Source: Felis catus
Lineage: Eukaryota
DNA length: 64,000 nt
Direction of reading: 5' to 3'
Assembly: GCF_018350175.1 (NCBI RefSeq)
Contig: NC_058368.1
Span: forward strand, 25,794,001-25,858,000
Shown: in pieces, positions 1-64,000 of the stretch
Layout of the letters: each line of letters opens with the position of its first letter
How positions within the stretch are numbered: the stretch's first letter is position 1
Translations under genes and position numbers: made by a program
The notes under the pieces: generated by a model
The model's database searches: none
Told to the model about the DNA's origin: nothing
Seen by the model: the letters and a program-made list of their open reading frames with translations, nothing else

Positions 1-759
1 GAGACGAGAGGTAAATGAATTGGACACATATAGATAGATTCAAGAGGTAGAGTTGACAGGGCTTTGTGATTCCTCACTGCATAGCAGAATAGGACCATCT
101 GACAAGTGATAAGTCAGTACAAGGAAACAAAACACACCTGTCAGCACGCACACAGTATCGTTCCTTCTAGGAGATCAGACAAGGCTCTGGATGTATTTTG
201 CCCGACCAGATGACACAAAGCAGTTGAATTGCTTCTGTTAAGTGTTATGTATGATGTAACATATGGCTGCTGTGGCCTACAAGAAGCCCTCATTGTCAGT
301 AAGTCAATTGAATTGTCCATTAGGGATTACTCTGGAAATAAAGTGTTAAATAAAGCATTGGAAAATTTAATTTGTGGTCACTGTCATGAAATCCAATTTG
401 TTTTCATATAGAATTTACCAAAACTTTTATATCACATTTTATATATTAAATAAAATTGTAGCTAAGAAACAGCATGGAAATACTTGGTCAAAGGACCCAG
501 GTAAAAATCACAAATAACAGTAAGTCCTAAAATACCATATTAAACAGATGGATCCTCACTAATGCCCAGATTTCAAAGCCAGAGAAGCCACACGTGCTGA
601 ATATCGATGAGGGATCATGTCCACACTTCTGCCGAGAGCAAAATCTAGGGGTTTCCCTATTAATGCATCAGACTTTTACTCCCAGTACACAAACATCATG
701 GGCAGGCCAATTTTCACAGGCAGGGTTAGGTGAAAATGTTAGCTAAACCAAGCACAGTC

Positions 760-1035
760 CCCACACCCACCCATCAGTGGGTAGAGTTGAGAAAAGTTCA
801 GTTTAAGGCTGCTTTCTGTAAGGAGAGCTCTTGCCACAGCTTTGTCAATGGAACCTTCACTTCTGTCTCATATAAACAGCTGAGTTGATAATGGCTCTGT
901 TCCATGGAGGGGCTGGGGGCCAAGGGTGCTTCCATTTTACTATTTCACCATCACTGAAGTGCTCCCCTTTTCTACATGGTGGACCACGATGTCTGCATGT
1001 TCCAACCAGCAGGAAAAGGGAAAGGGGAAGAAGGT
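760..1035 (-). mobile_element. Old MaLR LTR fragment (MLT1J/K-like)
   Basis: Resembles antisense MLT1 text (tctgcatgttccaaccagcaggaaaagg); highly diverged. Confidence 0.4.
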
Positions 1036-1079
1036 TTATACCTCCTTTTGTCTAGAGCTTAAAAATATTTTTTTTTTCC

Positions 1080-1167
1080 GGAGCAACATTATTCACAATA
1101 GCCAAAAGGTGGAAGCCACACACACAAGTGTCCATGGGAGGAAGAAAGGATAAACAAAATGTGGTAT

Positions 1168-1199
<32 letters not shown>

Positions 1200-1610
1200 A
1201 CACACACACACATAGTGGAATATTATTCAGCTTTAAAAAAAAGGAAGGAAATTCAGACACGTGCTACAACATGGATGAACCTTGCGGACATTACGTTAAG
1301 TGAAATAAGCAAGTCACAAAAGGACAAGTATGTGTGATTCCACTTATATGAGGTACCTAGAGTAGTCAACTTCATAAAAACATGGTAGAAAAAAAGGTAA
1401 AATGGTGGTTGCCAGCGGTTAAAGGAGGAGGGAATGAGGAACTACTGTTTAATGAGCAAAGAATATCTGATTTGCAAGATGAAAGATTCCTGGAGATGGA
1501 TGGTGGTGATGGTTGCACAACAATATGCATGTACTTAATGTCACTGAAATATACACTTGAAAATGGTTAAGAGGGTAAATTTTATGTTATATGTATTTTA
1601 CCACAAGTTT
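1080..1610 (+). mobile_element. L1MB-like LINE-1 3' end with internal (CA)n
   Basis: ttattcacaatagccaaaaggtggaa...atggatgaacctt...ggttgcacaaca...ttttatgttatatgtattttaccacaa, typical L1M ORF2 end/3'UTR. Confidence 0.9.
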
Positions 1611-1649
1611 TAAAAACACCTAAAATATTTAAAAAAATAAAAAAAATTT

Positions 1650-2230
1650 TATAGTTCCGATTGGGATCCAAGGGTCACACGCATTGTGATTGGCTGAGAT
1701 ATCTTCTAGTTTCCACTTTGTCTCTTTCTCTCTCATTGCTATTAAAAAAAAAAGGGTGGGGGAGGGCACCTGGCTGTCTCAGGAAGAGCATGCGGATCTT
1801 GATCTCAGGGTCGTGAGTTCAAGCCCCATGTTGGTGTACAGACTACTAAAAAATAAATAGACTTTAAACAAATTTTTAAAACTAGATTCGTTTTCCTGTA
1901 TACTTTTCTGCATTCTGTATTTTGCTGATTGTATCCTCAGGGTGTCATTTCTGATGTGCCTCCTTCCCTTTGATTTCCTACAAATTGGTACTTAGATTTT
2001 GAAGTATAATCAGACCTAGGTTCTATGTTGGTGGAGGTGAAGACTATTTCCTTCATATGCACTCTTGTGCACTGTCAGCATGAGATGCATCAAGTCTAGG
2101 TTTCTTTCTTTTTGTGATGTTGGCAGCCATTGATGATTGATTATTCGTAGACCCAGCATTTCATTAGGATTACAAAACTGTTATATTCAAATCTTGCCAT
2201 TTATTCTTTGGAAAAAAATTCCAGCATCAT
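1650..2230 (-). mobile_element. Old L1MC-like fragment
   Basis: Antisense L1MC-like text (tttttgtgatgttggcagccattgatga); interrupted by a short SINE. Confidence 0.5.
1764..1860 (+). mobile_element. Short tRNA-Lys-like carnivore SINE
   Basis: gggcacctggctg...cttgatctcagggtcgtgagttcaagcccc + A-rich tail, no (CT)n. Confidence 0.85.
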
Positions 2231-3826
2231 TCCCATGAGATGAAAGATCAAAACTTGATTCTGGCACAGATCTGAGTGAAGGCCAGTGAGTGAGGTTTTC
2301 ATCATGTGAAGGCTGTGTAAAAGGCCAATGGGTATTTGGATTAAAAGAATAGATCCTGAGCACTGGAAGAGGGCCTCAGGGAGAGCGGCCTGCACTCCAT
2401 CTGCAATACTCTGATTCCCCGGCTCACATCCTCTTTGTCTCTCATTCCCAAAGCCATAGTTTTTTGTTGCTGTTGTTTAATTTTTCCCACAACATCCTTT
2501 GATCACTTGTCAAGAAGAGCTACATGGCCCGTGAAAATTGGAAACCCCAAATTTGCAACCGGCTGATTGCCTCATTGTTTTTATTCCTAGATATAACGGA
2601 TTTCTACAGAACTTGTCTGTCCAGCATCCAGAAAGAAAGGCACCACCTTTCTTCTGTGATTGCTAAACTAAGAGAATTAAGTGCCCATTTGGGGTGCACA
2701 CAAGTTCAGCTCTGTGTGGGGATACAGGAGGCTGGGTCGCAAGTCTTTGTTCTGTAACTAGCTGGCCCATGTGGACACATTTCCGTAATTCCTCAGGACT
2801 GGTAAACAAACTATACTTGGGAGGACAGAACTGATCAATATGGAATGACTTCTGAGAGGAGACTGTAGGTAGTGATATTTCTGTTCCATTGCTATCTATT
2901 TTTCTGGCTTCAATGCTTAGATTTAACTACAGGGGAAAAAGCCCTTAGCAGTTACTTATCATTGTCTATTCTTTTGTTTCTATGTACCTCTCATTAATGA
3001 GATAATCAGAATTTGCCTACTGCCTGAATCCAAAGGGTATTATGTAAATCACATTTTAAAATTGATTTTATTATAGTGATCCATTTACAATTCCATTCAG
3101 TTTTCAGAAACCTTAAGCAATGAATACTTTGTGGTGAAAGGGATGTTAACTGCTTTCCCTGGGGTCAGACATTCTCTTTGTAAATCGCAAATCCAATAGC
3201 CATTAAGAACCCAGAAGAAGAATTGACCATTAGTATTACAAGAGTTATAATTGAGCATTTATTTAACTCTAAAGCAAATTTGTTTTCAGTAGATTTTTTC
3301 TCTTCTTCTGACATCTTCTAAATGAAATAATTACTGCAAATCTTTTGATTCAGCTTATTCATTATGTTGGTTAACTATGTGAGTCTTCAATTCCAACAAA
3401 TGTTTCTTCAATGACTAAAACCCTTCTCTCTCTTGTCAGTATAAAGTGTGGGTCACTGATGATTTACAAAATGCACTTAACAGTCCTGACTTTCTGTATT
3501 GGTTGTGGTGGTGGGGTTGGCAGGTGGTGGAGAGACAAATGCTAGGATAAAAATTCCTTTCCATATCCAGACAGATGTAACCAATATCTTCTTGTGTGAA
3601 GCGGCAGACTAGAACAAATGTGTTGCACCTGCTATAGAACTATTTGAATTTAGATGAACTTTCTATGTGTTATTTAAGTTCCACCAGGCAAGAAAAATTA
3701 AAACTGTAACTTACACTGAGAGAATCCCTGACTAATCTACTATTCGGTGTGAGTTACTACCTACCTTCTTGGACAACTCCCACTGCTGCCATTGGCTACA
3801 ACTCTGGGGTGGTTTTAAAATACATC

Positions 3827-3912
3827 TTCCTTCCTTCCTTCCTTCCTTCCTTCCTTCCTTCCTTCCTCCCTCCCTCCCTCCCTCCCTCCCTTCCTTCCTT
3901 CCTTCCTTCCCT
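3827..3912. repeat. (CCTT)n/(CCCT)n microsatellite
   Basis: Direct reading. Confidence 0.95.
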
Positions 3913-3989
3913 TTTTCTTTCTTATATTCCAATTCTTTGATACTCCTTCCTACAAAATGTGAAGCCTAGTAGGCTCCTCCTCCATATAG

Positions 3990-4718
3990 CATATAGGCCA
4001 CACCCATCGACTCACTTCAAACAAATAGAATGTGGTGGAAGTGAAGTAGTTCTATGATTTCCATGACTAGGTCATAACAAGAATAGCCTTCCACCTGCTC
4101 CTCCCTCTCCCTCTCTCTTTCCCAATTATTTTATTCAGGCTATTGCAATAGTGGAAACTAAAGCTGAAGATCGGGAGTGTCTCAGAAGGATGGTTTTATC
4201 TTAGACTTTTATACGGAGGGGTAATAAGTTACAGATTTACAGTCTGGGTGTGGTTTATTTGCCAGCACAAGCCTCAGTTAGTTATCCAAAGAGGAAAAGT
4301 TTTTTTCTGGTGAGCTGCCTACAAAGGAACAAAGCAGTTCTAATTTTACCTAATCAAATATGAGGCAAAGAATAGGAAGTCGAAGGATCATGTTGGAGGG
4401 CCTGCCTTGTCGGCAGGTTCAGGAAAAAGGGGAGAGGTCTGCGTTTGTCTCGGTCGGCAACCTCATTCCGGGGGACGCTAAGCGCCGTGTTGACGCTCCA
4501 GCAGCCTGGTGAACGTGTCCCGGGTCGACATGCTCCTGTATAAAGAGGCTCAGGTGCAGCGACACCAAGTAGCCAGCAGCCCGAGTGAGCCTCCCTGAGA
4601 CGGCTCCTCCCACTTCAATCAGGCCTGTAGATGGTTTCAGCCTCCTGGTCTTTGCATCCTCCAGCTGCGGCCCCAGATACCATAAAGCAGAGGCAAACAG
4701 CAATAGATAACTAATACA
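3990..4718 (+). mobile_element. MLT1-type MaLR LTR, split by a nested LTR at ~4120-4462
   Basis: aacaaatagaatgtggtggaagtga...ctaggtcataa 5' part; canonical MLT1 end gcaatagataactaataca. Confidence 0.7.
4120..4462 (-). mobile_element. ERV1-type LTR fragment nested in MLT1
   Basis: tttattcaggctattgcaatag (antisense polyA-signal region); interrupts MLT1 continuity. Confidence 0.5.
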
Positions 4719-5164
4719 GGCTCTCCCTCTCAACGTGCAGATGCATCAGTGTTGGTAAAAACGCCCACAGCCCCGTGCTCCCTTCCGGATCCCTTCTTAA
4801 CACCCAAAATGCGAATGAGGTCATAGCTGGGAAAATAGGTGTGCCTCTAGCAGTAGGCGCCTAGGGAAACCTAAATCAGCCATGATTTTGTTGAGTATGA
4901 AAGAAATGACAACTTCATGAATGGAAGCGATGAAAAACTCTTCACCGTGCTTCTTAGCAACTAGAGAAGTCTGTTTATTTCGTTTACAGTCCCCAAAATG
5001 CTCATGTGTAGTGCAACCAGGCCAATTATAGCACAATCCAAAGTTTACATTGCCAGTCTAAAAAACAAAATAGCTGCTACTGAAGGAAAATTCAGTTGTC
5101 TATGTTTTAAGATGGAAAAACCAAGGGGAAGTTTGAAATCTAGGGTTTAGAACCTGGCTAATCA

Positions 5165-5420
5165 AAGTGGCCCTCCAAAGAACAAGGTCACATCACTTAA
5201 GAGCTTTGTTAGAAATGCAGAATTTAGGGGCACCTGGCCGGCTCAGTTCGTAGAGCAAGTTTGAGCTCCACGCTAGGTGTAGAGATGACTCAGAAATAAA
5301 ATCTTAAATAAAAAAAAAGAACACAAAAACGCAGAATTTAGAGCCCCACCCCAGGCCTACTGAATCAGAATCTGCACTTTCACATCTCCAGGTGATTCAT
5401 ATGCACATGAAACTCTGAGG
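5165..5420. mobile_element. MER5A (hAT-Charlie MITE) interrupted by a SINE
   Basis: ttgttagaaatgcagaat...ccccaccccaggcctactgaatcagaatctgca...caggtgattcatatgcacat. Confidence 0.85.
5227..5318 (+). mobile_element. Short tRNA-like SINE with internal deletion
   Basis: ggggcacctggccggctcag head, A tail, TSD gcagaattta. Confidence 0.85.
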
Positions 5421-5439
5421 ATGGGGGTGGGAGTGGGGA

Positions 5440-5550
5440 TGGTTAATTCATACATTCAGTTCTTCAATAAATATTCTTTGAATATGCATTGCACTGGGAA
5501 TACAACAGTGAATAACTTGCAATTCCCTTCCAGCTATGGAGCTTTATATT
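5440..5550 (-). mobile_element. L2 3'-end fragment
   Basis: ttcaataaatatt...gcactgggaatacaacagtgaa...atggagcttta. Confidence 0.6.
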
Positions 5551-6944
5551 TTTAAAATCTAATTCCTTGACAGGTAGAATTATTTTTCTCTGGCTTCTCT
5601 GCTATCATTATGCGATAGTAATTACAGAATCATTCAAACAGGAAGACAGGTGCCAGAGAGAATGGGGGGGAATATTCCTTTAAGATCAGAACTTTACTTA
5701 CCTAAAATGGGAGAATTATGTGCACATACATTAAAACATCCACTGCTGGTGCTGACAACTTGGTACAAATTGCCTGCATACGAATTCCAAGGTTCTCTGA
5801 CTTGACTTTCAAAATTGCTCCACAAATCCCTGGGAAATTTCACAGTGTTTTGGAAACAGTGAGATTCTGACAGCATGTCAAGCACCCACTATTGTGTCTT
5901 CCCACGTTGCATCTGTAACAATAACCCATAGGGCATGCTAGAAAAGGTGACAGAGGTTGTCTAAAATGATATTTGCCACTGGCCATGGAGCTAGAAGGAT
6001 TTTTATCTTTTAAATTCCATTAATAGGAACTTGGGCAGGAGAAAAGAAAATGGGGGAAGCAAATAAAAGAATATATAAAAGGAAAAGAAAATAAGAGGAA
6101 AGAGAGAAGTATAGTACCATTAGGACTAACCTCCTATTCCTGTTCAGTGGTCCTTGGTGCCTTAGGCTGCCTGCCTTTGGTCTGGCTCCTTCATTTAGCA
6201 GCCAGTAAAGAAAAAGCTACAGCTATTATTTTTAAATGTCATTTCCTTTCCCTCAGAGGTCAGATTTCAAAAGCGGCTCCTTTCAAAGGTTGAAGGGAAA
6301 AATTGATTTGTAAGACAAGATACTTTGTCAACTTTATAAAATCGCTCTCTCTGGGACTCTTGAAAATACTATTACTCCTTTTATGCATATGAGAAACAGG
6401 GTGCTATTCTGCTGTAACCTCTCTAGTCCTGTAAATTTACATAAACGTGATTAATCAATAGGGCTCGTTTATTTGTTGGTGGAGAAATTTTGGTAAGCTA
6501 ATTATGCCGTTGTGTATAGTACTTTTACGTCTTAATGAGTGCCTGATACATATTAATATCAAGAACACAGCGATAAATATTTGTTAAATAAATACATGGA
6601 ATTGAACTCAGAAAGACAACGAAAAATGTAATTTAGACCCCATCTGTCAAGGACTCAGCAGTTGGTTTTATGACCAGTCACCACCTGCTACCTCAACAAG
6701 GCTATTTTAATGAAAAGGGATAACATTGATTTGTATCCTTTAGCTGCAGTTCGGCTCCAGGATTGCTCAATATTATGGTCTTTTGGGAGGCAAGTTTGTT
6801 AAAAGCAATGCTAGATGAGGCAAACATATAATGGTCAAGTGGTATGTAGCTGCAAAATCCTCCCAAACCAAACATTCACATAATGAGCTCGGTTTGTGAG
6901 TTTAGAATTTTAATGAACAGAAGGCAGTGTTTGAAGCCCTAAAG

Positions 6945-6946
<2 letters not shown>

Positions 6947-6987
<41 letters not shown>
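6947..6987. repeat. (TG)n microsatellite
   Basis: Direct reading. Confidence 0.97.
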
Positions 6988-6989
<2 letters not shown>

Positions 6990-7218
6990 GCAATGGCTTC
7001 TGAAGCACACTTAACAAAAGCACATGCTTCAAAGAAGCTAACTGAATGTTTTACGTTCACTACATGCTCATTAGTAACTCTTCTCATTTCTCCCATTTAC
7101 TTCTTTTCTTACTGATCTTAAGGATGCAATTAAAATCCCAGTGACTTGTGGTTTCTGCTGGAGCGATAAATAGTACCTGACCCCATGTGATCTGCTGCAT
7201 GAATAAAGATCAGGATTT

Positions 7219-7251
7219 CATCTTCTAGCAACTCCTGGTTGCTAAGGAGAC
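7219..7251. promoter_or_regulatory. Inverted pair of RFX X-box-like motifs
   Basis: ATCTTCTAGCAAC-tcctg-GTTGCTAAGGAGAC in unique sequence. Confidence 0.45.
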
Positions 7252-7559
7252 TACTGGCATCTCTATGTCCTAGGTACCATATTGCTTGGAAAGAATTACA
7301 GCAGTTTTGCCTGTTACTTTCCCAGAGAGAAAACCTGAAAACTCATTAAGGCAGCCAACATTTTAAGATTCTACTGGTCTCTTTAATGTTTGGAGTGCCT
7401 TTGGCCCTGGAGCGTAACTTGTGAACATGTTGGCATCTAAATGAGTACAGCCTCAGAAATGACAGTGCAGCTTTGTTACAGAAAATACCATGAATAGTTA
7501 GGCTGTGGGTACCAAAGTCTCTGACCTGGCCTGTGACAAAGGCCTGTTTTGTTGTTTAT

Positions 7560-7766
7560 TCCTTCTTTTTCCTTGCTTCCTTCCTCCCTCTTTTTCTTCC
7601 TTCCTTCCTTCCTTCCTTCCTTCCTTCCTTCTTCCTTCCTTCCTTCTTCCTTCCTTCCTCCTTTCCCTTCCCTTCCCTTCCCTTCCCTTCCCTTCCCTTC
7701 CCTTCCCTTCCTTTCCTTTCCTTTCCTTTCCTTTCCTTTCCTTTCCTTTCCTTTCCTTTCCTTTCT
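7560..7766. repeat. Compound pyrimidine microsatellite (CCTT)n-(CCCTT)n-(CCTTT)n
   Basis: Direct reading; about 200 bp with almost no purine on the + strand. Confidence 0.97.
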
Positions 7767-7837
7767 GCAGAGCAACTCACCCTGTTAAACGTCAGAGTCA
7801 GTAGACGACGCTTATTTTCCAGCCCTGTTTCTAACAT

Positions 7838-7955
7838 CTGACCCTGGGCAAGTCCGCTCTCTGACCCTCAGTTTCCTTATCCTTAAAGCAGAAAAATAGT
7901 GATACCTCATAATGTTGTTCATGAGGATTAGAGGAGATCATGAAAACATGTAAAT
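7838..7955 (+). mobile_element. MIR
   Basis: tgaccctgggcaagt...ctcagtttccttatc...gttcatgaggatta MIR core. Confidence 0.8.
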
Positions 7956-8216
7956 TGCAAAGCAGGGCTAAGTTCATGACCCAGGGGAGGTTCCCCCAGG
8001 CCAACTTTAGGAGTTTCACTGCCAGCTTGTCTATTAAGGAGCCCTTAGGATCAGCACCTGCAGAAGAAAGCAGGCTGAGTACAGGGAGAAATCTAGTTGT
8101 GAATAGATGCGCTCCAACAACGACTGCAGCCAGCCCTCAGATGAATTCCCAGGCTAGCGTGGCGCTCCAGGATCGTCCCAAACGGGGCTGGCATGGCCAG
8201 GCCTTCCCCCCAACCC

Positions 8217-8577
8217 CTTACGGATTGAGTGTTGGTGTCCTCCCCAAATTCCTATGTTGAAGCCTAGATCGCCAGCATTGGATGGTATTTGGAGCTGAGG
8301 CTTTGGGAGGCAATTAGGTTTAGATGTGGTCACAAGGGTGAGGCCCCATGATGGGATTAGTGTGTCCTTATAAAAAGAAGAAAAGACCACAGCTCTTTCC
8401 TTCCCCACTGACACACGAGAAGGCAGTCAGGTACAAGTGAGGATGAGAGCTCTCACCAAGCACCTGTGGTGGCACACTGACCTTGGACTTCGACTTCCAG
8501 AACTATGAGAAGATAATCGTCTGTTGTTCAAGCCCCCACAGTCTACGGCATTTGTTATAACAGTCCAGGCTAAGACA
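8217..8577 (+). mobile_element. MLT1A-like MaLR solo LTR
   Basis: ccccaaattcctatgttgaa...catgatgggattagtg...ccagaactatgaga...ggctaagaca. Confidence 0.85.
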
Positions 8578-9134
8578 CCCTTCGTCAGTTACTGGATCTG
8601 GGCTGCCCCAAGAAGGCGCATGACCATTTTCCTACGCAGCTCAGGTAATTCTTGAAGGAACTAATCAGCTTGAGGCTGTCTCTGGTACACATCACAGTGA
8701 ACAGTACAATCACTATTATTACCTTTCACTCTTCGCCACTGAAAAACCTCACTCTGTCCAGCCGTTTTCTGTCATGTGAAAAAACAAGCTCGTTACTGAC
8801 CTCACATGTCACTTGTTCACCTCTTCTTGGTTCCACTCCTCTCCCCTTTTGCACAAATCGCTTTAAACAGTGATTGCTGCCCACCTTTTCATCTGCAATA
8901 TATCCAGGGTTGCAAAACACATCTATTAGCCAAGGTGGCTTTCTGCACCTGTGATTTTCCAAAGGTGGGCACTCAGGGATGATGGGCTGGATCTTCCTCT
9001 CTGGGCAATATATGAGGATCCTAGAACAAATTGCTAATCACATCCATTCCATGTGGAGGTAAGCTCTTATTTTCAAGTCTTAGGGCAACTCACAATTACT
9101 CTTTTGTGTTGTAACAAAAACAAATGGATTTAAG

Positions 9135-9477
9135 TGAAAGGGCGGGCCTACGCGGGTCGACTCCATCTTGTTCTGTGTCCTTCACCTTAACCACACCTCC
9201 TCCCCTTGAGTAACCCCCCCCCCCCCACCTGCCTAACAGGACTCGGACCCTTCCCCAGCCAATCGGCTGAGGCCATAGCCATTACCTCACCAATTGCCCC
9301 TAGGCCCCAATAAAACCTTTGTCCTTTTGAAACTCGCTCTCTCTCCCTGGTATCTCACCGCTGCTTTGGTGCAGGTAGGGGATTGAGCTCGAGCTAGCTC
9401 GAATAAAGGCTCTTTTGCTTTTGCATCGGACTCGGCTCCCTAGTGGTCTTTGAGGATCACGAATTCGGGGCATAACA
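9135..9477 (+). mobile_element. Young gammaretrovirus-like (ERV1) solo LTR, 343 bp
   Basis: Starts TGAAAG, ends CA, perfect 4-bp TSD TAAG (9131-9134/9478-9481), CCAAT boxes, AATAAA 9402-9407, many intact CpGs. Confidence 0.9.
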
Positions 9478-9521
9478 TAAGTACGTGAGAACCATGGTAA
9501 AATTTGTAATTTAGAAAGATT

Positions 9522-9744
9522 AAAAAAATTTTTTTTTAATGTTTATTTTTGAGAGAGAGACAGAGAGAGAGACAGAGCATGAGTGGAGGAGGGGCAGAGA
9601 GAGGCGACACAGAATCTGAAGCAGGCTCCAGGCTTTGAGCTGTCAGCACAGAGCCCGACATGGGGCTCGAACTCAGGAACCCTGAGATCATGACCCGAGA
9701 TAAAGTTGGACGCCCAACCAACTGAGCCCCCCCCCAGGCGCCCC
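9522..9744 (-). mobile_element. CanSINE (SINEC_Fc-like)
   Basis: Antisense head, (GA)n, T tail. Confidence 0.95.
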
Positions 9745-9958
9745 AAGATTTTTTTTTAGAAAGGTTTCTAAAACTAGAATATAGACCAGGTGGGGAACAC
9801 TAGGAGCAGGGAGCTTTACTGAAGGACTAATCATATACTAATCAAACTACAGGTTTCCTATTTCTTCTCCCAAATTCCCACTCCATTAATTTGTACTTTG
9901 TAGAATTTTATATACTTGGAATTACATAATATGTACTTTTTCCAGTCTCACTTCTTTC

Positions 9959-10761
9959 TTTCTTTTTCTTTTTTTGATTTATTTAATTATATATATATAC
10001 CTTCAGGAATAGAATTTAGTGATTCATCCCCTACATATAACACCCAGTGCTCATCCCAACAAGTGCCCTCCTTAATGTCCATCACCCCGTTAGCCCATCC
10101 CCCCACCCAACATCCCTCCAGCAATCCTCAGCTTGTTCTCTGTATTTAAGAGTCTCTTATGATTTATCTCTCTGTTTTTATACTATTTTTGCTCCCTTTC
10201 CCTTATGTTCATCTGTTTTGTATCTTAAATTCCACATGAGTGAAATCATATGATACTTATCTTTCATTTATTTAGCTTAGCATAATACACTCTGGTTCCA
10301 ACCACCTTGTTGGAAATGGCAAGATTTCATTCTTTTTGATTGCTGAGTAATATTCCATTATATATATAATATATTATATATATAATATATTATATGTATA
10401 TATAATATATAATATATATAATATATATACACCACATCTTCTTTATCCACTCATCAGTCCATGGACAGGCTCTTTCCATACTTTGGCTATTACCAATAGC
10501 ACTGCTATAAACATTGGAGTGCAAATGTTTGGAGTGCAATCAACATTTTTGTATCCTTTGGATAAATCCCTAGTAGTGCACTTGCTGGGTGGTAGGATAG
10601 TTCTATTTTTAACTTTTTGAGGAACCTCCACACTGGTTTCCAGAGTGACTGCACCAGTTTGCATTCCTACCAGCGGTGCAAGAGGGTTCCCCTTTCTCCA
10701 CATCCTCGCCAACATCTGTTGTTGCCTGAGTTGTTAATTTTCGCCATTCTGACAGGTTTCA
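9959..10761 (-). mobile_element. 5'-truncated carnivore L1 (ORF2 C-terminus + 3'UTR) with (TA)n expansion
   Basis: TSD tctcacttctttc (9946-9958/10762-10774); ORF 10443-10715 resembles the L1 ORF2p C-terminus (CTPMFIA...IAKVWKEP). Confidence 0.92.
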
Positions 10762-10937
10762 TCTCACTTCTTTCATTCATGATAATAATTTTGAGATTCA
10801 TCAAAATTGTTGCATTTATTACTAATTTGCCCTGTTATATCTCCAAGTAGGATCCCATTATAATATATGGATATACCACAATTTGTTTATCCATGTACTG
10901 ACTGATGGACATTTGGGATATTAAAAATAAAGTGCTA

Positions 10938-11148
10938 GGGGCACCTGGGTGGCTCAGTCAGTTGAGCATCACACTTTGGCTCAGGTCATGATCTCGCAGT
11001 TCACGAGTTCTGCCCCCCACCCCCCGTCAGGCTCTGCGCTGACAGCTCAGCCTGGAGCCTGCTTCAGATTCTGCGTCTCCCTCTCCCTCTGCCCCTCCCC
11101 CGCTTGTGCTCTGTCTCTCCCTCAAAAATAATAATAATAAAAAACATC
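10938..11148 (+). mobile_element. CanSINE
   Basis: Head/(CT)n/A tail; TSD aaaaataaagtg. Confidence 0.95.
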
Positions 11149-11479
11149 TAAAAAATAAAGTGGTATGAACATTTGTATGCGAGTCTTTGTTTCAAGTAAA
11201 AGAGTAACCCTGGTCACTGTCACCGCATTGTGGCCAGAATGAAGGCAGTCAGATTTTTAGTGCTCCACTCTTTATCACGAATGGATACCTTGGGATTACC
11301 AAGTATTTGATTAAAGTCTCCAACATGAAAAACAGACTTAAACAAGTAGCTTTTTTTTTAAAGAGGACAGCAAAGTAAATATGAAATGGTACACATCAAG
11401 AGTAAATTCTAACAAAAAATAATAATAGATTCTGGAGAATAGCTGGGATGGAGAATAGGCCAGAAATAAAACATAAGAC

Positions 11480-12080
11480 ACAAAAATGCTTTCTGGGTTT
11501 TCAACAACCACATTGGAAACAGAAGAGCATTGCTTTCAACATACCGTAAGGACATTCTTTTCTTTTCTTTTTGGGGGGACATAATTTGTATTTTATTTTA
11601 TTTGTTAAAGTTTATTTGTTATTTATTTTGTGAGAGAGGGAACCAGTGGGGGAGGGGCAGAAAGAGAGGGTGGACAGAGGATCTGCTGTGCTGACAGCAG
11701 AGAGCCCAATGTGGGGCTTGAACCCACGAACTGGGAGATCATGACGTGCGCTGAAGTCAGATGCTTAACTGACTGAGCCACCCAGGTGCCCCTAGGACAT
11801 GATTTTTAATACAGAGTTCTATTCCCAGCCAAATGATTAATACGACTTCATGATGAAATAAAACACATTTCAGCTGTATAAAGTCTCAGAAAGGAACCTG
11901 CCATGCACCTTTTCTCAGAAAGCTATTAGAGGATATTCTCTAAAATTCTCTAGTAGTACACCAATAAGAAGAAACCCATGAGATAGAAGGGGCCCAACAC
12001 AGGAGAGAGGGTGTTGAAAATCACACAGTGACAACTCTACGTGTGGCTTCAGACTAGTCCGTACGGGAGCAGAAGGTGCA
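11480..12080 (+). mobile_element. HAL1-like (half-L1) fragment
   Basis: gttctattcccagccaaa...ccatgcaccttttctcagaaagcta...ccaacacaggagagagg resembles HAL1; split by a SINE. Confidence 0.65.
11556..11792 (-). mobile_element. CanSINE
   Basis: Antisense; TSD aggacat. Confidence 0.93.
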
Positions 12081-12304
12081 GAGCTGCTAGAAGGAATCAT
12101 AAGAGAAATACCTGCTCTTGGGGAGCCTTGGCTCACTCCACCTTCTCAGTCCCTGAATTTCTGCAAAGTCCTTTGTTCTACACACTTTCCCGGTAGTGCA
12201 TCCCGAGCCTCGGCTGTAGGGTCACCGCGGCCCACAACAACTCCACGGAGGACCACCGTCTCACAACTTATGTCCTTGCTGCCTGCATACTAATGGACAC
12301 TCGA

Positions 12305-12400
12305 GAGTGCTAACCTAGGGTGAGGCAAGCAAGGGGCTCAGGGCTCAAAACTGAAGGAGGCCCTCTCAAGTGCAAGCTCAGCACCTCACTGCTCCCCAGC
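12305..12400. mobile_element. MER91-like hAT MITE fragment
   Basis: ctagggtgaggcaagc...gggctcaaaactgaaggaggc. Confidence 0.45.
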
Positions 12401-12652
12401 ATCTAGTTCCCCATGGATAGACGTCTGGCCGTCTGCCACTCCCACACCTGTCTCACTGTCTTCTGTCTTTACTGCCACTTTCTCACGTTCCCCTTATAAT
12501 GGGCTGATGCATAATGGCAGGCAATAGGATGTGTTTCCTTTAAGAATGTATATAATTTTTTTGTATTTAAGTTTAGGCCATGGTTCTTGTTTGTTTGCTT
12601 TAAGTTCTACTAGAGATTTCTTCACATTTTGTGAGGCTGCATTTTAATTTTA

Positions 12653-12721
12653 TTTTTCAATATTTATTTACTTATTGTGAAAGACAGAGAAAAAGAGAGA
12701 GAATGGGGGAGTGGAAGAGAG

Positions 12722-12769
<48 letters not shown>

Positions 12770-12891
12770 TCGCAAGCAGATTCCACACTCAGTGCAGAGC
12801 CCAACTCGGGCCCAATCTCATGACCACGAGATCATGACTTGAGCTGATGTCAAGAGTAGGATGCTTAACCGACTGAACCATCCAGGCACCC
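12653..12891 (-). mobile_element. CanSINE
   Basis: Antisense; TSD tg(c/t)attttaatttta. Confidence 0.92.
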
Positions 12892-13468
12892 TTTGTATTT
12901 TAATTTTAAAATAGAATATCAACTTTGCCACCTCAAAATTTCACAAGCAAAAAGCCTCCAAAATCACATGGAGCATGACAATCATTTGTGATCCATGAAT
13001 AATAAAGAACAGAAAAAGTATGAGGAAGAGAAGAAAGTGGGTGGAGAAAACACATTTTGTTCTCACTACTCAAATGAACTATACTTTCCACTAAAAAATT
13101 TCTACTTCCAATATTTAAGGACAGAATTTTCTCAAGGGACTGTTTGAAGCTGAAAGTGCGTACTGAAATATTAGAAACAGAAGGGCATAAATCACTACTA
13201 CAATCTTAAATTCTACTTCTAAAAATATGCAGAAAGCATATCCAAACAGTACACAGGACTTCAGTTTGTGAGGCTGCTTTAGGCAAAGTGCATTGTCATG
13301 ATCTACTGTGCTTCAAGACCAGGAGTTGCAAAGAAGTCTTTACTTGAGTCAATTGTGATTAGAGAAGGACAGCTTCCACTTCAGTGGTAATATCCCATCA
13401 GGCAAAGATTACTGGTAAAGCTAGAAAAGATTCTTGCTGCTCTTCCGACTACAGTTGAAAGCAAGTGA

Positions 13469-14168
13469 CAATTTATTTTTTCCCTTCCAAATTTTTATTC
13501 AAATTCTAGTTAATTAACATGTAGTGTAACATTGGTTTCAGGAGTAGAATTCAGTGATTCATCACTTCCATACAACACCCAGTGCTCATCCCAACAAGTG
13601 CCCTCTTTAGTGCCCATCACCCATTTAGTCCTCCCCCACCCCACCCACCTCCCTCCATCAACCCAGTTTGTTCCCTCTGGTTTGCTTCTCTCTCTCTCTT
13701 TTCTCTTCCCATATGCTCATCTGTTTTGTTTCCTAAATTCCACATGTGAGTGAAATCATATGGTATTTGTCTTTCTCTGACTATTTCACTTGGCCTAATA
13801 CACCCTAGCTCCATCCACATCATTGTAAATGGCAAGATTTCGTTTTTTTTAATGTTTATTTTTGAGGGAGAGAGAGGGATTGCGAGTAGGGGAGGGGCAG
13901 AGAGAGAGGGAGATAGAGGATCCAAAGCGCTGCAGGCTCTGTGCTGACAGCAAACAGCCAGATATGGGGCTCGAACTCATGAACCACAATATTGTGATCT
14001 GAGCAGAAGTCAGAGGCTTAACTGACTGAGTCACCCAGATGCCCCAAGATTTCATTCTTTTTGATGGTTAGTAATATCCAATCGTGTATATATATATATA
14101 TACTACATCTTTATCCGTTCATCAGTGAATGGACACTTGGGCTCTTTCCGTAGTTTGGCTATTGTTGA
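13469..14168 (-). mobile_element. 5'-truncated carnivore L1 3' end
   Basis: TSD gaaagcaagtga (13457-13468/14169-14180); same 3'UTR text as the L1 at 9959. Confidence 0.92.
13842..14045 (-). mobile_element. CanSINE nested in L1
   Basis: TSD aagatttc. Confidence 0.93.
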
Positions 14169-14559
14169 GAAAGCAAGTGATGAGTTACTATTCCTAATGT
14201 GCGTATGGTGACCATGAGAGGTACCCAGGACCTGAGAATGTTGTTCTGCCCTGTGATAACTCTCAAGAGGGCCACCAAAGTTTATAAAAATAAACATGTT
14301 GATAATATTTCAGATTGATTCTTGCGTCCAAGAAGTCCATCCTATGCTGGTAATATTTAGCTTTGGTCTTGCCTTTGTCAAAGTATTTATTTTAACATTT
14401 GGCCACTAAGCATTCAGCCAGTTTATCTGTTAACTCTATCTGTTAGGTATATATTTTCATACATGTTAACATGGTTTTCCCTCCACTGTCCTGTCCCACT
14501 TCCTCTCCTGCCACCAATTTCCCTTTTTGCTTTATAAATGTTTTGGTTTGGGTTAAATT

Positions 14560-14661
14560 TTTATTTATTTTATTTTATTTTGTTTTATTTTATTTTATTT
14601 TTGAGAGAGAGAGAGGGTGCAAGTGAGCAAGGAGCAGAGAGAATGAGAGAGAATGAGAGAG

Positions 14662-14706
<45 letters not shown>

Positions 14707-14822
14707 ATGGCTCACCTGAAGTGGGGCATGAGCTCAGCCAACATGGGGCTTGAACTCATGAACTGTGAGATCATGACCTGAGATGAAGTCAGATGCTCAA
14801 CGACTGAGCCACCCAGCTGCCC
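14560..14822 (-). mobile_element. CanSINE with expanded (GA)n
   Basis: Antisense head and tail. Confidence 0.92.
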
Positions 14823-14984
14823 TGATTGAATTTTAATTTAGTTCCCGGGTTACAGGATATCAAGACAGTATGTGATTAAACTAGAAGAGGAATAAAAATC
14901 CTCTAGAGATAGATGCAGGGACTCATGTGGCTTTGGGCTTCTAACTGTAGGGAGAAGGAGACACAGTTAGGTTATGCAGGTATT

Positions 14985-15715
14985 TTGTGGTGTGGAAATT
15001 CAAGAATGTACTTTCCACACCCATTCCAACCAACTGCTGGTATGGCTGTCTATACCACAAGCCTGGGAAACAAAGAACCATATTCCCAGAATCCTTTGCA
15101 GTTAGGATCTAGATACATTTTAGGCTTCCCTAATCAGATGAACACAAATAAAATGTTCACTTGGAATGAAGACCATGGAGAAATAGGCAGGCTATGAATC
15201 ATCTCTTGGCTGGTTTGAATGATAGTGGAGGCAGTATAGTCAGATAGCAGCTGTGCTTGTAGCTTCACGAGTTTGCAGCTTTTATGTATGTATGTATGTA
15301 TGTATGTATGTATGTATGTATGTATGTATTTAGAGAGGGAGTGAGAGCAGGGGAGGGGCAGAGAGAGAGGGAGAGAAAGAGTCTCAAGCAGGCTCCGTGC
15401 TGTCAGCCTGGACCCAACTCAGGGCTCAAACTCACGAAACCATGAGATCATGACCTGAGCTGAAACCAAGAGTTGGACACTTAACCGACTGAGCCACCAG
15501 GCGCCCCTAAGTTGCAGCTTCCTAATGGCCGCAGGAGCAGCAGCCATCTTGGCAGACCAGTTCTTTGGTTAGTGTGGTTTGGTTTGGGGGTCTAGGTTTT
15601 TGGTTTTTTGGGTTTGGTTTTGTATTTTCCCTCTCAACAGTTCTGGGAGCTCTTTCTACTCCTCAATAAATCTGTTTGTACTTAAACTAGTTAGAGAGGA
15701 TTCTATTCTTAACTA
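14985..15715 (+). mobile_element. Old ERVL-type LTR (LTR33/LTR40-like), split by a SINE
   Basis: catattcccagaatcctttgcagttagg...aataaatctgtttgtacttaaactagttagagaggattct. Confidence 0.6.
15282..15507 (-). mobile_element. CanSINE with (TATG)n tail microsatellite
   Basis: TSD ttgcagctt. Confidence 0.93.
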
Positions 15716-16224
15716 CTTCAGAAGTTCAATTTTTGTCTTGTAACATCCTAGGCCCTTTATGTACATTACCTAATTTAATTATCACATGGCCAAGAAATAA
15801 TTACTATTATTTATATCTATTACCAGATGAGGAAGCGACTTTCCAATCTTTTCTGAAGGTAGAGAAGGAAAATTGGGGGTAACGTTTTTAATCACAGAAA
15901 GTCACAGTAATGGAACAAAGAATTCTGGTGTATTCTTTACCCAGACCCCCCAGTTGTTAACATTTTACCACATTTGCTTTATCTTTTATCCCTTCCTGTG
16001 TCTCTTTCTCTCTCTCTAACTCCTCTCTCCACACAATTTTTTTTCTCTGATCCATTAAAGAGTAAGTTGCCGACATGATGCCCCTTTGATGTGTATTTTC
16101 GGAGAACAAGGACATTATTTACACAATTACAGTACAATGATCAGAGTTGGAAATTTGAAACTGATACCACACTATCCTCTAATCTGCAGACTTTGTCTTT
16201 TTCCTATTGTTCCAATAATGTTTT

Positions 16225-16434
16225 GTTTTTTTTTTAAGTTTAACTTATTTTGAGAGAGAAAGAGAGAGAGGAAGGAACAAGTGGAGCCAGGGCAGAGAGA
16301 GAAGAGGACAGGATCTGAAGCAGGCTCCATGTCGACTGCAGACAGCCCAATGTGGGGCTCGAACTCACGAACCATGAAACCATGACCTGAGCTGAAGCCA
16401 GATGCTTAACCAACTGAGCCACCCAGGCGCCCCC
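16225..16434 (-). mobile_element. CanSINE
   Basis: TSD ccaataa(t/c)gtttt. Confidence 0.93.
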
Positions 16435-16632
16435 CCAATAACGTTTTTTCAATAGTACACTAAAAATATATTTTTTTCTGGTCTGGATGTAATTCAGACT
16501 CACAAGTTGCATTTAGTTGTCAAACCAATTTAGTCTCCCTTAACTGGAATAGCTCCTCAGTCTGTCTTTTATCTTCCATAACCTCAACATTTTCGAAGGA
16601 TACAAGCCAGTTGTTTTTAAAATGTCAATCTA

Positions 16633-16857
16633 GGGGTGCCTGGGTGGCTCAGTCGGTTAAGCGTCTGACTTCAGCTCAGCTCATGATCTCACGGTCTGTG
16701 AGTTGGAGCCCCGCGTTGGGCTCTGGGCTGACAGCTCAGAGCCTGGAGCCTGCTTCAGATTCTGTGTCTCCCTCTCTCTCTGCCCCTCCCCTGCTCACGC
16801 TCTGTCTCTCTCTGTCTCAAAAATAAATTTAAAAAAAGCATCAAAATAAAATAAAAT
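16633..16857 (+). mobile_element. CanSINE
   Basis: TSD aaaatgtcaatcta. Confidence 0.96.
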
Positions 16858-17055
16858 AAAATGTCAATCTAGATTTATTTGGATGTTTCTTGAGGGAATA
16901 GTTTTACATATGTATCACATATGTTGCAAAGAATTCAAACTGAGAAGTACATAAAAGTATAAGTAAAATTTGCCTCTTCTCCAACTCCTTAAGCGTAGCA
17001 ATTGTTAACATTTAAGTTTTAACTTCAAAATGTTGCTTAAAAATAATTTCTTTGT

Positions 17056-17159
17056 GGGGTGCCTAGCTGGCTCAGTCAATAGAGCATGTGACTCTTGATC
17101 TTGAGGTTGTGAGATCAAACCCCAGATTGGGCCTACAGTTTACTTTAAAAAAAAAAAAA
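17056..17159 (+). mobile_element. Short tRNA-Lys-like SINE
   Basis: ggggtgcctagctggctcag...gactcttgatc...polyA. Confidence 0.9.
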
Positions 17160-17178
17160 GGAGGAAATAATTATTTCT

Positions 17179-17286
17179 GGGGCACCTGGCTGGCTCAGTT
17201 GCTAGAGCTCATGACTCTTGATCTGAGGGTCATGAGTTCAAGCCCCACTTTGGGTATGGAGCCTTAAAATAAAAAATAAATGAATA
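17179..17286 (+). mobile_element. Short tRNA-Lys-like SINE
   Basis: ggggcacctggctggctcag...gactcttgatc...A tail. Confidence 0.9.
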
Positions 17287-17611
17287 AAAATAATTTCTTA
17301 ATTTCAGTATACATTGCTAAAAGTTTAAGAACATTTCCTATGTGGCTGAAATAACATCAGCACCTTAAAAATAATAATTCCTTAACATTATCTAACACCC
17401 AGTCCACATTCAGATTCCCCTAATTATTCCAGATATGCCCTTTACAGTTAATTTCTCCATACCAAGATTCAATCTAGAATCAGACCTTTGTTACTGCTTG
17501 GTATGTCCCATAACTCTCCTTTTATCTTGAGCAGTTGCATAATAAGAATGATAAGAAACAGTGTGATAAGAAAACACCAGGCTTTAAAATTGTCTGTTAA
17601 GAAGAAATATT

Positions 17612-17830
17612 GGGGCGCCTGGGTGGCTCAGTCGGTTAACCGTCTGACTTCGGCTCAGGTCATGATCTCACAGTTTGTGAGTTCAAACCCCGTGTTGGGC
17701 TCTGTGCAGACAGCCTGGAGCCTGCTTCGGATTCTGTGCCTCCCTCTCTCTGTGCCCCTCCCCCGCTCACACTGTCTTTCTCTCTCTAAAAAATAAACAT
17801 TAAAAAAAAAAAATAAAAAAAAAAAGAAGA
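17612..17830 (+). mobile_element. CanSINE
   Basis: Head/(CT)n/polyA. Confidence 0.95.
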
Positions 17831-18273
17831 ATAAATATTTGGTTGAAGTTTCAAGGGTCCAGAAGTCATTCTTATGTCAGCAGTAAGAGCCCTCACGTCT
17901 GTAGAGCAGGACAAGTGACTCAGAACCTGGCTGTTCAGGTAGATCACTCTAGCCAAGCTCTACCCAAGCTACACCACTTCTCTGTGCTTTGATTTTCTCT
18001 TTAGCAATGCAAGTAAGAAAATACTAGTCTCAGGGGTTTGTAAGAAAAAGCTTATCATTGATCAAATATAAAATATTAAATACACATATGCTTGTCGTAA
18101 AAAGTTGTATCTAAAGCGAACAGGAAAACTCAAGTCATAGGAATTAGACAATGAACATTCAACTCACACAAAGGAAGAAAAGTCTGCTGTTGGAAGATGT
18201 TTTCTCTTTTGATTTATTTTTCAATGTTTTTCTTTCAGTGCTTTCTTTTTTTATATATCGCAGTGGCAGCAGG

Positions 18274-18418
18274 TGAGAGTTCATTAGACCAGATACATTA
18301 ATAGGACATAATAAAATAACATTATATTTATAGATCTGAGTGTAGTGGGAGTGGATGTACAGCCTTGACACAGGAGAACAAACACTGAGCAATGTTTCAT
18401 AAACATTCTTCCATGTCA
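18274..18418. repeat. Diverged direct repeat, copy A (partner 20181-20329)
   Basis: Manual alignment with copy B. Confidence 0.8.
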
Positions 18419-18456
18419 ACAAAATGCTATGGCCATTACTTCTAAAGGAGAGTGCA

Positions 18457-18653
18457 GGGGCACCTGGGTGGCTCAGTAGGTTGAGAATCCGACTCTTGAT
18501 TTTGGCTCAGATCATGATCCCATGGTTCATGACATCAAGCCCTGCATTGGGCTCTGCTCTGAGCATGGAGCCTGCTTGGGATTCTCTCTCTCCCTCCCTC
18601 TGCCCCTTTCCTGCTCTCTCTCTCAAATAAAAAAAAAAATTTTTTTTAATTAT
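18457..18653 (+). mobile_element. CanSINE
   Basis: TSD taaag(g/a)agagt. Confidence 0.93.
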
Positions 18654-18799
18654 TAAAGAAGAGTTAAGTTTGTTTGGGGGTTTATTATATGACTTTATTA
18701 TTTCCTATTATCTCACATGTGCTGGGCCTAGGGAAAGGAATCTTTACTCCTTTGGTTTTAAGCATGTTAAAAAGCCTAAAAATGAGACATATGGATGTG

Positions 18800-19230
18800 T
18801 GTACTGGGTTGAATAGTGTCTTCTAAATCAGATTCACACAGAACCTCAGAATGTGACCTTATTTGGAAATAAGGTCTTTGCAGACATAATTAGTTAAATC
18901 AAAGTGAAGTCATCTGGATTATGGTGATTATGGATTGTGGTAATCTAATGACTGATGTCCTTATAAGAAAATGGAAGTTTGGACACAGACCCACCAGGAG
19001 AACACCACGTGATGAAGGGGGTAGAGATTGTAGTGATGTGTCTTCAAGCCAAGGACTACAAGAAGCTGGGAGGGGGCAAGGAAGAATCCTCCCTTAAAGC
19101 CTCCAGGGAAAGCATGCCCTGCTGATACACTGATGTTGGTCTTCTGGCCTCCAGAACTGTGAGAGAATAAATTTCTGTTGTTTTAAGCATCCAAGTGTGT
19201 GGTAATTTGCTACACGGCCCCAGGATACCA
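18800..19230 (+). mobile_element. MLT1B/C MaLR solo LTR
   Basis: tgtactgggttgaatagtgtc...gaatgtgaccttatttggaaataaggtctttgcaga...ggcctccagaactgtgagagaataaatttctgttg. Confidence 0.92.
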
Positions 19231-19319
19231 CCACGACATTGCAGTCTCATGTGCAACTGAGCTCTGGGAAGCTGATTCATTCTAACCAAAATTCACAAAC
19301 TGTTTTATAAACTCAGATT

Positions 19320-19895
19320 TCAATTTATTCATCTACAATAAGAAATGTCTGGCAGGATAACAGGTCTTCCCTCAGGGAGCACCAACCTGGTGTGTAGGCC
19401 TAAATTATAAACCAGGAAGGAGGAGAAACCAATATTGATAGAGCGTCTGATGTGTTTTAGGCACCATACGTGTCACAAATATAAAATCACAATTGTGATC
19501 AGGGCTTTGCAGAAAGAGGTACTGTGGCACATAAGCCAGAGAACTGAGGACATCAAGGAGTTCAAGGAAGATGAATCTCAGGAAAGGATCTGAAGGAATG
19601 ACAGGAATTAACAAAGAGAAGGGAAGATGGCAGGTACAAAGGCCTTACATATTCAAGGAACTGAAAGAAGGCTCACGCGCACTGGGGTGCGGGTGAGGGG
19701 TTGTAACGGTTGAGGCAGGAGAGTGAGAGGTGACACATGCAAGGGCTCTTAGATGGTGTTCAGGTTTGTTTCTTTCTCCTAAGGCAACAGGGGAGGGCGG
19801 TGGTTAAGTTTTCCTATACAAAGAGATGGCAAAATTAGACTTGTAGTTGTGGAAAGATCACTGTGGCTGCAATGAAGGTACAAATTGGAAGGAAG
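19320..19895 (-). mobile_element. L2 fragment
   Basis: gatctgaaggaatgacagga...ttcaaggaactgaaagaaggc...ggaaagatcactgtggctgca. Confidence 0.7.
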
Positions 19896-20180
19896 GGGTT
19901 TGATGCCCGAAGAGGGTCCAGGAATTAGGAATGAACACACCACACCTCTGCAAACACTCTATGAGACCCCACGAGAGCCACCAAGAAGCCAGGCCCCTTG
20001 ACCCTCATGCCAGGACCCTCATCCCTCCCCATAGACCCAGACTCCCCTTGGAGAGAAGTAGGTCTGAGCATTTGCCTGAGTTACCCAAGCAGAGAAAGAG
20101 TAACTAAAGAGTAAAGGTATCACTGGATTGGGTTACAATTGGGTTTTGGACTAAATTTTTACCCTTGCTACCCCAAATGA

Positions 20181-20329
20181 TGAGAGCTCATCAGATCAGA
20201 TCTATAGTGGGATATAATAATATAACACTCTATTTATACACCTGAGTGTAGTGTAGGTGAATTCACAAGCCTGATGAATGAAGAAAAACCAAATGCTCCA
20301 CAATGTACCTTGAACATCCTTTCGGGTCA
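20181..20329. repeat. Diverged direct repeat, copy B (partner 18274-18418)
   Basis: Manual alignment with copy A. Confidence 0.8.
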
Positions 20330-20399
20330 GAATATACCCACCTAAGGCGTTCTTTGTAACAGCTGCTGCCCTCTTTGTATGTGTACTGTCATTCATCCC

Positions 20400-20585
20400 T
20401 TCTTTCTTTCCTTTCTTTCTTTCTTTCTTTCTTTTTTATTGAAGTATGGCTGACACAAAATGTTGCATTCATTTCAGGTGTACGACATGATGATGTGACA
20501 ACTTTGTACATTACGTGATAGCTACCATCCGTCACCGTACAATGCTATCACAATACCACTGACTATCTTCCCTGTGCTGTATATT
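20400..20585 (-). mobile_element. L1 3'-terminal fragment with (TTTC)n tail
   Basis: ttttattgaagtatggctgacac...tttcaggtgtacgacatgatga. Confidence 0.8.
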
Positions 20586-22155
20586 TAACTATTTCCTTAT
20601 TTAATATTTGGTAAACAATCTCTCCCAGGTATTTTGCTATTACACCAGCATCTTGAACATGTGCCCAAGTACACTTCGGAGAGATTTTTCTGTGGCAGTC
20701 TTAGGAGGAGGATTTCTAGGTCTAAGAGAAAGCATATTCAAACACTGATAGATCGTGGCAAACTCCCTAAAAGAGAGACAGTCAGCCCGTCTCTTAAGCA
20801 CACTGATTTCTGAGTAGGATATTCACGCTTTGACACATGCTATCTAGTTTTTGTTGGTTATTTTTCTGATTATGAAATTGACATGTTTTGGGAGATGGAG
20901 AAAATGCCTTTCACTTGACCTATTAAGGAAGGCACTGTGGGTGTTTGATTCATGTACATGGATGGCTGCTTCTGGTGAGGGGCGATTATCGTCTGACATG
21001 ATGTTCAGGTGAGTAACTCCCCAGAGAGGATGGGCTTCTGGCTTCGCTGAGCCCATGTTTCAGAATAACCCCTGACATGGACCGGAACCTTCTGCACTAC
21101 AGAGGGGAGAGCTACAAGTTGGTGGGTGGGATGGGGAGCCCAACAGGAAGACCCAGAAGCCAGTGACGACAAGCCTGGGATGGGGAAGGACAGGGAGCTA
21201 AATGCCAGACGCAGTGCAAGTAGAAAGGGATTTTGGTACCATTTCCTAGAGTTCACAAAATTCCCCTTTGTTTTAATTGTGCCTCAGAATATGTGTTTAA
21301 CCTCTTATTAGAGATGTTGTGAGTCAATTAGTTCTGGCCTTTCTCCCAGGAAGGCAGCTGCACAGCTCCCGTGAGTTGTTCCAACACAGTGAAGAGCAAC
21401 CAGGGAAGCCCGTTTCTGACGGCCAGAGGGGGAGAAGGTGAGGGGAGGCTGCCGCGGACGGATGACGAAGCACAGCCGAGGGCTTGCTCTAGGTGCTGTT
21501 TTAGGTAACAGATCTAAATCCGTTTTACTCTCACTTCAAGACCCATGTGAGCAAGTGAAAGGGGTGAGGGGTGACTTGTCCCTGAAGGGTTTCGGTGTCG
21601 TGCTGAAGAGCAGGCCAAGGACGGCTGGGTGTCACCAGGCAGTGAAACAAAAGCAACAGGAGAAACACCAGGCAGAGGGTGACAGCCGCGAGCTGAGGGC
21701 AGGGAGGGCCGGACTCTACCACGGGCCGCCCAGGGGAGCCTCCACAGACAGCACAGCACCTGGACTAAGTCTGAAGGGCGAAGAGTAGATCTCCACGCAG
21801 CCCAGGGTGTGGACAGGTGTATCTGTCCTAGGCTGAAGTAACAAGGGACCTGAAGCCGGGTGGCTTACAACGACAGATATGTATTCTCTCACAGTTCTGG
21901 AGGCCGGAAGACCTCAAGGTGTTGGCACACCACCCGGAGGTTCTGGGGAGACTCCATTCCTTGCTTCTTCCTCCTTCCGATGACTGCCGGGTCCCTTGGC
22001 CTGTGCCACACCACCCCAACCTCTGCTTTCACTTTCACGCGGCCCTCTCCTCTTTTGTGGCTTTTAAGGACACAAGTCTTCGGATTTAGGCCCCACCTGG
22101 ATGACACAGCATGATCTCACCTCAAGATACTTATATCAATTATAGTGGCAAAGAC

Positions 22156-22348
22156 TTTTTTTTTTAAGTTTATCTTGTGAGAGACAGTGCAGGTGGGGGA
22201 GGGGCAGACAGCGAAGGAGAATCCCCAAGCAGTCTCCGCAAGGTCAGCACAGAGCCCCGTGTGGGGCTCGAACTCAGGAAACTGTGAGATCGTGACCTGC
22301 CAAAATCAAGACTTTGATGCTTAACCCACTGAGCCACCTAGGTGCCCC
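22156..22348 (-). mobile_element. CanSINE
   Basis: Antisense head/tail. Confidence 0.9.
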
Positions 22349-22351
22349 TTA

Positions 22352-22590
22352 TCTTTCTTTTTTTCATGTTTATTTACTTTGGAGAGAGTGAGAGAGAGAG
22401 ACAGAGCATGAGCATGAGCATGAGCAGGGGAGGGGCAGAGAGAGAGGAAGACAGAATCCTAAGCAGGCTTCAGGCTCTGAGCTCCGAGCTGTCAGCACAG
22501 AGCCTAATGAAGGAATCGAAATCACGAGCAGTGAGATCATGACCTGAGTCAAAATTGGACGCTTAACCAACTAAGCCACCCAGGCGCCCC
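22352..22590 (-). mobile_element. CanSINE
   Basis: Antisense; (GAGCAT)3 slippage. Confidence 0.92.
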
Positions 22591-22601
22591 TGAACTTCCT
22601 A

Positions 22602-22766
22602 GCATGCAAAAACGGGGGAGGGGCAGAAAGAAGGAGACAGAGATTCCAAAGCTGGCTCCTTGCTGACAGCAAAGAGAGACCTGATGCAGGGCTCGAACTC
22701 ACAAACTGTGAGATCATGACCTAAGCCGAAGTCAGAGGCTTAACTGACTGAACAACCGAGGCACCC
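22602..22766 (-). mobile_element. CanSINE, 3'-truncated
   Basis: Antisense head and body, tail missing. Confidence 0.85.
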
Positions 22767-22890
22767 GAGTCCCTTGTCTTTTTAAATAGGATAGCATTCA
22801 TAGATTCTAGGGGTTAGGGTGGGAGCATATCTTTTTGGAAATCTACCATTTAACCCATTCAGAGGGTCTCTGGGAGAAAGCAAACTTCTT

Positions 22891-23143
22891 CTTTCTTCTT
22901 TTTAATGTTTTTATTTATTTTTGACAGAGAAAGAGAGAGAGAGAGAGAGAGACAGATAGACAGAGACAGAGAGACAGAGAGAATGAGCAGGGGAGGGGCA
23001 GAGAGAGGGAGACACAGAATCTGAAGCAGGCTCCAGGCTCTGAGTGGTCAGCACAGAGCCCGATGTGGGGCTCGAACTCACGAATCGTGAGACCATGACC
23101 TGAGCCAAAGTCACATTCAACCGACTGAGCCACCCACATGCCC
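22891..23143 (-). mobile_element. CanSINE
   Basis: TSD ctgggaga(a/g)agcaaacttctt. Confidence 0.95.
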
Positions 23144-23289
23144 CTGGGAGAGAGCAAACTTCTTAACGGAAGGCCTTTGATAATGGTGTCCCCACCATCT
23201 TTCAAAGGTGGAATTAATTGCTTTCATTTCCACAAATGAAAGGTTTTCCAGGCCTCCATGCTTTTGTATATGCAGCTCCCCCTTTCAGT

Positions 23290-23514
23290 TTTTTTTTTTT
23301 AATTTTTTTTTCAACGTTTATTTATTTTTGGGACAGAGAGAGACAGAGCATGAACGGGGGAGGGGCAGAGAGAGAGGGAGACACAGAATCGGACACAGGC
23401 TCCAGGCTCTGAGCCATCAGCCCAGAGCCTGACGCGGGGCTCGAACTCACGGACCGCGAGATCGTGACCTGGCTGAAGTCGGACGCTTAACCGACTGCTC
23501 CACCCAGGCGCCCC
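23290..23514 (-). mobile_element. CanSINE, young subfamily
   Basis: CpG-intact; TSD tccccctttcagtttt. Confidence 0.97.
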
Positions 23515-24474
23515 ATCCCCCTTTCAGTTTTAATCAAGTTGGATGGTGGAAGGAAATCAGTAGGATGGAGCGGTGGTTGGAAATAGGTTTAGTGGATAGG
23601 ACAAACAGGCTCTCTGGCTCCAAATGTTTGTATTTCATCAATAAAAGCTTCTTTTGGACTATCCAGCCCTGTTCGGGAAGCCCCTTTACCATTCTGTCTG
23701 GCTTCATGTAAGTAGCAGTTAGGAGGTTTATTTGTGTGGAATGTAAAAATTTCCTCTCTGAAATTTGATTTCATGTTTACTCATGAGTAGCAGCTGCTTG
23801 CAAAAGTTGTTCACCTTTGAGTAAATTATAAATTTGCCTCTGAGCACATAAATATCCTAAAGGTTTATTTTGTTTTGTGTCTCAGGAGAAGGAAGTGGGA
23901 CAGAATGAGCTGGATATTCATAAGGTTGCAGATAATTTGTTTTGAATGCTCTCCGTAGACTGAGGCACAGTGGCTAAGGAGGAGGAATGCTTGAATTTCA
24001 ATGGGAATTGTCAACATGAAGTGAATAACAAAGGTGCCAGCCACAAGGTCAATGCCTTCTTATCTTTCTTTTATTGTCTCATTGTAATTAAAGCCTAAAG
24101 TGGATTATGAAAATATACAAACAAACATCTTCCACCTTGGATTTATGCCTGGCGTGCTGTGAGGTTCCACAAGGCGGGATATGATTGCCTATGCATTATG
24201 AAGATTTTACTATAGTGGAGAGACTTTATAATACGGTGTTTCCATGTGGTAAAAATGTGAAGTCTGGCGACACAAAGACAGATGAAAGGGTACTGCTTAT
24301 TAAAGATCACAAGTAGACTAGGAAAAATTAAGAGGCAGGGAAGAAAATAAGCCACGGTGGCCCTGACACAGAGAAGGTATTGAATATCTGGTGCACAGTC
24401 AGAGGGAAAGGGCAAAGGAGTGAATGGGAAGCAGATGAAAAGAGAAACCTAGTATGTTGCTGTTTTCTAACAAG

Positions 24475-24570
24475 TTTTACGTTTGTTTAATCTCTACACC
24501 CAACAGGGGGCTCAAGTTCACAACCCCAAGGTCAAGGGTCGCATGTTCTTTTAACTGAGCCAGCCACGCA
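24475..24570 (-). mobile_element. Short tRNA-like SINE
   Basis: taatctctacacccaac...actgagccagcca. Confidence 0.85.
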
Positions 24571-25159
24571 CTGCACAAATTCTTCACTTGTATATCATTG
24601 CTGTCTGAACTAACCCCATAGCTTCTCCCAGGGATTCCCCGGATTCTTGTCCTCTGTGGTCTGGACATCACTGTTCACACTCCTTTCCCACTAGAGCAAG
24701 GGGAACAGTTTACTAGGCCTCTGAGAGGGAGGAGGCAGTGCAGAAAACATCCCTCACCAGCTTCCCATTCTCCACCCCTGGAGAATGCTGGAACAAAAAG
24801 AACCTACACGTGCCAAGGTCTTGGGCATGGACTGGGGCCAAAACCTCTGGGTAGGAGCAAACTGATCTTTGCTCTCCCTCAGTGCACAGAACCCCTGGCG
24901 TGGCCCACACTGGCCTCTGGAGTCTGTTGGGCTGACGGATGCCCAGGGAATCCTTCTATGGCAAGGACGGGAAGTGTCCTGGCCCCGTGGGCCTCTGTCT
25001 CCACCTCATGGCCTGCTCTTGCCAGGTGAATAGAAGCAGAGAGGTTGGCCCTGCTGGTGTCAGGGCTCTGGCCAGAGACAGGGTGGCAGGACTGAGGTTT
25101 CAGAGAGTGTTTTGCTGCATAAAGGGTAAGGACTCAGGCTTCAGTCTGGAGCCTCATCC

Positions 25160-25272
25160 TGCAATTTCACGTCTTTGAACGAAGGCAAATCATTTGCTGC
25201 CTCTGAATTGAATGTCTTTCTCCATAAGGTAAAGGTGATACTACCTACACCCAGAGTTATTGTGAAGACAAA
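25160..25272 (+). mobile_element. MIR
   Basis: ggcaaatcatttgctgcctctga...ctacctacacccagagttattgtgaaga. Confidence 0.6.
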
Positions 25273-25344
25273 CAGGATGCCTGCCTGCCTTCCTTCTTTC
25301 ACACACTCACTCGACCAATATTTTGGAGTGCAAGATTTGGGCAA

Positions 25345-25830
25345 AATTCTAAGATAACCTCCAATGACCCATACCCTTGTGTAATCCTTCCCTTTGAAGG
25401 TGGGCAGGATCTGTGACTATGATGAATGTTACTCCTGTGCTGAAGTTGTGTATTGTGGCAAAGTTGAAAGGATTTTGCAAATCCGTTGATTTTGAGTTAA
25501 GCAAAAAGGAAATTATCCTGGGTGGATCTGAATCAGATGAAAGCCCTGAAAGTGTCAGCAACAGTCTCTTGCTGGCTTGGAAGCAGGTCATTAGGAGTTC
25601 TAGAACTGCAAGGAAATGAATTCTGCCAGCAACCATAGAAGGTCCGAAGAGAACCCGGAGCCTCAAATGAGACCCCATCTCATGGCGGTGCCACTGTGGT
25701 TGCAGCTTTGTGAAACCCTCGGCAGAGGAGCCAGCTATGCCACGCCAAGAGTCCTGATCCGTGGAAACTGTGAGATAATAAATGCGCATTATTTTAAGCT
25801 ATTATATTCCAGGTAATATGTTATGCAGCA
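25345..25830 (+). mobile_element. MLT1D-like MaLR LTR
   Basis: gttgattttgagttaagcaaaaaggaaattatcctgggtgg...aactgcaaggaaatgaattctgccagcaacc...gaaactgtgagataataaat. Confidence 0.88.
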
Positions 25831-26283
25831 TCATGCTGAGTGCTGGGGATGCAATGGTTCACAAGGCAAGCATAACCCTGCCCTCTAGGAACACAAACAA
25901 GGAAATAGACGACTAACTATTATCTGACGAACGAATAAAGGAGTAGTACGTTTGAGTTAAGTACTTTGAATTAAGTGCTTGACTTAAGTGCTTCTGCCAC
26001 TCCATCACGAGCAGGATTCTTCAACTGCAGGTCTGCTGCCACGATGCCTGCTGGGAAGGGGAAACAGAGAATGTGGGAAGGAGGAGGACATGAGTGGGGG
26101 AGGGGAAGGGGGAATCCCTTCCAGGTAGGGAGGGAAGGGAAAACAAAAGTCCATATGCTTCTAAGAGGAAAGGCAGAGGAAGAAGAAAGAGGGGATGATG
26201 TACCATGGGTTTGTCTTCCCTCACCTTCCTCCCCCAAGTTGGGAGAGGAGGGAGGTTTTAAATAACCAGAAAGTTTGGGGGGT

Positions 26284-26497
26284 GGGGCACCTGGGTGGCT
26301 CAGTTGGTTAGGCAACTGACTTCGGCTCAGGTCATGATTTCACAGTTTGTGGGTTCGAGCCCCGCGTCGGGCTCTGTAGTGACAGTTCGGAGCCTGGGAC
26401 CTGCTTCGGATTCTGTGTCTCCCCCTCTCTGTGCCCCTCCCCTGCTCACGCTCTGTGTCTCTCTGTCTCTCAATAATAAATAAACATGAAAAAAAAA
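26284..26497 (+). mobile_element. CanSINE
   Basis: Head/(CT)n/A tail; TSD agaaa(g)tttggggg. Confidence 0.95.
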
Positions 26498-27134
26498 GAA
26501 ATTTGGGGGAGATTTTAGAGTAAGGGGACATTGCTCCTTTTTTCTATGGGTAAATACTGGGAAATTTTCAAGTGTCCTTAAAAGAATGCGAAATCCAGCC
26601 CCTACCCAGCTGAGGCCGGAAACTGTGGATCTAGGCAGAGGGAGGATCAGAGACAGCATCCCCGTCCCTCCTCCCCCACTCCTGCTCAGCTCTGCCGTCT
26701 GCAATCTTATCCACAGCCAGCTCATTTGGTCCCACTTTCTTCTTCTGAGGCACAAGACAAAAGAAACCTTCAGGATATTTATTTGTTCAGAAGCGAACTT
26801 ATGATTTACTCAGTAAGTGAAGAACTTGTGAGCCGCTGCTAGTCATGAGTAAGCATGGAATCAGATTTCCGAGAATGTTTCACCCTTCACGCAGTGGGAG
26901 GACAATGAAAGAGATGGTTTTAAGCCAGAAGAGACTAGGGTACTTTTAATTAGCAAGATCAAGTGTTATCCCTCAGGAGGGTGATGGTGGCTTGAGCCCA
27001 AGATGAGACCACCATTAGCAAATAAAGAAAGCTTTCTTCTTGTTGTTGTTCTTGTGATTCTTGTAGCATCTGGATGTATCTAGAGTATAATTGGCCCCAT
27101 TAAAAGCAACACCTTGGAGTGGAGATTTTTCGGG

Positions 27135-27330
27135 TTCAGTTTTGTTTCCCAGGGAGACATGTGGCAGTGTCTAGAGACATTTTTGGTTGTCATAACTTGA
27201 GGGGGGGTGCTACTGGCATCTAGCGGATAGAGGCCATCCCTGCAGCCAACCACCCTATGATGTTTAAAGACAGCCCCCCACGATAAAAACTATTCGGCCC
27301 AATTGTCAATTGTGCTGCTGTTGAGAAATG
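27135..27330. mobile_element. MER20 (hAT-Charlie MITE)
   Basis: ggcagtgtctagagacatttttggttgtcataact...tgctactggcatctag...gttgagaaa. Confidence 0.9.
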
Positions 27331-28302
27331 TTTCCTTGAGGAAGCCAATGTTGCTAAAGGGAGGTGCACCAGCCCACATGAGGGTGAAAGGGAGGAGCAG
27401 AGAAGAAAGAGTGTGGCCTGAGTGAAGGCCTGTGGGGCACAGCCAGTGGGGATCTGAACAGGGTGAAGCCTAGAGCAGGAGGTGGCTCAGAGACAGGGGG
27501 CAGCTGCAGAGGTGAGCCCGCTCACGAAGAATCTTTAAGCCATGTACATACAGACTCTGGACTTCATTTCAAGGTCCTGAGGGGGAGAGATTGGAGGGTT
27601 TTAGGCAAGGCTGCGGCAGCAGAGTTTTGCCCCTTACAGCTTACAAAGGAATTGCAACGACTTCTCAGTGGATCTTCACAATAACTCAGTGAGGAGGGAA
27701 GGAGGGCTGTTATTATTTCTATTTGTAAAATACATCTGCATGTCTTGACTGTCTTCACTACGCAGGGGCCATAAGCTGCCCTCCTGCCTACGACGGGAGG
27801 AAATATGGGAACCAGGAAAGAGAAATAAGAGGTGCATTCCCGGCTTCACACGCAGAAGTGGCAAAACGGCATAGAGGGGTCTTAATTGCCCTATTTGTCC
27901 GCCAACCACCAATGTGTTGGCTTTGCTCTGGTTATTTTCCCTTTGATGAACCTTGGCTACGCATCAGCTACTTAGAATCACACAATTAAATCAAGTTCTG
28001 CTTCGGCAACCGGCTGCACATAAATTGTGATATTAGTTGAAATAAGAATAAACTATAAGAAGAGTTCATACCTACAATGGGCAGTATTATCCCTATGGGA
28101 GCGTGATCAACCAGTCAAAAGTCAATGGGTTGTGAAACCTTACTGAAACCAGATGTTAGTTAAATACGGAAGTGTGGGAAGATGAGCAGCAGAGAGAGAA
28201 CAGCTTGCCTTCATAAATGGATTAGGATGAAATACTGGCATTCAGAGAGAAGTACAGCACAGTTAGAAAGAACATCTCATTTGCGGTATGGCTCGTTCAT
28301 AT

Positions 28303-28605
28303 TGATGGGGAGAACAAAGATAAAAAGAATTAAACGTCCTTACAACTTACAGCCCTTTGACAAGTTCTGAGACAGGCAGAGTGATCTTCTGGGAACTCAA
28401 CTGTCTTCATGTTAAGACTTTGCTAAAGCCAAAAGGCAAACTTAGCTTAAGATTAGCCCAACCTCCAGGATCCTGTAAATCTCCCTTAACATATAAAAAT
28501 TCCTTTGGAAACTTCCTTTATCTCTACTCCCCGAGATACAGGTGAGCAATCATCCCCCAAGTATATGGCTCCCTGATATACATCTGAAGGGTCTCTTGAC
28601 TCAGG

Positions 28606-28656
<51 letters not shown>

Positions 28657-29178
28657 TTTTTTTATTTAAAAAAAAAATTTTTTTTTCAACGTTTATTTAC
28701 TTTTTTGGGGACAGAGAGAGACAGAGCATGAACGGGGGAGGGGCAGAGAGAGAGGGAGACACAGAATCAGAAACAGGCTCCAGGCTCTGAGCCATCAGCC
28801 CAGAGCCTGACGCGGGGCTCGAACTCACGGACCGCGAGATCATGACCTGGCTGAAGTCGGACGCTTAACCGACTGCGCCACCCAGGCGCCCCTTGACTCA
28901 GGTTTTACTGGACAGTAGTAAGTGACCTTTTCCTAACAATAATAGCTAACCCCCTCAAGGTCCTGGAAACCTTACTTTCAAATTCTTCAGAGACTTACGC
29001 TATCCCTAACTCCCTCCCAACTTGGAAGTACATAACCAGCCACTCCTCACAACCCCAGTGCAGCTCTTTCTGTCCAAGGGTCGTGTCCCCGTCTTTAATA
29101 AAACCACCCTTTTGCACCAAAGATGCCTCAAGAATTCTTTCTTTACTGTTCACACCAAACCCCGACATTTTCACATTA
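28303..29178 (+). mobile_element. ERV1-type solo LTR with nested SINE
   Basis: TGATG...CAT(t)A termini, 4-bp TSD ATAT (28299-28302/29179-29182), AATAAA at ~29097. Confidence 0.85.
28608..28892 (-). mobile_element. CanSINE, young subfamily, (TTTA)n tail
   Basis: TSD ttgactcaggtt (28596-28607/28893-28904). Confidence 0.97.
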
Positions 29179-29589
29179 ATATCACTTACTTTCAGAGCAT
29201 CTCCTACTCATAGTCCATAAATTGGCTGCCTGGAATTCACAATACGCTGACTTCCTGGGGGATACGATGAACCTTCTCCATGGGATCTTTATTTATAATG
29301 TCCTCCAACCACGCTGAGGGTGAAGGTGCAGTGTTGTGCCTTCTGTTCTGCAGGTGGTGAGGAGGAGGATTCTGTGAATAAACTGCGTATTTACTGGCCA
29401 AGGTCAGCGATTGCTTAACAAATTCTCTGGTTTATCCTGGAGATACTTGCAGATACATATACATTAAATTGAAAACCAGAATAAATTCAAGAAATAATTT
29501 CCATCAGCAACCATGATTGTTTTCAGTAGTTTAGCATTAGTAACAACACTAAGGCTTCACCCTCTGCATTTATTTTTCTAAGCTGTAGA

Positions 29590-29720
29590 TGACACATGAC
29601 ATCATGTGTTCTAGAACCTTCAGTGGCTCCCTCTGTTTTCAAGATAAAATTCAAAGGTCTGGCATACAAAGCTTTTCACAATCTAATACCACCTACTCTG
29701 CCTGCTTTTCTTCCCCCATT
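29590..29720 (+). mobile_element. L2 fragment
   Basis: aaccttcagtggctccc...aagataaaattcaaaggtctggcatacaaagc. Confidence 0.65.
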
Positions 29721-29804
29721 TGGGATCTTGATATGGAAGCCATGTAACAGCCACAACAGGGGCCTGCCAGTCCATATAACTTATGCCCATGTTAATGCCT
29801 CCTT

Positions 29805-30028
29805 CTTTCTTTCTTTTTTTTTTTTTTAACGTTGATTTATTTTTGAGACAGAGAGAGACAGAGCATGAACGGGGGAGGGTCAGAGAGAGGGAGACACAGA
29901 ATCTGAAACAGGCTCCAGGCTCTGAGCTATCAGCACAGAGCCCAACGCGGGGCTCGAACCCACGGACCGCGAGATCATGACCTGAGCCGAAGTCAGCCGC
30001 TCAACCGACTGAGCCACCCAGGCGCCCC
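29805..30028 (-). mobile_element. CanSINE
   Basis: TSD aatgcctcctt. Confidence 0.96.
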
Positions 30029-30307
30029 AATGCCTCCTTATTTCTAACAATGTGGTTTCTTCCATTGAGACTGCTCTCCCTACACTCTACCTGGCAAATT
30101 TTTCTGGATCACTTTAAATAACAAATTGGATGGGGCTGTAGAAAAAAATGACTCTGCTTGGAAACCCAGGTTTTGGGAGTCAGAGTGTCCTTGTCCTTTG
30201 ACCTGTACGTGAATGTTAGTTTGATTCTAACATCGGTCTTTTGCAAGTAGATACCTGCCCAGCTCACAAGGATTCCCCTCTTTTGGGAACTGCCACCTTG
30301 ATCCACC

Positions 30308-30896
30308 TGTCTCGGGCGTGAAAGGAGGAAGCAAGCCTACATAAGAGAGTTTCTTTACAAATACGGTCGGGAGGCCATAAACCAAGAAGAATTTATGCCC
30401 ACCCTCATCGGAGGAACCATAAATGTTGTGCCAGCTGCAAGCCCTCGGCCTGGACTTAACTCCTCCTCACCAGGACACCTGAATTGTTAGCATTCTTCAC
30501 TCCAAAAGGAGCCAAGAGGATTCGACAAATTTCAATCCCTCGTTTGAATGTTAACTCAGTCAATCCCAGGTCACATATTTTCCGTCTGTGTTCTGCATAG
30601 AGGGCCTAAATGAGAACTGCACTTGTGAACTTTTGCCTTTATAACCCTGCCCCTCTCTGTCCTCCTCAGAAAAAGAGTCAGGTTCCTACCTATATCTTTG
30701 TCTCCAGAGTTGCAATCCTAACCGCCTAACCAAAAGGCTATCTGATTCAGGGTGCCTGGGTGGCTCAGCTGGTTGAGCATTTGACCTTGGCTCAAGCCAT
30801 GATCTCACGGCTCAGTTCGTGAGTTTGAGCTCACTGCTGTCAGCACAGAACCTGCTTCTTATCCTCTGGCCCTTCTCTCTCTGTGCCCCCTCCACT

Positions 30897-30927
<31 letters not shown>

Positions 30928-30992
30928 AAAAACAAAATTTTTTTAAATGCCCGTTTGATTAAATTTTCAGTGAATTTTTTTCTTGGTGGACA
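30308..30992 (+). mobile_element. ERV1-type solo LTR with nested SINE
   Basis: TGTC...GACA termini, TATA-like tttataac, gttgcaatcct U5-like text; TSD not clean. Confidence 0.6.
30750..30945 (+). mobile_element. CanSINE
   Basis: Head/(CT)n/tail. Confidence 0.9.
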
Positions 30993-30994
30993 CA

Positions 30995-31312
30995 AAAATG
31001 GACCTCTGGCAGCTGTATTTGTATCACAGGATCCACAGATTTTAGAGCTAGTGTTTGACACCCTGTAAAATTCTCTTTTCTGGAAATTTTTAATTGGGAC
31101 CCAGGAAGAATGAGGTCATGCTCATTATGTGTCTGGAACTGCAACTTGTAAGTTTAACAGCTGTGAGGCAGCCATTTTCACTGTGAACCTGCAGAGGATG
31201 CAGAGGAATGAAGTCCACGGAGAGAGAAGCGTATAACAAATCTACATGGAGAAGCAGAGGTGACAGATGGAGAAAGACACCTGGAGGCTTGGCTGACCTT
31301 AATTTCAGTTCC
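30995..31312 (+). mobile_element. Old ERVL-type LTR fragment (LTR33/16-like)
   Basis: agctgtgaggcagccatttt...gaggaatgaagtccacggagagagaagc. Confidence 0.5.
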
Positions 31313-31516
31313 TTTCTTTTATTTTTTTTAAAGTTTATTTACTTACTTTGAGCGGGGGGAGAGGGGCAGAGAAAGAGGGAGAGAGAGAATCCCAAGCAGA
31401 CTCTGCACTGTCAGCACAGAGCCTGATGAGAGGCTCGAACTCACAAACCGTAAGATCACGGCCTGAGCCAAAGTCAAGAGTCAGACACTCAACCAACTGA
31501 GCCACTCAGGCGCCCC
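31313..31516 (-). mobile_element. CanSINE lacking a recognisable TSD
   Basis: Antisense head/tail; flanks unrelated. Confidence 0.92.
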
Positions 31517-32135
31517 TGTTTCACTCAATTCTAATGCTCTGGTTGGTGCAATTATTTCTACCTTTTGGGTTGAGGTGCGTGGGGATGGTCTTTTGGCCTC
31601 CATGAGAGCCTTTAGGAATATGACAGCATATCTTGCCTTTCCTAGTCCATTATCCACAACACCGCTGCTGTCTAGAAGTCAGCGGACAGGGGTTCTGCAG
31701 CGGACAGGGGTTCACTCTGGAGATCTTTGTAGCCAGAGTGAATCTGATCAAGTACTTCCTGATTGGGGGGTAGGGTGGCAGCTGTATCTGGGAGTATCTA
31801 TCTGTCAGCACGGCCTCAGATTGTAACATTTTGTTTTGGGATAGTTCCTAGGTTAAAAACAAAACAAAACAAAACAAAACCCTGGAAACATGGTCCAAAC
31901 AGGCATAGGCTGACTTCTAGGGGAGTTTTTGTTTGTTTGTTTCGCTTCTTTTATCAAGAGGCACTGGCTGCCACAGCTCCTCTTGGCCACCATGTCCAAG
32001 TGTTCAGAAAAAGAAGTTACCATTCTCTTTAAGGGCCCCAGCATTTGGGATAAAACCCCTACAGCTATTCCTTGCCTTTCATGTACAGACAAATCAAACA
32101 GCTTGTCAAAATCAGGAAATGCTAAGGCTGGAGCT
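31517..32135 (-). pseudogene. pol: Degenerate ERV1 pol fragment (RT connection + RNase H N-terminal half)
   Basis: Minus-strand translations APALAFPDFDKLFDLSVHERQGIAVGVLSQMLGPLKRMVTSFSEHLD and DSSGVVDNGLGKARYAV...TSTQKVEIIAPTRALELSE match gammaretroviral APALGLPD..KPF..GVLTQ.LGP and TDGSS..RKAG.AV..TSAQ.AELIALT.AL; frameshifts, stop, 18-bp tandem duplication at 31680-31713. Confidence 0.9.
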
Positions 32136-32496
32136 TCATAAATAGGGCTTTACTTGCCTACCTTCAGTTTGCAGGGCTTCAGGAAAAAAAAAAAAGGGGG
32201 AGGGACAGTTTTAGTTCAAGTCTTGACTTGATTCCAAGTCAAGAGAATGAAAGAAAACTGGAAACCTTAGTTTGGAGAGCCATAGTCAGATATTCAAGGA
32301 AACCGGAATTCAGGATCCAGGTTTATAGGCAAACAACAAACGCTAAGACAATCAGAATTAAATCTAACATCCACAAAGATATATTATTGGAACATAATTT
32401 TTCTCTAAAATCACCCTCATTTCCATCAAAGATAGCCAAAACGAGTATTAATGTGTTTGGAAAACAAGTCCAGTTTTAACAAACTTGGCCCAATAA

Positions 32497-32725
32497 TTTT
32501 TTAAATTTTATTTATTCATTTTGAGAGAGAGCGTGCATGCACATGAGTGGGGAAGGGGCAGATAGAGGGAATGAGAGAGAATCCCAAGCAGCCTCTGCAC
32601 TGCCAGCACAGAGCCAGATGAGGAACTTGAACTCACGAACTGTGAGATCATGACCGGAGCCAAAATCAAGAGTCTGCCGCTTAACCACTTAAATGCTTAA
32701 CGGATTAAGCCACCCAGGCGCCCCC
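32497..32725 (-). mobile_element. CanSINE lacking a recognisable TSD
   Basis: Antisense head/tail within the ERV. Confidence 0.92.
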
Positions 32726-33317
32726 AGGGTGGATTTAAACAGGGAACAACAACGAACAGAACAACAACAAACAAACCAAACAACCAAGTGGGAGAGTGGT
32801 TTCTTCAATCTCCCAGATCCTAGATCAGTCTGTCAGATCACTCCCATTTCGCCAGGCTGGAGCATCCAACCCTCCGAATGGCTGGGTCGTGTGATCCTTT
32901 GTCACTTGGGGATGTCTAGACTCAACACTGGACCCTAATAATCAGTGTTCAATCTCCCAGAGTGTTTACCAGAAAGGCCCTGTTTACCCAGTGTATTCTG
33001 ACTGTTAGGCTGTCTTGCCCAGACTTTGTGAGAGAACTTTAGTTTTACTTCTAAGATCTCTGCCCCAGACCTGGCATAATTTATCCCAACAGAAATCCTT
33101 CGGGTAAATATAATCAGAGTTTCAAATGAGATCTGGATTTCAAATGAGGACAGAATGGCACGCCAGTGGTCACAAGCACCAAGAAAGGGTGAATCTCCTC
33201 CACGGAATCTGCCCCTGGTCCTGATAGCTTGAACCGTCTAGCCCAAGCAAGCTTCCACTGCCTGCTGCTCCGTCTGTCGGAACCCAGGGAACTGGAGGGC
33301 AGAACCTCAGGACAGCT

Positions 33318-33335
33318 GTCCCATCTGGGTCACCA
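33318..33335 (-). other. Retroviral primer-binding site, tRNA-Arg type
   Basis: Minus strand TGGTGACCCAGATGGGAC, 4 nt after an LTR-type ...GGTTACA end; differs by one CpG-type change from the complement of the tRNA-Arg(CCG) 3' end as I recall it. Confidence 0.8.
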
Positions 33336-33339
33336 AATT

Positions 33340-33533
33340 TGTAACCGAACCAACAGGCGTTTACGCCTTGGTGAGTCACAGAAACTGCACCAAGTGAGTT
33401 GTCGCACAAGGAAAACCTTATGTGGAAGCTTGGACTCCTTATTTGCTGCAAATAAAGTTTCCTTTAAGGGACGACTGACCTGGTGCAGTTTCTATGACTC
33501 ACCAAGGAGCCAACACGCGTTGGTTTGGTTACA
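33340..33533. repeat. 194-bp inverted repeat of two LTR R/U5-like ends (TG...CA)
   Basis: 85-bp ungapped arms 33340-33424 and 33449-33533, 67/85 matches by hand count, 24-nt spacer. Confidence 0.92.
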
Positions 33534-33599
33534 GTTGTGACTACTTTTCTCTTTCATCTTCAACCCTTCCACCTCCGTTTGTTTATCTCCAAGCCACAG

Positions 33600-34460
33600 C
33601 TGAATAGCAGGCCATTGTGTGATTACTGCACAAGTGATTTATCTCTTTTCCTATGGATAGAGTCGTAAGTTGCTTCCTTTTTTTTTCTTTCTTGTTTCAA
33701 TATTTCACCAAAAACCCCACAAAGAATATTATATATATATATCTACAACTGCATATAAGTAACGATCCTTAGCGTGTATTTCTTGGGAGTGGAATTGCGG
33801 AGCTGGAAGTTACCCACTTCACATGTTCAACTTTACAAGACAATACCAAATCGTTTTCTAAAGTCGTTGTGTTAGAGTAGGCAGTTAGTCAGGTTCTAAC
33901 AGGATACCTGGAGGCCAGCACGAGGAAGTCATGGCCAGCTATCGGGAAGGTCAGAGGCGGGTCCTGACAGCTCTCCCCAAGAAGCCGGATCTACCCAGGC
34001 AGAACTAAGATAACAGGTGCCACGACAAGCAACCTTGACCAAATTAGGAGGAAAAAGCTTGAAACACTGCTTGCCGCCCAAGTAATACGTATTCCGCCCG
34101 CTAGTTAACAACTGTCAATTAAAGACAGAAACATCCCCACCTTGCGTGCAGCTCGCCCTTGCTCTTCCGCCCGCTTGCGCGCCTGCGCACCTGCGCATGC
34201 TCGCTAGGTCTTCCTCGGTCCTTCCCGCTCCCCGCCTCCCTCTCTAGTTCGCCGGCTCAAGAGTGTGCTTTTTTGCTTTAATGAACTTGCCTGCTTGTGT
34301 CACTCATGCGCTGTGCTGTGTGTTTGTCCTTGAATCGGTTCCCTTGACCAAAAACCGTCCGCGAGTCCTTTGGCTCTGTCTGGCTAGAGGCCCCAGGGCC
34401 CAGGATCTCCCCAGTTCACCTGACAACAATTGTACAAGTTTATATGCGCACCGTCATTAA
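33600..34460 (-). mobile_element. Old L1ME-like fragment split by an LTR
   Basis: ggagtggaattgc...ccaaatcgttttctaaagtcgttg|attgtacaagttta continuity across the LTR. Confidence 0.7.
33870..34428 (+). mobile_element. CpG-rich ERV1 solo LTR, 559 bp
   Basis: TGTT...AACA termini; 4-bp TSD gttg/attg; interrupts an L1; GC boxes and NRF1-like motifs at 34160-34240. Confidence 0.88.
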
Positions 34461-34539
34461 TAGCCAAAAAATAACTAATATTTACAACGCATTATGATAT
34501 GCCAGGTCGTCACTCACTGATAGTTTAATGTTGCCCTGT

Positions 34540-35500
34540 TTTTGCCTTCTTAGGATAAATACTTGGTCATGATGATTCTTATTTGTAATATACTGGTGGG
34601 TTCAGATAGTTAATAGTCTCTTTAGATTTTTGCATTCATACTCAGAAGTGAAAAGGCTCATAATTTCTTTTTCTTGTCCTGACGCTGTTTGGGTTTGAAG
34701 TCAAAGAAACACCAGCTTCAAGAAATGAGGTTATCCCTCTAATTCTGTTTTCTGGCATGATTTGTATAGTTGTTTTCTGTTCCTTGAGAATTGTCAAAAC
34801 TCAATAGTAAAATCATTAGGAGCGGGGCCTTTTTGTCGGGGGCAACGTTGAGGATGTCCTTAATAATCATGTCATTTTCTTTATTAGTAGTCTCTGTGTT
34901 TCTTTTCCTTCTTGTATCCATTTTGGCATTTTATGTTTTGTTGTTGTTGTTTTTTTTTTTTTCCAGAATGTATCTCTTTTATCCAGGTTGCCAATACTCA
35001 TTTTATTTTTTTATTACTTTAAACTCTATTATTGTTTTCTAGTCCGTAATTGTTTCTTGTCTGATGTTTTCTTCATCAGTTTTTCCAGTTATTTATTTAT
35101 TTTTTTAAACGTTTATTTATTTTTGAGACAGAAAGAGACAGAGCATGAATGGGGGAGGGTCAGAGAGAGAGGGAGACACAGAATCTGAAACAGGCTCCAG
35201 GCTCTGAGCTGTCAGCACAGAGCCTGACGCGGGGCTCGAACTCACCAACTGCGAGTTCATGACCTGAGCCGAAGTTGGACGCCCAACCGACTGAGCCACC
35301 CAGGCACCCCTCCAGTTATTTTTTAAAAAACAGCTTTTAGCTTCATTGATATTCTCTACTGTGTGATTCGTTGATCTTCTCTGCTTAATTTCTGCTTTTA
35401 TTTTTATTGCTTTCTTCAGGTTTCCTTGGGTATGACCTGTTGCTTGTTTTCTGATTTCTTCAGCTAATTTGTTTATAGTATTTTGGTTTTTGCTTGTTGG
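34540..35500 (-). mobile_element. Old L1M ORF2 fragment
   Basis: T-rich antisense L1 text (cagcttttagcttcattgatattctct). Confidence 0.65.
35094..35310 (-). mobile_element. CanSINE
   Basis: TSD tccagttatt. Confidence 0.96.
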
Positions 35501-36256
35501 GTTGTTTTCTTATTTTTTGCTTGGAATAATCTTCCCTCAGTTCCACAAAGCCAGTCCTCCTCTTCCAACGGCTCCTGCCCACACCCTCGAAACTTGTAGC
35601 TTCTCCAAACCCTCTCCATTCCTCTCCCTGCTTTATTTTTATTTTCCTCTATAGCATTAATAATAGCTATAGCTATAATAAATATAGCATATTTATTACC
35701 ATCAAACATATTCTTTATTTTTTATTGCCTATTTCCCTGCATTATCATGTGAGTTCTTTTAGTTTTAGTTAATTTATAGAATTGTTCAATCATCATCATA
35801 TCTAGAACATGTTATTCTTTATTATTTGTTATTTTTCTGCCCATTTTTTAAATTGGATTGTTTTTTTTTTTTTTTTTTGTTACTGTTGAGTTGTATCACT
35901 TTCTTACATGAATTAGATCTTTATCTTTCCCCACATAAGACAAGTATAAGTATATCCTCATTGACCTCTGGTTGGTTTCTGGCCAACCCTGCTTCCCTTT
36001 CTCAACATGCTAGGAATCATCTTGGCTTAGCTCTAGATTTTAATCACAGGAAGAAAGAAAAGAGCCCCCCTGCAGTCTGCCCCCAGCACCAGATCACAAT
36101 CCCTTTCTCTCTCTCTGAAAGAGATGAGGAAAAGAGCTCTCTTCCATAGCCTTTGTAATATCCAGATTCATACACTTTTTTTGTAGCATTTTTACCATCA
36201 AACATTCTATATATTTTACTTATTATTTCTCCTTCCCTGTTAGAATGTAAGCCTTT

Positions 36257-36468
36257 GATTTATTTTTTATTTTTTTAAAGTTTATTTATTTATTTTGAGA
36301 AAGAGGGGTCGGGGAAGGGCAGAGAGAAAGGGAGAGGGAATCCCAAGCAGGCTCCTCCGTTGTCAGTGCAGAGCCCCACGTGGGACTTGATCCCTCAAAC
36401 TATGAGATCATTACCTGAGCTGAAATCAAGAGTTGGACTCTTAATCGACTGAACCACCCAGGCACTCC
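36257..36468 (-). mobile_element. CanSINE
   Basis: TSD tagaa(tg/ca)taagccttt. Confidence 0.93.
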
Positions 36469-36893
36469 TAGAACATAAGCCTTTTAAATTTTAGCAAATA
36501 TATGAAATTGTTCAGTCATTGTCATAACCCAGTTGTATTAGGGCAGGGCCAGAGGAGGAGAGGGAGCCAGCAGCCTTTGCTAGTTTGCTACTTTCAAAGT
36601 TCCATCTTTTTGCTTAGGACAGCTTGGGTTGGTTCTCATTATTTGTAGACACAGAGTTCTAAAATAACATGTTTGCAACTGAATATGAGGATTAAGCTGT
36701 GTATTTTAACAGGGTAAACTATGTTTTAAAAAAATCCTCTTTAGGAATATGTAAAACACCATGGGAATGCAATAAGCAAAATCCGTAATGTGGGAAACAC
36801 TTTAGGATAAATTGTCCAATATTTTCAAAAGATAAATTGCATGGAGAAGTAAGCAGAGGGAGAGGGAATTTCTATATTAAAAAGATGCTTAAA

Positions 36894-37015
36894 GGGTGCC
36901 TGGATGGCTCAGTCGGTGGAGCATGCGAGTTTTGGTCTCAGGGTAGTGGGTTTGAGCCTCACACTGGGTGTAGAGGTTACTTAAAAATAAAATCTTAAAA
37001 AATAATAATAATAAA
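36894..37015 (+). mobile_element. Short tRNA-like SINE
   Basis: gggtgcctggatggctcagtcggtggagcatg...gggtgtagaggttacttaaaaataaaatc. Confidence 0.88.
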
Positions 37016-37047
37016 CAAAAATACAGGTATTTTTTATACCATAAAAT

Positions 37048-37267
37048 GGTGGCTCAGTCGGCTAAGCACCCGACTTCAGCTCGAGTCATGATCTAGTGTT
37101 CATGAGTTCAAGCCCTGCATCAGGCTCTCTGCTGCCTGCTTTGGAGCCTCTGTTTCCCTCTCTCTGCCCCTCCCCCACTCGTGAGTGTGTGCTCTCTCTC
37201 ACTCTTTCTCTCTCAAAAATGCATAAGCATTTATAGAATGTTTTTAAAATCTTTATTCACTTTTGAG

Positions 37268-37306
<39 letters not shown>

Positions 37307-37510
37307 AAGCGTGAAGAGGGAGGGGCAGAGAGAGAGGGAGACACAGAATCAGAAGCAGGCTCCAGGCTCTGAGCTGTCAGCACAGAGCCCGACTCGGGGC
37401 TCGAACCCACAGACCGTGAGATCATGACCTGAGCCGAAGTCGGTCGCTCAACCAACTGAGCCACCCAACTGAGCCACCCAGGCACCCCACAAATAAACAT
37501 TAAAAAAAAT
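37048..37510 (+). mobile_element. CanSINE whose tail is interrupted by an antisense SINE
   Basis: Body 37048-37232, tail resumes at 37489. Confidence 0.85.
37240..37488 (-). mobile_element. CanSINE
   Basis: Antisense; short duplication of caactgagccacc in the head. Confidence 0.94.
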
Positions 37511-37661
37511 GAGGTAGTCATATTTTAAAACAAATAAATACAGATTTTTTTAAAGTTTACAATTTTTTATGAATCAAATGAGGAAATTCAAACATTCATC
37601 TGATATTTGGTGAAGTTAAGAACTTACTAATTTTAAAATATAGTAATAACATTTGGTTATG

Positions 37662-37879
37662 TTTATTTTATTATTTTATTTTATTTTATTTTATTTTAGA
37701 GAGAGATAGAGCATGAGCAGGGTAGAGGGTCAGAGGGAGAGAGAGAGAGAAAGAATATTAAGCAGACTCCATGCTCAGTGAGGAGCTCCACGCGAGGCTC
37801 AATCCCACAACCCTGGGATCATGACCTGAGCGGAAATCCAGGGTCAACGCTCAACAGACTGAGCCACCCAGGCGCCCCC
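37662..37879 (-). mobile_element. CanSINE
   Basis: TSD at(t/g)tggttatg. Confidence 0.92.
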
Positions 37880-38790
37880 ATGTGGTTATGCTTTTAAAAA
37901 GAGAATTCTCTTTTAGAAACAGACACCAAAACATTTCAGAAGAAATACGATGTCCCTGATATGCTTCAAATAATCAGGGTAGGGGAGTGGATGAGACCAT
38001 AAATGAAGGAAGAATGGTCATGAATTGATCATTGTTGCATCGGGGTGATGAGAAGGGTCATTATACTATTCCCTATACTTTTGTATATATTTAAAATTTT
38101 CTACAGTAAGAGCTTTTTAAAAGTTCTTCTTTATAATTACTGACCTGGAGATCTAAAAAAATAAGCGAGAAAAGAAAACTACAAAAGCCGTTATGTAAAG
38201 ATTATACTAATTACTGTCACGGTCTAGTAGGGGAGATAAGAAAGTAAAGATGCAATTATGATACAATGCAATTAAGCTCTATCACAGAAGTATCGCAGGG
38301 TAGTATATGTGTAGGCCAGGGTCACTCAACCTAGTCTGGAGTATCGGGGAAAGAGAAAGATGTGGAGAATAGCACTCTGCCCAGAGTGGACATGAATTAT
38401 AGCTCTGCTTGGCTTTGATGATGACCGAGACCCAAGTGTACGTCCACCTGCTGCTATTCCTGGCCTCTGTTCTAATCATTCCCTCTATGTCCTCTGAAGC
38501 ATCTATTTATCTGAAAACACAGTCTCAGTCTGTACGCCCGGCACCTTCTTGCCTTACCAGAAACCTGACTCTTCCTGGAGACGTGGCCTCCCTGTGGACC
38601 TTCCAGGTAGAGGCCATTTGTCTTCTCGCAGCTGGTCCTTGTGGCTGAGGGCAGGCAGGGCATTGACTTTTCCTTCTGGATACCATCCCACCCCATGCCA
38701 CCTCCTGTTCCTCTTTCTCCTCTTATGTCCTCAACCTCTCCTCTCCATTGGTCTTTTATTATCCAACTATGTTCAAGTTTCTGCATCCTA

Positions 38791-38992
38791 GGGGCGCCTG
38801 GCTGGCTCAGTTGGCAGAGCATGTAACTCTTGATCTCTGCGTTGTGTGTTCAAGCCCCACGTTGGGTGTGGAGCCCACTTAAAATGAAAAGAAAGGAAGA
38901 AAGAAAAAAGAAAGGAAGAAAGGAAGGAAGGAAGGAAGGAAGGAAGGAAGGAAGGAAGAAAAAAAGGAAGAAAGAAAGGAAGAAAGAAAGAA
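38791..38992 (+). mobile_element. Short tRNA-like SINE with (GAAA/GGAA)n tail
   Basis: TSD tgtt..agtttctgca.cct. Confidence 0.9.
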
Positions 38993-39039
38993 TGTTAGTT
39001 TCTGCAACCTGGTCATAGAACCAAAAAAAAAGAAAGAAC

Positions 39040-39119
39040 TATGCCCAACGTGAAGCTTGAACTCACAACCCTGAGATCAAGGGTTGCATGGTCTTCCAAC
39101 AAAGGTAGCCAAGTGCCCC
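39040..39119 (-). mobile_element. Short SINE head fragment
   Basis: gcttgaactcacaaccctgagatcaag...gtgcccc. Confidence 0.75.
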
Positions 39120-39126
39120 ATAATGC

Positions 39127-39155
39127 CTTTCTTTCTTTCTTTTCTTTCTTTCTTT

Positions 39156-39202
<47 letters not shown>

Positions 39203-39381
39203 CCTCTTTCTTTCTCCTCTTTCTCTCTCTCTTTCTTGAGTGCAAGCTGGGGAGTGGCAGAGGAACAGGGAGAGAGAGAATCTCAAGCACCAACATGGGG
39301 CTCTATCTCACAACCAGGAGATAATGACCTGAGCTGAAATCAAGAGCTGGAAGCTTAACTGATCGAACCACCCAAGCGCTC
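39127..39381 (-). mobile_element. CanSINE with (CTTT)n tail
   Basis: Antisense head/body. Confidence 0.88.
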
Positions 39382-39389
39382 TCATTTCT

Positions 39390-39750
39390 GATTCGGGTAA
39401 TTTGAATCTCCATTCTTTTCCCTTGGCCACTCTAGCTAAAGATTTGTCAATTATGTTGATGTTTTCAAAGAACCAATTTTTGAGTTCATTGCTTTTCTCT
39501 ATTGTTTTTCTATTGTCTACTTAATTAGTTTCTGTTCTAATTCTGATCATTTCCTTTCTCTGCTTGTTTTGGGTTTAATTTGCCCTTCTTTTCCCAATGT
39601 CATGAGGTGAAAGCCTAGCTTATTAGGTTTCTTCTTTCCAAAAGGTGTTTAAAGCTATTAATTCCCCTTGCAACAAATATGCAAGCTCAAATTTGTTTTC
39701 ATTTTCATTTATCTCTAAGTATTTTCTAACCTCTTTGTGATTTCCTCTTA
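39390..39750 (-). mobile_element. L1M ORF2 fragment
   Basis: ctagctaaagatttgtcaatt...ttttcaaagaaccaa. Confidence 0.8.
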
Positions 39751-40105
39751 CTGAAAGTAATGCTGCAATTTCCAAATGCAAAGGACACATTAGGTGCACT
39801 CAGTGTAGCACTAGACATAGTAATTACTCCCTCTTTAAAATTCTCTCTTCCAAAGTTAAGAAAACAATTTTAACTGCTTTTCCTCTGTTTATTCTTATTC
39901 AGATACTTTCACGGACTCCTCTTCTTCCACTAACCCACTAAACGTTAATGTTCTTTGTTATTCCTCAGCAGGACAAAAATAGACCCAAGAATCAGAATGG
40001 TACTGAAGATGTCCACCTTGCTCCAGTCTATTGTACTTTCTATGGGTTTAGGCAAATGTATAATGACATATATCTATTGTTATAGTATCATATAGTGCAG
40101 AGTAT

Positions 40106-40305
40106 TTATTTGCTTTTTTTTATTTTGAGAGAGAGAGAGAGAGAGAGCACAAGTGGGGCAGAGAGGCAGAGGAGAGCGAGAATCTTAAGAAGGTTCTATG
40201 CTCAGCAAGGAGCCCAACACGGGGCTTGATTTCATGACCCTGGGATCATGACCTGAGCCGAAACCAAGAGTCACATGCTCAACTGACTGAGCACCTGGGT
40301 GTCCC
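40106..40305 (-). mobile_element. CanSINE
   Basis: TSD gcagagtattt. Confidence 0.9.
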
Positions 40306-40427
40306 AGAGAGCAGAGTATTTTTATTGCTCTAAACATCCTCTGTGCTCTGTATATTCATCACTTCCCACACTCTCAACTCTGGCAGCCGCTGATCTTTTT
40401 ATTGTCTCCACAATATTGCCTTTTCCA

Positions 40428-40642
40428 GGGGCGCCTGGGTGGCTCAGTCGGTTGGGCGGCCGACTTCGGCTCAGGTCATGATCTCGCGGTCCATGAGTTT
40501 GAGCCCCGTGTCGGGCTCTGTGCTGACAGCTTGGAGCCTGGAGCCTGTTTCAGATTCTGTGTCTCCCTCTCTCTGACCCTCCCCCATTCATGCTCTGTCT
40601 CTGTCTCAAAAATAAATAAACGTTAAAAAAAAAAATTTAACA
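40428..40642 (+). mobile_element. CanSINE
   Basis: TSD aatattgccttttcca. Confidence 0.96.
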
Positions 40643-41411
40643 AAAATATTGCCTTTTCCAGAATATCATATAGTTGGAATCATACAGTATGTAGCCTCTT
40701 CGGATCGGCTTCGTCCACCCAGTAATATATATTTAAGGTTCCTCCATGTCTTTTCATGGCTTGATAGCTCATTTATTTTTAGCGCTGGCCAGTATTCCAG
40801 TATCTGGATGGACCCCAGTTTATTTGCCCAGTCACCTTACTGAAGGACACCTTGCTTCTCAGTTTCAGCAATACAAATAGAGCTGCTAAAAACATCCATG
40901 TACAGGTTTTTGTGTAGACATTTTCGATTCTTTTGTGTAGATACGAAGAGGTGCAATCACTGGATTGCATGGTAAAAATGTTTCGTTTTGTAAGAAACAA
41001 TCAAACTGTCTTCCAAAGTGGCTGTACCATTTTGCATTTCCGCTAGCAATGAAGGAGAGCTCTTGTTGCTCCAAATCCTTGCCAATGTTCGGTTTTATCC
41101 GTGTTCCGGATTTTGGCCATTCTAATAGGTATGTATATTCCATTTACTTTTCACAATATCCCTAGATGTTACGTAATTTATGGAATATCAAACAACTTGT
41201 AAGAAGTGGAGTCATGATTTAAATCTGGTCACTTAAATTTCCAAACTGAGCTCTTTACTATGCAATATTACAGACTCTTCCAGAATCTTCCACATTATCT
41301 GCACATATAAAAATACCTTGTAACGTGGAGACAGATGTAGCTCCACATGCAATCCGGCAGCATGTCTGACATGAAAGCTCTCTGGTATTATTATTATTCC
41401 CTTTTCATGCA

Positions 41412-41497
41412 TGTAATAGTTTTCTATTGCTATGTAACAAATTACCACAAACCTAGCAACTTAAAACAACCTTCATTTATGAGCTCACAGTTCTATA
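41412..41497 (-). mobile_element. MLT1 terminal fragment
   Basis: tgtaatagttttctattgctatgtaacaaattaccacaaacctagc...ctcacagttct. Confidence 0.8.
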
Positions 41498-41514
41498 CTT
41501 TTTAAAGAAAATAT

Positions 41515-41740
41515 TTATTTTATTTATTTTTATTACTAAAAATTTTTTTAATATTTACTTTTTGAGAGAGAGAGAGAGAGCAAGCTGGGGAGGGGCAGAG
41601 AGAGAGGGAGGGAGAGAGAAATCACAAGCACACTCCATGCTTTCAGTGTAGAGCCCAACGTGGGCTCAAACTCACGAACAGTGAGATCATGACTTGAGCT
41701 GAAGTTGGACGCTTAACTGACTGAGCCACCCAGGTGCCCC
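41515..41740 (-). mobile_element. CanSINE
   Basis: Antisense; TSD ending aatatttatt. Confidence 0.93.
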
Positions 41741-41779
41741 TAAAAAGAATATTTATTAAGGTAAATTACTGTTTGCTAG

Positions 41780-42050
41780 AACTTCCCCTGATATGGTCCA
41801 CAGAACACTCATCTTGAAAGACAGTCTGTGAAATAAGGGTTCTACAATTCGACTTGTTGGAGAAACCTCATATTCATTTCCCCTCTGAAGTACTATATTC
41901 ATAATGTTGTGTAAAAGTTATAGACTCTGTGAAATCCTGCAATATAGAAACCTGCTTAACGTTAACTTGTTATTTATCAAATTTATTTGACCACACAACC
42001 ATTCTGGGAGGAAACATATCTTATCATCTAGGAGAACAATTTCTGGGGAG
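41780..42050. mobile_element. Old hAT-Charlie-like non-autonomous element
   Basis: ggtccacagaacact...aagggttct...caaatttatttgaccac. Confidence 0.5.
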
Positions 42051-42073
42051 TTTACTTTAAAAAACACAGATAT

Positions 42074-42292
42074 GGGGCACGTGGGTGGCTCAGTTGGTTA
42101 AGCATCTGGCTTTGGCTCAGGTCATGATCTCACAGTTTGTGGGTTCGAGCCCCGTGTTGGGCTCTGTGCTGATAGCTCAGATCCTGGAGACTGCTTCGGA
42201 TTCTGTGTCTCCCTCTCTCTCTGCCTCTTCCCCGCTCATGCTCTGTGTCTCCCTCTCAAAAATAAATAAACATTAAAAAAAATTTTTTTTTA
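42074..42292 (+). mobile_element. CanSINE
   Basis: Head/(CT)n/tail. Confidence 0.95.
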
Positions 42293-42309
42293 ATGCAGAT
42301 ATATATATA

Positions 42310-42680
42310 GACAACTTACTCATTTTTCCAGCAAACACAGGGTGGCCACTTAGCAGCAGGTGCTGTGCTGGGGCACTCATAGGAAGAGTCAGAACCACGG
42401 TATCTTCACAACTTCATACTAGCTGTGGAGCCAGAGAATAAACAAATCGTCATCAAACATTATTAAAAACTGAGATAAGTACTATCAAGAAGTGTAGGGA
42501 ACATGTGAGAATATCATTTAGACTGGGAAAGGGTCTTTAGATCGGGAAAGGGCAGGCTTCTTTGACAAAGTGACATTTCAGCTGAAGTCTGAAAGATGAG
42601 GGGAAGCCAATCAGGTATTGAGTAGGGAGAAGCATTCTAGACCAGGAGGATGGCGTGTGTAAATGCCTCCCAGGGTCCAG
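42310..42680 (-). mobile_element. L2 fragment
   Basis: aggcttctttgacaaagtgacatttcagctgaagtctgaaagatgag...agcattctag. Confidence 0.75.
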
Positions 42681-42732
42681 ATAATACTGGGTGGGTGGAT
42701 ATTGACAATATTGAGTAATTTGGGGAGAAGGA

Positions 42733-43165
42733 GGGGTGCTTGGGTGGCTCAGTGGGTTAAGCATCTGACTTTGGCTCAGGTCATGATCTCACGGTTCATG
42801 AGTTCAGGCTCCGCATTGGGCTCTCTGCTGTCAGCACAGAGCCCACTTCAATTTTTTTTAAATTTTTTTTTTTTAACATTTATTTATTTTTGAGACAGAG
42901 AGAGACAGAGCATGAATGGGGGAGGGTCAGAGAGAGGGAGACACAGAATCTGAAACAGGCTCCAGGCTCTGAGCTGTTGGCACAGATCCCGACGCGGGGC
43001 TCGAACTCACGGACCGCGAGATCATGACCTGAGCCGCTTAACCGGCTGAGCCACCCAGGCACCCCATCACAGAGCCCACTTCAGATCCTCCTTCCCCCTC
43101 TCTCTGACCTGCTGGTGAGCGTGCGCTCCCTCTCTCTCTCAAAAGAAATAAACATTTAAAAACAA
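42733..43165 (+). mobile_element. CanSINE split by an antisense CanSINE
   Basis: 5' half 42733-42850, 3' half 43066-43165. Confidence 0.92.
42851..43065 (-). mobile_element. CanSINE nested in a SINE
   Basis: TSD cacagagcccacttca. Confidence 0.95.
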
Positions 43166-43219
43166 TTTTGGGAGAAAGATCACGAATCTTCCGTTTGGGA
43201 CATGATTACCTTGAGATGT

Positions 43220-44203
43220 TGTGACATAAAAAGAAATACACATTTGGTCTCTCCTCCCAGTTCCTGGCACAGAGCTTCTAAAACTCTTGTAGCTTCCTGA
43301 GTCATATAGGGTGAGAGGAGGTTATTCACAATAACACGTAGAGGACGGGGGCTGATTGCCAGAGGGTTGGAACTTTCAAAGCTCCCCGTACACCCCCGAA
43401 AAAAAAAATGAACTAATCAATCACGCCAATGCAATGAGGCCTCCACAAAAAACCCTGAACAACAGGATTCGGAGAGCTTCTGGGCTGGTGAGTAAGTACA
43501 TGGAGATACTGAGAGGCTGGCACGCCCAGAGAGGGCCCCGAACCTCTGCCCCCATACATTCCTCCCCCACACCATGTCCTATGCATCTTGTCCCTTTGGC
43601 TGCTCCTGGGTTGTATCCCTCCATACCAAGCCAGTAACAGCGAACAGTGAAATGTCTCTCTGAGTTCCGCAAAACATTCTGGCCGGTCATCAAACCTGAG
43701 AAGAGGGTCAGGAGAATCCCTCAGTCAGAAGTACAGGTAGCAGCCTAGAACTTTTGTTTGGTGTCTGAGGAGGGAGAGTCTTGTGGGGCAGCCCTTAACC
43801 TGTGGCATCGGAGGCTCACTCTGGATAGAGAGTGTCAGATCTGAATTGAGTTGTAGGACACTTAGCTGGTGTCCATAGAGAATTAGGAAAGTTCTGGGTG
43901 TGGAGAAAACCCCACGCATTTGGTGTCAGAGTCCTGAGTGTAGAAATGTTGTTTCCTTTTAATTAAAAAAAAAATTTTTTTTTTAACATTTATTTCTTTT
44001 TGAAAGAGAGAGAGAGACCGAGGGCGAGCAGGGAAGGGGCAGAGAAAGACAGTGATGCAGAATCCAAAGTGGGCTCCAGGCTCTGAGCTGTCAGCACAGA
44101 GCCTGACACGGGGTTGGAACTCACCGACCACGAGATAATGACCTGAGCCGAAGTTGGACGCTCAACTGACTGAGCCCCCCACGTGCCCCCTTTTTTCCTC
44201 TTT
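43220..44203 (+). mobile_element. MER21-like LTR
   Basis: tgtgacata...ttcctggcacagagcttctaaaactctt...ggagagcttctgggctggtga...tgaattgagttgtaggacac...catttggtgtcaga. Confidence 0.88.
43961..44190 (-). mobile_element. CanSINE
   Basis: Antisense, near the LTR 3' end. Confidence 0.93.
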
Positions 44204-44584
44204 AGATGCCCGTGAGATATTTAAGGGAGATGTAATAGATAATTGGTTATGAGTTTGGAGCTGGAAAATAGATTTAGACTAAATAAATTATAATTTGCTT
44301 ATATTTCAGTAGAAATTGACTAAAATTAAAGTAACTGGAAAAAAGAATCATTGGTGGGTATATGAGAAATTCGTCACCAAATTTTGTGCCTATTCTAACT
44401 AGGGGAAAGATATCTGAGTGGGCCTTTAATTTAGTCTTATGAAAAGTCTAAAAAAGAACAAAGTTTAGTCTGGCAATGATCAACGCTCTTAAAGCCCCCA
44501 GGAGTCCCAGCTGGCCACCATAGTAGCTGTTCCCAAATCCAAAGAGGAAAAGTGTTTGTGTCTGCTTAAAAATGGAGTAATTAA

Positions 44585-44800
44585 GGGGCGCCTGGGTGGC
44601 GCAGTCGGTTAAGCGTCCGACTTCAGCCAGGTCACGATCTCGCGGTCCGTGAGTTCGAGCCCCGCGTCGGGCTCTGGGCTGATGGCTTGGAGCCTGGAGC
44701 CTGCTTCCGATTCTGTGTCTCCCTCTCTCTCTGCCCCTCCCCTGCTCATGCTCTGTCTCTCTCTGTCTCAAAAACAAATAAAAATATTAAAAAAAAATTT
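44585..44800 (+). mobile_element. CanSINE, young-type head
   Basis: ggcgcagtcgg...cagccaggtcacg. Confidence 0.96.
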
Positions 44801-44867
44801 AAAGCTCCTAGAAAATGGCTACGTCCACATGGAGTTTCAGATGCCTCAGCAATACTAATAAGAATTA

Positions 44868-45095
44868 GGGGGCGCTTTGGTGGCTCCGATGGTTAAGTGT
44901 ACGACTTCAGTTCAGGTCATGATCTTGCAGTTCGTGGGTTCGAGCCCTGCATCAGGCTCTGTGCTGCCAGCTCAGAGCCTGGAGCCTGCTTTGGATTCTG
45001 TGTCTCCCTCTCTCTCTCTCTGCCCCTCCCCTGCACATTCTCTCTCACTCTCTCTCTCTCTCTCTCTCTCAAAAATAAACATTAAAAATAAAAAA
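44868..45095 (+). mobile_element. CanSINE
   Basis: Head/(CT)n/tail. Confidence 0.93.
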
Positions 45096-45582
45096 GAATG
45101 GGGAAAATAGGGTTATGGCAAGGGGGAGTGCTGGACAAGTTTCCCTGGTAACAAAGCAAAGGTGGGGCCTGCTTTTTGAGGAAGAGGACACGGGAATGTT
45201 GTGGGCCAGCAGCACTGAAGGTAAGACGCCACTTCCTGGCCCATAGCCTTGGTCAAGTTGCTTCATGTTCATGCTTGAGATCTTAGCTCAAATTTAAGGG
45301 AGCCCACCCTGCTCATCTGCTGCCCCCCCCCCCGCCCCCATATGAGGTCCCTGTCCTAGAATCTCATTGGATATGAGTTTGGAGAGCTAGAAAATAGCCC
45401 TTCTCTGACAGCATGTAACAGCACCGTAATCACACCATTCACTGTGCAGAGATCCTAGTCCACAGCTTAGGTGAGCAAGAAATGTAACGTAATTTATACA
45501 TTCAACCATGGTGGTAGAAATATAATTTCAGTCAATTTGGGGTCCCAAAGGGTTCTATAGAGATGTAGGATTAAGTTTGTCT

Positions 45583-45796
45583 TTAAAAAAATTTTTTTTA
45601 AACATTTATGTATTTTTGAGAGACAGAGCATGAGTGGGGGAGGAACAGAATCTGAAGAGAGAGACCGAATCCGAAGCAGGCTCCAGGCTCTGAGCTGTCA
45701 GCACAGAGCCCGACATGAGGCTCAAACCCACAAACCGTGAGATCATGACCTGAGCCGAAGTCGGACGCCTAACCGGCTGAGCCCCCCAGGCCCCCC
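45583..45796 (-). mobile_element. CanSINE
   Basis: Antisense. Confidence 0.93.
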
Positions 45797-46029
45797 AGGC
45801 GTAAGTTTCTGTAGTTGAAGGGAGAAGAGGAGGAAAAGAAGTTATTAGAGGGTGACCATTTTGTCTTACTGTTATCTGTCCATGAAGCTGACTGTTAAGA
45901 CACCTAGAGTCCTATCTGGTTCTATTTCCTTAAGCACCTAGGTTCTTGGGCAACAGCAGCCAGAGAAACCCTTGGAAAAACTTTTTGCCCTGCCACACCT
46001 CCTCTGGGACAATGAACACAGTTTCACTA

Positions 46030-46269
46030 TTTTATTTCTTTTATTATTATTTCTTTTAATGTTTATGCATTTTTGAGAGATGGAGAGAGACAGAGTGACA
46101 GCAGGGGAGGGGCAGAGAGAGAGGGAGACACAGAATCCTTAGCAGGCTCCAGGCTCTGAGCCGTCAGCACAGAGCTGACGTGGGGCTCAAACTCATGAAC
46201 TGTGAGATCATGACCTGAGCCAAAACGAAGAGGTGGACACTTAACTGACTGAGCCACCCAGGTGCCCCC
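46030..46269 (-). mobile_element. CanSINE
   Basis: Antisense. Confidence 0.93.
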
Positions 46270-46291
46270 TGGTTAATATTTTTAAAATAGT

Positions 46292-46294
<3 letters not shown>

Positions 46295-46334
<40 letters not shown>
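46295..46334. repeat. (CA)n microsatellite
   Basis: Direct reading. Confidence 0.97.
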
Positions 46335-46337
<3 letters not shown>

Positions 46338-46426
46338 TTACTCCGTCTGGGAATGAGTAGTGAAAGTTATGTGGGAGAAATAATTTGCCAATCTTTACCA
46401 GTCTAGTGAGAAGCTTAAGGTTCTTA

Positions 46427-46472
46427 GAAAGGAAAGGAAAGGAAAGGAAAGGAAAGGAAAGGGGAAAGGAAA
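46427..46472. repeat. (GGAAA)n microsatellite
   Basis: Direct reading. Confidence 0.9.
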
Positions 46473-46509
46473 GTTTAAAAAGAGAAGACAAGAAAAGTAA
46501 GTTTAAAAG

Positions 46510-47010
46510 CATCCAAAGGTGGAAGCAACACAGGTGTCCACTACTGAACAGATAAACACAATATGATCTGTACAGAGAATAAGATTTGTTTAGCCTTAAA
46601 AAAAAAACGGCAATTCTGTCACATGCTACAACCTAGATGAACCTTGACAGGATTATAATAAGTGAAGTAAGCCACTCACAAAAAGACACACTGTATGATG
46701 CACTTACACGAGTGCGCTCAAATTCATAGAGACAAAAAGCAGGATGGTGGTTGCCAAGGGCTGGGGAGGAGGGGATGGGGTTAGTAGTTAATGGGTACAG
46801 AGTTACAGTTTTGCAAGATGAAAAGAGTTACTTGGAGCTGGAAGTTGCTGACGGTTGCACAGCCATGTGAATGTACCTAATGCCACTGAACTGTATACTT
46901 AAAAATGTTTAAATCTGTATTCATTGGATACAGGCAACTTTAATACGAGACACAATAGAGTGGCTTAAATAATTTTTATGTTATGCATATTTTATCAGAA
47001 TAAAAATATT
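46510..47010 (+). mobile_element. L1MB-like 3' end
   Basis: ccaaaggtggaagcaac...gatgaaccttga...ttttgcaagatgaaaagagtt...aatgccactgaactgtatacttaaaaatg. Confidence 0.9.
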
Positions 47011-47015
47011 ATTCA

Positions 47016-47130
47016 GGGGCCCCTGGCTGGCTCAATGGGAAGAGCATGTGACCCTTGATCTTGGGGTTGTGAGTTCGAGCCCCACATTGGGTGTAGAGAT
47101 TACTTAAATGAATAAATAAAAACTTAAAAA
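47016..47130 (+). mobile_element. Short tRNA-like SINE
   Basis: TSD aaaaatattat. Confidence 0.9.
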
Positions 47131-47149
47131 AATATTATCCAAACACATG

Positions 47150-47310
47150 TGTAATTAGTTGTTTAAAATCTTTCTCTTCAGCTAGAAGATAAGCTCTGTA
47201 AGAGTGGGATCTTGTCCCAGTAGGATCTTATTCACTGCTATGTGCCCATGATTTAGCACAGTGCCTAGCATGTAGCAGTAACTTCACAAATACTTGTCAA
47301 AGGCATTAAT
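47150..47310 (+). mobile_element. L2 3' end
   Basis: ttattcactgcta...tagcacagtgcctagcatgtagcag...aaatacttgt. Confidence 0.8.
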
Positions 47311-47530
47311 AGTCCTGGGAGTGGGATTTGGGGGGCAGGTTATGCCTTAGGAAAGCAATACCCCATATAACGAATTACCTAAGAAACATTGGCAGATTAC
47401 TGCTTAGTTTGCTACTTACTGATAATATTTAGTTGTCATAGTAATTGGGCATTTGTGAACACGTATCTTGATTAAATATAGAAAGAGAGGAAAAATGAGT
47501 ATCACGTTACATACCTAGAGCCACATTCTT

Positions 47531-47760
47531 TTTTTTAATGCTTATTTATTTATTTTGAGAGAGAGAGAGAAGGGGGGGTGGGGGGCAGAGAGAGAGGGAG
47601 AGAGGGAATCCCAAGCAGGCTTCACATTCAGGGTGGAGTCTGATTCAAGCCTCTATCTCATGACCTGAGCCAAAATCAAGAGTCAGATGCTCAACCAACC
47701 AACTGAGCCAAAATCAAGAGTCAGATGCTCAGCCAACCAACTGAGCCACCCAGGCGGCCC
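47531..47760 (-). mobile_element. CanSINE with internal 38-bp tandem duplication
   Basis: TSD ataccta(g/t)agc(c/t)acattctt. Confidence 0.93.
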
Positions 47761-48039
47761 ATACCTATAGCTACATTCTTAATCACTCCGTCCCTTGCAG
47801 AGGAGGGATTCTCCCTTTTGAGCCTTTTAATATGCTGATGAATTTTAGAAATAATACTTATTGTATTTTCGTAGTTTAGCACAAGTAGTTTACATTTTAG
47901 CCTATTAGATTTGACCTAAAATAAACACGTCAGCCTTTTAGTTACAGAAAATAAAAGAAAGGAAGGATATAACAGGCAAGTGGGGAAAGACACCTGTAGG
48001 GAGGGGAGGGGAAAAAAAGATGGCTCTAGGGAAGCGAGC

Positions 48040-48380
48040 AATTGCAACTGAAAACAATGCTCATTAAAATTAAAAATTCATATATCTTTTGAAAGCCTAT
48101 ACCTGGGAATATCCCACAGAGGCAAAACCACGAGTTCATGGAGACACATGTACATGGATGCTATTGCAGCATTCCTTGCTGTGACAAAAAGCTGGAAACA
48201 AAGCCCGTGACTGAATAATTTATAGTATACAACACCATCGGTTATTATCCAGGCATTAACAAGGCTGAATTAAATCTAAATCAACGGACTTGGAGAGATT
48301 TCCATGAAGTGTTGTTGAGTGAGAAGAGAACGGTGCAGAAAAGTGTCTATAATGTACACACATATATTCCACTTTTGCAA
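48040..48380 (+). mobile_element. L1ME-like fragment
   Basis: ggatgctattgcagcatt...aaaaagctggaaacaa...ttgttgagtgagaa. Confidence 0.65.
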
Positions 48381-48562
48381 GGAAAAAAAAAGTTAAAAAG
48401 CCCTTCAAATCTCTATTTCCAATTTTGTGAGCATGGAGGAAAATATGAGAGCACGCGTAGTTGTCGGGTGAGTTGTTGTGGGACTGTCTGGTGTCGGAGG
48501 GGAGGAAGAAGAAGACAGGAAGGAGGAAACAGAGATGATAAAAGCACATACGATTTGCATTT

Positions 48563-48802
48563 ATTTATTTTTTTTAATAATTAAAAAAATTTTTTTTCCA
48601 ACGTTTATTTATTTTTTGAGACAGAGAGAGACAGAGCATGAACGGGGGAGGGGCAGAGAGAGAGGGAGACACAGAATCGGAAACAGGCTCCAGGCTCCGA
48701 GCCATCAGCCCAGAGCCTGACGCGGGGCTCGAACTCACGGACCGCGAGATCGTGACCTGGCTGAAGTTGGACGCTTAACCGACTGCGCCACCCAGGCGCC
48801 CC
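48563..48802 (-). mobile_element. CanSINE, young subfamily
   Basis: TSD acgatttgcattta. Confidence 0.97.
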
Positions 48803-49091
48803 ACGATTTGCATTTACATAAAGTTATGTGTGGCGTAGAAAAAAATTAAGTTCAAAATTATGCAAAGCTAACTAGTCTCCTCCCTGGGTAAGGGTTCTTC
48901 ACCTCTGAGGCCATCAACTCATGTTAATGGCAGAGGGACAAGACAGCCTTAGGCAATATTGACCCGTAAGAGACGTGAAGACTCTTGGTCGTGGCTGGCT
49001 TTCCTGTCTCTCCTAACTGGAGGAATGGCCTGCTGCCTGGCATGTGGGGAGCCAAATTGCTTATCTACAGTCTTTTAAAGTACCATCTTTT

Positions 49092-49308
49092 GGGGCGCCT
49101 GGGTGGCTCAGTCGGTTAAGCGTCTGACTTCGGCTCAGGTCATGATCTCGCGGTCCGTGAGTTCAAGCCCCACGTCGGGCTCTGTGCTGACAGCTCAGAG
49201 CCCGGAGCCTGCTTCGGATTCTGTGTCTCCCTCTCTCTCTGCCCCTCCCCTGCTCATGCCCTGTCTGTCTCTGTCTCAAAAATAAATAAAAACATTAAAA
49301 AAATATAT
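49092..49308 (+). mobile_element. CanSINE
   Basis: TSD taaagtaccatctttt. Confidence 0.97.
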
Positions 49309-49468
49309 AAAGTACCATCTTTTATTCACTTTGGGATCTAATATAAATTCAGGAAGTGAGAACCACCTCTGTCAAAGTGTTCCACTATATGATCTGTGGT
49401 ATATAACATAAGGTGTATGATAGATGATTATAAGGTATATGGGTGGTGTGGAAAAACACCATGTTGTT

Positions 49469-49677
49469 GTGGTGCCTGGGTGGCTCAGTCCGTTGAGCAG
49501 ACTTTGGCTCGGGTCACGATCTCACAGTTTGTGAGTTTGAGCCCCGCATTGGGCTCACTGCTGTCAGCGGGGGGCCTGCTTTGGATCCTCTGTCCCCCTT
49601 TCTCTCTGCCCCTCCCTGCTCATGCGTGTGTGCTCTCTCTCTTTCAAAACTAAATAAACATTTAAAGAAAAAAAACA
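49469..49677 (+). mobile_element. CanSINE
   Basis: TSD aaaaaca(c/t)cat(g/a)ttgt. Confidence 0.93.
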
Positions 49678-49749
49678 AAAAACATCATATTGTGGTGGTT
49701 CAGGTTTTGGTCTCTGGGGTCAAGTGGCCCTGGGTTCAACTCTGCATTT

Positions 49750-50100
49750 GCTGGTTATAGCTAGCTGCTTTAATAAGAGACACAAAACAGTGACTTAAAT
49801 AAGAAAATAGTTTAACTTCTCAAGTAATAATCCTGACCGTCAGTCGAGGGCTGGTCTGATGGCTCTTGGTGATGGAGACTCAGGTTCTTTTCATCCCTTT
49901 ATCCCTGCAAAGGTGAAGACCATTCACCTACTTGCCTTCCAGCCTGTGAGAGAGAGAAAAAGGAAAGAGGAGACTTCACTCGAAGGTGAACTTTTCCTAT
50001 TAGCTTAGACGCTAGTCACATGGCCACACCTAGCTGCAAGGGAGGCTGGGAAAAATGGTCTGGGGCTGGTATATGAGCAGCTCAAACTGTCATTGCTGAG
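49750..50100 (-). mobile_element. MLT1J/K-like LTR
   Basis: cagtgacttaaataag...tagtcacatggccacacctagctgcaagggaggctgggaaa. Confidence 0.8.
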
Positions 50101-50129
50101 GAAGACAAGGAGATAAGACACTACCCCCC

Positions 50130-50345
50130 AACTCTCAGAACTATATCCTAATAAACTGTGATACAATGGTAGAGCAAACTGGGAAACTATAAAGAGGAGT
50201 CCTGATCCCGTCTGAGGGGTCAGAAGATTGACTTTTTCCCGAGGCAGAGGTCTAAGGGATTCACTAGAAGAAGCAAGGAAGAGGGTTCTAGGAGGAGGGA
50301 ACAACGCGCAAAAAACTCCGAAATAGAGGAATCGCAAAAAAGGTT
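50130..50345 (-). mobile_element. L2 fragment
   Basis: ggggtcagaaga...gttctaggaggagggaacaacgcgcaaa. Confidence 0.6.
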
Positions 50346-51245
50346 TAATTTAAGCAAATACGTAAATCAGTTCTCTTCCCAAGGACCCAGGCTGGCTAGT
50401 AAAATATATTGTAACATGTGCATCAGCCCTCAGACACACCATTTATTTTTGGGGGGCTTGGAACTGTCCCACTGTGGTTCAGCTGGCAGCCCAGAGAAAG
50501 CTGACACCGGTTTGGGAAGGTCTAATTTTTTCTTTCAGGGAGACCCAAGTGAAGGAGCTTTGTGTGTGTTGCTTTAGAAGAATTTGACAAAGTTGTGCTC
50601 CTTATTTGCGTTATCTATGATTTTAGGTAACGTTACAAAATCGTCCCGTAATTTTCTGTAATATATGGAAATGGAAATGCGGTGGCTTTGAAAATCATTT
50701 GCCTTTGCACATCAAAGGAACAAATTGACAGTTGGGTAACGGATCCACCTTGCCACGTGGGAGGTGAGAGCTGCAGTAATCATTGAATCACAAGACGCAT
50801 TTCCATACACAGCACATGAAGACCAGTTTCATTGCTTTATAGTTTCACCTCCTATTAAAGCCCTGTCAAATGTGAGTCAGAGCCACCTTAGGTCCTAGAA
50901 TTTGAGAGAGCCCATCTTTCTGCACTGCTTACTCCACCTTTTCTTACTGCAACAGGGTGATTGTTTTTAGAATATTAATGTGCTTCTCTCCTTTGCTTTC
51001 CCAAGGACATAATTTTCCCCTTAGTTGGTTCTAGGCACGTATCTGATTTGAAGGAGATGAAAATCTGTTATGGGTGCAAAGGGAAAGGCTGGGTGATTTC
51101 CATTTTTTGGCATTTAAAACCAGGATTAGGCAGTCGGGCCTGTCTTGAATATGGATTTTGCACGTTAACATCTTTAGCGTACCTAGGAACCAGGCCCTGG
51201 TATAGTGTAGAAAAGTGTAGCGTCATGTAGAAGAGAACCCCAAGG

Positions 51246-51676
51246 AGGGTTGCTAGATAAAATGCAGGTTGCCCTGTTAAATTTCAGGCAAACGATGAAA
51301 AGTTTTTAAACATAAGTGTGTTCCAAATACTGTACGGGACATACTGACACTAAAAAATTACTTGTTTGTCTGAAATTCAAATTTAACTGGGCATCTTGTA
51401 TTTTTTTTTATTTATTTTTAAAAATTTTCTGTTTTTGAACGTTTATTTATTTTTGGGACAGAGAGAGACAGAGCATGAACGGGGGAGGGTCAGAGAGAGA
51501 GAGAGACACAGAATCAGAGACAGGCTCCAGGCTCTGAGCCATCAGCCCAGAGCCTGACGCGGGGCTCGAACTCACGGACCGCGAGATCATGACCTGGCTG
51601 AAGTCGGACGCTTAACCGACTGCGCCACCCAGGCGCCCCGCATCTTGTATTTTTATTTGCTAAGCCTGGCAAGCCT
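51246..51676. mobile_element. MER53 palindromic hAT MITE interrupted by a SINE
   Basis: agggttgctagataaaat...gggacatact...tctgaaattcaaatttaactgggcatc...ctggcaagcct. Confidence 0.88.
51406..51639 (-). mobile_element. CanSINE, young subfamily
   Basis: TSD gcatcttgtattttt. Confidence 0.97.
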
Positions 51677-51837
51677 AATTTCCAGGACAGAGAGGCAAAT
51701 AATACCATAAAGTAGGAAAATAAGATGTGAGGGGAGTCTATAGCGTGATAGTCATACTGACTGTACAAACTTTGAAGCCCTTTTCTCTATTTGACCAGAG
51801 ACCACACCCGCTATGGAATCAGAAAATATCAGACCCA

Positions 51838-52045
51838 GGGCGCCTGGGTGACTCAGTTGGTTAAGCCTCTGACTTCAGCTCAGGTCATAATCTCACGGTT
51901 TGTGGGTTCAAGTGCTGCACTGGGCTCTCTGCTGTCAGAGAGCAGAGGCCCGCTTCGGATCCTCTGTCCCCCTCTGTCTCTGCCCCTCCCCTGCTGTGCT
52001 CTCTCTGTGTCTCTCCAAAATAAATAAATAAACTTTAAAAAAAGA
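51838..52045 (+). mobile_element. CanSINE
   Basis: Head/(CT)n/tail. Confidence 0.94.
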
Positions 52046-52059
52046 AACGAGACTATCAC

Positions 52060-52425
52060 AGATACTTGCTTTCCTAGCTTCCCTTGAATATAAGTGAGGC
52101 ATGTGCCAGTCAGATATATACATGTACCTTGACATTGATTAGGAAGCTGGGACTTGGAAGAAGCAGGTGTTCTGGTGTTGGGTGATGACAGGGACCTTGG
52201 CTGCATACGGTGCCCAGTGTTGTCAGTGGAGGAACCTGCGGGGTCCAGTGTCCATAGCAACAGCAGTGTTTCTAAAGCCTTGTTGTGAGCGTTGTTCCCC
52301 ACTGCAGAGCCTCGGCGCCTGGTTCTGGCTCTCCCAGGGATCCTGCCGGCTCTCCAGTGCCTTCTGATGAGTCCCTTTGCCCCTTCACTCTGCCAGAGTT
52401 GGTTCTGTGCCTTGCACCTAAAAAC
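52060..52425 (+). mobile_element. Old ERVL-type LTR fragment
   Basis: tttcctagcttcccttg...gccagagttggttctgtgccttgca. Confidence 0.45.
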
Positions 52426-52722
52426 TATGAGCGATAAATGAAAGAAAAGTCTTCCCAGGCATGAGAAATTATGGAGAGGAGAACAAGAGGAGCAGGAGAT
52501 AGGAGAGGAGGGTGGGCGGGAATGGGTTTGGACAGGAGATGGAATGTAGGAAAGCTGCGGGGGCCGGAGGCCTTCGAGGGTGCTCCTGTGCCACTCTGCG
52601 CGGGTGGAGCTGTCCTGGTGGTTCACAGCCCATTCTGATTGCCTGATCCGGTTAGTAAACACCAGTGTCCATTTGGATTGTGTGGTGCTTATGCTTTACT
52701 GGTTTTTAAAATGTTTTGGTTT

Positions 52723-52809
52723 GGGGGCACCTGCATGGCTCAGTCGGTTAAGCATCCGACTTTGACTCAGGTCATATCTCACCGTTCCTGGTAAAGCCTG
52801 CTTGGGGAT

Positions 52810-52857
<48 letters not shown>

Positions 52858-52915
52858 CCTCCCCCATTTGTGCTTTGTGTGTGTGTCTCTCTCAAAAATA
52901 AATAAACATTAAATT
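52723..52915 (+). mobile_element. CanSINE, internally deleted, long (CT)n
   Basis: Head, B-box region missing, (CT)n, tail. Confidence 0.9.
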
Positions 52916-52932
52916 TTTAAAAAATATTTTGG

Positions 52933-53150
52933 GGGGCGCCTGGGTGGCACAGTCGGTTAAGCGTCCGACTTCAGCCAGGTCACGATCTCGCGGTCCGTGA
53001 GTTCGAGCCCCACGTCAGGCTCTGGACTGATGGCTCGGACCCTGGAGCCTGTTTCCGATTCTGTGTCTCCCTCTCTCTCTGCCCCTCCCCCGTTCATGCT
53101 CTGCCTCTCTCTGTCCCAAAAATAAATAAACGTTGAAAAAAAAAATTAAA
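52933..53150 (+). mobile_element. CanSINE, young subfamily
   Basis: TSD aaaaaatattttgg. Confidence 0.97.
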
Positions 53151-53164
53151 AAAAAATATTTTGG

Positions 53165-53865
53165 GTTTTTTTTTATTGTGGTAAAAAAAACCCCACATAA
53201 CATAAAATTTAGCATCTTAGCCTTTTAAAAAAATTTTTTTTTAACGTTTATTTATTATTGAGAGACAGAGGGCAAACAGGGGAGGAGCAGAGAGAGAGGG
53301 AGACACAGAATCAGAAGCAGGCTCCAGGCTCTGAGGTGTCAGCACAGAGCCCGACGTGGGGCTCGAGCTCACAAACCGCGAGATCATGACCTGAGCCGAA
53401 GTCGGACACTTAACCGACTGAGCCACCCAGGTGCCCCTAGCATCTTAACCTTTTTAAGTGTAGTTCTGTAGTATTAAGTACTCACATCGTTGTACAGCAG
53501 ATCTCCAGAATTTACTAGTCTTGCAAATCTGAAACTCTGTATCTATTAAAGAAAACTCCCCTTTTCCTTCTTCCTCCAGCCCCTTTCTCTTTCTGTGAAT
53601 CTGACTGCTCTAGAGAGCTCGTGTAAGTAGAAACCTAGAGTATTTGTCCTTTTGCATTTTACTTAGCACGATACCCTAAATGTTTATTCATTTTGCAGCA
53701 CCTGACAGGATCTTCTTCCTTTTAAAGGCTGAATTACATGCCATTGTATGTACATACCACATTTTCCTTATTCATTCATCCATCCATGGACACTTGGGTC
53801 CCTTCCACATCTTGGCTGTAGTGAAAAACGCTATGAACATGAGGGTGCAGATATCTCTTCAAGGG
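53165..53865 (-). mobile_element. L1MA/MB 3' end
   Basis: ttattgtggtaaaa...cataacataaaattta...tcttgcaaatctgaaactct...catggacacttgggt. Confidence 0.9.
53227..53437 (-). mobile_element. CanSINE
   Basis: TSD tagcatctta(g/a)cctttt. Confidence 0.95.
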
Positions 53866-53886
53866 CTTTGAAATATTTTGAGTTGC

Positions 53887-54100
53887 GGGGCGCCTGTGTG
53901 GCTCAGTCAGTTGAGCGTCTGACTCTTGGTTTTGGCTCAGGTCGTGATCTCGTGGTTCGTGGGATTGAGCCCCGCATCCGGCTCTGTGTTGACATCTCTC
54001 CCTGGGATTCTCTTTCTTCCTCTCTCTCTGCCCCTCCCCTGCTCATGCTCTCTCTCTCTCTCTCTCTCTCAAAATAAGTAAATAAACATTTAAGAAATGT
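53887..54100 (+). mobile_element. CanSINE
   Basis: TSD aaatattttga. Confidence 0.94.
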
Positions 54101-54477
54101 AAATATTTTGAATTGCTCCTGGGTGCAACTATTCATCTTGCTTAAGGAGAGGGGATCTCTGAGGGTTAATGGCCAGAGATGTCCTTGATTCCAGTGTGGC
54201 ACAGGTGAAATGTAGAGTCCAGCTGAGGAGCTCAAGATGTGGTGAGGAGGTTGTTCTACAGCAAAGACCTGTGTAGGGAAGAGCACCCAAGCCAGACTTG
54301 ATTGGAAATCCCAGACCTCTGAGTGTGGGGGGCCCAGAGTCGAGAGTGCTGCTGGCTGGCTGGCTCCGGCTAAGTTAGACCAGAGTAACCATGGACTTTC
54401 AGCCTCAAATGCCAGCATGGCAGGCAGCACCCAAGGGGAAAGAGGTGCTATCATAGCTTCTTAAGACTCCAACTCTT

Positions 54478-54704
54478 GGGGCGCCTGGGTGGCTCAGTCA
54501 GTTGAGTGTCCGACTTCGGCTCAGGTCATGATCTTGCAGTTTGTGGGCTCGAGCCCCGCGTCGGGCTCTGTGCTGACAGCTCAGAGCCTGGAGCCTGCTT
54601 CGGATTCTGTGTCTCCTTCTCTCTCTGCCCCTCCCTCACTTGTGTTCTATCTCTCTCTGTCTCTCAAAAATAAATCAATGTATCAAAAAATTAAAAAAAA
54701 AAAA
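54478..54704 (+). mobile_element. CanSINE
   Basis: TSD aagac(t/c)ccaactctt. Confidence 0.96.
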
Positions 54705-55889
54705 AAGACCCCAACTCTTTTTGGACATCATGGGGTTGTAAAAACCATAGCCCTCAGCGCTCTGTTGGATAGAGAAGCAGAGGGCAAGGTGAGTTACTGA
54801 GAGACACATGTTATCTACATGGATGGTGAAATTATTGTATTAGCTACTTAGTTACTTCTGTTCTTGGCAAAGGTGTGGGTAGGGCAGAGAAGGAAGGCTA
54901 GATCAGTGAGAGATTAAACTCAAAATTGCTTTTCCTTCTGCATACCCGAGAAATTTGTGTTGGCTTTTTTGTGACCCTGCTGTATTTCCCTGCTTTGCAA
55001 CCAATGTTGTGTTCTCCAGCCACACAGGACTACACGCTACCCCTCCACTCGGGCCCCGGAGGAGGAGCCCCTGGAGTTCGGAGCAAGTTGCTCAGCTGTT
55101 GCTGTGCGCGTCCTGGAGAAAATCAATGGTTTCCAAGGCGCCACAGCTGCGAACTCTATGTGCTTCTCCTGTTCATTCTGTTCTCTCGCTGTGGAACTCT
55201 CCCTTCCCCACTTGAAAAAACTCATTAGCCCCTTAAGAGCCATACCAAATACCAAGCCTGGGAAATTTATTTCCGGTCTATGCCCCATCCTGTGTTCTCT
55301 CTCTCTCTCTCTAGGAAGAAGCAATCACACCATTTCCCCCCTGCCTTTTGCGTTTGATGGCTGGATGTCTGTCTGCCTCACCAGGCCAGGCACTGAGGGC
55401 AGCAAGCACATGGTTTTGTTGTTATGCCCCAGCTCCTGACATGGAACCTGGCGGAGCTGGGCCCTAACAAGTGTTAGCCGAACACTGGAATGAGCTCCCT
55501 CCTTTGTCTTTCCCTGTTTGACCACCCTGATCTCACATGTAAATGGCCTTTAATTAGATTTATCTTTGATCTAAATACTGGGGTTTATTCTTACCCACTT
55601 ATGATAGCATTTAGTGAAACAACTTGCACATAATAGGCGCTCGTGTGGTGGTTGATTTGACTGGATGTCTTGGTTTCATGCCTTTGTTCACAGAATGTCA
55701 GAATTTGAAGAGACCCTAGAAATCACCGAGTACAACCCGTCACCTGGTGTGTGAATTGGGGATGTCTCTGTGCCACTGGGTTAGGTCATACACATGGGTA
55801 TCTGTACTAATGCATCCCTGTGGCGCTAGTCTGCTGCATGGTCAACTCTTTTTGTTCAGTTATTGACAGCATTTGGCAGGTGCTTTCTC

Positions 55890-57030
55890 ATGTTGATGGT
55901 GGTGATAAACAAACTGAGAAAGCAGTTCTAGAAAGAAGGGGTGGAATGCGCCAAGCAAGGAAGTGTGCGTGAAATGCCTGGGGCCATTACTACATTTGGA
56001 GTTCAGCATTGTAGCCCCAGAGCTAGAAAGGCAGAGGTTAGGGGCGCAGAGAGACAACCGATGAGATTGGAGAGAGGAAGGGTCATGAAGGGCCTCCCTT
56101 GTTAGGCATAAGGAATTCGTTTTCATTATATTGTCATTGAGGATCCTTGAGGAACTTTGAGCAATGGATTGATATTAGAAAGACCTTGCTGATATCATTA
56201 TACTTGAGGCATAAGGTAGGGAGGTGACTTTAATATGGCGGCGAAGGATGAGGACCCAGCCCAAGGCAATGGTGGAGGGGATGAGACGAGGAACAGAAAG
56301 AAGAGCTATTTAAGATATACATGTAAGAGGTCCTGGTGAGATGGGTGAGAGGCGAGGACTGGAGGACGACTTCTGGTTTGGGGATGGCCTCCTGGGTGGA
56401 TGGCAGTGGGCCGTCGACCATGAGGAGCCTGAGGATCCTCTAGGTCCCAATGATCCATCTTCATTTTCATTAACTGCTCGGAGACTCAGAAAAAGTTATG
56501 GCTAAATATACAGACATGACATGGACAGTCCCCAGAGAGAGGTGACAGAGGTTAAAGACCTCCAGATGTAAGGAATATAACAAGGGATGAACAGGATCAG
56601 CACCTTAACAAGGTGCTTTATTCTAGAAGTTTGAGGGGCCACTGGGAGAGCAGTTTCAGTAGAGCGTTGAGTCAGGAAGCCTAGACGAGGTAGAAACTTT
56701 CCAGGAGCTTGGCTGTATAAGGAGAGGATGACAAGCAGAGAGAGACACATTTTCTTTTTTTGTTAATAAGATAAGAGAGCCTTGGACTGACCCACCCACT
56801 GAGAGGCAAGCGCCAGATGAGAGGAAGGATTGGGGGTCAGGAAAAGGGGAATAATCAGGGGAGCAAGGAACTTGAGGCGGGGCGGGTGGACGATTAGAGG
56901 AAGGCTGATCCTTTCCTCAGAAACATTGAGGAAGGCTGTCGGGACAGGTGCTGAGGAAGATGTGGGTAGTGTGGCGAGTGCAGGGGTTGAACAGGAGACA
57001 TCTGAGCTCTGTGCCCATGGACTCTATTCC
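55890..57030 (-). mobile_element. L2 fragments
   Basis: Purine-rich antisense L2 text (gagagcagtttcagtagag...gaagcctaga...ggagcttggctgt). Confidence 0.7.
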
Positions 57031-57089
57031 CAGTGAGCCAGGGCTTGGCACAGTCACTGGAGAGAGGGCAGCTACCACGTAATGGTGGA

Positions 57090-57300
57090 GAGGGCGGACT
57101 CCGGAGGCACGGCTGGAGTTCACGTTCTCTTCCTGCCGTTCACTAGCTTATGACCCTGAGAAACAAACGCCCAAACACCATGTGCCTCAGTTTCCTCATC
57201 TGCCTAACGGATAGGATAAGAATCCGCAATGGATTGCTGTGAGAATCAAGTGAGTTACAATATGCGAAGGGCTTAGAACAGGTGTACAACAGGCGGCGTG
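57090..57300 (+). mobile_element. MIR
   Basis: tgtgcctcagtttcctcatctg...ggattgctgtgagaatcaagtgag...cttagaacag. Confidence 0.85.
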
Positions 57301-57554
57301 TAACAGCTGTTGTTACTGCTGTCATTGTCACCATCGCTATCTGCTGAGCCAAAAGGTCTCTGGTGCACGGTTGGAGGTTGTAAAGATGTGGACCGGCTGT
57401 TGAGTAAAATAGGGACCGAAGAACGTGAAAGTGTAAAAGTTTGCTGAGTGACCCTGGGGGATGCAGCTAAGACCAGGAGATAAAACTGTTAGCCTGTGTG
57501 ACCTTGTCCCCAAACAACCTAAAGGGACAGGCTTTGTTTTCTCTTCCTAGAGAG

Positions 57555-57650
57555 GACACTTGAGGTTCAGAGAATTCCAGTGACTTGCCTAGGGTCACAC
57601 ACCGGTAAGCTGGCAGGAACAAGTGATTTGACTCCAGCTCTGTCTTTTAA
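57555..57650 (-). mobile_element. MIR fragment
   Basis: tgaggttcagaga...agtgacttgcctagggtcacac. Confidence 0.75.
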
Positions 57651-57884
57651 CCACAATGGGGTACAAAACACACCACAAAGCAGCTCACAAACCAAACTGT
57701 CACCAGGCTCTAGAAGCTGTGGTTGCCAGGCAGCGATGGGGTTATCCGTGGTGCAGGGCAAGAACAAAAGACATAGGACAGACAGAAGGATCTGGCTTTG
57801 TGAAGCACTTCTGTGACAATGGCTGGTGGAAGTTTCCTCCAAGTGACAAAAGGCTAGTTCACATCTCACTGGAAACACAGTGCT

Positions 57885-58085
57885 TGTTTGTTTGTTTGTT
57901 TATTTATTTATTTATGGGGGAGGGCAAGTGGGGAAGGGGCAGAGAGAGGGGGGGACAGAGGATCGGTCAGAAGGGGGGTCCGTGCTGACAGCAGACAGCC
58001 CAACGCAGGGCTCAAACTCACGAACTGTGAGGTCATGACCTGAGCCGAGGTCAGACACTTAACCGACTGGGCCACCCAGGCGCCC
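57885..58085 (-). mobile_element. CanSINE
   Basis: Antisense. Confidence 0.92.
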
Positions 58086-58086
58086 A

Positions 58087-58255
58087 ATGTTCATTTATTT
58101 TTGAGAGAGAGAAAGCGAGCAAGGGACAGAGAGGATAGGAAGTGCGCTCAGCGCTGAAAGCAGAGAGCCTGATGCGGGGCTCAAACCCACGAACCTTGAG
58201 ATCACGACCTGAGCTGAACTCTGGTGCTTAACTGACTGAGCCACCCAGCCTTCCC
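58087..58255 (-). mobile_element. CanSINE
   Basis: Antisense, abutting the previous SINE. Confidence 0.9.
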
Positions 58256-58690
58256 ACAAAGCCAAATTCCGATGCATTCTGGTAAAGAAGGCTTTTGATA
58301 AATAGACCCTTTATTCAAGGACTTGGCTCAGCATTAAAGCTGATGGAACAGACAGAGTATATTATCTGGGATACATATATGGTGGGATCCAGCAGAGTGC
58401 CCAGCACACCGTGGTGATTAGCATGTGTTTGCTGAATGAATGTCTGATTAAGTGATGGCTCTGGAGGTGCGGTAAGAGGGCGGAGAAGACATTTGGAGGA
58501 TCCTTTAGAAATTAGTCTAACAGAGGCTTTTTCTCGAACATTTTAAAGTATTGGCACTACCTAGAAATTGCTTAAAATATCTGTAAAATTCTCACCTAAA
58601 CAATTGAAATCACTCGACCATATTAACTATCCTTCTAACAGCCAAGCCCCACCAGCTTCTAGACGGTAATGGCCCAGCTGGTTTAAATGG

Positions 58691-58730
58691 GTCTCCATGG
58701 TTACAGGCATGCTCTGGTTTCCATGGTTAC
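58691..58730. promoter_or_regulatory. Tandem RFX X-box motifs
   Basis: GTCTCCATGGTTAC (58691-58704) and GTTTCCATGGTTAC (58717-58730) in unique sequence. Confidence 0.55.
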
Positions 58731-59989
58731 ATTTCCCAGTCCCTTGCAGGAGTTAGATATATGTGAAATTTCAAAGGATTTTTTTTTTTTTTTCCCTCTC
58801 TCGCCAGCCTGCACAGAAATCTAGGGTCCGAAGGTCTGAGATGAAAGTTTCAGTGACCTCTTGGGAAGGAAAGGGGGAAATGGTAATAATATTTGCGACA
58901 GTTGCAATCTATCATTGAATGAGGAAGAAAGGATTCAATGGGGACCTATTGTGGCGGTAGAAAGATATCCCTATATCATGAGCCTGAGCATTTTGCTTAA
59001 TTAGTGGAGGAGGAAAACCGGGGTAAGGGAACAATACGCTCTTGTCTGGATCTGGCTCCCTGGGGGGAAGAGGGGACGTTGGCCAGAGGTGGAGGGGGAA
59101 TTCTGCCACATTAGAGTCCCTTTAGAGTGACCAATTCATCTCTCTGCCATGACAGCGCTGTAGCCTTCTTGTGTTGATTTCCCCCATGCTCCTCATTTCG
59201 AATCATCTCTCTTGGACCATTTTGGCTCAACCAGGCAGGCATCTGTTACAAGGCACCAGTCCAGGTCAAGACACTGTCATTGGAGCTGGCTTTTCTTGAC
59301 AGAGGGAGCCCAGGTGGAATTCTAGTGCCTCCTTGTGGCATCTCTAACATTTCTAGCTCTACCTTATCCTGTAGGAACCGCTCCCCCCGCCACCCCCCAA
59401 TGTTTTCCTGTTAGTATCTGGGAAGGAAAAATTGTCTTCCTCCATGGATTCACGTATCTCCATCCTTCTCTCCTTCCTTCTCACAAAGTTACAGGGTATC
59501 CATTACGTTTTGGCTAGGCCCTAGAAATAGTACTAAGAAAGAAGAGGATATTGCCTTCACAGAGTTCACCATGCGGTGTGGGGAAGGGGCAAAACAGGTG
59601 AATAGCTCCCGGTAATAAAAAAGCAAATGGGACCATGACAGAGGGAGGGACCCACCAGCTGGGGAAGCCGGGGAAGCTGTGAAACTGGAGTGCCTTTCTG
59701 AGCTGGATGTTCAAAGAACCAGTCCCTCAAAGATGAAGGATGAAGTAAAGACAATATTCCATTAAGCAGGGGATTCTGTCTTCAAAATAAACTGGAGTAC
59801 AAAATGTAGTAACACCCACCTTTATCTGGGCTCATATGCTCGCTACTCTGTGGTCAGAAGCAGGTACAAAGACAGTGCTGGTGGGAAAACCTGAGAAGGT
59901 GTCAGTAGTAGAGTCAATCCAGCACAGCACCATTGGCTGAGTTGGGTAGGCACCTCTTGGAAGGACCAGGTTGTTCCCTGGGCAGAAGG

Positions 59990-60800
59990 TGGGGTGTGTG
60001 AGTGAGCAGAGATGCACAAAAAGAGGCTGGGAGGGAGGCACAGACATACCCCCACCTGCAGCAGAGGCTTCGTGAGCTAGTCCGAAGACAGGGCACTTGA
60101 GTCTGAAGGCTAGGGAGTCATTGAAAGACTTTAAGTAGGGGAGAAACATAATCCAATTTATGAATTACAAAGGTTGTTCTAATGGTGTTGTGTTCATAAC
60201 TAAGTTCAAGAATGACTCCTGGGGTCTGGATCGGGAGACTTCATTGATGGTGGTGCCTGTTCACAGAAAGAGGGAATCTAGGGGTCCCTGGGTGGCTCAG
60301 TCAGTTAAGTGTTCAACTTTTCATTTCCACTCAGGTCATGATCTCACAGTTTGTGAATTCGAGCCCCGCATCAGACTCTATGCTGACAGTGAGGAGCCTG
60401 CTTGGGGTTCTCTCTCTCCCTTTCTTCTGCTCTCTCTCTCTCTTTCAAAAAAAAAAAAAAAAAAAAAAAAGAGGGAATCTAGGAGAGGTCGGAGCATGGA
60501 AGCTACACCTACTGGTCTCTTGTGTATTCTCCCAGAGATATTCTTTGCTTCTACAAGCATATTTCAATTTAAAGCCAATAATGAATTCTATTTGGTCATG
60601 TAGGGCCTAGGAGCATCACATGGATATGTCCAGCAAGCAGGGCATTTTGAATTAAAGAAAGCAGTCTGCCTGGAGATTTAGCTTTGAGGGTCATGGGTAT
60701 CTAGACAAAAAGCAAAATCATAGGAGAATAAGCAGAATGGGAAGAGAGGACAACTATGAGGAACAACTGTATTTAAGGGGGAAGTAGACAAAAAGACACC
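59990..60800 (-). mobile_element. L2 fragments
   Basis: agggagtcattgaaagactttaagtagggg...tggatatgtccagcaagcag. Confidence 0.65.
60281..60469 (+). mobile_element. CanSINE with long pure polyA
   Basis: TSD agagggaatctagg. Confidence 0.94.
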
Positions 60801-61086
60801 TGTGAAGGCCTGTAGTGGACATATGGGGCTGACTGTTCAACACTGGCCCTTCTTCTACAACTGCCCTCCCCCCCGCCATGTTTATTGAAGAAGCTGCCAT
60901 GTTATTTTGAATTGACATCCCCAAACCAATCCAGCCTAGTGAGCACCTAACACAGATTAGAACAGAAGTGTCTCTTCCATTCCAGCTACAGCTCACTGAT
61001 CCAGGGGTGGGCTGCTGACCCAAGCCACGCCTGAGTCCTCCCTAGAAATTATTATTTTTTAGGAGATAAAACATTTTTAAATTTCA

Positions 61087-61285
61087 GGGGCTCCTGGGCG
61101 GCTCAGTCCGTTGAGCAACCGACTTCCGCTCAGGTCATAATCTCGCGGTTCGTGAGTTCGAGACTCGCGTCCGGCTCGCTGCTGTCAGTGCAGAGCTCAC
61201 TTGGGATCCCCGTCCCCCTCTCTCTCTGCCCCTCCCCTGCTCATGCTCTCTTTGTGTCAAAAATAAGTAAACATTAAAAAAATTT
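61087..61285 (+). mobile_element. CanSINE
   Basis: Head/(CT)n/tail. Confidence 0.93.
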
Positions 61286-62029
61286 TTTCTTTTAATTTCA
61301 ATACCCAGCTCTAGCATTCATATACCCTGGCCTGGGGACAGGGTGGGGAGTACTCAGTTTTCCCTGTCCCCAAGGAGAGGGTAGATAGCTGAGTCACCCT
61401 TCACCCCCCCCCAAGTAAAGACCATCAGAAGGCCCAGATCCTGAGCTTTCAATATCAGGATCCAAATATGAGGGCTCACTCTCCCTCGAAGCTCAAACAA
61501 CCTTCAACCAGGAAGGCAAGTCTTCCGCTCCTTTGTCTCCTGTCCACCCTTAAGACACAAAGACCTTCTGTCTGGCTAAGCAGGCAGGTCTGCTGGTGAA
61601 CCCCAGGAGAATACAATCATCTTTCCGAATGTAGCAAGCGTACTAGGTCTCCGACGCCCCATCTTGGAGCACACTTGGGGTCAGTTTCTGGAGGTGTTGA
61701 TGCACGGGGGGCACTGAGGTTTTGCACAGCTCAAAGCCTTTCAAGAGGTGGACCTGGGAAGCTTCTATGGAGATGCTACCTGAGATGCTCACCTGCCAGC
61801 AGGCAATTTCTGCAGCACGGTCCCGCAGGCCATCTCCCTTCGTGTGACATCTGTGGGTCACGGGAGAGGAGGCGGTTGATGTGACTCACAGCCAAGGCCT
61901 AGAGCATGGCACCAGCCGTGATGAACTGCTCCAGTAGCCAGGGCCTGGAGTGGAGATGCGGGAGAGTCAGTTTGTCCTCCCTGGCAATTTGCGTGCTGAA
62001 ACGAAAGAAGGAGGCAGTGTTCTTGGTGT

Positions 62030-62300
62030 GGCTAAAGCTGTGAGATGTCCAATTCAACACTGTTAATGGCCACGCTCTTTTCCACATGGAGAAGATCAGC
62101 CTGTGGGGCCTGAGGTTGATGACACAGAAACTCATAGGGGAGCAGACTCAGAAAAGAAAGAGTCCGCAGGGCTGGAGACGCTGATTGCAGGCACCCTCAC
62201 CCTTCCTGAGCTCTGTGTTTACTTCTGAATGATGGGGAGTTTCTCCCACAAACGCCTCTTAATTTGAATTGGGCTTCTGACCTTTGCTGCATCCTAATAC
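62030..62300 (+). mobile_element. Old ERVL-type LTR 3' fragment (LTR33/16-like)
   Basis: ttaatttgaattgggcttctgacctttgc...cctaatac terminal motif. Confidence 0.45.
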
Positions 62301-62388
62301 TATAGAGTGACTTAGATGAAGCATAACAAAGGACAAAGGAGACAAAGCTAGGGAATAGGGTCACAGAAGTAAAAGGATATGGGTTTCT

Positions 62389-62603
62389 GGGGCACCTGGG
62401 TGGTTCAGTCGGTTAAGCGTCTATGGCTCAGGTCATGATCTCGCAGTTCGTGGGTTCGAGCCCCGCATCTGGCTCTGTGCTGACAGCTCAGAGCCTGGAG
62501 CCTGCTTCGGGTTCTGTGTCTCCCTCTCTCTCTGCTCCTTCCCTGCTCATGCTCTGTCATGCTCTCAAAAATAAATAAACATTAAAAAAAAATTAAAAAA
62601 AAA
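62389..62603 (+). mobile_element. CanSINE
   Basis: Head/(CT)n/tail. Confidence 0.95.
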
Positions 62604-62735
62604 TTTTTAATGTTCATTTATTTATTTAATGTTCATTTATTTATTTATTTATTTTCATGCTCTGTCATGCTCTCAAAAATAAATAAACATTAAAAAAAAT
62701 TAAAAAAAAATTTTTAATGTTCATTTATTTATTTA
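62547..62735. repeat. Near-identical ~82-bp direct duplication at a SINE tail-to-tail junction
   Basis: 62547-62628 vs 62655-62735 differ only in one A-run length. Confidence 0.92.
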
Positions 62736-62885
62736 GAGAGCAAGCAGAGGAGGGGCAGAGAGTGAGGGAGAGAGAGAATCTCAAGCACTGACGGTGCAGA
62801 GCCCTATTTGGGGATCAGTCTCAGGAACCATGAGATCATGACCTGAGCGGAAATCAAGAGTCAGACGCTTAACCGACGGTGTCCC
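62711..62885 (-). mobile_element. CanSINE
   Basis: Antisense. Confidence 0.9.
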
Positions 62886-62899
62886 TCTGCTGTATGTAA

Positions 62900-63830
62900 T
62901 TTTTATGAATATTCACAAGTTGTCAAAAAGGCCACACCACTTTACATCCTTCTAGCAATGTGGAGAACACATTTCCTACCACTCTTGCCAACAGGGTATT
63001 TTAATATTTTTTACTTTTGTGAATCTATTAACTGGAAAGCGACTTCTTACCGTAGTTTTAATTTGCATTTCTTTTTTATGAGCAAGGTTGAGTTTCTCTT
63101 CATATATTTAAGCTTAAACTATTTTATTTCTATGAATTGTGTTCATATTTGTTGCCCATTTATCTGTTGGCTTGTTGATTTTTTGTGGTTGTTGAATTAC
63201 TTTTTTTTGAGAGAGAGGGTGCAGGTGAGCAAGGGGCAGAGAGAGAGATGGGAGAGAGAGAGAATCCCATGAGGGGCAGAGAGGGAGAGAGAGAAGTGGG
63301 GCTCGAACTCACGAACCATGAGATCATGACCGAGCTGAAGTCCAATGTTTAACTGACTGAGCCACCCAGGTGCCCCATTGTTGAGTTTCTTATCGACTTC
63401 TGTCCGTTATTCAAATGCTAAGGAAATTATGCTTTTGTCTATGATGTGAGTTGCAAAATATTCATATGTCTTTTGACTGCTTTCTATACAGAATTTTTTT
63501 TTAATATTGTTCAATTTATCAACGCTTTATTTTAAGGCTTCTGGGTGTTAACTTATTTTTTGGCAATCCAATTCTGAGATTATAAAAGTAAATTCTCTCA
63601 CATTTTCTTCCAGTACTTTCATGGTTTCATTTTTTTGACATTATAAAATATGTGATCTGTCTGGAATTTGTTTTGGTCTACAGTGAGAGACAGAGATCTA
63701 ACCCAATTCTCCCCCTACATGTCTACCCAGGAGTCTCAACATCACTTACTGAGTAATCTATTTTCCTTCTCACTGACTTGAAATGCCTTCTTTGTATTTG
63801 TGTCTGTTTCAGAACTTTCTATGACAGATG
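62900..63830 (-). mobile_element. L1ME-like ORF2 fragment
   Basis: gtagttttaatttgcatttc...gagttgcaaaatatt...gtctgtttcagaactttctat. Confidence 0.85.
63201..63376 (-). mobile_element. CanSINE
   Basis: Antisense; TSD ttgttga. Confidence 0.92.
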
Positions 63831-63910
63831 AGCTTTAACCCCATTCCCAGCCCATTGTCCAACCAAGAAAGCTTCATTGTTGCCGTTTTATTTTTAAAAA
63901 TGGGAGAGCC

Positions 63911-64000
63911 GGGGCGCCTGGGTGGCGCAGTCGGTTAAGCGTCCGACTTCAGCCAGGTCACGATCTCGCGGTCCGTGAGTTCGAGCCCCGCGTCAGGCTC
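63911..64000 (+). mobile_element. CanSINE, young subfamily, cut by window edge
   Basis: ggggcgcctgggtggcgcagtcggttaagcgtccgacttcagccaggtcacg. Confidence 0.96.

What the first reader, a model, noticed from the sequence alone, without database searches (positions are those of the whole stretch)
33340..33533. Hairpin 'LTR': an inverted pair of LTR ends sits where the provirus 5' LTR should be
Seen: a 194-bp TG...CA unit with two 85-bp ungapped arms (33340-33424, 33449-33533; 67/85 matches by hand) and a 24-nt spacer. It lies 4 nt upstream (minus strand) of a tRNA-Arg-type PBS. Each arm carries an AP-1 motif (TGAGTCA/TGACTCA). The right arm has AATAAA, mostly inside a small palindrome (TTATTTGC-T-GCAAATAA). 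Known: a normal 5' LTR is U3-R-U5 with only a few bp of terminal inversion. Inference: U3 is replaced by an inverted R/U5 copy. Possible origins are (a) an aberrant strand transfer or a replicating non-autonomous ERV family with palindromic mini-LTRs, (b) a second related LTR inserted in the opposite orientation followed by deletion, or (c) a local inverted duplication. Any read-through transcript would fold into a long hairpin, a potential Dicer/ADAR substrate.
Basis: partly seen in the sequence, partly recalled or inferred. Interest (0 to 1): 0.72.

Follow-up and report, generated by a model that had tools for sequence, protein, structure and literature searches.

The report
One-off head-to-head retroviral LTR ends
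The hairpin is real but unique: at one spot in a cat-family genome the tail ends of two ordinary endogenous-retrovirus terminal repeats are joined face to face, most likely as a scar of faulty reverse transcription, and it is not a mobile family with palindromic ends.

Summary
In detail: 67/85 arm matches, 24-nt spacer, fold z = -13, 4 nt from an 18-nt PBS of a decayed gammaretrovirus-like (ERV1) element. The family reading fails. In whole-genome contigs of two independent runs laid at >=80% identity, each arm is a multicopy LTR 3' end (distal about 40x, proximal 12-19x single-copy depth), and 22 and 20 contigs match 33435-33533 and then run on into ordinary upstream LTR sequence. The junction is single-copy and no foreign piece exceeds about 100 nt. 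So two normal R-U5 ends meet head to head and both U3 regions are absent. The junction also occurs in a run labelled as another organism. Most likely origin (0.45, inferred): fold-back or cross-priming of minus strong-stop DNA, giving a promoter-less provirus integrated through a U5 end. Main rival (0.30): two separate insertions plus a central deletion; one subfamily-type site differs between the arms and supports it. No expression was shown (0 hairpin reads in one raw single-cell RNA run, 1% read). A structural oddity, not a new system.

The parts
33340..33429 (-). Proximal arm: U5 and the 3' part of R of the provirus 5' LTR, broken at about the centre of the family's small poly(A) palindrome (inner end approximate)
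   Evidence: Abuts the PBS; 12-19x single-copy depth over 33340-33399; gapped arm alignment ends near 33429. R/U5 labels inferred from position and the mirrored AATAAA.
33430..33434 (.). Junction between the two LTR ends, unique to this locus
   Evidence: Depth at 33422 is 7.8 in X11 (own contig only) and 71.9 in X5 (own 34.4 plus one contig ending within 5 nt); foreign matches restart at 33435-33438.
33435..33533 (+). Distal arm: ordinary 99-bp R-U5 3' end of the same LTR family, inverted relative to the provirus, ending exactly at the terminal CA
   Evidence: 22 (X5) and 20 (X11) contigs have loose ends before 33435 with shared upstream sequence; 15 and 14 have unrelated sequence behind 33533; depth 37-43x over 33480-33519.
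33439..33456 (+). Small palindrome that buries most of the AATAAA signal; family-wide feature
   Evidence: local fold; depth peak 124-136x in bin 33440-33459.
33318..33335 (-). Primer-binding site, 4 nt from the U5 end
   Evidence: 17/18 to a published tRNA 3'-end primer; isotype Arg(CCG) recalled; 4-5x depth in bin 33320-33339.
32740..33317 (-). Non-coding leader/internal sequence, low copy
   Evidence: Stops in all three frames; 1-3x depth over 33040-33319.
32493..32730 (-). Carnivore SINE inserted in the internal region (ends approximate)
   Evidence: Matches many SINE copies of the window.
32200..32492 (-). AT-rich non-coding internal segment, MER4-group-like by eye
   Evidence: Sequence; family resemblance recalled, not tested.
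31940..32149 (-). Decayed pol fragment, RT connection region
   Evidence: phmmer E 2.7e-9 to 4.1e-9 against four RT/Gag-Pol chains; that these are MLV/XMRV is recalled from the PDB codes.
31517..31672 (-). Decayed pol fragment, start of RNase H
   Evidence: Weak: best E 0.27, but all 4 hits are RT/RNase H chains and collinear with the previous piece.
31310..31512 (-). SINE at which the ERV sequence stops; no target-site duplication, so the 3' half of the provirus (incl. any 3' LTR) appears deleted
   Evidence: Flanks differ; no second LTR copy in the window.
33534..33639 (.). Single-copy host flank directly behind the distal CA (old L1-like by eye)
   Evidence: Depth 34.3 (X5) and 9.81 (X11), equal to baseline; L1 resemblance recalled, blast within the window found no match.

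Best explanation
A single, old, dead ERV1 locus whose left end consists of two ordinary R-U5 LTR ends joined head to head. SHOWN: both arms are 3' ends of one multicopy LTR family, no U3 is present, the junction is single-copy, the outer end stops exactly at the LTR's CA against unique host DNA. INFERRED: it arose in one faulty reverse transcription. Minus strong-stop DNA (the copy of R-U5) failed to jump to the 3' end; its 3' end annealed at the self-complementary poly(A) palindrome, either on itself or on the strong-stop DNA of the second packaged genome, and was extended back through U5 into the primer tRNA. That gives inverted U5-R, then R-U5-PBS, which can stand in for plus strong-stop DNA. 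The finished DNA has a U5 end on the left, which integrase can use. Lacking U3 it had no promoter and could not spread; both arms then decayed neutrally and the 3' half was later deleted.
For: Only R-U5 is present on both sides and the outer boundary is the exact U5 terminus followed by single-copy DNA. The proximal arm breaks at about the centre of the family's palindrome, the natural annealing site. The distal arm is the longer one (99 vs about 90 nt), as expected if it was the primer strand. One event suffices. Each arm carries its own private-looking changes: at 4 of the 18 mismatch sites 67-83% of laid depth has the proximal state, at 33480 only 3-5% has it. Arm divergence (21%) is close to that between the distal arm and the longest listed paralog pieces (13-17 substitutions plus 1-5 gaps per 94-103 nt). 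Self-priming of strong-stop DNA at an R hairpin is known for HIV-1 (passage and cited titles in PMC3098202); strong-stop DNA priming on the other genome's PBS is proposed for asymmetric HIV-1 proviruses (PMC9278108 passages).
Against: At 33494 both states are common among other copies (35-39% vs 61-65%) and the arms differ there, which fits two different source copies better than one template; the cross-priming variant is needed to absorb it. Five clustered differences at 33466-33477 also look subfamily-like (distal state 6-22% of depth). A simple snap-back would give a perfect palindrome centred on the small hairpin; the real junction has about 15 extra nt and one and a half copies of it. No target-site duplication can be checked because the other end is gone. 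I found no paper describing an integrated product of this form, and my prior for the event is a guess.
Confidence: 0.45

Rival explanations
1. Two independent insertions of the same LTR family landed head to head (a plus-strand solo LTR and a minus-strand provirus); the inverted pair was unstable and a near-symmetric central deletion removed both U3 regions and the DNA between.
For: Arms differ at a site that splits the family (33494) and in a cluster at 33466-33477. The neighbourhood is LTR-rich (solo LTR at 33870-34428). Inverted repeats up to about 25% divergent can fold back and rearrange (abstract of PMC10164571). Inverted LTR-element tandems exist in Drosophila (PMC5932611 section 9). 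Another deletion has hit this locus (31310-31512).
Against: Needs two rare steps: a family with roughly 55-60 copies at >=80% identity per genome (sum of arm depths) inserting beside itself, and two breakpoints both inside R within about 10 nt of mirror positions.
Confidence: 0.3
2. Rearrangement after integration of one provirus: inversion of the interior between the R regions of its 5' and 3' LTRs (distal arm = old 3' LTR), or a local inverted duplication by template switching.
For: Explains the exact outer CA (inversion version) and arms of equal age; the small palindrome offers inverted microhomology in both LTRs; the predicted second junction, a large U3 palindrome, would be unstable, and that side is deleted.
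Against: A crossover in the palindrome predicts a perfect centre; the distal arm instead keeps 4 nt of normal upstream sequence. A chromosomal duplication has no reason to stop exactly at the LTR terminus (mirrored match ends at 33340/33533). Does not explain 33494.
Confidence: 0.15
3. A replicating non-autonomous ERV family with palindromic mini-LTRs.
For: Clean TG...CA unit next to a PBS; 5 of 129 and 3 of 108 laid contigs fit two places of the stretch.
Against: Junction single-copy in both runs; longest foreign pieces 94-103 nt, none across the centre; no joint between the arms; 22 and 20 contigs show normal upstream LTR sequence; no TATA/CCAAT in the unit; no second copy as 3' LTR in the window. 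Copies under 80% identity would be missed.
Confidence: 0.04
4. Whatever its origin, the hairpin is kept by selection as a dsRNA/small-RNA source or paired AP-1 element.
For: 30 consecutive pairs with G-U on the minus strand; 27-nt core with one mismatch; contigs of one RNA run of organism B cover 33324-33639.
Against: The conserved core is not significant (permutation p 0.07); 18 mismatches accumulated, one recent (33422); no Rfam match; 0 reads on the hairpin in 12.9 million raw single-cell RNA records (1% of one run); the RNA contigs run evenly into the flank and may be DNA or intron.
Confidence: 0.06

Closest known systems
Class I (ERV1, gammaretrovirus-like) non-autonomous endogenous retroviruses of the MER4-group type (group name recalled; no Dfam/Repbase available)
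   Same: TG...CA LTR end, 4-nt gap, 18-nt PBS, long non-coding interior, decayed gammaretrovirus-like pol, many more LTRs than PBS-bearing copies.
   Different: The 5' LTR has no U3; an inverted R-U5 stands in its place. No 3' LTR is left.
Self-primed minus strong-stop DNA of HIV-1 (TAR-dependent; passages in PMC3098202) and asymmetric-LTR or inverted defective HIV-1 proviruses (passages in PMC9278108)
   Same: A hairpin in R as fold-back site; LTR asymmetry arising before integration; strong-stop DNA used on the other genome.
   Different: Those passages describe self-priming as a side reaction and mostly 3' LTR deletions; none shows an integrated U5-R/R-U5-PBS left end. Here the link is inferred from a fossil.
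Inverted (head-to-head) LTR-retrotransposon tandems, e.g. Rover in Drosophila (PMC5932611, section 9 read)
   Same: Two copies of one LTR family in inverted orientation at one locus.
   Different: Those keep terminal junctions with a target-site motif; here both U3 regions are missing.
DIRS-1 tyrosine-recombinase retrotransposons with inverted terminal repeats (passages in PMC5006619)
   Same: Retroelement with long inverted terminal sequence.
   Different: DIRS ITRs sit at opposite ends, are part of the life cycle and go with a tyrosine recombinase; here both arms are at one end of a tRNA-primed ERV and the arrangement is single-copy.

Membership tests
ERV1 / gammaretrovirus-like ERV | pol related to MLV-type RT/RNase H | tested here: met
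   E 2.7e-9 for 31940-32149; RNase H piece weak, E 0.27; Pfam found 0 families in three whole frames.
ERV1 / gammaretrovirus-like ERV | 18-nt PBS directly after the U5 terminal CA | tested here: met
   17/18 to a tRNA 3'-end primer, 4-nt gap; isotype not settled by tools.
ERV1 / gammaretrovirus-like ERV | Two direct LTRs with U3-R-U5 and a 4-bp TSD | tested here: not met
   No second LTR in the window; U3 absent; TSD untestable, 3' side deleted.
Named Dfam/Repbase carnivore LTR subfamily | Match to a curated consensus | not testable with these tools
   No repeat library here; literature searches gave no family name.
Mobile family with palindromic LTRs | Many loci carrying both arms and the junction | tested here: not met
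   Junction single-copy in X5 and X11 at >=80% identity; no foreign piece spans it.
MITE / TIR DNA transposon | Multicopy unit with both TIRs and variable flanks on both sides | tested here: not met
   Other copies hold one arm plus ordinary LTR sequence, some with PBS and leader (33284-33380 pieces).
DIRS-like ITR retrotransposon | ITRs at both ends and a tyrosine recombinase | tested here: not met
   Arms adjacent at one end; coding remnant is retroviral RT. A recombinase was not searched for separately.
Hairpin endo-siRNA / TE-derived miRNA locus | Expressed hairpin with processed small RNAs | tested here: inconclusive
   No small-RNA data; Rfam 0; 0 hairpin reads in X22, low-depth contigs in X19.

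The most novel reading that the evidence does not exclude
The locus is a germline fossil of self- or cross-primed strong-stop DNA that was completed and integrated through two U5 ends; such U3-less hairpin-ended proviruses form an overlooked, recurring class in mammalian genomes, and read-through of this one yields a 30-bp duplex able to target its own LTR family.
Probability: 0.12. Interest if true: 0.65.

Novelty: new variant of a known kind. Interest (0 to 1): 0.27.

Why it matters
If the reverse-transcription origin is right, a side reaction known mainly from test-tube work on HIV-1 has left an integrated product in a mammalian germ line, and the signature (U5-R then R-U5-PBS, exact outer CA, one TSD) can be counted across assemblies. 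It would also be a one-step route from a retrovirus to a hairpin against its own family. If it is two insertions and a deletion, it is ordinary repeat decay. Either way it is one dead locus, not a new mobile element.

Tried and rejected
Whole genome not held, so copy number comes from run contigs. Pattern scans of viral and metagenome contigs gave 0 hits; uninformative, as these are not mammalian collections. Rfam on 32700-34500: 0. Pfam on three pol frames: 0. The only other blast hit of the unit in the window (40191-40221, E 8e-4) lies in a SINE, chance. ARAGORN's 9 hits appear to be SINEs by position and gave no reference tRNA. No continuation of the flanking L1-like sequence was found on the far side of the ERV, so no empty-site test. 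Insertion of a second LTR into the 5' LTR rejected: flank behind 33533 is single-copy. Assembly artefact rejected. Arm-to-arm gene conversion of the core not supported (p 0.07). A resemblance of the distal flank's first bases to the PBS was seen by eye and set aside as chance. Earlier-findings look-ups returned nothing on this locus or sequence. Paper searches found no description of palindromic-LTR ERVs or of this structure; the library lacks most subscription papers and repeat databases.

Full report
Observation. The 194-bp unit at 33340-33533 is as described: two 85-nt arms matching at 67 positions without gaps and a 24-nt spacer. The minus strand folds at -108.3 kcal/mol against a shuffle mean of -48.9 (z -13.25, 0 of 200). 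It is the strongest short-range inverted repeat of this arm length in the window. The mirrored match begins exactly at the TG/CA ends. AP-1 motifs are at 33372 and 33495, AATAAA at 33451 on the plus strand, that is antisense to the provirus, and there is no TATA or CCAAT motif in the unit. The window is full of carnivore-type SINEs (felid assignment recalled, and earlier unchecked notes on this genome call it cat-like).

Context. On the minus strand the unit is followed by 4 nt and an 18-nt PBS that matches a published tRNA 3'-end primer at 17/18. The paper labels that tRNA Leu; I recall it as Arg(CCG), so the isotype is not settled here. Then come about 580 nt of non-coding leader, a SINE, more non-coding sequence, and a decayed pol: residues from 31940-32149 hit retroviral RT chains at E about 3e-9, a collinear RNase H piece hits weakly (E 0.27), Pfam finds nothing. 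ERV sequence stops at a SINE (31310-31512) without target-site duplication, and no second LTR copy exists in the window. This is the 5' part of a dead ERV1-type element.

The decisive test. No genome was held, so I laid 4 of 24 listed runs on 33040-33639 at 80% identity: two whole-genome contig sets from different studies (X5, 129 records laid; X11, 108), one RNA contig set labelled as another organism (X19, 2) and one raw single-cell RNA run (X22, 1 read, 1% of the run). Single-copy depth is 34.4 in X5 and 7.8-9.8 in X11. Relative to it the proximal arm stands at 12-19x, the distal arm at 37-43x, the small palindrome at 124-136x, the PBS at 4-5x (the tool warns that summed contig depth is only a rough copy measure). 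At 33422, near the centre, X11 shows only the locus's own contig (7.8) and X5 its own plus one contig that ends within 5 nt. Of the pieces listed (18 of 247, the longest kept), foreign ones are 94-103 nt and none crosses the centre. 22 contigs in X5 and 20 in X11 match from 33435 and continue upstream with shared sequence that is not the mirrored arm; 15 and 14 leave at 33533 into unrelated flanks. The only opposite-strand joint is 33101-33531 in one contig. So both arms are the normal R-U5 end of one LTR family, the distal one is 99 nt and includes most of the 'spacer', and the head-to-head join is unique at this sensitivity. Copies below 80% identity, or filtered records, would be missed. 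X19 holds contigs over 33324-33480 (1 difference) and 33470-33639 (2 differences), so the junction is shared with organism B; at 33422 it agrees with the mirrored arm, showing a recent change in the window's lineage.

How the arms relate. They differ by 21% (K2P 0.25; 95% interval on p 0.13-0.31). If identical at birth this means about 57 My at an assumed 2.2e-9 per site per year, with a wide range of 22-150 My over the values tried (rates are assumptions, and CpG sites inflate it). Only 7 of the 18 mismatch sites appear in the variant table. At four of them most laid depth (67-83%) carries the proximal state, at one 23-34%, at one only 3-5%, and at 33494 both states are common (35-39% vs 61-65%). 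The last favours two source copies; the rest fit independent decay. The 27-nt core with one mismatch is not significant (p 0.07).

Mechanism. Shown: R-U5 only on both sides, exact U5 terminus against single-copy DNA, proximal break near the centre of the family's self-complementary poly(A) palindrome. Inferred: this is the shape expected if minus strong-stop DNA annealed at that palindrome, on itself or on the second genome's strong-stop DNA, was extended back through U5 and the tRNA, and then served in place of plus strong-stop DNA; the product has a U5 left end, no promoter, and cannot spread. Self-priming at an R hairpin is known for HIV-1 (passage and reference titles, PMC3098202), and use of strong-stop DNA on the other genome is proposed for asymmetric HIV-1 proviruses (passages, PMC9278108). 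I give this 0.45. Against it: the junction is not the perfect palindrome of a simple snap-back, site 33494, and no TSD test. Two insertions plus central deletion gets 0.30 (inverted tandems: section 9 and passages of PMC5932611; instability of diverged inverted repeats: abstract of PMC10164571); it needs two rare steps and near-mirror breakpoints. Post-integration inversion or duplication gets 0.15. A palindromic-LTR family gets 0.04.

Function. The minus strand could form 30 consecutive pairs with G-U (13 Watson-Crick only; plus strand 15). Nothing shows it is made: Rfam 0, 0 reads on the hairpin in X22, and X19's flat low-depth contigs run into the flank and may be DNA or intron. No small-RNA data were available.

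Comparison and novelty. It works like a defective, U3-less provirus; it is ERV1-like by pol and PBS but fails the two-direct-LTR test, and it is neither a MITE nor DIRS-like (DIRS passages, PMC5006619). I could not name the LTR subfamily: no repeat library is available and searches gave none (passages of PMC11905727, concern other PBSs). Ten searches found no report of this structure or of palindromic-LTR ERVs, in a library that lacks most subscription papers. Passages of PMC7197481, PMC3185662 and PMC6894440 describe autointegration circles and normal strand transfer, not this form. No supplements were read.

Verdict. Real, unusual, single-locus and probably inert. Interest 0.27.

Noticed in passing
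window 33439-33456: The AATAAA of this LTR family sits in a short stem, like the poly(A) hairpin of HIV-1 (recalled); depth of 124-136x shows the motif is shared by many more LTR copies than the rest of the arm.
   Followed up: partly
window 33870-34428: A separate, CpG-rich (o/e 0.67) solo LTR on the plus strand with a 4-bp target-site duplication matching 3/4, inserted in L1-like sequence 336 bp from the hairpin and pointing away from it.
   Followed up: partly
window 33355-33368 and 33510-33523: Each arm has its own different small hairpin in U5 close to the terminus, in the stretch where the arms differ most.
   Followed up: partly
window 31679-31714: A tandem duplication of about 19 bp inside the decayed pol, seen by eye.
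   Followed up: no
window about 28300-29160 and 30200-30700: Two further LTR-like stretches on the plus strand, recognised by eye only; the region is LTR-rich.
   Followed up: no
run X5, joint 33101 to 33531: One contig joins the LTR end directly to leader sequence about 230 nt past the PBS, suggesting a paralog with a PBS-region deletion.
   Followed up: no
window 31310-31512 and 32493-32730: Neither SINE in the ERV shows an evident target-site duplication; the first marks the loss of the 3' half of the element.
   Followed up: partly
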